Shown here piece by piece: positions 1-38,855 of a stretch of 38,855 bases of DNA. Both the position numbers and the translations under genes were made by a program. The stretch spans positions 1 to 38,855 of the forward strand of contig JAAZOZ010000203.1 in NCBI GenBank assembly GCA_012797505.1. Reading direction: 5' to 3'. Each line of letters starts with the position of its first letter. Position 1 is the stretch's first letter. Source of the stretch: Smithella sp. (GTDB lineage Bacteria > Desulfobacterota > Syntrophia > Syntrophales > Smithellaceae). The notes below the pieces were generated by a model, which worked only from the letters and a program-made list of their open reading frames with translations, had not been told where the DNA came from and did not search any database.

Positions 1-28
1 AAAAAACCCTTGAAGGAGGAAACAGATC

Positions 29-304
29 ATGAAGAAGACCTTAGGAACAATCGTAGCGGCGGCGGCAGTGGTTCTTTTGACGGCAACGTTTGGATTTGCA
101 GAGTATGCGGCGGCAGGGGCGGCCCAATTCCCGTATTTTCAGCTGGGCTGCCTGATTGTGGGCGGACTGATTATGGTCAGCCTGAAGAGGAAGTATAACA
201 AGATGTACACGGCGGAAGTGGTCGGCGCCTTCGCTCTTTACACCCTTCTGATGGCGCTCTTCACCAATCCGGTGATTGACGCGGTGAAAAACATTGTGAC
301 ATAA
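29..304 (+). CDS. Small membrane protein of unknown function (signal-peptide-like N-terminus plus two hydrophobic segments)
   Basis: Strong RBS AAGGAGGA at 13-20, ATG at 29, 91-aa hydrophobic ORF, followed by a clean terminator. Confidence 0.85.
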   Translation: MKKTLGTIVAAAAVVLLTATFGFAEYAAAGAAQFPYFQLGCLIVGGLIMVSLKRKYNKMYTAEVVGAFALYTLLMALFTNPVIDAVKNIVT

Positions 305-372
305 TCAAAAGCAGCAGCAGGTGAAGTAACCGCCGCCCGGAACACAACATTCATGATCTGTCATATAGAACG

Positions 373-407
373 CCCCCTCAGGTTCCCACAACTGAGGGGG
401 TTTTTTT
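373..407 (+). terminator. Rho-independent terminator
   Basis: CCCCCTCAG (373-381) pairs with CTGAGGGGG (392-400), followed by T7. Confidence 0.9.
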
Positions 408-432
408 GAGTTGAAAACCTGAAACATAATCC

Positions 433-461
433 TTGATTTTCAAACCGGCTTGGGATAGAAG
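433..461 (+). promoter_or_regulatory. Putative sigma70 promoter of the rpsF operon
   Basis: TTGATT-17 nt-TAGAAG just upstream of the leader; the -10 is imperfect. Confidence 0.45.
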
Positions 462-483
462 GCACCAACATCAAATACAGGGA

Positions 484-531
484 CTCCCCTTGCTCCCGAA
501 CTGAATCGGGGGCTTTAGAGCCGAAAGGAGG
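484..531 (+). ncRNA. S6:S18 ribosomal-protein leader (autoregulatory cis RNA)
   Basis: GCTCCCGA/TCGGGGGC hairpin, a lower stem CCTT pairing with the SD AAGG, and a 3' internal loop with CCG, directly before rpsF. Confidence 0.8.
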
Positions 532-536
532 AAAGA

Positions 537-1007
537 TTGAAGAGATACGAAGTTATCGCTATTGTCAAAACGGATGTGTCGGAAGAAGACCTGACCGCCA
601 TCATGGAGCGGTCCTCCAACATCATCACCGAACGCAAAGGAGTCATCGCCAAAGCTGAGAAATGGGGCAAACGGCGGCTGGCCTACGAAATCAAAAAACA
701 AAAAGACGGATTTTATTTTTACATCGACTATGCCGGCGACGGTTCCATCGTGGCCGAAATGGAGAGAAATTTTAAAATCGACGACCGGATTCTGAAATTC
801 ATGACGGTCGCCAAAGAAGGCGCCGTAACCCGTGAGGGCATCGATGCCGAGATCGCCGCCGCGGAAGCAAAGCGCACGCAGATCCGCATCGAAACGGACA
901 ACACGGCCGCCGCGAAAGAGGAAAAGGCGGCAGGGGATGCAAGACCTGCGCGGCCGACCTTCCGCAAAGCCCCGCACCGGGAAGACAACACACCGAAAGG
1001 AGAATAA
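537..1007 (+). CDS. rpsF: 30S ribosomal protein S6 with charged C-terminal extension
   Basis: KRYEVIAIV...[12 protein letters not shown] motif; TTG start after AAGGAGG. Confidence 0.97.
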
Positions 1008-1009
1008 TC

Positions 1010-1279
1010 ATGGCTGCACCCAACGGCGAAAGACCATCCCGTCCGCCTCAGAGAAAGTTTTTCCACAGAAAGAAATTCTGCCGGTTCTGCACGGACTCCA
1101 ACGTAAAGATTGATTATAAAAATCCGGTGATTCTCAACAACTTTGTCACGGAGCGCGGCAAAATCATGCCCCGAAGGATCACGGGCAACTGCGCTTATCA
1201 CCAGAGAGAGCTGACCGTGGCCATTAAAAGAGCCCGCACGATCGCCATCATGCCTTTTGTCACCGCGGAAGGCAGATAA
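1010..1279 (+). CDS. rpsR: 30S ribosomal protein S18 (Zn-binding form)
   Basis: CRFC...IDYKN...[15 protein letters not shown]. Confidence 0.98.
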
Positions 1280-1297
1280 ACCCGTTTTTTACAACCG

Positions 1298-1339
1298 CCG
1301 GCCGGTTTTATTCTGTTGAAGGAGAACCGGCCGGTTTTT
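1298..1339 (+). terminator. Terminator/attenuator hairpin after rpsR
   Basis: CCGGCCGGTT (1298-1307) / AACCGGCCGG (1325-1334), then T5. Confidence 0.65.
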
Positions 1340-1374
1340 ATTGACCCGGCACACCGTTTCACTGATCAGGATCA

Positions 1375-2367
1375 TTGCCATTTTTTTCATCGCGGGCCGC
1401 TAATTTGACAATATTGAATTTATCGTTTTTTCAAAATTCCTTTCTCCGGCTTCTGCTCACCATCACACTTTTTCTGGCGGCCTCCCTTCTTCCCTTTGCC
1501 GGACTCGTTTTCCTGTTGTTTCTCCCGCTGGTTCTGTATGTCCTGTGCTTCCTTGCCGATCCCGGAAAAACACTCATCGCCTTTCTTGCCTCGCTTTGCG
1601 TCGTGACCATCCTCCTGTGGGCCCTGAATGCGTCCGCGTCTGCGCCGGCCCTGGCGGCGGCCGGGTTCGCCGGAATGCTGATGTTTTGGACCGTCCAAAA
1701 GCGCTTCTCCGTCGAAGGGGTTGTCCTTCTGCCGTCCCTTCTTTTGGTGGGCGCAATCGCTTTATATTTTATTTACGGCGGCATGCAACTTTCCATAACT
1801 CCCTGGCAACTGGTTGAAAAGCGCATTCAGGAGGCGGTGGAACTCAACATCCGCCTCTACAGTCAATTTCCTCTAAATGCTGAAGAAATTCAAGAAATTA
1901 CAAACAGCAAGCCGCAGATGATTTCGCTGTTCACGATGATTTTCCCCGCCCTTTGCGTCATAGCGGCCGTATTCACCATCTGGATCAATCTGCTTGCCGC
2001 GGGCAGGCTGCTGAAAGGCCGAGGCATTTTGCCGGCCCCGCTTTCGGCCCTATCCGAATGGAGCGCGCCCGCCTGGCTGGTCTGGATTTTTATTGCCGCG
2101 GGAGGCATGAGCGCCGTCCCAATGGCCCCCGTCCGCTTTTCGGGCGTCAATCTTTTTCTTGTCGCGTCATTTATTTATTTTCTGCAAGGCCTTGCTATTG
2201 TTAGTTTCTTCTTTCAACATCGAAACATCTCCCCTTTTTTCCGCTTTCTTGCTTATTTTTTAATTGCGATTCAACAAATGCTTATGATAGCAATAGCTGC
2301 CGTGGGGCTCTTCAATCTCTGGGTTGATTTTCGCAAATATCTCCGCAAAGACCGGACAACAGACTGA
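1375..2367 (+). CDS. YybS/DUF2232 family membrane protein (start uncertain)
   Basis: Multi-TM protein with YFLQGLAIV and GLFNLWVDFR motifs; typical position between rpsR and rplI. Confidence 0.85.
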   Translation: MPFFSSRAANLTILNLSFFQNSFLRLLLTITLFLAASLLPFAGLVFLLFLPLVLYVLCFLADPGKTLIAFLASLCVVTILLWALNASASAPALAAAGFAGMLMFWTVQKRFSVEGVVLLPSLLLVGAIALYFIYGGMQLSITPWQLVEKRIQEAVELNIRLYSQFPLNAEEIQEITNSKPQMISLFTMIFPALCVIAAVFTIWINLLAAGRLLKGRGILPAPLSALSEWSAPAWLVWIFIAAGGMSAVPMAPVRFSGVNLFLVASFIYFLQGLAIVSFFFQHRNISPFFRFLAYFLIAIQQMLMIAIAAVGLFNLWVDFRKYLRKDRTTD

Positions 2368-2391
2368 CGATGCACGACAGGAGGTTTGACC

Positions 2392-2841
2392 ATGAAGGTG
2401 ATTTTAATTCAAAACGTGCCTTCCCTGGGCAAAGCCGGAGACTTGGTCAAAGTCAACGACGGCCACGCCCGCAATCTGCTGATTCCAAAGGGTCTGGCCG
2501 TTGAGGCGGACCATAAAAACATCAAGGCCTTCGAACTGGCCAAAAAAAACATTCTGCAAAAGACACAGAAAGAAAAGGAGGGCGCACGGGATCTGGCCTC
2601 CCGCTTAAGCCAGGTGACGCTGACGCTATCGCGCAAAGTAGGCGATCAACACAAGATCTTCGGCTCGGTCACCTCCAAAGACATCGAAGCCGCTCTTCGG
2701 GAAAAGGGATTTTCCGTGGACCGGAAAATGATTGTGCACGATGAGCCGATCAAATCCCTGGGAGAGTTCAAGGTTCGCATCAAACTGCACCCGGGCGTTG
2801 AAACGGAAATCAAGATCATTGTTGCCGGCGAAGAATCATGA
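2392..2841 (+). CDS. rplI: 50S ribosomal protein L9
   Basis: MKVILIQNVPSLGKAGDLVKVNDGHARN..., IFGSVT; RBS AGGAGG. Confidence 0.97.
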   Translation: MKVILIQNVPSLGKAGDLVKVNDGHARNLLIPKGLAVEADHKNIKAFELAKKNILQKTQKEKEGARDLASRLSQVTLTLSRKVGDQHKIFGSVTSKDIEAALREKGFSVDRKMIVHDEPIKSLGEFKVRIKLHPGVETEIKIIVAGEES

Positions 2842-4193
2842 AAGACATCGATCCTTCCTTATACAAACTGCCGCCTCAGAACATAGAGGCCGAACAGTCC
2901 ATTCTGGGCAGCATTCTGCTGGAGAACAGCGCCATCAACGCGGCGCAGGAAATCCTGAACAAGGATGATTTTTACAGCGAAGCGCACCGGAAGATTTTTT
3001 CCGTCATCGAGCAGCTGGCCGACAAAAATGAGCCGGTTGACCTGATCACGCTCGGCAACGCCCTGAAGGACAAGACCCTGCTGGATTCGGTCGGCGGCAT
3101 CGCCTACCTGGCATCGCTGGTGGACAACGTCCCCTCGGCCGCCAACGTGGCCAATTACGCAAAGATCGTGAAGGAAAAGGCGATTCTGCGCGGCCTGATC
3201 GGATCCGCCACCGAAATCATCAACAGTTGCTATGAGACGGACTCCGACGTCGATCAGGTGCTGGATAAAGCCGAACACCGCATTTTTGAAATTTCCGAAA
3301 ACAAGGTGCGGACGTCTTTTTATCCGATCAAAGATATCGTCCGGGAGAGCTTCCGGGCCATCGAGGATTTGTTCACCCGCAAGGAACTGATCACCGGCGT
3401 CGCCACCGGATTCGATAAAATCGACGACATGACTTCCGGCCTGCAGGCTTCCGATCTGATCATTGTCGCCGGACGCCCCAGCATGGGCAAGACCGCCTTC
3501 GCGCTCAATATCGCCCAACACGCCGCAATGGAAACCCAGACGCCGGTGGCCATTTTTTCGCTGGAAATGTCCAAGGAGCAGCTCGCTTTCCGCCTGCTCG
3601 CCTCTGAAGCCAGGGTTGATTCCCAGAGGCTCCGCAAAGGATTCCTGGGCGAAACCGACTGGCCGAAGCTGACGGCGGCGGCAGGCAGGCTCTCCGAAGC
3701 GCCGTTATACATTGACGACACACCCGCCATCACCGTTCTGGAAATGAAAGCGAAGTCCCGCCGCCTGAAAGCGGACCGCGATCTGGGACTGATCGTCGTG
3801 GACTATATCCAGTTGATGCGCGCCCAGGGCAACCAAAATTCCCGCGAGCAGGAAATCTCCGAAATCAGCCGCTCGCTCAAAGCGTTGGCCAAAGAGCTCA
3901 AGGTGCCCGTGATCGCGCTTTCCCAGCTCAACCGCAAGGTGGAAGACCGTCCCAACCGGCGGCCGCAAATGGCGGATTTGCGGGAATCCGGCGCCATTGA
4001 ACAGGACGCGGACGTGATCGCCTTTATCTACCGGGATGAGGTGTACAACAAATCCGATGACAACCCGGACAAAGGCGTCGCCGAAATCATCATCGGCAAA
4101 CAGCGCAACGGCCCTACCGGCCTGGTGAAGCTTGCGTTCCTGGACCGGTTCACCACTTTTGAAAATCTGGCGCGTCCGGATGGACCGTCGTAA
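2838..4193 (+). CDS. dnaB: Replicative DNA helicase
   Basis: PPQNIEAEQSILG, Walker A GRPSMGKT, LSQLNR, DLRESGAIEQDAD; ATGA overlap with rplI; no intein. Confidence 0.98.
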   Translation: MKDIDPSLYKLPPQNIEAEQSILGSILLENSAINAAQEILNKDDFYSEAHRKIFSVIEQLADKNEPVDLITLGNALKDKTLLDSVGGIAYLASLVDNVPSAANVANYAKIVKEKAILRGLIGSATEIINSCYETDSDVDQVLDKAEHRIFEISENKVRTSFYPIKDIVRESFRAIEDLFTRKELITGVATGFDKIDDMTSGLQASDLIIVAGRPSMGKTAFALNIAQHAAMETQTPVAIFSLEMSKEQLAFRLLASEARVDSQRLRKGFLGETDWPKLTAAAGRLSEAPLYIDDTPAITVLEMKAKSRRLKADRDLGLIVVDYIQLMRAQGNQNSREQEISEISRSLKALAKELKVPVIALSQLNRKVEDRPNRRPQMADLRESGAIEQDADVIAFIYRDEVYNKSDDNPDKGVAEIIIGKQRNGPTGLVKLAFLDRFTTFENLARPDGPS

Positions 4194-4243
4194 AAGACGA
4201 AGCGCGTCCGAACGGCAACATGCATGGATGGGGTGCGGATCAC

Positions 4244-4750
4244 ATGAGGCCCAAAGAAGTCATCGTCAATGATCGGATGCAAAAGGGTTACCGATACGTT
4301 CTGACCAAACCGGCCGGAAGAGATTTTGACCCGGACTTCAAGCCGGAACTGACGCCCAAACAAATGCTGGAAATCGGCGTCTTCGGCGGAAAATACATGA
4401 CGGACTGCCGCAGGGAATTTCCCGCCTCCTGGTTTGCCAAAGCCAGACTCTCTCCCGAACGCCATGATCCGAAGCTCAACTGCTTCGGCGTCAACGCCTC
4501 CAAACCCCTCTCCTACTGGGTGGCCAAAGGCTGGATTCATCCCGACGATCCCCGGGGCTGGTTTCAGTGGTACTGCCGCTATTACTTGGGCCGCCGCCGC
4601 CCCGATGATGAAAGACAAATCAAACGCTGGAGCGCCATGCAGCGGCACATCTCCCAACTCACCAAAAACTGCCCCGCGGGCGATCTTTCCTGCCGCCGCA
4701 AACAGCGCCAGGCCCTGCTCCACTGGGCGTACGACAGCAGGAAAATGTAA
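4244..4750 (+). CDS. Conserved hypothetical Trp/Cys/Arg-rich protein
   Basis: Motifs LTPKQMLEIGVFGGKY, DPRGWFQWYCRYYLGRR, RQALLHWAYD; host-like codon usage; alternative start at 4220. Confidence 0.85.
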   Translation: MRPKEVIVNDRMQKGYRYVLTKPAGRDFDPDFKPELTPKQMLEIGVFGGKYMTDCRREFPASWFAKARLSPERHDPKLNCFGVNASKPLSYWVAKGWIHPDDPRGWFQWYCRYYLGRRRPDDERQIKRWSAMQRHISQLTKNCPAGDLSCRRKQRQALLHWAYDSRKM

Positions 4751-4768
4751 GATATCTAACGGCGAGGC

Positions 4769-4805
4769 AACGGCGCTTCTTTCGTGCAAAGGATGCGCCG
4801 TTTTT
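4769..4805 (+). terminator. Rho-independent terminator
   Basis: AACGGCGC...GCGCCGTT stem followed by a T run. Confidence 0.65.
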
Positions 4806-5179
4806 CGGGAGCGTCATTACCGTTCAGAATTTCGGCGATTTCTTCTGTTTCTGTCCCCACGGACACATCATTCTGACGGAAGCTGCTCCCTTCAAAAAGA
4901 TCAGGACAAACGTAATACTGATCTGTCATGATAAGCCTGTCGAACCATGGGGCGTTATATCATACGGGCTTCTCGCAGGCGCATACGGCAGAAAAAGGGA
5001 CAACCATTTTTCTTTCAGACGCGGCGGTCAGGCCCGCCTGACTTCCAATGTAAATGGACTTCCCCTGCAGCCGTGCCGGCTTGAAGATTTACAGGGCCTA
5101 TTATCAAGGAATCGCTATCCCGGTTATTTCGTTCGCTCACTATCGCATGTGCCCCATAATCTTCTGGCTAAGTTCATTC

Positions 5180-5208
5180 TTGACAATAGTAAACAATGTG
5201 TTTACTAT
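5180..5208 (+). promoter_or_regulatory. higBA sigma70 promoter with overlapping palindromic operator
   Basis: TTGACA (5180)-17 nt-TACTAT (5203); perfect inverted repeat ATAGTAAACA-atg-TGTTTACTAT at 5186-5208. Confidence 0.9.
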
Positions 5209-5214
5209 GAAACT

Positions 5215-5496
5215 ATGATTAAATCGTTTCGATGCCGTGAAACGGAGAAAATATTCCGCAGAGAACGCTCCAGCAAGTTTCCGGGCGATATTCAGCAGAG
5301 GGCTTTTATGAAGCTCAACGCCCTGGATGCAGCAGTTAAAATTGAAGACCTCCGCCTGCCGCCGTCTAACCGATTGGAAGCCCTGCGGGGGAAAAGGCAT
5401 GGACAGTGGAGCATCCGAATCAACGATCAATGGCGGATTTGTTTTGTCTGGCAAAAAGATCATGCCGAAAAAGTTGAAATTGTCGATTATCATTAA
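5215..5496 (+). CDS. higB: HigB (RelE/ParE-like, plasmid maintenance killer type) toxin
   Basis: MIKSFR...LRLPPSNRLEALRG.R.GQWSIRINDQWRICF.W.....VEIVDYH. Confidence 0.95.
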   Translation: MIKSFRCRETEKIFRRERSSKFPGDIQQRAFMKLNALDAAVKIEDLRLPPSNRLEALRGKRHGQWSIRINDQWRICFVWQKDHAEKVEIVDYH

Positions 5497-5507
5497 GGAG
5501 CAAGGTT

Positions 5508-5810
5508 ATGTTGAAAAAACGGATTAAACCGGTCCATCCGGGAGATTATTTAAAAGAGCTGCTGGACGAGCTGGAAATATCCCAGTACCGGCTGGCCCAT
5601 GATCTGGGAGTTGGGACCATGAGGATAAACCATGTGGTCAACGGCAAGCGTCCGGTTAATGCGGAACTGGCATTGCGATTGGGCAGGTATTTCAGCCAGG
5701 AACCACGCTACTGGATGAATCTGCAAAGCCGGTATGACATGGATATGGCAGAAGATGCTCTTTCCGATCAGGTATCCCATGAAGTTCAGCCGCTGAGAAT
5801 GGCGGGATAA
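5508..5810 (+). CDS. higA: HigA antitoxin (Xre HTH)
   Basis: PVHPGDYLKE, ALRLGRYF, WMNLQSRYD; RBS AAGGAG; toxin-first order. Confidence 0.95.
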   Translation: MLKKRIKPVHPGDYLKELLDELEISQYRLAHDLGVGTMRINHVVNGKRPVNAELALRLGRYFSQEPRYWMNLQSRYDMDMAEDALSDQVSHEVQPLRMAG

Positions 5811-5849
5811 TGCTGCCTACGTTAGCGTAAACCATGTTCCCGGGTATGT

Positions 5850-5885
5850 AAAAAAAGGGCGCTCCTTTTGGGGGAGCGCCCTTTT
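5850..5885. terminator. Bidirectional terminator between higA and hppA
   Basis: AAAAGGGCGCTCC / GGAGCGCCCTTTT 13-bp stem with A and T tracts on either side. Confidence 0.9.
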
Positions 5886-5905
5886 GGTTTAAAGGGGATG
5901 GAAAA

Positions 5906-8350
5906 TTATCCGCCCAGTTTCTCGCTGGCGATTCTCATGGAGTAGAAGGAGCGGTACACGAAAATCAGGGCAATCAGCAGGAAGACAACCGCCAGACCAA
6001 TCTTCAGGTTCTGGTTGGTCATGGTCACCGCGATTTCCGTAGCCAGAAGACCGAACAGGGTCGTGAATTTGATGACCGGGTTCAAAGAAACCGAAGAGGT
6101 GTCTTTGAAGGGGTCGCCGACGGTGTCGCCGACCACGCTGGCTTCATGCAGCGGGGTGTTTTTCATCTTGAGATCCACTTCAACAATCTTCTTGCCGTTG
6201 TCCCAGCAGCCGCCGGCGTTGGCCATGAAGATCGCCTGGAACAGACCGAAGAAGGCGATACCGATCAGGTAGCCGATGAAGAAGTAGGGGTTGAAGAACG
6301 AAAGGGCCAGACACATGAAGAAGATCACGATGAAGATGTTGATCATCCCCTTCTGAGCGTACTGGGTGCAAATCTGAACGACTTTCTTGGAATCCTGAAT
6401 CGAGGCTTCCGCCTTGTCCAGATTGATGTTCTTCTTGATGTACACAACGGCCTGATAAGCGCCGGTGGTCACGGCCTGCGTGGAAGCGCCGGTGAACCAG
6501 TAAATGACCGCGCCGCCCATGATCAGGCCCAGAATAATCTCAGGCTGCACCAGGGACAGTTTGGAAATGACCTGACCGAAGAGACCTTCGAGCAGGATAA
6601 TGATGCCGAACACCATGGTGGTGGCGCCGACAACAGCGGTTCCGATCAACACGGGTTTGGCCGTCGCTTTGAAGGTATTGCCCGCGCCGTCGCCGGATTC
6701 CAGATAGTGTTTGGCCAGCTCAAAGTCGGGAGCGATGCCGTACGCCGCTTTGACGACGTCTTTGGCATCCTTGCGGGATTCGATCATGGACAGTTCATAA
6801 ATGGACTGCGCATTGTCGGATACCGGACCGAAGCTGTCCACCGCGATGGTGACGGGGCCCATGCCCAGGAAACCGAAGGCCACCAGACCGAACGCGAAAA
6901 CCGGCGCCGCAAAGGTGAATGCCGGGGGCATCAGCGCCATAACGGACGCATTCTTGGAAACCATGTAAGAGACAAACATCAGAAGCACAACCACCATTCC
7001 CAGCCAGAAACCGGAGAAGTTCCCCGCGACGAAACCGGACAGGATGTTCAGAGAAGGCCCGCCCTGTTTGGAAGCGTTGACGACTTCTTCGCAGTGACGG
7101 GAAGAGGTGCTGGTGAAGATTTTGGTGAATTCGGGAATCAACGCGCCGGCAATGGTTCCGCAGCTGATGATCACCGACAGAGCCCACCACAGGTCTGCGT
7201 ATTTGGGATCAAGGTCATTTGCGTTCAGCAGGAAATAACTTGCCGCAAAGGTAACGCCGATGGAAACGATCGAGGTAATCCAGACCAGGTTGGTCAGCGG
7301 ATGCTCGAAATTGAATTCTTTCTTTCCGGCAAAAGCAGCGGTGCTGATGCCGTTGTTGACAAAGTAGGAAACCAGAGACGTCAGGATCATGAGGATTCTC
7401 ATGGCGAAAATCCAGATGATCAGCTTGCCGCCCATTTCGGGGTTGCCGGCCAGAGCCAGTGCCAGGAAGGTGATCAGCGCGACGCCGGTAACGCCGTAAG
7501 TTTCAAAACCATCCGCCGTGGGGCCGACGCTGTCACCCGCGTTGTCGCCCGTACAGTCGGCGATGACGCCGGGGTTTTTCGGGTCGTCTTCGGGAAGATG
7601 GAAGACGATCTTCATGAGGTCGGAACCGATGTCGGCGATCTTCGTGAAGATACCGCCGCAGATACGCAGCGCGGAAGCGCCCAGCGATTCACCGATCGCG
7701 AAACCGATGAAACAGGGGCCGACCAGTTCTTTCGGGATATAACCCAGGATCATGATCATGAAGAACAGTTCGATGCTCACCAGCAGAAGGCCGACGCTCA
7801 TGCCGGAACGCAGGCAGATATTGACGATGTTGAGGGGATTGCCGGAAAGCGACGAGAAAGCAGCGCGGGAGTTGGCAACCGTATTAATGCGGATACCGAA
7901 CCAGGCCACCGAGTAGGAGCCCAGAATACCCAGAATCGAACAGACCAGGATGATCACGATTTCGCCGGCAGGCATTCCGGACAGACCGCCAAAATAGTAA
8001 ATCATACAAATGGCAATCAGGATCCATAAACCGATAAGGAACTTGCCCTGCTGGAACAGGTAGGTTTTGCAGGTTTCCCAGATCGTCTGGGAAACATCGA
8101 GCATCGCCTGATGGGCCGGCAGGTTCTTGGTCTGTACATACTGCATCACACCGAAAATCAACCCGATAATGCAGATGACCAAGCCGACGTTCAGAATCAT
8201 CATGCCGGAAAGGGCGCCGCCCATAAAACTGACCTGACTTAAGTCCGGCAGTTTGATGTCCGCTTCACTGGCCAGGGCCGCGCCAGCGGAAAGCAGAACC
8301 AGCAAACCGCTCAGTAAAAATGTCCAAATACTTCTTTTGTTTCTAAACAT
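5906..8350 (-). CDS. hppA: Membrane-bound ion-translocating pyrophosphatase, probably K+-independent H+-PPase of the divergent clade
   Basis: GGIFTKIADIGSDL, EDDPKNPGVIADCTGDNAGD, GNTFKATAK, NAGGCWDNGKK, GDTVGDPFKDT. Confidence 0.95.
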   Translation of the reverse strand: MFRNKRSIWTFLLSGLLVLLSAGAALASEADIKLPDLSQVSFMGGALSGMMILNVGLVICIIGLIFGVMQYVQTKNLPAHQAMLDVSQTIWETCKTYLFQQGKFLIGLWILIAICMIYYFGGLSGMPAGEIVIILVCSILGILGSYSVAWFGIRINTVANSRAAFSSLSGNPLNIVNICLRSGMSVGLLLVSIELFFMIMILGYIPKELVGPCFIGFAIGESLGASALRICGGIFTKIADIGSDLMKIVFHLPEDDPKNPGVIADCTGDNAGDSVGPTADGFETYGVTGVALITFLALALAGNPEMGGKLIIWIFAMRILMILTSLVSYFVNNGISTAAFAGKKEFNFEHPLTNLVWITSIVSIGVTFAASYFLLNANDLDPKYADLWWALSVIISCGTIAGALIPEFTKIFTSTSSRHCEEVVNASKQGGPSLNILSGFVAGNFSGFWLGMVVVLLMFVSYMVSKNASVMALMPPAFTFAAPVFAFGLVAFGFLGMGPVTIAVDSFGPVSDNAQSIYELSMIESRKDAKDVVKAAYGIAPDFELAKHYLESGDGAGNTFKATAKPVLIGTAVVGATTMVFGIIILLEGLFGQVISKLSLVQPEIILGLIMGGAVIYWFTGASTQAVTTGAYQAVVYIKKNINLDKAEASIQDSKKVVQICTQYAQKGMINIFIVIFFMCLALSFFNPYFFIGYLIGIAFFGLFQAIFMANAGGCWDNGKKIVEVDLKMKNTPLHEASVVGDTVGDPFKDTSSVSLNPVIKFTTLFGLLATEIAVTMTNQNLKIGLAVVFLLIALIFVYRSFYSMRIASEKLGG

Positions 8351-8353
8351 TCA

Positions 8354-8947
8354 CTATTCCTCCTTTTTTAGAAAATCTATATTTTTTGTCTGGTACTTGC
8401 TTATCGCTTTCTGCAGACCGTTCAAAACAATTTCAGCGCTCGCATCGGCCGCGCGATGAATCACTTCCGGCAGCATAACCTGCTCCTCCTTCCGGAAGGG
8501 CTCCAAGACATAACCCTCAATTCGGGATTTGTCAACTGGTTTGCCAATACCCAGTCTCACCCGCATAAAACCGGAAGTTCCCAAGTTAGACTCGATAGAT
8601 GCCAGTCCTTTATGACCGGCGGTTCCCCCACCCGCCTTCATCCGCACAGCCCCGTAGGGCAGGTCGAGATCATCGTGAATAACGATGAGATTGCTGATTT
8701 CCGTTTTAAAGAACGACTGCAACTGCTTTACCGCAGTACCACTCAAATTCATGAATGTCTGGGGCTTGGCCAGAAGAACATTTTTACCTTCAACGGTCCC
8801 TTTACCCCACAACGCATTGAAACTCTTCTGTTTTAAATCAACTTTCCACCTGGCAGCCAGAAGGTCGGCCACCATAAACCCGATATTGTGGCGGGTGAAT
8901 TCGTAGCGTTTCCCCGGATTTCCCAGTCCGACAACCAGATAAACCAC
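8354..8947 (-). CDS. pth: Peptidyl-tRNA hydrolase
   Basis: VVGLGNPG..Y..TRHNIGF, KPQTFMNLSG, HDDLDL; GTG start at 8947 after AGAGGGGA. Confidence 0.95.
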   Translation of the reverse strand: MVYLVVGLGNPGKRYEFTRHNIGFMVADLLAARWKVDLKQKSFNALWGKGTVEGKNVLLAKPQTFMNLSGTAVKQLQSFFKTEISNLIVIHDDLDLPYGAVRMKAGGGTAGHKGLASIESNLGTSGFMRVRLGIGKPVDKSRIEGYVLEPFRKEEQVMLPEVIHRAADASAEIVLNGLQKAISKYQTKNIDFLKKEE

Positions 8948-9031
8948 TTGTCCCCTCTCTTTTTGAAAACGGAAAAGATATTTTCCAAAGCTGAAGAGAC
9001 GCATGATCTCCCGTATAATTCCTCTGTTCCC

Positions 9032-9709
9032 TTATTTCTTTTCCTTTTCCTTCTTTTCTTCTTTCGCCGGTTCCGCGGCGGCGGCAGCGCCTTCCGCAGC
9101 TTCAGCACCTTCCGCGGCAACGGCTTCGGCGGATTCAACCTTGGCCACCCGGACGGCGGCGACGGACACGACAGCGGCGTCCGGCGGATCCAGATGGGTC
9201 AATCCCTCAGGAATGACGATATCTTTCACTTTCAGGGAATGGCCGATTTCAAGAGCTGAAATATCGACATCGATGTGGTCGGGCAGATCGGTCGGCAGAC
9301 ACAACACCCTGACGTCTCTTTTGATATGCTGGAGTTCCCCGCCGTTTTCCACGCCGACGGCCTTGCCGGTAAAGTTCAGTTCGACGTCAAAGGCCAGCTT
9401 CTTATTCATATCCACTTCATAAAAATCCGCGTGATAGAATTTCCCGCTCAGGGGCTGGATCTGCAATTCCTTGATCAGGGAAAGCTTCTCGATTTTCTTG
9501 CCGCCGTCATCAATCAGCAGCTTGATAAAGGCGTGGTCTTTCTTTTGCTTGTGCAGCCTGAACAGGTCGCTGCTTTTCACGGCCAGCGGGATGTTCCCCG
9601 TGGCTTTGCCGTAAAAAATGGCCGGCACAAGTCCCTGCTGACGCAGCCTTCGGGCCGGGCCCTTCTTGTGTTCTGTACGGACCTGGGCCGTTAAATCGGT
9701 TATTTCCAT
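9032..9709 (-). CDS. rplY: 50S ribosomal protein L25/Ctc
   Basis: ARRLRQQGLVPAIFYG, HADFY, C-terminal Ctc domain, Ala/Glu/Lys tail. Confidence 0.96.
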   Translation of the reverse strand: MEITDLTAQVRTEHKKGPARRLRQQGLVPAIFYGKATGNIPLAVKSSDLFRLHKQKKDHAFIKLLIDDGGKKIEKLSLIKELQIQPLSGKFYHADFYEVDMNKKLAFDVELNFTGKAVGVENGGELQHIKRDVRVLCLPTDLPDHIDVDISALEIGHSLKVKDIVIPEGLTHLDPPDAAVVSVAAVRVAKVESAEAVAAEGAEAAEGAAAAAEPAKEEKKEKEKK

Positions 9710-9723
9710 TTACCCCTTCCCTC

Positions 9724-10665
9724 CTAAATAAATAATGAACTCACTGAATCGTTGTAATAAATGCGGCGCACCGCTTCGGACAACAGGCCGGACACCGACA
9801 AAACTTTTATTCTTTCACATTGGGCCGCCTTTTCACAAAGCGGAATCGTATCCGTCACGACAAATTCCCTGATGGCGGATTTGCTGATGCGATCGATCGC
9901 CGGACCGGACAACACCGGATGCGTGCAGCAGACGGATACTTCCAGAGCGCCCGCGTCCGCCAGCGCCTGGGCCGCCTGCACGACGGTTCCCGCCGTATCC
10001 ACCATATCGTCCAGAATAATGACCCTCTTTCCCTTGATGTTGCCGATAATATTCATGACCTGGGCTTCATTGGGGCCTTCCCTGCGTTTGTCGATAATCG
10101 CCAGAGAGGCGCCCAGCCTTTTGCCGAACGCCCGGGCCCGTTCGACGCCGCCGGTATCCGGGGAAACCACCACCGTATCCTCCCTGTAATTTCTTTTCAT
10201 GTAGTCAATCAACACCGGCGTGGCAAAGAGGTTGTCCACGGGAATGTTGAAGAAGCCCTGAATCTGGCCGGCGTGCAGGTCCATGGACAAAAGGCGGTTG
10301 GCGCCGGCCGTCGTAATCAAATCCGCGACCAGTTTGGCCGAAATGGGCGCGCGGGGCGCCACTTTCCGGTCCTGCCTCGCATATCCGTAGTACGGCACGA
10401 CGGCGGTGATGCGGTCGGCAGACGCCCTTTTCATGGCATCGATCATAATGAGCAGTTCCATCAGGGTGACATTCACCGGCGTGCAGGTGGACTGGATGAT
10501 GAAAACATCCATCCCCCGAACATTTTCATCAATCTCCACGCGGGTTTCACCGTCGCTGAAGGTGGTTACATTGGCGTTGCCCAGCGGAACCCCCAGCTTT
10601 TCACAGATTTTCCGGGCCAGTTCCCGATTGGCATTTCCGGTAAATACCCTTATTCTTTCAAGCAT
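9724..10665 (-). CDS. prs: Ribose-phosphate pyrophosphokinase
   Basis: [36 protein letters not shown]. Confidence 0.98.
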
Positions 10666-10690
10666 TTAAATATTTCTCCCAAAGCTTTTC

Positions 10691-10765
10691 TGGCTGGGGC
10701 GGGAGGATTCGAACCTCCGAATGCAGGAACCAAAATCCTGTGTCTTACCGCTTGACGACGCCCCA
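10691..10765 (-). tRNA. tRNA-Gln (UUG), CCA encoded
   Basis: Reverse complement TGGGGCGTCGTCAAGCGGTAAGACACAGGATTTTGGTTCCTGCATTCGGAGGTTCGAATCCTCCCGCCCCAGCCA; anticodon TTG; canonical ispE-tRNA-Gln-prs order. Confidence 0.97.
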
Positions 10766-10783
10766 ACGTCTTCGATTTATAAT

Positions 10784-11686
10784 TCAACCGGGCAGTTCTT
10801 CGTCAGGGGAGAATTCGTATTTACCCGAGAGTGATTGGGCAAAGAAAACGCGACAGTCTCCGGAAACTTTTTTTTCAATAGCACTCCGCGCTTCTCTGGC
10901 CGACTCTTCATCGGCAAAAAGGCCAAATAGCGTGGGACCGCTGCCCGACATCAATGCACCCAGGGCGCCTTCGTTGATCAGCAACTGTTTAAAATCCGCC
11001 AATTCGGGATGCATGTTCATCGATACAGCTTCTAAATCATTATGCAATTCCCGAATTACATCACCCAGTGCGTAAAATCGCGGAATGCTATAATTATTTT
11101 CTTTTTTTGTCAACGTGAAATTAAGGTTTTCGTAAACCGTTTTTGTGGAAAGGGGAAAGGGGGGATTGATTAAAACCATACTGAGTTTTGGCGTGTTTTC
11201 CAGCGCCTGGAGTCTGTCGCCGATGCCGGATGCAAACGCCGTTTGACCAAAAATAAAAAAAGGCACATCCGCGCCGAGTTTTACCCCCAGTTTCATCAGC
11301 TCGTCTTTGGAAAGCCCCAGTGAACACAGGTCATTGAGCGCCAGCAGGGTGGCCGCGGCATCCGAACTGCCTCCGCCCAGACCGGCCGCCGAAGGAATCT
11401 GCTTGGAGAGCGTGATGTCAACGCCGCCCGGATAGCCGGTATGTTCAAAAAGCGCCCGGGCCGCCCGGTAAACCAGGTTTTTTTCATCCGTGGGAAGGTC
11501 GGTTCCGGGGCAGGAAAGTGCAATCCCCTCCGGGCGGAGGGAACAGATCAGTTCATCGAAAAGAGAAATCTGCTGCATGACGGAAGCCAGATCGTGGTAA
11601 CCATCCGGCCGTTTGCGCAAAATTCGCAGAAAAAGGTTGATTTTTGCAGGCGCCAGCCTTCGCATTTCAGCCTTTTTCTTTGACAT
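10784..11686 (-). CDS. ispE: 4-diphosphocytidyl-2-C-methyl-D-erythritol kinase
   Basis: APAKINLFL, GYHDL, IPSAAGLGGGSSDAA, LGADVPFF, MSGSGPT. Confidence 0.96.
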   Translation of the reverse strand: MSKKKAEMRRLAPAKINLFLRILRKRPDGYHDLASVMQQISLFDELICSLRPEGIALSCPGTDLPTDEKNLVYRAARALFEHTGYPGGVDITLSKQIPSAAGLGGGSSDAAATLLALNDLCSLGLSKDELMKLGVKLGADVPFFIFGQTAFASGIGDRLQALENTPKLSMVLINPPFPLSTKTVYENLNFTLTKKENNYSIPRFYALGDVIRELHNDLEAVSMNMHPELADFKQLLINEGALGALMSGSGPTLFGLFADEESAREARSAIEKKVSGDCRVFFAQSLSGKYEFSPDEELPG

Positions 11687-12062
11687 AGCGCATTTTCAGC
11701 TCGTAGAGCACTCCCTCGATCAGATTGGTTTCGTTTTTGTCGAGGTTTCCGGCGGTTTTCTTCTGGAGCATATCCAGAATATCGATGGTCTGTTTGGCAG
11801 CCGGAAGATTCTTTTCGGCTTTTCCCCCTTCGACCTCCGGAAAATCGCCGAAATGAAACAGAGCGGACGTGGAAAGCGAAATAACAAAATTCGTAAAATT
11901 AACAGGTGGATACTCATCCGGTTCTGCCGGAGTTTTTCCGGCCTGTCCCTTCGGTTCCTCCGCTTTTACGGATGCCGGCTCCTCTTTTGCATTAGCATCC
12001 GGTTCTTCCGAAAAACGCCTGTCCCTGATGACAAATCCTTCGCCTTTGGTTTCTTCCGCCAT
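11667..12062 (-). CDS. DUF1844 family protein
   Basis: FTNFVISLSTSALFHFG...AKQTIDILDMLQKKTAGNL...LYELKMRYV. Confidence 0.88.
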   Translation of the reverse strand: MAEETKGEGFVIRDRRFSEEPDANAKEEPASVKAEEPKGQAGKTPAEPDEYPPVNFTNFVISLSTSALFHFGDFPEVEGGKAEKNLPAAKQTIDILDMLQKKTAGNLDKNETNLIEGVLYELKMRYVKEKG

Positions 12063-12078
12063 AATACCCCCTTATTTT

Positions 12079-12106
12079 GCAGGGAACGGCCGCGACCGTT
12101 CCCTAC
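12079..12106 (-). repeat. GTAG-type REP-like palindrome
   Basis: Minus strand GTAGGGAACGGTCGCGGCCGTTCCCTGC: GTAG foot plus GC-rich palindrome. Confidence 0.65.
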
Positions 12107-12113
12107 TCTTTAT

Positions 12114-12137
12114 CCTTCAGCCTTCAGCCTTCGGTCT

Positions 12138-12141
<4 letters not shown>
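12114..12141. repeat. Heptamer tandem repeat (CCTTCAG x4, degenerate) overlapping the clpB stop
   Basis: CCTTCAG CCTTCAG CCTTCGG TCTTCAG. Confidence 0.75.
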
Positions 12142-14726
<2,585 letters not shown>

Positions 14727-14739
14727 GGACTCCCTCCTT

Positions 14740-15612
14740 CTACTCCACGGGTTTTTCAATCGTCACAAAAAGCTTCCCGTTTTTAAAAATACTGACGTTT
14801 CCCGAGGACTGGGAAATCACCATCGCCACCGCATTGGTCACGTTGGTGATGCCCGCCGCGGCGATATGGCGGCTGCCCAGCCCCGACGGAAAATCTTTGC
14901 TGTCCAGCGCCGCGCTCAAGTGCCGGCCTGCCGTAACAATCGCTCCGTTGGCCTTGATGATAAACGCGCCGTCAATGGCGGAAAGCTCCTTGATGGTTTC
15001 CTCCAGCTCCGGATTCAGAATATTGCGCTGCTCCTCGGAGTATCCTTTAAACGGGTTGATGATCATCTGCCGGGACAACTGCATGACTTTCTCATCGTCC
15101 CCCAGCACAAAGATCGTTCCGACCTTCCGGGTTTCCCGCCCCTGAGCGGCAAGCTCACAGGCGATGTTCAACGCCGCGTTGAAAACCTCCGGCTGGACGG
15201 AATCCACGACATCGCTGATGTCGTCGGATGTCAGAATTTCAAATTCGCGCCCCACGTCGATGAAAAAGATGCTGTCCGCATACCCGAATTTCGGCACGCC
15301 CGACAGGCAGACGATTCTGTCGCCTTTTTTGAACAGTCCGGAAACAATGCCTTTGGCGATCGCGATCTTGATTTTTCCGACGCGGGTCAGATTCACGTCG
15401 GGAAGTTCCAGTTTCTTCGCCGTCGGCAGCAGCTTCTCCGGCAATTCTTCGGATTCTCTCATGACGAAAACGAACCGAACCGATTTTCTCTCGTCTTCGG
15501 AAAGCTCGGCCAGTTCACCGCGAACATCTACGCACAGGAGAACACAGCCGGCTTTGACCTCTTTCGCCAGTTTAATGGCTGATTCGACCATCGTCTTGTT
15601 CACGGATTTCAT
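14740..15612 (-). CDS. Diadenylate cyclase, DacZ/CdaZ-type (N-terminal PK_C-like domain plus DisA_N/DAC domain)
   Basis: ELSAIDGAF (DGA) and GLGSRHIAA motifs, VISQSSG; start at 15612 (or 15618) after AGGGA. Confidence 0.88.
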
Positions 15613-15639
15613 ATCCATAATCCCTGGTTTTTTGAAGGT

Positions 15640-15668
15640 AGAATAATCATTCGGCGCCCGCCTGTCAA
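15640..15668 (-). promoter_or_regulatory. sigma70-type promoter for the DAC-clpB run
   Basis: Minus strand TTGACA-17 nt-TATTCT. Confidence 0.7.
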
Positions 15669-15713
15669 GACGGGGACGACCGCCCGGGGAAATATTTACT
15701 GGAAAATATTTGC

Positions 15714-15742
15714 TTGACCGCCAATGGACTCTTCGGTATTTT
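15714..15742 (+). promoter_or_regulatory. sigma70-type promoter for rpoH
   Basis: TTGACC-17 nt-TATTTT, upstream of RBS GAGGAGG (15764-15770). Confidence 0.65.
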
Positions 15743-15778
15743 AATAAACCATGTTTTTTTATCGAGGAGGCCAGCACG

Positions 15779-16999
15779 TTGAAGTTACCCATCTTCACCG
15801 GCACTCTGGACTTATACATCGCTGAGATCAATCGCTTCCCCATTTTAACCCCCGAGGAAGAGTTCAAGCTGGCCATGCGCCTGAAGAAAGACAACGATAT
15901 GGAAGCGGCGGAAAAACTCATCGTTTCCAACCTGCGGTTTGTCGTGAAGATCGCCCACGAATACCGCAGCTACGGCTTCAAACTGGCCGATCTCATTCAG
16001 GAAGGCAACATCGGACTGATTCATGCCGTCAAAAAATTCGACCCGGAAAAAGGCTACCGCCTGATTTCCTATGCGGTCTGGTGGATTCGCGCCTACATTC
16101 AGAACTACCTGATTAAATCCTGGAGCATCGTCAAGATTGGAACCACGCAGGCGCAGAGGAAACTTTTTTTCAAGTTGAACCAGGCCAGGAAACAGCTGGA
16201 AACCATCTCGAAGAAGAATCCCGAATTCAGCGAGATCGCCGATTCACTGGGCGTCAAGGGGTCCGAGGTCGCGGAAATGGATCTGCGGATGGGCGCGCGC
16301 GACCTGTCGCTCAATAAGCTTATCGGTGATGACGGCGAAACGTCCCATCTCGATTTCCTCACCCATGACGGCGACAACCAGGAAACATCCGTGATCAAGG
16401 ACTATGAACGAGAATTGGTTGAACACAATATCGGCGGCGCCTTGGCTACACTCAATGAACGGGAACGCTACATCATCCAGCACCGTATAATGTTGAATAA
16501 TACGATGGAAATAGAACGTATTGTTAACGAAGAGCAAAATAAAAAAGTAGAAAGCAATGATGAAAAAGAAAGAAGTAGATTCGATAGGATTAGAGCATAT
16601 AAACAACTCGTTGAAGAAGGGAAAGGCGATGATATTAACCAAATTAATAAAATTGCGCAGAAAGGCGAGACAGTTACATCCGCTAAAGAGGCTATACAAG
16701 CAGAAGAAGCAATCCTAAGGAAGGCAAAAGAAGACATTATCGAATTTAAAAGAGCTATAAGGAGTTCTGATAGAGAAGAAAATATTGCAAAAACCCTTCA
16801 GGAAATCGGCGACAGATACAACATCCCCCGTGAACTCGTCCGTCAGATCAGGGAACAGGCGCTTAAAGAAGATATTGCAAAAACCCTTCAGGAAATCGGC
16901 GACAAATACAACATCACCCGTGAACGCGCCCGCCAGATTGAGAAGCAGGCCCTCAAAAAAGTGCAGCTGGCCCTGCCGCACCTAAAAGAGGATCATTAA
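15779..16999 (+). CDS. rpoH: RNA polymerase sigma-32 (RpoH) with a ~100-aa insertion in region 4 and a duplicated region 4.2 HTH
   Basis: NLRFVVKIA, DLIQEGNIGL, YAVWWIRA, RpoH box QRKLFFKL; TTG start at 15779 after GAGGAGG. Confidence 0.92.
   Translation: MKLPIFTGTLDLYIAEINRFPILTPEEEFKLAMRLKKDNDMEAAEKLIVSNLRFVVKIAHEYRSYGFKLADLIQEGNIGLIHAVKKFDPEKGYRLISYAVWWIRAYIQNYLIKSWSIVKIGTTQAQRKLFFKLNQARKQLETISKKNPEFSEIADSLGVKGSEVAEMDLRMGARDLSLNKLIGDDGETSHLDFLTHDGDNQETSVIKDYERELVEHNIGGALATLNERERYIIQHRIMLNNTMEIERIVNEEQNKKVESNDEKERSRFDRIRAYKQLVEEGKGDDINQINKIAQKGETVTSAKEAIQAEEAILRKAKEDIIEFKRAIRSSDREENIAKTLQEIGDRYNIPRELVRQIREQALKEDIAKTLQEIGDKYNITRERARQIEKQALKKVQLALPHLKEDH
16776..16955 (+). repeat. 90-bp tandem duplication encoding the sigma region 4.2 HTH twice
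   Basis: 16776-16865 vs 16866-16955; 77/90 identical by hand alignment. Confidence 0.95.
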
Positions 17000-17610
17000 T
17001 CGGTCATTTGGGCCCACGGGGAATAAACGAGAAACCACGCGATTTTCACATACTCTCTGCCCACTTTTTTCCAGTCGGACGCCTTCAGTTCCCAGGCGTT
17101 TACCGGGGCCTTTTCGTAGGGCGTCGGCAAAAAACAATGGCCTTCGGATGAACCGAACAGTTTGCCGACCATGATGCGGATGCGCCGCATATGATACGGG
17201 GAGCTGACGAAGATCGCCGTCGTCTGACCGGTTTGCCGCATGATTCTTTTCGCCTCGATCAGCTCCAGGTGCGTGTCCTCATAATACGGCGAAGCCTCAT
17301 CGCCCTGATTCGCATTGAGGCGATCGGGGTCCTTCCGGACGAAAGCGGGCCGGAGCTTACCCCGGTCAACGGTGAAGATCTTTTGATAGGCGGGAATCAG
17401 GAGCGTGTCCGCCATCCCCCGGTTCATCAAATCCCTGGCGTAGCGATCCCGGTCGTGAAAAACGGGGCCCAGCAAAACCACGACGGCATCCGCCCGGGCG
17501 CAGCCGGTCGAATACGCCAGAAACCGGGGCGCATAAAACACCCCCGCCGCAAGGACGATCATCACCAGCAGCATCATTCCGATGCGCTTTTTAAAGGACC
17601 GCCGGGTCAT
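16996..17610 (-). CDS. YdcF/ElyC/SanA-like (DUF218) membrane-anchored protein
   Basis: N-terminal TM, ADAVVVLLG, VSSPYHMRR, REYVKI. Confidence 0.8.
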   Translation of the reverse strand: MTRRSFKKRIGMMLLVMIVLAAGVFYAPRFLAYSTGCARADAVVVLLGPVFHDRDRYARDLMNRGMADTLLIPAYQKIFTVDRGKLRPAFVRKDPDRLNANQGDEASPYYEDTHLELIEAKRIMRQTGQTTAIFVSSPYHMRRIRIMVGKLFGSSEGHCFLPTPYEKAPVNAWELKASDWKKVGREYVKIAWFLVYSPWAQMTD

Positions 17611-17637
17611 GGGCCGATGCCGTTCCTGTTTCCTTTT

Positions 17638-20262
17638 TCATAATTTGCTTTTCAGTTCGTTGAGTTTATTGAGCGCGGAAAGCGGCGTCATGGAAGAAAC
17701 ATCCAGCCGGCGAAGCTCTTCCAGAACGACGTCTTCGCTCGGGGCAAACAGATTCAACTGCGGGTTGGCCGGCTTTCGGACATTTTGGCCGCGGGCGATC
17801 CGCGGCATGCCGATTTCGTCGAATTCGCCCTTCTCCAGATTGCGCAGAATTTCCCTGGCCCGGGCAATGACGTCCGCCGGAACGCCGGCGATCCTCGCGA
17901 CTTCGATGCCGTAGCTGCGGCTCGTTCCCCCCTCCATGATCCTGCGCAGAAAAATGATTTTCTCCCCCCATTCCTTGACGGCAATGTTGTAATTTTTCGC
18001 GCCTGTCCTGGACGCGGCCAGATCGGTCAACTGGTGGTAGTGTGTGGCAAACAGCGTGCGCATGCCCTGCCCGGCGAAATCGTGAATATACTCGGCCACG
18101 GCCCAGGCGATGCTTAACCCGTCAAACGTCGAAGTTCCCCGACCCACCTCGTCCAGAATGACCAGGCTGCGGGGCGTCGCCTCCGTGAGAATCTGCGCCG
18201 TCTCCATCATTTCCACCATAAACGTGCTCTGGCCTTTGACCAGGCTGTCCGACGCGCCGATCCGCGTGAAGATTTTATCGACCACGCCGATGCGGGCGCG
18301 GGAAGCGGGAACAAAACTGCCCATTTGCGCGAGAAGCACGATCAGGGCCACCTGTCGGATATATGTGGACTTCCCGGCCATGTTGGGCCCGGTAATGACG
18401 AGCAGGCGGTTTTGCCGCAAATCCAGCAGCGTATCGTTGGGCACAAACCCTTCCTTTTTGAGGGCCGCTTCGACCACCGGATGGCGGCCGTCCTGAATGT
18501 CGATGACGTCTCCGTCATCGATTTCCGGCGAGACGTAGGCATGCTTTTCGGCCGCTTCCGCCAGCGCGCAGGTCGCATCGATCTCGGCCACGCGAAAAGC
18601 GTTGTGCTGAATTTCAGGAATATCCGGCAGCAGGCTTTCGCGAAGCGCGACAAACAGTTCATTTTCGCGCCCGCGTATTTTTTCTTCCGCGTGCAGCACC
18701 GTCTGTTCGAATTCCTTCAATTCCTGATTGATGTAGCGCTCCGCGTTGACCAGCGTCTGCTTGCGCACGTAGGAGTCCGGCACCAGCGCGGCGTTGGCTT
18801 TGGTCACTTCGATATAGTAGCCGAACACGCTGTTGTAGCCGATTTTGAGGGAATGGATGCCCGTGGCCTGCCGCTCTTTGACCTCCAGCGCGGCAATCCA
18901 TTTTTTGCCGTCGGCGCTGATGGAGCGCAGGCGATCCAGCTCTTCGTCAAAGCCCGCGGCGATAAATCCCCCGTCCTGCGTGCGGGCGGGAGGATCGGCG
19001 ACAATCGCGCGGGAAAGCAGCGAAACCGTCGCGGACATGTCCGTCATGTCTTTGCGCAAGGCGATCAGAGCGGGCGCGGTAAATTCTTCCAACCCGGATC
19101 GCAGGCCGGGTAAAACGGCAAGAGACGTTTTCAGCGCCACGAGGTCGCGCGGCGTCGCCGCCATGAGCGCAACGCGTCCGGCCAGCCTTTCCAAATCATA
19201 GACGCCGGATAGAATCTTGCGCAGGCCTTCCCGCGCCGCGTGGCTGTTTTTGATTTCCGCCACGGCCGCCAGCCGTCCGCGGATTCTTTCGGGCGACGTG
19301 AGCGGATAGGCCATCCACCAGCGCAGCCGTCTGGCCCCCATCGGCGTCAGGGTTTCATTGATCAGTGAAAAAAGAGAGCCGGCGCTTCTGCCGTCCTGAA
19401 GGGTTGCGAAGATTTCCAGGTTTCGGCGCGCGGCCTCGTTGAGCATCAGATAATTCCGGGGCGCATATTCCCGAATGGCGGAAATATGGCCGGCGCGAAC
19501 CTGCTGCGTGGCCTTCACATAGCGCAGAATCTCGGCGGCGGCGATTTTCGCCGCGGGAAGCTTGTGAAGGCCTGATTTTTCCAGCACCGAAGGCGCGAGC
19601 TCCCTCTCCAGAATTTCATCCGCCTGCCCGGGCTCAAAGCCGGCCGCGTCAATCGTATTGACGCAAACGGACGGCATCTGGGCCTCCAGCATTTTGACCA
19701 GCACCGGATCGGGAAAGGTCCCGGCGACCAGCAGTTCCCGAAAGACCAATCCGCCCGCGGCGGCGAGAAGCGCTTCGCGGCCGGGGAACTCGCCGATGTA
19801 AAATTCACCGGTGGAAAGATCCAGAAACGCCAGGCCCAGCGCATCGGGGCCGGCGGTCAGGCAGGCCAGATAATTGTTTTCTCCCGCTTTCAGGTTCTCC
19901 TCGTCCAGAACCAGCCCCGGCGTGATCACGCGGACAACCTCGCGCCGGACGATGCCTTTGGCGCTTTTCGGGTCCTCTACCTGTTCGCAGACGGCTACTT
20001 TGTAGCCCTTTTCCACGAGCCTTGTGATGTAGGCGGAAGCGGCGTGATAGGGAACCCCGCACAGCGGCACGGCGTCTTTACTGGACTTATTGCGGGAGGT
20101 GAGCGTGATTTCCAGAAGCGGCGCGGCCGCAAGCGCGTCTTCGAAAAACATCTCGTAGAAGTCGCCCATGCGGTAAAACAAAATGCAGTCCGGATATTTT
20201 TCCTTGATTTCGACGTACTGCTTCATCGCCGGGGTAAGATTGAACGTTGCGTCTAGCGCCAT
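17638..20262 (-). CDS. mutS: DNA mismatch repair protein MutS
   Basis: TPAMKQY, RMGDFYEMF, ITGPNMAGKSTY, DEVGRGTSTFDG, SYGIEVA. Confidence 0.98.
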   Translation of the reverse strand: MALDATFNLTPAMKQYVEIKEKYPDCILFYRMGDFYEMFFEDALAAAPLLEITLTSRNKSSKDAVPLCGVPYHAASAYITRLVEKGYKVAVCEQVEDPKSAKGIVRREVVRVITPGLVLDEENLKAGENNYLACLTAGPDALGLAFLDLSTGEFYIGEFPGREALLAAAGGLVFRELLVAGTFPDPVLVKMLEAQMPSVCVNTIDAAGFEPGQADEILERELAPSVLEKSGLHKLPAAKIAAAEILRYVKATQQVRAGHISAIREYAPRNYLMLNEAARRNLEIFATLQDGRSAGSLFSLINETLTPMGARRLRWWMAYPLTSPERIRGRLAAVAEIKNSHAAREGLRKILSGVYDLERLAGRVALMAATPRDLVALKTSLAVLPGLRSGLEEFTAPALIALRKDMTDMSATVSLLSRAIVADPPARTQDGGFIAAGFDEELDRLRSISADGKKWIAALEVKERQATGIHSLKIGYNSVFGYYIEVTKANAALVPDSYVRKQTLVNAERYINQELKEFEQTVLHAEEKIRGRENELFVALRESLLPDIPEIQHNAFRVAEIDATCALAEAAEKHAYVSPEIDDGDVIDIQDGRHPVVEAALKKEGFVPNDTLLDLRQNRLLVITGPNMAGKSTYIRQVALIVLLAQMGSFVPASRARIGVVDKIFTRIGASDSLVKGQSTFMVEMMETAQILTEATPRSLVILDEVGRGTSTFDGLSIAWAVAEYIHDFAGQGMRTLFATHYHQLTDLAASRTGAKNYNIAVKEWGEKIIFLRRIMEGGTSRSYGIEVARIAGVPADVIARAREILRNLEKGEFDEIGMPRIARGQNVRKPANPQLNLFAPSEDVVLEELRRLDVSSMTPLSALNKLNELKSKL

Positions 20263-20687
20263 TTCCCGTCATCCCCCCGCTCCAGATCGATCACGTCGGG
20301 TTTCCCGTGATGGACGATGGGTTGCTGATAAATGAAACGGTTGGCCAGCCAGCTGGCGATGCTGATCATCAGGGCGCCGAGAAACGCCCAGAAAAAACCG
20401 TCAATCTCCAGACCCGGCACGAAATAGGCCACCAGAAGCAGCATGAGGGCATTGAGCACAAAGGCAAAAATCCCCAGCGTCAGCACCGTCAGCGGCAGGG
20501 TCAAAAGAAGCAGGACGGGACGAAGGAAGGTGTTCAGAATTCCCAGAATCGCGGCAGCTAGAAAGGCCGTCGGTACGGAAGCCACATGAATGCCGGAAAG
20601 GAGGCTGGACGAGAGGAGAATGGCCGCGGTAATGACCAGCCACCGCGTGAGAAGAATCGTCATGAATGTTCCCTGAAACATCGCCAT
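20253..20687 (-). CDS. Phage-holin-family/YvlD-like 4-TM membrane protein
   Basis: LGILNTFLRPVLLLLTLPLTVLTLGIF..VLNALML, IDGFFWAFLGALMIS. Confidence 0.85.
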   Translation of the reverse strand: MAMFQGTFMTILLTRWLVITAAILLSSSLLSGIHVASVPTAFLAAAILGILNTFLRPVLLLLTLPLTVLTLGIFAFVLNALMLLLVAYFVPGLEIDGFFWAFLGALMISIASWLANRFIYQQPIVHHGKPDVIDLERGDDGKWR

Positions 20688-20698
20688 CTTGCTCCTCG

Positions 20699-21538
20699 CT
20701 AGGGCGTGTCGTCCATCACGGTCTTTTTTGACTTCAGAAAGACCCAGGTGATGCTGAGCCCGCTCATCCAGGATGTTTTCGTCTTGACCAGGGGGCTGTC
20801 CTCGAAAACCGCGCCCTGCAGAAAATCGGCGCTGACAAACGCATGAAAGCGAAAAGACTTATAATTTTTCCCCAACCCGACGGTCAGCGTGGAGCCGCTG
20901 TAGCCCGCGCCCGCATCGTAGGCCGGACGCCAGGCCGTGGCGTACGCAGGCTCCACGTTGTAAAAATATTGATGGTAGCCGCGGTCGCCGAACATCGGAC
21001 CTGTGGAGACGCCCAGATACAAACCCGTCCCAGGAATCACGTCGCCTTTTTCAAAGTTCAATCGGGGGGAAAATACCCATCCCTCATGGCGCACGGAACG
21101 AAAATCGGTTGAAAAAACCGCGCGCACCGGAAAGGCCAGGCTCAGCCGATGCCAGTTTTCGCGGGAGTCGAGCAGTTTCACGCGCAGCGCGGGGCCAAAT
21201 TCAAACGTGGGATCCAGGTCCTCCATGCCGCGGCGCGCGTCATTGTCGTCGCTCTTCACGGGCACGGCGCCGTAGCCGCTCGCGTCAAGGGTTACGCGGT
21301 CGGTTTTGAAAAGCCGCGCGGTGAGCCTTTTGTCTTCCAGGCGAAAAATGCCGCCCCGGTAAACGGCGTAGGGAAAAGGCAGCAGGTACGGCCGCGTTTT
21401 GTCCGATCCCCGGTAATCCGGCATCATCAGAAAACCGCCGCCTGCGCCCACCTCCCACAAAGGTTTCTGGGCGCCTGCAGTCTGTTGCGGCAGCATCAGC
21501 AAAACAATCGCCAACAGAATTCGACCATGCGTCATCAT
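20699..21538 (-). CDS. MipA/OmpV family outer-membrane protein
   Basis: Signal peptide, PLWEVGAG...PDYRGSD, RRGMEDLDPTFEFGP, FEDSPLVK. Confidence 0.85.
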   Translation of the reverse strand: MMTHGRILLAIVLLMLPQQTAGAQKPLWEVGAGGGFLMMPDYRGSDKTRPYLLPFPYAVYRGGIFRLEDKRLTARLFKTDRVTLDASGYGAVPVKSDDNDARRGMEDLDPTFEFGPALRVKLLDSRENWHRLSLAFPVRAVFSTDFRSVRHEGWVFSPRLNFEKGDVIPGTGLYLGVSTGPMFGDRGYHQYFYNVEPAYATAWRPAYDAGAGYSGSTLTVGLGKNYKSFRFHAFVSADFLQGAVFEDSPLVKTKTSWMSGLSITWVFLKSKKTVMDDTP

Positions 21539-21550
21539 GAACGCCCAACC

Positions 21551-22051
21551 CTAGCGGTCAAAAGTCGTAAACTGCTCTTTTTTCGCCGCGCAAACCGGAC
21601 ATTCCTCCGGCAATACCCCGTCCGCCACATAACCGCAGACCTTGCAGACATGATAAACGGTTTGGCGCTCTTCCATGAAGTGGTTCATGGCCTGTTTGTA
21701 GAGCTTGGCGTGTGTTTCCTCCACGTCGCGGCTCTGGCTGAAGTGCAGAAGGGCCTGCTTGTCGCCCGCCTGCTCCGCCATCTTTACAAAGCGGTCATAG
21801 GCGATTTCCGCCACCGTTTTTTCCGACTCGAAGCTTTCCGCAAGGTTTTCTTCCGTCGTTTTGATCTCCTTGAGCACGCGCAGCGCCCGTTTGCCGTGAA
21901 TCTCTTCCGAAAAAGCAATCACGCGAAAAAGGCGCGCGATCTGCGGATAGCCTTCCTGATCGGCTTTTTCCGCGAACATTTTCAGCCGCAGGACGGCTTT
22001 CGCCTCGCCGACGTAGGCCTCTCGAAGCGCTTCCCGAATCTTTTCATCCAT
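21551..22051 (-). CDS. rbr: Rubrerythrin family protein
   Basis: ExxH diiron motifs (EEIH, EETH) and C-terminal CKVCGY...CPVC. Confidence 0.93.
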   Translation of the reverse strand: MDEKIREALREAYVGEAKAVLRLKMFAEKADQEGYPQIARLFRVIAFSEEIHGKRALRVLKEIKTTEENLAESFESEKTVAEIAYDRFVKMAEQAGDKQALLHFSQSRDVEETHAKLYKQAMNHFMEERQTVYHVCKVCGYVADGVLPEECPVCAAKKEQFTTFDR

Positions 22052-22077
22052 CGCTTACCCCCTTTCCTGAAAAATAC

Positions 22078-22236
22078 TTATTCCGGCTTGAACTCGCTTT
22101 TATCGGCGCCGCAAACCGGACAGGTCCAGTCCGCGGGAAGCTTCTCAAACGGCGTTCCGGGGGGAATTCCACCTTCTTCGTCTCCCTGGTCCGGATCATA
22201 AACATACCCGCATACATCGCACACATACTTTTTCAT
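22078..22236 (-). CDS. Rubredoxin (52 aa; not in the supplied ORF track)
   Basis: Hand translation [52 protein letters not shown]; RBS AAGGAGG. Confidence 0.97.
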
Positions 22237-22257
22237 GATTCGCCTCCTTGAATGGTC

Positions 22258-23469
22258 TTATTTCTGGGACAGTCTTTTGGCCAGTTCCGACGCAACGGTC
22301 CGACCCAGCTCATGGCATTTTTCAAGCGCTTCCGGACCCGGCACATGCCGGACGGAAACCGTTTCGGCCACCACGTCCACTTTCATTCCTTTGAGGGCCG
22401 TTTCCAGATCTTTCACCGACTCTCCGCTCCAGCCGAAAGAGCCGAACACCGCGCCGATCAGATTGACCGGTTTGAGCCCCCGGATATAGGTCATGACATC
22501 CGCCATCTGCGGCAGCATATTGTTGTTGAGCGTGGACGAACCAACGATCAGCGCCCCCGCCTCCAGCAGTTCAAAAATAACCTCGCTGCGGTGCGCTTCG
22601 TTGAGGGAAAGAATTTTAACGGACACACCCGCCTGCGCCAGGGCCTCCGCAATGGCTTTGGCCATGCTTTCGGTCGAATGCCACATGGTCGCATAAACCA
22701 CCACCGCCTTGTTGGCCGGCTTCTGCACAGCCCATTTCTTATACCGGTCGAGGATGAACCCCAGATCCCTGCGCCACACCGGTCCGTGATCCGGCGCAAT
22801 GGTCCTGATTTCCCAGCCCGTCGCCGCCACCTTTTCCAGCGCTTTGAGAACTACCGGCGAATAAGGCAGAACGATGTTGGCGTAGTATGTGGCGGCCTCG
22901 TATTCCAACATGTCGGCCGGCAGTTCGTCGGCGAAGCGCTCGAACGTCGCCAGGTGCATGCCGAAGGCGTCCTGCGAAAACAGCAGGCCGTCTTTAGCCA
23001 GAAACGTAAACATCGAATCCGGCCAGTGAATCATTCGCGTTTCCATGAAGGTCAGCTCCATATTGCCCAGGGAAAGCGTCTCTCCGTCGCGGACCGCCTG
23101 AATAACATAATCGTTATGAAGAATCTCTCCCAGGTTTTTCACGCCGGCGGCGGAGGCAAACACTTTTGAGGGCCGGACCCGTCCGACCACTTCAGAGAGA
23201 CATCCGCAATGGTCCTGTTCGGAGTGATTGGAAATAATGTAGTCGATTTTGGCTGGATCGATGACGGATGCAATCCGCGCCAGCATTTCCTCCAGGAAGG
23301 GCTTCTTGACGGTGTCGATCAGCGTGATTTTATCCGCCAGGATCAGGTAGGCATTGTACGTGCTTCCGTGGGGCGTGGTGTAGCCGTGAAAATCACGAAT
23401 CGACCAGTCGATGGCGCCCACCCAGTAAACATGGTCGCTCACTTGTATCGCGGAATAGATGTCGGTCAT
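22258..23469 (-). CDS. fprA: Flavodiiron protein (FprA/ROO-type O2/NO reductase)
   Basis: FHGY, NHSEQDH, HWPDSM, APDHG, and a flavodoxin domain with FGSFGWSGE. Confidence 0.95.
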   Translation of the reverse strand: MTDIYSAIQVSDHVYWVGAIDWSIRDFHGYTTPHGSTYNAYLILADKITLIDTVKKPFLEEMLARIASVIDPAKIDYIISNHSEQDHCGCLSEVVGRVRPSKVFASAAGVKNLGEILHNDYVIQAVRDGETLSLGNMELTFMETRMIHWPDSMFTFLAKDGLLFSQDAFGMHLATFERFADELPADMLEYEAATYYANIVLPYSPVVLKALEKVAATGWEIRTIAPDHGPVWRRDLGFILDRYKKWAVQKPANKAVVVYATMWHSTESMAKAIAEALAQAGVSVKILSLNEAHRSEVIFELLEAGALIVGSSTLNNNMLPQMADVMTYIRGLKPVNLIGAVFGSFGWSGESVKDLETALKGMKVDVVAETVSVRHVPGPEALEKCHELGRTVASELAKRLSQK

Positions 23470-23504
23470 GAAGGGTCACCTCGGAAAATGATTTGTGAGG
23501 GAGT

Positions 23505-23532
23505 AATATAAGGTTTACCGCCGGATCGTCAA
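23505..23532 (-). promoter_or_regulatory. Putative sigma70 promoter for fprA-rubredoxin-rbr
   Basis: Minus strand TTGACG-16 nt-TATATT. Confidence 0.5.
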
Positions 23533-23535
23533 CCC

Positions 23536-24150
23536 TTATTTGATCATGGAGCATCCCGCGTCAAAAGCCTTCAGATTTAAAGCATATTTTTCCGGAGAAA
23601 GGGTTTTGCGAATCTCTTTTGCGAACATCCGACGGTCGATGGGCAAAAGGCCCGTCCCGGCCAGCGCGCCGATCATGACGATATTGCTGAGCACGGGGTT
23701 GCCCAGGACAAGGCCTATGGCCGTGGCGTCAAAGATCCAGCACCGGGCCGTCAATCGCGCAAAGGCCTCATGAATCGTTTCCTCGGAAGGGTAGTCGCGT
23801 TCGCCCGTGATCACCCCCATGGGATCGATCGAACGGGCATTGGAGATGAGCGAGACGCCGGGATTCCCGTACACCGTCAAAACCCGAAGAGCTTCAAGCG
23901 GCTCCAGCGCCACGATCACATCCGCGCCGCCTTTGGGAATCTGCGGACTTTTCACCGCGTCGGGGGAAATGCGCAGATGGCTCATGACCGACCCGCCGCG
24001 CTGCGACATACCGAACGTTTCGCCGATGGTCACGACATAGCCCGCGTCCACCAGCATGCCCGCCAATGCCCGGGATGCCATGACATTGCCCTGTCCGCCC
24101 ACGCCGGTGAGAATCAGGTTTTTGGTGAGTCCGGAGTTTTTGTTTTTCAT
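23536..24150 (-). CDS. iorB: Indolepyruvate:ferredoxin oxidoreductase beta subunit
   Basis: ILTGVGGQG, ETFGMSQRGGSVMSHLR, ALEPLEALR. Confidence 0.92.
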   Translation of the reverse strand: MKNKNSGLTKNLILTGVGGQGNVMASRALAGMLVDAGYVVTIGETFGMSQRGGSVMSHLRISPDAVKSPQIPKGGADVIVALEPLEALRVLTVYGNPGVSLISNARSIDPMGVITGERDYPSEETIHEAFARLTARCWIFDATAIGLVLGNPVLSNIVMIGALAGTGLLPIDRRMFAKEIRKTLSPEKYALNLKAFDAGCSMIK

Positions 24151-24214
24151 ACACAATTCCCGAAAATACAACGATACGCTCCTCCCCGCTCCGTCGGGAC
24201 GGGGAGCCGTCCAA

Positions 24215-26173
24215 TCATCCGCCGGAAGCGAAAGCGGACGCGACCGGCGTTTTTACAATAGCCTTCTGCGGACAGATCGAAGCGCAGACGCCGCAGCCTG
24301 CGCAGACCACCTCGTCAATCGCCGCTTTCTTCTTTTTCCGGTCCCAGACGAGTGCCGGGCAGCGGAAAATCCTTGTGCACAGACGGTTGCAGCCGCAGGC
24401 GTCCCCCAGACACAACTCTTCGTCCACCTTCATCTCGAATGTTTTTTTTCCCTTTTTTTCAGGGCTGAGCGCGCAGGCCTGGCGCAGAATCAGCACTTTG
24501 AGCAAACCTTTTTCGGCCAGAAAATCCGTTAGAACCGCACCGGTTGCCGCAAGGTCAAACGGGTCGCAAACCGTCACCTTCGCGCCGATGGCCCGGCAGA
24601 CGGCAGCGATATCGACGGCCGGAACGCTTTCCTTGAGGGCGTTCACCTCAATGCCCGGATGCGGTTGAAACCCCGTCATGGCCGTCCCCTGATTATCCAG
24701 CACAATGAACGTGACGTCCGCGCGGTTGTGCTGCGCGTTGATGAGCGCCGGGATCACCGCGTGATAAAATGTGGAATCGCCGCAGACCGTCAGAACGGGT
24801 TTTTTGAATCCAAACGGCGCCAGTTTGGCAAAACCGCCGGCCAGCCCCGTGCCGGACCCCATGGAATGAAGCGTCGGCATCGTCCAATAGCCGTTGGCCG
24901 GCGTGAGCGCCGCCATTGAATAGCAGCCGATGTCGCCGCAGACGAACCCTTCGCGGCTGTCCAGCGCAATGGCGTTGTGGATGCTCCAGAAGGACGCGCG
25001 GTGCGGGCAGCCGGCGCAAAACGTCTGTTCCCGGGGGGGAAGCATCGCCGCCGTTTTTCGCGCTTCTTCCAGATAGGACGGCGAAAGTGCATCACGCCGG
25101 ATCTTGAAAATCTTCGCCAGGGCGTCCGCCACGATATCGGGGTTGAGTTCCCCCGCAAAAGGAAGCGTCCCGTCGTACTTGCCGAAGAATGTTTTGCCCT
25201 TTGAAAGCTTCGGGTCTCCGGCGGCCAGAACCTTGACGTTTTCTTCCAAAAACGCCATCACTTCTTCGACGATCAGAATCTTTCCGGCTTTCCGCAGATG
25301 GCCCGACACCAGGCGAGGCGGCAGGGGCCAGGTGGTCCCGATCTTCAGAATGCCCACCCGCTTTTGAAGGCCCAGCATTTCAACCGCCTCGGCTGCGTAG
25401 AGAGAACAGGCGCTGGCCGTGACGAGCAGCAGATCAGGCCGGGCGGGGCCCGTGTAACAGTTGAACGGGCTTTTTTCGAAAAGGGCTTGAACGGTTTTGA
25501 GCTTTTGCTGGCGAAGCAGATGTTTGGCCACCACCGGCGTGCTGATCATCGGCCCGGTTTGCGAATCCATGATCGGTCCGTCGCAGCGGAACACCGCCTT
25601 GCGGGTTTTCGCCGGGAATTTTCCGCAAATCACGTTTCCGCTGGCATGCGACATGCGGGTGACGGAGCGCAGCATCACGACGTTGCCGATTGCTTCGGAA
25701 AGCTCAAAAGCCCATTTCGTCATGTCCTTGGCTTCCTGAAAATCCGCCGGCTCCAGAAGCGGCATCTCCAGCATGCCGGCGAAGTAGCGCGACTCCCCTT
25801 CGTTGACGCTGGAGAGCGCCCCCGGGTCTTCGCAGGAAACCAGGACGAGGCCGCCGCGGGTTCCCGAAGCGGTCAGGTGCAGCAGAAAGTCCGACGCCAC
25901 GTTCACGCCGTTCTGCTTCATGACGGCCATCGAACGCAGTCCCGCGAAGGACGCGGCCGCCGCCACTTCCAGCGCGACTTTTTCGTTGACCGACCACTCC
26001 ACGTAAAGATTGCGCCCGCGGGCCACCGTCGCAAGCGATTCGATCACCTCGGAAGAAGGCGTACCGGGGTATCCGGTCGCCACGGACACTCCCGCTTCCA
26101 GCGCGCCTCGGGCGATGGCTTCATTTCCCAGAAACAAAACTCTGGACCCGGCCGGTGAAAGCAATCTGGTCAT
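24215..26173 (-). CDS. iorA: Indolepyruvate:ferredoxin oxidoreductase alpha subunit
   Basis: LGNEAIARGA, YPGTPSSE, WSVNEKVA, FCAGCPHR, GDIGCY, GDSTFYH, C-terminal ferredoxin; start approximate. Confidence 0.93.
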   Translation of the reverse strand: MTRLLSPAGSRVLFLGNEAIARGALEAGVSVATGYPGTPSSEVIESLATVARGRNLYVEWSVNEKVALEVAAAASFAGLRSMAVMKQNGVNVASDFLLHLTASGTRGGLVLVSCEDPGALSSVNEGESRYFAGMLEMPLLEPADFQEAKDMTKWAFELSEAIGNVVMLRSVTRMSHASGNVICGKFPAKTRKAVFRCDGPIMDSQTGPMISTPVVAKHLLRQQKLKTVQALFEKSPFNCYTGPARPDLLLVTASACSLYAAEAVEMLGLQKRVGILKIGTTWPLPPRLVSGHLRKAGKILIVEEVMAFLEENVKVLAAGDPKLSKGKTFFGKYDGTLPFAGELNPDIVADALAKIFKIRRDALSPSYLEEARKTAAMLPPREQTFCAGCPHRASFWSIHNAIALDSREGFVCGDIGCYSMAALTPANGYWTMPTLHSMGSGTGLAGGFAKLAPFGFKKPVLTVCGDSTFYHAVIPALINAQHNRADVTFIVLDNQGTAMTGFQPHPGIEVNALKESVPAVDIAAVCRAIGAKVTVCDPFDLAATGAVLTDFLAEKGLLKVLILRQACALSPEKKGKKTFEMKVDEELCLGDACGCNRLCTRIFRCPALVWDRKKKKAAIDEVVCAGCGVCASICPQKAIVKTPVASAFASGG

Positions 26174-26257
26174 ACGGATGTCTCGTCTTTCGTATCTCGT
26201 CGTTCGCGCGCCATCGGGACCGGTTGGAACCACCCATGCGGGCGGCGCGACACTCCC

Positions 26258-27391
26258 CTACGTCTTTAAATATTTCTTCACCACCGTGTCGCCGGGATTC
26301 AAATACAGCAAATTCTGAGGCGACCGGCTTTTGGCGATGATGCGGGCCAGCGCTTTTTTCTTTTTCTCCGCCGCCGCGTTTTTCAGTTCGTGAAGCGCCT
26401 CCTGCGGCGTTTCGCGAAATTCCAGAATCCCCCGGCTGCGCGCCAGCGAAACAAGCTTTTTCCCCGTTTCGCTGCGGACAATCACCTGGTTCCAGTTCTG
26501 CATTTCCCCGGAGTTCCGGCCATAGCGGGCGGCGCCGACGGACAGGTCGGCAAACTCCGCCGTGGAATCGACGCAATAGCGGCAGGCCTCGCGCACGCAG
26601 GCATCCACCTCGGCCATCGGCACATTCACCGGGCCTTCCGCCGTGTGGAGCTCGAGAATATTTTTCCCCGCCGGAATGTCCATGCCGGTAAGATTCGCCG
26701 CGGAAAGTTGATAGGTTTCCAGAAGATTCTGAAAAGGTTCAAGCGCGAGCGTCCAGCCGCAAAACAAACCGATGACCAGCGAAAGCGTTTTGCCCTTGTC
26801 GTATCCATCAATCTTTGCCGTCCTGATTTTGGCCAGCGCGAGCGCCTGGCAGGGCGTGGCCACGACGCCGATTCTGCGGCCTTCGCCTTCCGGCGCCCGG
26901 TGGAACGCGGCGACGGTCGGCGCCGCCCAAAAGCGGCTTCGGGCATAGTCCGCAAGCGCTCCCGCGTCGTCGATCAAACGGCCTTCGGGCTCCCGTTCAC
27001 TCAGACGGCCGGAAACAATCGCCGCGTCGATCCATCCTTCGGACATCGCCAGCCTTAAGAGCGCCGTTACCGTGCCGCCGTGCTGAGAGCGGGCCCGCAG
27101 TCCTGCATCCTTCGCGCGCGCGATCCAAAACTCCTTCACCGGACCGATTTCGTCGGTCGCATCCAAAGCGTCAAAAAGACTTTCCCGAAGAAGCGGCAGA
27201 TCGGAAGGCGTTCGGGGGCAAAAGGCGCGGCACCTGCCGTCGGGCAGATCACAGTCGAAAAGCTGAACGGTTCGGTCTTTGTACACCATCTGATAGGGGC
27301 AAAGCCCCACGCACGCTCCGCAGCCGGTGCAGAGGCTTTGTTCCAGAACATCTTTTTTCAGCCTGGACTGGCTGCTTCGTTTCTTTCTCAT
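26258..27391 (-). CDS. FrhB/FdhB-family (F420 hydrogenase beta-like) iron-sulfur flavoprotein
   Basis: CTGCGACVGLCP, SQHGGTVTALL, VATPCQ, IGLFC, CRYCVDSTAEFADLSVG; ATG at 27391 overlaps the SDR stop (TGATG). Confidence 0.88.
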   Translation of the reverse strand: MRKKRSSQSRLKKDVLEQSLCTGCGACVGLCPYQMVYKDRTVQLFDCDLPDGRCRAFCPRTPSDLPLLRESLFDALDATDEIGPVKEFWIARAKDAGLRARSQHGGTVTALLRLAMSEGWIDAAIVSGRLSEREPEGRLIDDAGALADYARSRFWAAPTVAAFHRAPEGEGRRIGVVATPCQALALAKIRTAKIDGYDKGKTLSLVIGLFCGWTLALEPFQNLLETYQLSAANLTGMDIPAGKNILELHTAEGPVNVPMAEVDACVREACRYCVDSTAEFADLSVGAARYGRNSGEMQNWNQVIVRSETGKKLVSLARSRGILEFRETPQEALHELKNAAAEKKKKALARIIAKSRSPQNLLYLNPGDTVVKKYLKT

Positions 27392-28182
27392 CAATGAACG
27401 CCCTTGGCCGCGCTTCCGTCCACCAGCAGATTCACACCGTTGATGTAGGCCGCCTTTTCCGATGCGAGAAACGCCACGGCGTTTCCGATCTCCTCCGGTT
27501 GGCCCAGTCTTCCGGCGGGAATGGCGGCGGCCGTTTCCGTAAAATACTGTTCGACGGAGATCCGCCGCGCCGCGGCGCGCGTTTGCGCAAGCTCCTCCTG
27601 CCTTCGGGTTCGAATGTGGCCGGGGCACACGGTGTTTACCGTAATGTTGTATTTTGCGTACTGGTTGGCCAGCACTTTGGCAAGGCCGCCGATGCCGGGG
27701 CGAACCGCGGAAGAGAGCAGCAGTTCATTGATGGGCTGTTTGGCGACGATCGAATTGATGGTGATGATCCTGCCCCATTCCTGCCGCACCATCAGGGGCA
27801 ACACGGCGCGGGTCAGCCGCACCACGCTCATCAGCGTGAGGTCATGGCCCCGGAGCCAGTCTTCGTCGGTCAAGGAAAGCAGATCACCCGCCGGAGGACC
27901 GCCTGCGTTGTTGACCAGAATATGAACCGTACCGAAACGCTGTTCGGCTTCCGACACCAGATGGCTGATGTCCTGGGGCTTTGTAACATCAGCTTTCACG
28001 GGAAGAACAACCGAGCCGCTTTCTTCACGCAGCTCCCGGGCCGCTTGCGTAATTGCCTCTTCGCGCCTGGAGCAGATCACGACCGTCGCTCCCTCCAGCG
28101 CCAACTGGCGCGCCGCTGCCCTGCCCAGTCCCTGGCTTGCCGCGGCGACGATGGCTATTTTATTTTGCAGTCCTAAATTCAT
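27391..28182 (-). CDS. Short-chain dehydrogenase/reductase (SDR)
   Basis: AASQGLG, VNNAGGP, VNTVCPG, PAGRLGQPEE, LLVDG. Confidence 0.92.
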   Translation of the reverse strand: MNLGLQNKIAIVAAASQGLGRAAARQLALEGATVVICSRREEAITQAARELREESGSVVLPVKADVTKPQDISHLVSEAEQRFGTVHILVNNAGGPPAGDLLSLTDEDWLRGHDLTLMSVVRLTRAVLPLMVRQEWGRIITINSIVAKQPINELLLSSAVRPGIGGLAKVLANQYAKYNITVNTVCPGHIRTRRQEELAQTRAAARRISVEQYFTETAAAIPAGRLGQPEEIGNAVAFLASEKAAYINGVNLLVDGSAAKGVH

Positions 28183-28227
28183 AAACCCTCCGGGCCTTCC
28201 CGCCGCAGCGGTCGCCGCAAAAGCCGA

Positions 28228-30258
28228 TTACACAATGACGCGGGAGACCGTCTCGCTCAGTCCTCTGGCGGCGGTGTTCAGTTGCTGGGTGACGGCCTTA
28301 AACTGGGACAGAGAACCGGTCAACTGCGCCGCGCCGGCGTTCAGTTCGGCCATGGCCTCGCTGATCTGCCGGGAACCCAGAGACTGGAAGCGCATGCCCT
28401 CATTGACCTTGTCGAATTCCGGGCTGAGATTGGCCACCCGGGCGATGACCTGTGTAAGCTGCATCGTGGCATCTTCGACGGAGCCGACCCCACGGGCAAC
28501 GTCCTCGCGAAAATGATCCATCTCCCGGACGCCATCCACGACCGATGCCTGCATTTCAGCGATGATGTCCGAAATATCCAGCGTCGAAATGGCGGTTTCA
28601 TTGGCCAGCCGTCCGATTTCCCGCGCGACGACGGAAAAGCCCCTTCCGTATTCCCCCGCTTTTTCCGCTTCGATGGCGGCGTTGAGCGACAGGAGATTCG
28701 TCTGATCGGAAATTTTGGTAATGGTTGCGATGACGCTGTCGATGCTTGCCGCCTTCTGGCGCATCAACGCAAGCTTTTCAGAAATGCTCGCCGTTCCCGC
28801 TGAGAGGCTTTGCATGGCGCTCTGCAAACCGGAAAGACTTGCCTGCCCGGCATTGGCCAGCCGGGACGCCTCACCGGCGGCATTTCTCACGCTCTCCATG
28901 GTTCCGGACAGTTCCTGAGACGTCGCCGAAATCTGTTTGGAAGAAACCCCCACCCGCGCCACGTTTCCTTCGAGGCTTTTCATCGCTGCTTCCTGCTGGC
29001 CCGATGCCGAAACGATGGAGGCCGTGGTCGCGTTGAGGGTATCAACCGCCTCCCGGATCCGGATGGTCTGCTCCTGAATGCTTCGGGTCATTTTGTTGAT
29101 GGAGAGGCTGAGCAGACCCACCTCATTGCGGCTGCTGCCGGCGTCGATCTGCACGCGCAGATCTCCTTTGGCGACGCTGTCTGCCGCGCCGGTCAACTTC
29201 TCCATCGGCTTGCCGACCAGTCTTCGCGTCAGGAAATAGACGAGCAGCGCGACCGCGACCGCGACCAGAAGCATGCTGATGAACAATTTGAACAGGAAGG
29301 CAAAAATGCCGGAAAGCACCTCATCGTAGTTTCGGCAAAAAACGATATACCAGCTGTCCTCCATGTGAAACTGGGCCGTGGTCAGTTTTTCCACATAGTA
29401 GGCCTTGACGGTGCCCGCAAAGTCGGACAAAAAGGAAGATTCGCCGGCGGCGATCCTGTCCGTGACGGGTTTCACCAGGGTCGGCCCTTTCTTATTGAGG
29501 ATCAGCGATTTTTGCGGATGGGAAATGATCATGCCGTCTTGATCGATCATCGAGAGGTAGCCGGTCGCGCCGATGACGGATTTTTCGACGAAAAACTCCG
29601 TGAAATAATCCATTCTCGGCGCGACAATGGTCGCGCCGATCACCTCGCCGTTATGCTCGATGGGAGCGGCGACGACAAAAATGGGATTGCCCCTTAGAAT
29701 GCTGGGATAGACCTCGCTGATGAAGTAAGGTTTTCCCGCAAAAACATTCCTGATATAACTGAACTCGGGGCCGCATTTCCCGATCGTTTTTCCGCCCACC
29801 GTATCGATGAAAAAATTTCCATTTCCGATGAGTCTCTTTTCCCCGTGGACGTCCACGGCAATCGTCCGGTCCGGGGCAAGCTTTACGGCAAGGGGAATAT
29901 TTTCATAATAGGGGTAGCGTGCGTGCATTTCGGACAGGAATTTCTGCGCATCCGCTCGTTTCTGCTGGTCCTCGGGGGAAAGAGCGACGGCTATAATCCT
30001 CGGGTCGCGGGCAATGGTCTGCGCCGTGCGGATCTGCTCCTCCAGCCATCGCATGAGCGCCTGATTTGTTTTCTTGGTAACCACCTCGGCGAGCTCGTAA
30101 TTGTTTTTCAGGGCTTCCGGTTTGCCCAGGGTGTACGCGACAAACCCGAAGGCAAGAAAAAGCAGCAAGATGGCCGGGATCAACAACAGAAGATACTGCG
30201 TGGAAATCTTCCGCGAATTGTATTTCCTGATCAATGGGTTCAGCATCCGCATCTTCAT
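28228..30258 (-). CDS. Methyl-accepting chemotaxis protein (dCache-HAMP-MCP signal)
   Basis: TM, Cache-like periplasmic domain, TM, HAMP, QTNLLSLNAAIEAEKAGEYGRGFSVVAREI; real start near 30258, not 31368. Confidence 0.9.
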   Translation of the reverse strand: MKMRMLNPLIRKYNSRKISTQYLLLLIPAILLLFLAFGFVAYTLGKPEALKNNYELAEVVTKKTNQALMRWLEEQIRTAQTIARDPRIIAVALSPEDQQKRADAQKFLSEMHARYPYYENIPLAVKLAPDRTIAVDVHGEKRLIGNGNFFIDTVGGKTIGKCGPEFSYIRNVFAGKPYFISEVYPSILRGNPIFVVAAPIEHNGEVIGATIVAPRMDYFTEFFVEKSVIGATGYLSMIDQDGMIISHPQKSLILNKKGPTLVKPVTDRIAAGESSFLSDFAGTVKAYYVEKLTTAQFHMEDSWYIVFCRNYDEVLSGIFAFLFKLFISMLLVAVAVALLVYFLTRRLVGKPMEKLTGAADSVAKGDLRVQIDAGSSRNEVGLLSLSINKMTRSIQEQTIRIREAVDTLNATTASIVSASGQQEAAMKSLEGNVARVGVSSKQISATSQELSGTMESVRNAAGEASRLANAGQASLSGLQSAMQSLSAGTASISEKLALMRQKAASIDSVIATITKISDQTNLLSLNAAIEAEKAGEYGRGFSVVAREIGRLANETAISTLDISDIIAEMQASVVDGVREMDHFREDVARGVGSVEDATMQLTQVIARVANLSPEFDKVNEGMRFQSLGSRQISEAMAELNAGAAQLTGSLSQFKAVTQQLNTAARGLSETVSRVIV

Positions 30259-30444
30259 TTCATCCCTGGGTTGTTTTCCGCCGCAAAACGGATTATCTGA
30301 ATACCCTATTGCCGATAATTTATCAACATCTTCCGCTACCACAACCTGTGTCTTTTCCGACGCCTTTTTTCCGCATCGAACCTCATGATTTCGCTTGAAA
30401 GGATGAAGCAGGCCATGTAAATATACGGGCCGGGGAATTTGAAT

Positions 30445-31752
30445 ATGGCCGATTTTAATAAGCAGTACCGGGAAAAATTGACGACGTTTGACCTCGCGGC
30501 GAAAACCGTCAAAGACGGGGATACGCTGATCCACGGCGTCACCATTGCCGAGCCGCCGGGCCTGCTGGCGGCCATCGCCAACCGGGCCCGCCTGGGCGAC
30601 CTGAACCATCTCAAGGTTTACACGTTTAACGCCCAGAAGCATTTTGCCGAAACACTGGGAAATCCGGATATCGCCGATGTCGTCGATTCCTACAGTTGGT
30701 TCGTGAGCGAAGGTTCCCGCAACATGGTGCAGGTCGGGTTGACGCAGTTCGTTCCCGCCTATCTCCATCAGGTCCCGAAAATCGTAATGGAGACGATGGA
30801 GGTCGATGTGGCCGTGACCACCGTCGCCCCGATGAATGAAGAGGGCTACTTCAGTTTTGGCCCCTGCAACGGCTACCTCTCCGTGATGGCAACCCTGTGC
30901 AAAACATTGATCGTCGAGGTAAACGAAAACATGCCCTTCGTTTACGGCGACGCCCTGATACACATCTCCGACATCGAAATGATTGTTGAAAATACGGTCC
31001 CTCTGCTCGAACTGCTGCCCATGCAGCCAAACCCGTTGGATCCGATCATCGGAAAAATTGTCGCCGAAACCATCCCGGACCGGGCGGTGATTCAACTGGG
31101 CATCGGCACCCTGCCCAACGCGATCGCTCCCTACCTGGACAGTCACAGGGATCTGGGCATCCACACGGAGCTTCTGTGCCCCGGAATGGTGGATCTGATT
31201 CAAAAGGGCGTGATTACCGGCGCACACAAAAATGTCCACACCGGCAAACATATTTTTTCGCTGGCCTACGGCGGAAAAGAAACCTTTCAATATATGAACG
31301 GGGACAAAAGTTTTGAAAATTATCCCAGCTCCTACGTCATGAACCCGGCCGTCATTGCCCAAAACCATCGCATGACGGCCGTGAATGCCATTCTTCAGGT
31401 CGATCTGCTGGGACAGTGCAACGCGGAATATCTGGAGGGACGTCAGTACAGCGGCACCGGAGGGCAGCTCGATTTTGTCCGGGGGGCCTACGACTCGCCG
31501 GATGGAAAAGCCATTCTCGTTTTATATTCCACGGCAAAAAACGAAGAGGTATCCCGCATTGTGGGTCAGTTTCCCGCTGGAACCATGGTCACGACGCCCC
31601 GCAATGATGTGCACTACATCGCAACGGAATACGGCATCGTCAACCTGAAGGGCAAATCAACCAGGGCAAGGGCTCTCGCGCTGATCAGCATCGCCCATCC
31701 CAAATTCCGGGACGAACTCATGCGGGAAGCCGAAAACATGTCTCTCATGTAA
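30445..31752 (+). CDS. Acetyl-CoA hydrolase/transferase family (4-hydroxybutyrate CoA-transferase-like)
   Basis: IQLGIGTLPNAI, LGIHTE, SGTGGQLDFVRGA, ATEYGIVNLKGKS, IAHPKFR. Confidence 0.93.
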   Translation: MADFNKQYREKLTTFDLAAKTVKDGDTLIHGVTIAEPPGLLAAIANRARLGDLNHLKVYTFNAQKHFAETLGNPDIADVVDSYSWFVSEGSRNMVQVGLTQFVPAYLHQVPKIVMETMEVDVAVTTVAPMNEEGYFSFGPCNGYLSVMATLCKTLIVEVNENMPFVYGDALIHISDIEMIVENTVPLLELLPMQPNPLDPIIGKIVAETIPDRAVIQLGIGTLPNAIAPYLDSHRDLGIHTELLCPGMVDLIQKGVITGAHKNVHTGKHIFSLAYGGKETFQYMNGDKSFENYPSSYVMNPAVIAQNHRMTAVNAILQVDLLGQCNAEYLEGRQYSGTGGQLDFVRGAYDSPDGKAILVLYSTAKNEEVSRIVGQFPAGTMVTTPRNDVHYIATEYGIVNLKGKSTRARALALISIAHPKFRDELMREAENMSLM

Positions 31753-31782
31753 GAAGAATTCCTCCCGGCGAAAAGAAGGATC

Positions 31783-32316
31783 ATGCGGAAACCTCCTCCT
31801 GTTACAGCCATGACCTCATCCATCGCTTCGCATCCGGCGCTGGTCACCGGCGCCTGCTCTCTGGTTTCCGTGCGCGCCATCCAGCAGGGCATCAAGGCGG
31901 TAAAGCGCTTCCTGGGCTGCGACGTGCCCGATGTTTTCCCGTGCATCGCCGAAAAGTACGCCAACACGACCACGACCAGCCATTTTCTGGTGCTGCACGA
32001 TTCCATGCTGCAAAACAAAATGCAGGCCGGCGACAACATCCTGCTGATCAGCGGCGACTTGGGCATGCTCAACGCCATTCAGGTTCTCGACGCCATGATC
32101 AAAAGCGGCGAGGCGCAGGTCGGCATGGTCATCGCGAGCGAAATCAACAGCGACCGGCGTCCGGATTCCTCCTATCCCTGCCCGACGAGCGGAGCGGCGC
32201 TGCCGCTGACGCTGCAAAGCGCGTGGGGCGGACCGCGCCTGTCACCCGGAAAGAAAGGACTGCTCCTGGCCTGCGGTTCGGGAATCACGGCCGGCGCGGA
32301 CATTTATTGCTTTTAG
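31783..32316 (+). pseudogene. Deletion-collapsed remnant of tandem 3-oxoacyl-ACP synthase III (FabH-like) domains
   Basis: FabH C-terminal motif (YANTTTTS...GDNILLISG), then a post-catalytic-Cys segment (GMLNAIQVLDAMIKSG...VIASE), then a second C-terminus (LLACGSGITAG); only 177 aa. Confidence 0.65.
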
Positions 32317-32368
32317 GCGCCGTTTGAGATCTGCGCAACGCCGACAAACCATTTTTAAGGATAATGCC

Positions 32369-33928
32369 ATGACCAAAGAAGAACTGCTGAAAGAAATGGA
32401 TCAAATGCGTAAATCCATGAAGCGCCTTCAGAAATCCGAAGCGAGCTGCAAAGAAGCGGCGGACCTGTTCCGGAAACGCGAGCAGGAATACCGCGAGATG
32501 GTCGAACTGGCCAACAGCATCATTCTCCGCATGGACACTTCCGGCAGGATTGTCTTTGTCAACGATTTTGCGCTCCGGTTTTTCGGCTTTTCCAAAGAGG
32601 AGATTGTCGGGAAGAACCTGATCGGGACCATCGTTCCGAAAATGGAATCCTCCGGGCGCGATCTCGCGGCCTTTATGGTGTCGGTCTGCCGGAACCCCGG
32701 AGAACACACCGTCAACGAAAACGAAAATATCAAAAAAGACGGCAGCCGGGTCTGGATTTTATGGACCAACCGGCCTGTGTTGGATGAACGGGGACGGCTT
32801 GCCGAAATTATCTGCATCGGAAACGATGTGACGCAAAAGAAGGAGGCGGAGCAAATCCTGCAAAACGCCCACGACGAACTGGAAAAAGAAGTGCGGGAAA
32901 GGACAAAAAAGCTTCAGAAGCTCAACGAAGATCTGCTGTTTGAAATGGCCGAGCGCAAAATTTCCGAAGAAGCCTTAAAAGAAAGCGAAAACAGATACCG
33001 CAACATTGTCGAGAGCGCCTTTGAGGGCATTTTTCAGACCACCCTGGAGGGCAAATGCACCATGGTCAACTCCGCCCTGGTGGCGCTGCTGGGCTATTCC
33101 TCCGCCGAAGAATACATTGCGGCGACGGCCCGTCCGGAAAACCTGTATGTCGATGCGTCCCGCCGGGAAGAATTGATCAGGATTCTTCAAACCGACGGGT
33201 ATGTGAAGGGATTTGAGACGGAATTCTACAGAAAGGATGGGAGCAAACTGCCGGTATCCATGAATGTCCGGGCCGTTTTCGATGATCGGGGCAATTTCAT
33301 CTATTACCAGGGAACCGTCATCGACATCAGCGCGGGAATCACGCTGCGGCGCGTTCTGGATGAAACCACCGGCGCGCTTTCCACGGCCGTGGAAATCCGG
33401 GACCCCTATACCGCAGGCCACCAGGAGAGGGTAACCCGCCTGGCCGAGGCGATCGCCGCCGAAATGAATTTCAGCGATGAACGTATCAGCGCCGTGCATA
33501 CGGCGGGTATGCTCCACGATATCGGAAAAATCTACGTGCCCGCGGAGTTCCTCAGCCGGCCGGGCAAGATCACCGATAACGAATATAACATCCTGAAGCA
33601 GCATGCCCAGGAAGGTTACGAAATTCTGAAAAGCATCGAGTACAAATACCCGATTGCGGAAATTGTCTATCAGCACCACGAACGAATCAACGGATCGGGG
33701 TACCCACGAAAACTTTCCGGGGACCGGATCCTGATCGAGGCCAGGATCATCTCGGTGGCCGATGTCGTCGAGGCCATGGCCTCTCCCCGGCCCTACCGGC
33801 CCGCACTCGGAATCGATAAAGCGCTGGACGAGATCAGGAAAAACAGAGGGATCCTCTATGATGAAAACGTCGTCGACGCCTGTCTGACGCTGTTTCAAGA
33901 CAAAGGATTTCAATTCGGGGGGGGGTGA
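32369..33928 (+). CDS. PAS-PAS-HD-GYP cyclic-di-nucleotide phosphodiesterase
   Basis: Two PAS/PAC domains, RDPYTAGH, HDIGK, HHERINGSGYP, RPYRP. Confidence 0.93.
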   Translation: MTKEELLKEMDQMRKSMKRLQKSEASCKEAADLFRKREQEYREMVELANSIILRMDTSGRIVFVNDFALRFFGFSKEEIVGKNLIGTIVPKMESSGRDLAAFMVSVCRNPGEHTVNENENIKKDGSRVWILWTNRPVLDERGRLAEIICIGNDVTQKKEAEQILQNAHDELEKEVRERTKKLQKLNEDLLFEMAERKISEEALKESENRYRNIVESAFEGIFQTTLEGKCTMVNSALVALLGYSSAEEYIAATARPENLYVDASRREELIRILQTDGYVKGFETEFYRKDGSKLPVSMNVRAVFDDRGNFIYYQGTVIDISAGITLRRVLDETTGALSTAVEIRDPYTAGHQERVTRLAEAIAAEMNFSDERISAVHTAGMLHDIGKIYVPAEFLSRPGKITDNEYNILKQHAQEGYEILKSIEYKYPIAEIVYQHHERINGSGYPRKLSGDRILIEARIISVADVVEAMASPRPYRPALGIDKALDEIRKNRGILYDENVVDACLTLFQDKGFQFGGG

Positions 33929-33980
33929 CGGGATTCGATGCAACGGCCGGAAAGGAACAGCCAAGGAACCGGTCCGTTTC

Positions 33981-34493
33981 TCAAGACTGGAGCGAAACCA
34001 TTTTCAAGGGACGGCCGTAAATTTCCTGGCCGAGTTGCACAGCCACCTCCTTGACGGATGAAATTTCTTTTGATGAAAATTTCAATTTCGCATCTGTTTT
34101 TTCGGCCGTCACTGAAAAACCGGTGGCCGCGTTGCAGCCGTGCATCCTGCGGGAGGCGGGAAAACGCCGCTCGGGTTTGCTGTCGTATTCCGGCGAGGTC
34201 GTATCCACCAGCCCGTCGAGCGATGAAAGCTTGATCGTGTATCCCCTCTTTTTCAGGCCTTCGGTCAGGTGATCCAGCATGCGGGAAACCTTGTCGTACG
34301 GCCGGATTTTTTCAAACATGAACCAGAGGGTGACTCTTTGATGCGTCGTCATGGGAGGAATATCCGGATCCGTAAGGATTTCGCTGAAGGTTCCACCGTG
34401 TCCCACTCTGCCGTCGAAATCCCCGAAAAAACGTATTCCAAATGCGTCCACTCTGTCGCCGCTGGCCCCGAATTTAAATTTTAATACTTGCAT
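33981..34493 (-). CDS. Hypothetical protein
   Basis: 170-aa ORF with ATG preceded by AGAGGG; no family recognised. Confidence 0.7.
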   Translation of the reverse strand: MQVLKFKFGASGDRVDAFGIRFFGDFDGRVGHGGTFSEILTDPDIPPMTTHQRVTLWFMFEKIRPYDKVSRMLDHLTEGLKKRGYTIKLSSLDGLVDTTSPEYDSKPERRFPASRRMHGCNAATGFSVTAEKTDAKLKFSSKEISSVKEVAVQLGQEIYGRPLKMVSLQS

Positions 34494-34553
34494 GCCCTCT
34501 CTTTTCCGGCGGTAACCTCAAAGCGTCTTTTTTCCCGCCGCTGCACGCTCATA

Positions 34554-35172
34554 TCACATGTCATAGTCAATCACAGCAGTTTTTTTGTCCCCGTTACGGT
34601 TTTTTTGCTGCCGCCCAAGGTAGGCCAACCGACCGGCCAGCACAGGAAGGAAACAGATCAAACGCGCGAAAAAATTTGAAATATCAAAACAATAATCCTG
34701 CGTTTGGCGCGAGGCCGCATCGTCGCGTTCAAAATGACGCGCCCGCAGGGATTCCATCATCGGGCCGCGATCTTCCGTGAGCCGGTTCAACATGTCAATA
34801 TCTTCCGGCTTCCCGGAAGAAACCGCTTCTCCGGCCGTCACCAGAAGAAATTCAAGGCTTTCAAATAAGACGGTCTCGTAAAAAGTCTTTTTCGCGCTCT
34901 TTTCGTCATACCGACGAAGGCCGGTATCCAGTAATTACAATGAGTTATGGACCCCGGCTTTCGCCGGGGTGACGGTGTGGGTTGCTTTTTACGAGTTCAT
35001 CAAATAAGGAGTTGACCAGATCAACCGAAGCGGCGGCAGGCCTCGCGCAAAAAAGGTCTTCAAACTGACGTACGCCTTCTTCCAGCAGAACAGCGGTTTC
35101 CGACCTATCCGCGAGGGGCTGCGCCTCCTCCACCAGATTAACGTGAATGTCCGCGTGCGCCCGGGACAGCAT
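34554..35172 (-). pseudogene. Remnant resembling the C-terminal part of a Na/Pi-cotransporter-family protein, split by a MITE
   Basis: Removing the MITE and one TSD rejoins ...VDLVNSLF|ESLEFLLVTAGEAV...LTEDRGPMMESLR in frame; family assignment from motif recall. Confidence 0.55.
34869..35001. mobile_element. 133-bp MITE with 17-bp terminal inverted repeats, internal CGTC-REP doublet and 6-bp target duplication
   Basis: TIRs GACGGTCTCGTAAAAAG / CTTTTTACGAGTTCATC (14/17); AAATAA at 34863-34868 and 35002-35007; inverted CGTC palindromes at 34904-34930 and 34948-34974. Confidence 0.88.
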
Positions 35173-35281
35173 CTGTTGGGTTTTTGCTCAGCCGCCCGGA
35201 CGGAAAATACCATACCGACCAGAATCAGAACCACAACAAACCACTGCGACGCTTGTATCGGATATTGCTTTTGCCGCGCAA

Positions 35282-35310
35282 ACCATAAAAAACTCGGTTT
35301 AGGATGTCAA
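35282..35310 (-). promoter_or_regulatory. Putative sigma70 promoter upstream of the remnant
   Basis: Minus strand TTGACA-17 nt-TATGGT. Confidence 0.55.
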
Positions 35311-35584
35311 GAAAATCCTGAGCGCGGCTAAGCAAGGGATACAGCGCAAAGTTGGCATCCGATATTCTTGCGGAAAGAATACGCGCAAGAAAGAAATGAC
35401 CGGCGCGGGGTTGTCCCCGAAGACTATTACCCATTGCTTGTCGTTAATTCGGGCCATGTATAACTTTTGGGCAAGCCGGGGACCGTACAACGGGGAAAAC
35501 CCCATTAAGAAAAAGAGCGGTCAACCGAGCCGGAATGAAATTGAGCAATCTTGACCCTTCCCATATTTTGGTATAGGTAGAAAC

Positions 35585-35677
35585 ATGAATTGGATGGCAA
35601 CACTGAACCGGAAGGAAAGACAAATTGAGGGGATTTATGTTGGGGCCCACGAAGGCGCGCCATACCAAAAACATTAA
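35585..35677 (+). pseudogene. Internally deleted RelE-like ('cytotoxic translational repressor') toxin
   Basis: MNWMATLNRK joined to ERQIEGIYVGAHEGAPY; termini resemble the family pattern MxWxV...IEVxYxGTHExAPY (recalled). Confidence 0.6.
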
Positions 35678-35833
35678 ACTTCATCTGATAGGCCCCGCGC
35701 ATAGAAAAGACAAGGCGATGGAAATCCTTAAAGGCATTTAAGCGAAATGGAACACGGCAAGCGCACCATTGGCAAGAAAAACGCAAAGCTCTTTGCCGAA
35801 TTATTGAACACGGATTACCGAGTTTTTCTCTAA
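35637..35833 (+). pseudogene. Internally deleted, frameshifted Xre-HTH antitoxin
   Basis: MLGPTKARHTKNIKLHLIGP...; in other frames HLSEMEHGKRTIGK and ENAKLFAELLNTDYRVFL*. Confidence 0.7.
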
Positions 35834-35867
35834 CCGGATGCGGCATGCTTTTGAGGAAGGAAACGGG

Positions 35868-36605
35868 ATGAAAGACATACTCAAGAAAATTGATTCGATC
35901 AAAACAAAGATTGACGCACACAGGCCGTTGGATTCGCACATGGTCAGAGAGCTACGGGAATATTTCCGAATCGGCATGACCTATTCAAGCAATGCTCTGG
36001 AAGGAAACTCTTTGACCGAAACGGAAACGAAAATCGTCATTGAAGACGGAATCACCATTGGCGGTAAGCCGGTCAAAGATCATCTGGAAGCTTTGGGACA
36101 TTCAGAAGCCTATGATTTGCTTTTCCGGCTGGCTAAACATCAAGACATTTCAGAAGCGAATATCAAAGAACTGCATCGGCTGTTTTATTATCGGATTGAT
36201 GAAGATCAGGCCGGAAAATACCGGAAACAGAAAGTTATCATTACCGGCACAACCTTCATTCCCCCCGCTCCTGAACAGATACCGGATTTGATGAAGTCAT
36301 TTGTTGCCAGGATACCCGATGACCGGTCAAAGCATCATCCCGTTGAATACGCGGCAATCCTGCATCGAAAGCTTGTAACCGTTCATCCGTTCATTGACGG
36401 AAACGGAAGGGCGGCGCGCCTCTTGATGAACCTTGCGCTATTGCAGGCAGGCTATCCTGTGGCAATTATTCCCCCGGTCCTGCGGCGCGACTATCTGGAC
36501 ACTTTGAACAAAACCCATAAGGGCGATGACAAGGCGTTCAACAAATTTATTGCCGGTGTCTGCTACGAATCATCAAAAGAATATTTAAGGCTTCTGGAAG
36601 GATAA
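35868..36605 (+). CDS. Fic family protein (class II, N-terminal inhibitory helix)
   Basis: HPFIDGNGRAAR catalytic motif and SNALEGN inhibitory motif. Confidence 0.93.
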   Translation: MKDILKKIDSIKTKIDAHRPLDSHMVRELREYFRIGMTYSSNALEGNSLTETETKIVIEDGITIGGKPVKDHLEALGHSEAYDLLFRLAKHQDISEANIKELHRLFYYRIDEDQAGKYRKQKVIITGTTFIPPAPEQIPDLMKSFVARIPDDRSKHHPVEYAAILHRKLVTVHPFIDGNGRAARLLMNLALLQAGYPVAIIPPVLRRDYLDTLNKTHKGDDKAFNKFIAGVCYESSKEYLRLLEG

Positions 36606-36897
36606 GTTTTCATAATCGGGAATAGGCAGGCCAGTCGACAAGCGGGAGAACCCCTTCCCGCTTAGCATAGGGGATCTTGTGAGAGGGAAAGCATGGAGCA
36701 AGGCAGTCATGACTTGATGAAACAAAGCGTCGGGTTAAGGCTGGATAATATAACTCAGTTAGGTGTAATCAATAAACCAACAAAAATAAATCGGAAATCC
36801 AAAATAAAACCTTTTACCGAATGGACTGAACAAGAACGTCGAACGCGGGTTTATGTGATGAGATACTTTAAAAAGTGGTAGCATCGTGGTAGCGCAG

Positions 36898-36932
36898 AAA
36901 AAAAGAGGGTTTAGAAAAACTCTCTAAACCCT
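36898..36932 (-). terminator. Terminator downstream of tRNA-fMet
   Basis: AGGGTTTAGA / TCTAAACCCT 10-bp stem followed on the minus strand by C and T7. Confidence 0.8.
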
Positions 36933-36942
36933 TGATTTTAAT

Positions 36943-37019
<77 letters not shown>

Positions 37020-37223
37020 ATAAGTCCTTTGTAAGTTGGTGGCTTTAAAACATTATCTCCTGTGTTTGTCAAGCGGTTATTTGGCCACAAAGGCCGCGTG
37101 CCGCTTGCATAAAGACTCCGGCTGCAATGAACGCCATCCCCCGGTTGATTCAGAACGCCGCCTTTCCATCCATTGTCCCTCCGATACCAAACGGATCAAT
37201 CCCCGCAGCGCGTCGAAGCAAAA

Positions 37224-38081
37224 TTATTTTTTTCGGCTTTCCGTAATATACCCCATCAACCGATAGATCAGCTTTGCCGCCATGAAATCGGGCGCGACGA
37301 TGCCGGGCAGCGGAGCCAGTTCCACCACGTCAAACCCGCGCACGATGCATTTGCGGGACACCAGCCGAAGCAGACTGAGCACATCGCGCCAGAAAAGGCC
37401 GCCCGGCTCGGGTGTTCCGGTAGCGGGCATGACCGAAGGATCAAAAACATCCAGATCGATTGTAATATAAACGTCACCCTTGATTTGCCCGGCAACTTTT
37501 TCGGCCCAGTTTGCATGATCGAAAACATCATCCGCCGGATAGGATTTGACCTTGCTCGTGTGAAGGAAGTCCCCTTCTTCCCTGCTCATGCTGCGGATGC
37601 CGACCTGAACCAGATCGCAAAATCCGGCAATCTGCCTGGCCACGCAGGCATGATTATAAGGCGTGCCCTGATAGCTGTCGCGCAAATCCGCATGTGCGTC
37701 AAATTGCAGGACCGTCAACTTCGGATATTTCTCCGCGACCGCCTGCACAGCTCCCAGCGTAATGCTGTGCTCGCCGCCCAGCATAACCGGAATCTTGTCC
37801 TGCGCGACGATCCGGCTGATTTTTTTTCGCACGGCGGCAATCATCGTTTTCGGTCCGCGGGCGTCCACGGCAACCGGTTCGGCGGTATGGATTCCGGCCA
37901 GATATGTTTCTTTCTTCAGCTCCTCATCGTAGAGCTCCATATTGGTTGACGCTTCAATGATGGCTGCCGGTCCGCGGCGGCTGCCGGGCTGATAGGTCGA
38001 GGTCAGATCATAGGGAACGGGAACGACGACAAACCGAGCGTTGCCGAGTGAACATTCGGGATATATTCCGCCAAAATTCAT
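37224..38081 (-). CDS. speB: Agmatinase
   Basis: LGGEHSIT, FDAHADLR, IDLDVFDP, ATGTPEPGG, FDVVELAP. Confidence 0.95.
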   Translation of the reverse strand: MNFGGIYPECSLGNARFVVVPVPYDLTSTYQPGSRRGPAAIIEASTNMELYDEELKKETYLAGIHTAEPVAVDARGPKTMIAAVRKKISRIVAQDKIPVMLGGEHSITLGAVQAVAEKYPKLTVLQFDAHADLRDSYQGTPYNHACVARQIAGFCDLVQVGIRSMSREEGDFLHTSKVKSYPADDVFDHANWAEKVAGQIKGDVYITIDLDVFDPSVMPATGTPEPGGLFWRDVLSLLRLVSRKCIVRGFDVVELAPLPGIVAPDFMAAKLIYRLMGYITESRKK

Positions 38082-38164
38082 GATGTTGTCCCTCTTTTTC
38101 TGAAAAAGTGAGGCTTCCTAGCACGAAGAAGCGGAGATGTCCAGTTTTTCACCGAACACCGCCT

Positions 38165-38855
38165 TCACCCCGGTTCAGCCGGGTAATACTCCATGAAGAA
38201 TTTGCCGTCTTCGTAGTACAAAAATGATTTGTGGACGATCCAGTCGCCAAGCGCCACAAAGGTTTTCCTTCGGCCTTCCCTGTCCGAAGATCGCAGCACG
38301 GGCTTGTGGCAATGCCCTAGAATCACCGTATCATATTCCCGGAACAGCTTTTCTTCAGCGCAGGCATACAATTTTTCAACCAGGACATCCCCGTCTTCAA
38401 CGGTTACGGTTTTGCTGGTCGCTGAACTTAAGGCCGCAATCGCCCATAAGGCGGATGCGGGCATCAAGCGCTGAAAATGATAAAAAATCCGGCTTCGCAA
38501 AACTTTCCGCAGCGTGAGATAAAACACATTGGTCCGGTCCAGCGTGTCACCGTGGGCCACAAAAACACGACTGGAATCCAGATCAATCGATGCCGATTCC
38601 TCAAAGACGTTCATTCCCAGCACATCGTGAAAATATTCCCGCATGAAAAAATCATGGTTCCCCTCAAACAAATGAATGCGGACGCCGCTTTGCCGCAATT
38701 GAACCAGTCGGCGGATGACCGGCTGAAATTCCGGATAAATGCGGTCGGGACGGCAAAACCAAAAATCAAAAAAATCGCCAAGAATATACAAATCATCGAT
38801 GGCCGCGTTTACACGAACCGTTTTTTCGTCGCCGGCCAGTGACCTGATCCTGCCT
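38165..38855 (-). CDS. lpxH: UDP-2,3-diacylglucosamine diphosphatase (5' end outside the window)
   Basis: ILGDFFDFW, GNHDF, AHGD, GHCH, LGDW; frame open to the window edge. Confidence 0.85.
   Translation of the reverse strand, partial: GRIRSLAGDEKTVRVNAAIDDLYILGDFFDFWFCRPDRIYPEFQPVIRRLVQLRQSGVRIHLFEGNHDFFMREYFHDVLGMNVFEESASIDLDSSRVFVAHGDTLDRTNVFYLTLRKVLRSRIFYHFQRLMPASALWAIAALSSATSKTVTVEDGDVLVEKLYACAEEKLFREYDTVILGHCHKPVLRSSDREGRRKTFVALGDWIVHKSFLYYEDGKFFMEYYPAEPG

What the first reader, a model, noticed from the sequence alone, without database searches (positions are those of the whole stretch)
16493..16792. RpoH carries a ~100-aa foreign, AT-rich domain inserted in frame inside sigma region 4
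Seen: between ...RYIIQHRIM and TLQEIG, where sigma70-family factors have a loop of only a few residues, there are 100 codons (LNNTMEIERIVNEEQNKK...RSSDREENIAK). My hand count gives ~34% GC for 16501-16790 versus ~55% for 16201-16440, and the insert uses ATA/AGA/AAT codons that are rare in the rest of the gene. The frame is intact and the insert is charged and helical/coiled-coil-like. Established: region 4 binds the -35 element and the beta-flap and is the target of anti-sigmas, activators and phage proteins such as T4 AsiA. Inference: a horizontally acquired segment was grafted onto a heat-shock sigma factor and kept. It could add a new protein-interaction, proteolysis or sensing surface, or shield region 4 from a hijacking factor.
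Basis: partly seen in the sequence, partly recalled or inferred. Interest (0 to 1): 0.75.

Follow-up and report, generated by a model that had tools for sequence, protein, structure and literature searches.

The report
Heat-shock sigma factor split by insert
The only heat-shock sigma factor gene of an uncultured Smithella bacterium from anaerobic digesters really does carry about 95 extra, compositionally foreign codons, plus a duplicated DNA-reading helix, in the middle of its promoter-binding domain; the insert has no recognisable relative anywhere and its function is unknown.

Summary
The ORF 15779-16999 (+) is the single, syntenic rpoH of a Smithella-like MAG. It has 100 residues between ...HRIM and TLQEIG, where 94 related RpoH proteins have 5. 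The segment has GC 0.34 and GC3 0.25, against GC3 0.73 in the rest of the gene. Copy B is identical to the orthologues. Copy A has lost a key -35 contact residue.

Independent per-run contigs from three digester or sludge runs bridge all junctions at flank depth, so this is not an assembly chimera. A second lineage (383-aa proteins) carries the same insert at 80% identity, without indels and without the duplication. Near-identical backbones also exist without the insert, so the insert appears to segregate by recombination.

No donor or homologue was found in 1.84 billion representative proteins, phages, plasmids, viral contigs, Pfam, PHROGs or PDB folds.

Best reading: a foreign coding fragment was captured in the 4.1-4.2 loop and is kept under selection as a looped-out helical module, with copy B still reading the -35 element. 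The function is unknown.

The parts
15714..15742 (+). Promoter-like site (TTGACC-17-TATTTT) upstream of rpoH
   Evidence: Consensus scan only. 3 sites were found in the region against 1.9 expected, so this is weak.
15779..16999 (+). rpoH coding sequence. TTG start after GAGGAG, 406 codons plus stop. Gene callers also use TTG 15710, giving 429 aa.
   Evidence: Database proteins of both 406 and 429 aa exist.
16457..16492 (+). Region 4.1 helix (ERERYIIQHRIM). I237/M238 align with E. coli W244/L245, which contact the beta-flap-tip helix.
   Evidence: Helix 227-237 in the AF2 model. Alignment to 8hkc_E. Contact residues come from passages of PMC10216364.
16493..16504 (+). LNNT, probably the mutated remnant of the ancestral linker (ADDP in relatives, SDNP in the 383-aa lineage)
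   Evidence: Alignments.
16505..16792 (+). Inserted segment, 96 codons (MEIERIV...SSDREENIAK). AT- and purine-rich, 46% charged residues, predicted helical module, no homologue found.
   Evidence: No homologue.
16778..16867 (+). Copy A of the 30-codon unit (ENIAK TLQEIGDRYNIPRELVRQIREQALK), a diverged second 4.2 helix-turn-helix
   Evidence: Against copy B: dN 0.12, dS 0.32, omega 0.38.
16868..16957 (+). Copy B (EDIAK TLQEIGDKYNITRERARQIEKQALK). From TLQEIG onward its protein sequence is identical to the orthologues; it is the presumed working -35 reader.
   Evidence: dN 0-0.018 against 7 orthologues. Aligns to E. coli sigma32 residues 238-282.
16958..16999 (+). C-terminal tail KVQLALPHLKEDH and stop codon

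Best explanation
This is a genuine, population-wide allele of the single orthologous rpoH of a Smithella-like bacterium.

Proposed history:
1. A roughly 288-nt piece of AT-rich, purine-rich DNA, most likely a fragment of a foreign coding sequence read in its own frame, was captured in the short loop between the region 4.1 helix and the 4.2 helix-turn-helix.
2. Later, in the window's lineage only, a 90-nt tandem duplication copied the last 5 codons of the insert together with the 4.2 helix-turn-helix.

Proposed working:
- Copy B, with the C-terminal tail and the 4.1 helix, still forms the working sigma-4 domain that binds the beta-flap tip and the -35 element.
- The insert and the degenerating copy A (125 residues in all) loop out as an accessory helical module, in the manner of lineage-specific sequence insertions of RNA polymerase subunits.
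- The module is kept by purifying selection.
- The insert allele seems to move between co-resident Smithella lineages by homologous recombination.
- Because the module sits within a few residues of both the flap-tip contact and the DNA contact, its most plausible role is to modulate or gate sigma-4 engagement, or to offer a docking surface.

Shown: it is real, it is foreign in composition, it is conserved, and its order of origin is as given. Guessed: the regulatory role.
For: Real, not a chimera:
- Logan contigs, assembled run by run, cover 15600 or 16075 to 16811 with 0 differences in X1, X3 and X4.
- A 117-nt unitig (16785-16901) bridges the copy A to copy B joint at flank depth: 21 vs 25, 274 vs 289, 63 vs 62.
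- The 33-nt unitig shared by the two copies has about twice the flank depth (44 vs 25 in X1).
- No joints skip the insert.
- 19 runs from 18 studies hold 0.99 of the sampled words. All are flagged as possible sources.
- The protein is recorded on many contigs: 97, 58 and 55 for the three commonest forms.

Orthologous and the only copy:
- Only one RpoH-type match was found in the 98.8%-complete MAG.
- The DAC gene lies next to rpoH in 19 of 19 same-genus loci.

Foreign composition: GC3 is 0.25 against 0.73.

Order of events:
- Both copies start with the insert-like E[ND]IAK rather than the ancestral ADDPL.
- The 383-aa lineage has the insert but no duplication.

- Its protein sequence from TLQEIG on is identical to the orthologues, and it keeps E, R, R at the positions of E. 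coli E265, R266 and R268.
- Copy A has Leu at the R266 position, Pro before the recognition helix, and no hydrophobic equivalent of L278 (residue roles from passages of PMC10216364).

Selection:
- The insert is 75 of 94 identical, with no indel, between two lineages. Their sigma body is 182 of 200 identical.
- dS between G000 and 7 same-genus orthologues is 1.0-2.2.
- The frame is open in 3 of 20,000 shuffles.
- The insert is invariant in the 19 G000-type proteins compared at full length.

Fold: the insert is the most confident part of the full-length AF2 model, pLDDT 77-92 for residues 251-320. Modelled alone it is helical, mean pLDDT 73.7.

Mobility:
- P0029, which lacks the insert, is 199 of 200 identical to insert-bearing P0023 in the N-terminal part.
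- P0025, which also lacks it, shares G000's N- and C-termini.
- An AU test rejects one clade of insert bearers (p 0.007).
Against: - There is no expression or protein evidence of any kind.
- No DNA of the second lineage was obtained, so selection on the insert is inferred from protein identity. It also assumes that the insert is as old as the backbone divergence. If the insert was transferred recently, the same identity is compatible with weak constraint.
- High pLDDT on an alignment only 2-5 sequences deep may simply reflect an idealised helical sequence.
- The two models disagree on the N-terminal third of the insert: a beta-hairpin, a disordered loop.
- The sigma-3 and 4.1 parts of the full model have pLDDT below 50, so the model says nothing about how the module packs against sigma-4.
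- The insert-less near-twins P0025 and P0029 could be chimeric metagenome contigs.
- The AU test group was named after a first tree had been seen, and the test used 33 of the 120 proteins.
- The insert was absent from 115 other family genomes, so it is dispensable for the genus.
Confidence: 0.6

Rival explanations
1. Neutral passenger. The insertion and the duplication are accidents in a permissive surface loop. They neither help nor harm, and they persist only because a precise deletion is rare. Selection acts only against frame disruption.
For: - No homologue and no recognisable fold were found.
- The insert was not found in 115 other family genomes and is missing from near-identical backbones.
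- It evolves about twice as fast as the sigma body: 20% against 9% amino-acid difference.
- Copy A has a raised omega of 0.38.
Against: - With backbone dS of 1.0-2.2 between species, neutral drift should leave far less than 80% identity, and should leave indels. There are none in 94 residues.
- The insert is invariant in the 19 G000-type proteins compared at full length.
- The site is not an obviously permissive one. It lies between residues that contact the flap tip and residues that contact DNA.
Confidence: 0.25
2. Inactivated gene. The insertion and duplication destroyed sigma-4 function and rpoH is decaying in this lineage, with heat-shock control taken over by another system.
For: - Copy A has lost a -35 contact residue.
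- The G000 lineage shows extra substitutions just upstream of the insert: 26 of 38 identical, against 182 of 200 in the body.
- A scan for the E. coli-type sigma32 promoter found 0 sites in the genome. The pattern was recalled and strict, so this is weak.
Against: - The frame is fully open.
- The 5' 238 codons have omega 0.03-0.06 against 7 orthologues.
- Copy B has dN of 0.
- No second RpoH-type gene was found in the 98.8%-complete MAG.
- The allele is abundant and stable across 19 runs.
Confidence: 0.06
3. Assembly or binning artefact: a chimeric join of AT-rich DNA into rpoH, or a falsely duplicated repeat.
For: - The source is a fragmented MAG of 459 contigs.
- The repeat shares a 33-nt exact word, which can confuse de Bruijn assemblers.
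- 376-aa forms without the duplication exist on 1 and 3 contigs.
Against: - Separately assembled contigs of three runs reproduce both insert junctions and the copy A to copy B joint without any difference and at flank depth.
- A run of 2025 from another study holds the copy A to copy B joint.
- Another public contig (L035) is identical over 15763-17134 except for one base.
- The 376-aa form contains no word that is absent from the 406-aa form, so it is the more likely artefact, by collapse of the repeat.
Confidence: 0.02
4. A self-removing element (an intein, or a group I/II intron remnant), so that the mature sigma factor is of normal length.
For: It is an in-frame, compositionally foreign insertion in a conserved, essential-type gene, as inteins are.
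Against: - The insert starts L-N-N-T-M and ends ...I-A-K followed by T. There is no Cys/Ser/Thr nucleophile at its first residue and no His-Asn at its end (the intein hallmarks are recalled).
- 96-100 residues is below the size of known mini-inteins (recalled).
- Pfam found no Hint or intein domain.
- Rfam found no intron or other RNA family.
Confidence: 0.02

Closest known systems
RpoH / sigma32 of Proteobacteria (E. coli sigma32, PDB 8hkc; NCBIfam TIGR02392)
   Same: - Regions 1.2, 2, 3 and 4 are all present.
- It scores above the equivalog cut-off.
- The QRKLFF stretch aligns to E. coli.
- Copy B keeps the E/R/R residues that contact the -35 element.
- It lies at the orthologous locus.
   Different: - There are 100 residues instead of 5-6 between the 4.1 helix and the helix-turn-helix, and a second, diverged helix-turn-helix.
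- It is 406 aa against 281-284 aa.
- Two full-text searches found no paper describing an insertion inside sigma region 4.
Lineage-specific sequence insertions of RNA polymerase subunits, such as the sigma70 non-conserved region between 1.2 and 2.1 and the beta and beta' insertions (recalled; sigmaNCR is mentioned in passages of PMC10216364)
   Same: An independently folding extra module sits in a loop between conserved regions of a core transcription protein and is tolerated without loss of the conserved parts.
   Different: - Those insertions are fixed in large clades and lie far from the sigma-4 / flap / -35 interface.
- This one is confined to two narrow Smithella lineages.
- It is polymorphic on near-identical backbones.
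- It is compositionally foreign and has no homologue.
Rickettsia palindromic elements and similar in-frame selfish repeats in protein-coding genes (recalled)
   Same: A foreign-looking segment is inserted in frame into a conserved gene and read as a helical surface segment.
   Different: - It is not repeated. There is 1 copy in the genome at DNA level and at protein level.
- It has no terminal inverted repeats.
- It is two to three times longer.
Sigma-4 remodelling factors such as T4 AsiA and anti-sigma factors (recalled)
   Same: They act at the same interface (4.1, 4.2 and the flap tip) that the insert interrupts, so they show that occupying this site changes promoter use.
   Different: They are separate proteins. 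Here the extra mass is part of the sigma chain, and no interaction has been shown.

Membership tests
RpoH (sigma32) family | Score above the curated equivalog cut-off of TIGR02392 | tested here: met
   329.8 bits against a cut-off of 323.1, matched in two stretches.
RpoH (sigma32) family | Sigma70 regions 1.2, 2, 3 and 4 in order | tested here: met
   Pfam PF00140, PF04542, PF04539 and PF04545 all score above their gathering cut-offs. Region 4 is matched in two stretches.
RpoH (sigma32) family | RpoH box (QRKLFFNLR-like stretch between regions 2.4 and 3; the definition is recalled) | tested here: met
   TTQAQRKLFFKLNQARK aligns to E. coli TTKAQRKLFFNLRKTKQ in the phmmer alignment.
RpoH (sigma32) family | Compact region 4 with a short loop between the 4.1 helix and the helix-turn-helix | tested here: not met
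   100 residues, against 5 in 94 of the 120 best homologues and in 27 of 27 readable related loci. This is the variant feature. It does not remove the gene from the family.
RpoH (sigma32) family | Orthologous genomic position | tested here: met
   The DAC / DacZ_P gene lies upstream in 19 of 19 same-genus loci. The DUF218 gene lies downstream in 8 of 19.
Inteins | Nucleophile (C/S/T) at the first residue, His-Asn at the end followed by C/S/T, and a Hint fold (recalled) | tested here: not met
   The insert starts LNNTM or MEIE and ends IAK followed by T, with no His-Asn. Pfam finds no Hint family. The predicted fold is helical.
In-frame repeated elements (RPE-like, MITE-like) | Several copies in the genome; terminal inverted repeats or hairpin | tested here: not met
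   One DNA match in the genome and one protein-level match. There are no inverted repeats at the ends.
Old internal duplication of sigma region 4 | Detectable profile similarity of the insert to region 4 | tested here: not met
   hhalign of the insert profile against 39 insert-less RpoH proteins gives probability 0.3%. The only match is a 6-residue IRAY.Q match to region 2. Pfam Sigma70_r4 is not reported for the insert.
Lineage-specific insertion domains of RNA polymerase | Lies between conserved regions, folds on its own, conserved within a clade | tested here: inconclusive
   Its position in a loop and its confident predicted helices are met. Conservation is seen in only two narrow lineages. 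Its distribution is patchy.

The most novel reading that the evidence does not exclude
The insert, and in this lineage the decoy helix-turn-helix copy A as well, is a built-in regulatory gate of the heat-shock sigma factor. It would be a helical module placed between the flap-tip contact and the -35 contact that holds sigma-4 in an inactive or altered state. It would release sigma-4 on a signal such as heat-induced unfolding, chaperone binding or proteolysis. In effect it would be an anti-sigma or thermosensor function fused into the sigma chain and spread between Smithella populations by recombination.
Probability: 0.12. Interest if true: 0.8.

Novelty: new variant of a known kind. Interest (0 to 1): 0.55.

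Why it matters
Region 4 of sigma70-family factors is one of the most compact and best-studied protein-DNA-protein interfaces in bacteria. Activators, anti-sigma factors and phage proteins all act there.

A natural sigma32 that tolerates 125 extra residues exactly between the flap-tip-contacting helix and the -35-reading helix, and that also carries a tandem second helix-turn-helix, has two uses. It shows how plastic this interface is. It also gives a natural test case for how an orphan protein segment is captured and kept.

Near-identical backbones with and without the insert seem to coexist in digesters. Smithella are key syntrophs there, so the case comes with its own natural controls.

Tried and rejected
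Search for a donor or homologue of the insert. All of these were negative:
- Pfam: best E 0.036, below the cut-off.
- PHROGs: best E 2.9.
- tblastn against phages and plasmids.
- blastn against phages.
- A two-sequence profile against 1.84 billion representative proteins: 0 hits at E <= 0.001.
- Pattern scans of genome contigs and viral contigs: 430 and 407 pattern matches, none confirmed.
- ESM Atlas: no usable hit.

Fold of the insert alone:
- VIA wide gave a best Z of 5.6, on generic helical chains.
- Foldseek against the PDB gave 0 matches at E <= 0.001. The top rows were histidine-kinase DHp hairpins at E > 1.

Insert as an old copy of region 4: hhalign probability 0.3%. Rejected.

Homodimer of the insert: complex prediction gave no answer, score 0.00. 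This is no evidence either way.

DNA of the 383-aa lineage: the one metagenome scan was swamped by the conserved QIEKQALK pattern. Only L035, a G000-type contig, carried the insert. I translated 8 of the 80 loci kept. The other 72 matched only query residues 102-143, so no codon-level dN/dS on the insert was possible.

Sigma32-type promoter scan of the genome with a recalled E. coli consensus: 0 hits and 0 in the control. Uninformative.

RNA-level readings: no Rfam family in 15500-17700 apart from one chance-level row, and no promoter-like or terminator-like site inside the insert.

Charge-based ideas (acidic DNA mimic, or basic DNA binder): net charge is -1 in G000 and +3 in the other lineage. 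Neither is supported.

Run X20 (2025): its contigs do not cover 16302-16733 at about 4x depth. This says nothing about the insert there.

Other low-GC islands inside open frames of the genome (4 of 10 examined) are whole AT-rich genes, not inserts in GC-normal genes.

Earlier notes of this scan held nothing on this sequence.
Full report
THE GENE

The open frame 15710..16999 (+) most likely starts at TTG 15779, nine bases after GAGGAG. Public gene calls give both 406-aa and 429-aa forms.

It is an RpoH:
- Pfam finds regions 1.2, 2, 3 and 4, with region 4 matched in two stretches.
- NCBIfam TIGR02392 (rpoH, equivalog) scores 329.8 bits against a cut-off of 323.1.
- The best solved relative is E. 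coli sigma32, 8hkc_E: phmmer E 9e-57; VIA Z 11.8, rmsd 3.6 over 110 residues.

The window is the whole contig C21 of a MAG of 2.86 Mb in 459 contigs, 98.8% complete. That genome holds no second RpoH-type gene. The other two matches are an RpoD-like frame (32% identity) and a 28-residue fragment. Sources name the relatives RpoH of Smithella or Smithellaceae.

The locus is the orthologous one. The upstream DAC / DacZ_P gene lies beside rpoH in 19 of 19 same-genus loci, and the downstream DUF218 gene in 8 of 19. mutS follows.

THE OBSERVATION

Residues 239-338 (16493-16792) lie between ...RYIIQHRIM and TLQEIG. Among the 120 best homologues the same interval has 5 residues in 94, 100 in 21 and 101 in 2, and could not be read in 3 truncated ones. 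In 27 of 27 related genome loci with a readable 3' end it has 5 residues, mostly ADDPL.

GC falls to 0.31-0.38 across 16450-16800. The insert has GC 0.34 and GC3 0.25, against GC3 0.73 in the 5' part of rpoH and in mutS. Synonymous choices are far from the host's:
- AGA or AGG for 8 of 9 Arg codons.
- GCA or GCT for 7 of 8 Ala codons.
- CAA for 4 of 5 Gln codons.

The anomaly is therefore not just a by-product of a Lys/Glu-rich peptide. In the whole genome (GC 0.55) only 0.38% of 270-nt windows have GC <= 0.36. The four other low-GC islands inside open frames that I looked at are entire AT-rich genes. Only 3 of 20,000 shuffles of the 288-nt insert keep the frame open.

Directly after the insert is a 90-nt tandem repeat, 16776-16865 / 16866-16955, 86% identical. 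In frame it reads as follows:
- Copy A: ENIAK-TLQEIGDRYNIPRELVRQIREQALK
- Copy B: EDIAK-TLQEIGDKYNITRERARQIEKQALK

Copy B from TLQEIG onward is identical in protein to the orthologues. It differs from one orthologue by 2 bases in about 95, and has dN 0-0.018 against 7 orthologues. Copy A differs from copy B by 8 non-synonymous and 5 synonymous changes: dN 0.12, dS 0.32, omega 0.38.

Passages of the E. coli sigma32 open-complex paper (PMC10216364) give the key residues:
- Contacts with the -35 element: L253, E265, R266, R268.
- Contacts with the flap-tip helix: A221, L225, W244, L245, L278, E283.

By the alignment:
- The insert begins one residue after the equivalents of W244/L245 (I237/M238).
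- It ends one residue before the Leu (of TLQ) that corresponds to L253.
- Copy B keeps E, R, R at the positions of E265, R266 and R268.
- Copy A has Leu at the R266 position, a Pro before the recognition helix, and no hydrophobic equivalent of L278.

I infer that copy B, with the tail and the 4.1 helix, is the working sigma-4.

IS IT REAL?

19 public runs from 18 studies hold 0.99 of the sampled words of 16250-17050. They are digester and activated-sludge metagenomes of 2015-16, and all are flagged as possible sources, so they may be one campaign. I laid three of them, plus one run of 2025:
- In X1, X3 and X4, separately assembled contigs cover 15600 or 16075 to 16811 without a single difference.
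- A 117-nt unitig (16785-16901) bridges the copy A to copy B joint at flank depth.
- The shared 33-nt word has about double depth.
- No joint skips the insert.
- The contigs break only at the repeated word, as expected for a true tandem repeat.
- X20 (another study, 2025) holds the copy A to copy B joint and both flanks.
- A public contig, L035, is identical over 15763-17134 but for one base.

An assembly chimera is excluded for practical purposes.

DISTRIBUTION AND HISTORY

A search restricted to the insert region returned 24 proteins, all sigma factors. They fall into three groups:
- G000-type forms of 406 or 429 aa, on 97, 58 and 55 contigs for the three commonest.
- Two 376-aa forms with the insert but without the duplication, on 1 and 3 contigs.
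- Two 383-aa proteins (P0023, P0024) with the insert at about 80% identity and no duplication.

The 376-aa form contains no word that is absent from the 406-aa form. It may be a collapsed assembly.

In P0023 the ancestral linker survives as SDNP before the insert. G000's LNNT is therefore probably the mutated linker, and the inserted piece proper is 16505-16792. Both repeat copies begin with the insert-like E[ND]IAK rather than ADDPL, so the insertion came first and the duplication second.

The insert was not found in 115 other genomes of the family, 46 of them in the same genus.

On a tree built without the insert columns, the insert bearers do not form one group:
- P0023 and P0024 sit with the insert-less P0029.
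- An AU test rejects holding the four insert bearers together: p 0.007, 33 of the 120 proteins used, and the group was named after the first tree had been seen.
- P0029 is 199 of 200 identical to P0023 before the insert and 31 of 39 after it.
- P0025, without the insert, shares G000's first 180 or so residues and its C-terminal tail.

Either the insert allele moves between co-resident Smithella lineages by homologous recombination, or these contigs are chimeric. I favour recombination but cannot prove it.

SELECTION

G000 against P0023:
- Sigma body: 182 of 200 identical.
- The 38 residues before the insert: 26 of 38 identical.
- Insert: 75 of 94 identical, with no indel.
- C-terminus: 38 of 43 identical.

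Synonymous divergence between G000 and 7 same-genus orthologues is saturated (dS 1.0-2.2), with omega 0.03-0.06. If the insert is as old as the split of the two lineages, 80% identity without indels means purifying selection, at roughly twice the rate of change of the body. If it was transferred more recently, the constraint could be weaker. I could not get DNA of the second lineage.

The insert is invariant in the 19 G000-type proteins compared at full length. The one common polymorphism, A337V, lies in the head of copy A.

WHAT THE INSERT IS

No search found a homologue. It is not a detectable old copy of region 4, not a repeated element, not an intein by its end residues, and not a known RNA.

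It is 46% charged and about neutral in net charge.

In the full-length AF2 model it is the most confident part, pLDDT 77-92 for residues 251-320, while sigma-3 and 4.1 are below 50. Folded alone it gives helices 3-19, 29-41, 48-54 and 64-100, with mean pLDDT 73.7. The two models disagree on the first third. Fold searches give only generic helical matches.

The purine-rich sense strand (A 0.47, G 0.23), the open frame and the well-formed amphipathic helices suggest a captured piece of a foreign coding sequence read in its own frame.

HOW IT MOST LIKELY WORKS

Shown: the allele is real, foreign in composition, conserved, and arose by insertion and then duplication.

Inferred: copy B, the 4.1 helix and the tail still form sigma-4, and the 125 extra residues loop out as an accessory module that is kept by selection.

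Guessed: because the module emerges within a residue or two of both the flap-tip contact and the DNA contact, it modulates sigma-4 engagement or offers a docking surface.

Rivals are a neutral passenger (0.25), an inactivated gene (0.06), an artefact (0.02) and a self-removing element (0.02).

COMPARISON WITH WHAT IS KNOWN, AND NOVELTY

The gene is a member of the RpoH family with one family trait changed, the compact region 4. In kind it resembles the lineage-specific insertions of RNA polymerase subunits and the sigma70 non-conserved region. It differs from them in lying inside sigma-4, in being narrow and patchy in distribution, in being foreign in composition, and in having no homologue.

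Two full-text searches found no paper on an insertion inside sigma region 4 or inside RpoH. I read only the listings of those searches, and passages of PMC10216364.

I rate it a new variant of a known kind, with interest 0.55.

Noticed in passing
Differences between the copies are very uneven: 1 in the first 39 nt and 11 in the last 51 nt. This hints at gene conversion of the first part or at a mosaic origin.
   Followed up: yes
protein P0011 (406 aa), residues 5-90: An insert-bearing variant has 11 of its 12 substitutions within residues 5-90 and is otherwise G000-type. It is either a recombinant 5' end or a chimeric contig.
   Followed up: partly
L035, corresponding to window 17135 onward: The public contig L035 is identical to the window from 15763 to 17134 except for 16966 G>T, a variant also seen in run X20. 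It then goes out of register or diverges inside the DUF218 gene. This could be an indel or a rearrangement downstream of rpoH.
   Followed up: no
window 16391-16492 (residues 205-238): The G000 lineage alone has a cluster of substitutions just upstream of the insert (KDYERELVEHNIGG...ERERY against the consensus KHEERSLVKRDIAG...ERESY), with GC3 lowered to 0.59. The residues that align with the E. coli flap-tip contacts are kept. These may be compensatory changes or a recombination tract.
   Followed up: partly
window 16244-16737, minus strand: Two antisense ORFs of 151 and 89 aa run open across the insert. They are low-complexity by-products of the purine-rich sense strand, not genes.
   Followed up: partly
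G000 contigs C33, C379, C113 and C81 (low-GC islands): Whole AT-rich ORFs (GC 0.30-0.49) lie elsewhere in the MAG. One is a PAS-repeat protein that seems to end in a LuxR-type helix-turn-helix, and one is methyltransferase-like; both names are by eye and recalled, not scanned. The genome therefore does hold foreign AT-rich DNA of similar composition to the insert.
   Followed up: partly
genomes G008, G016, G019: Three same-genus genomes carry two rpoH paralogues (76-78% identity to the query for the second copy), while G000 has one.
   Followed up: no
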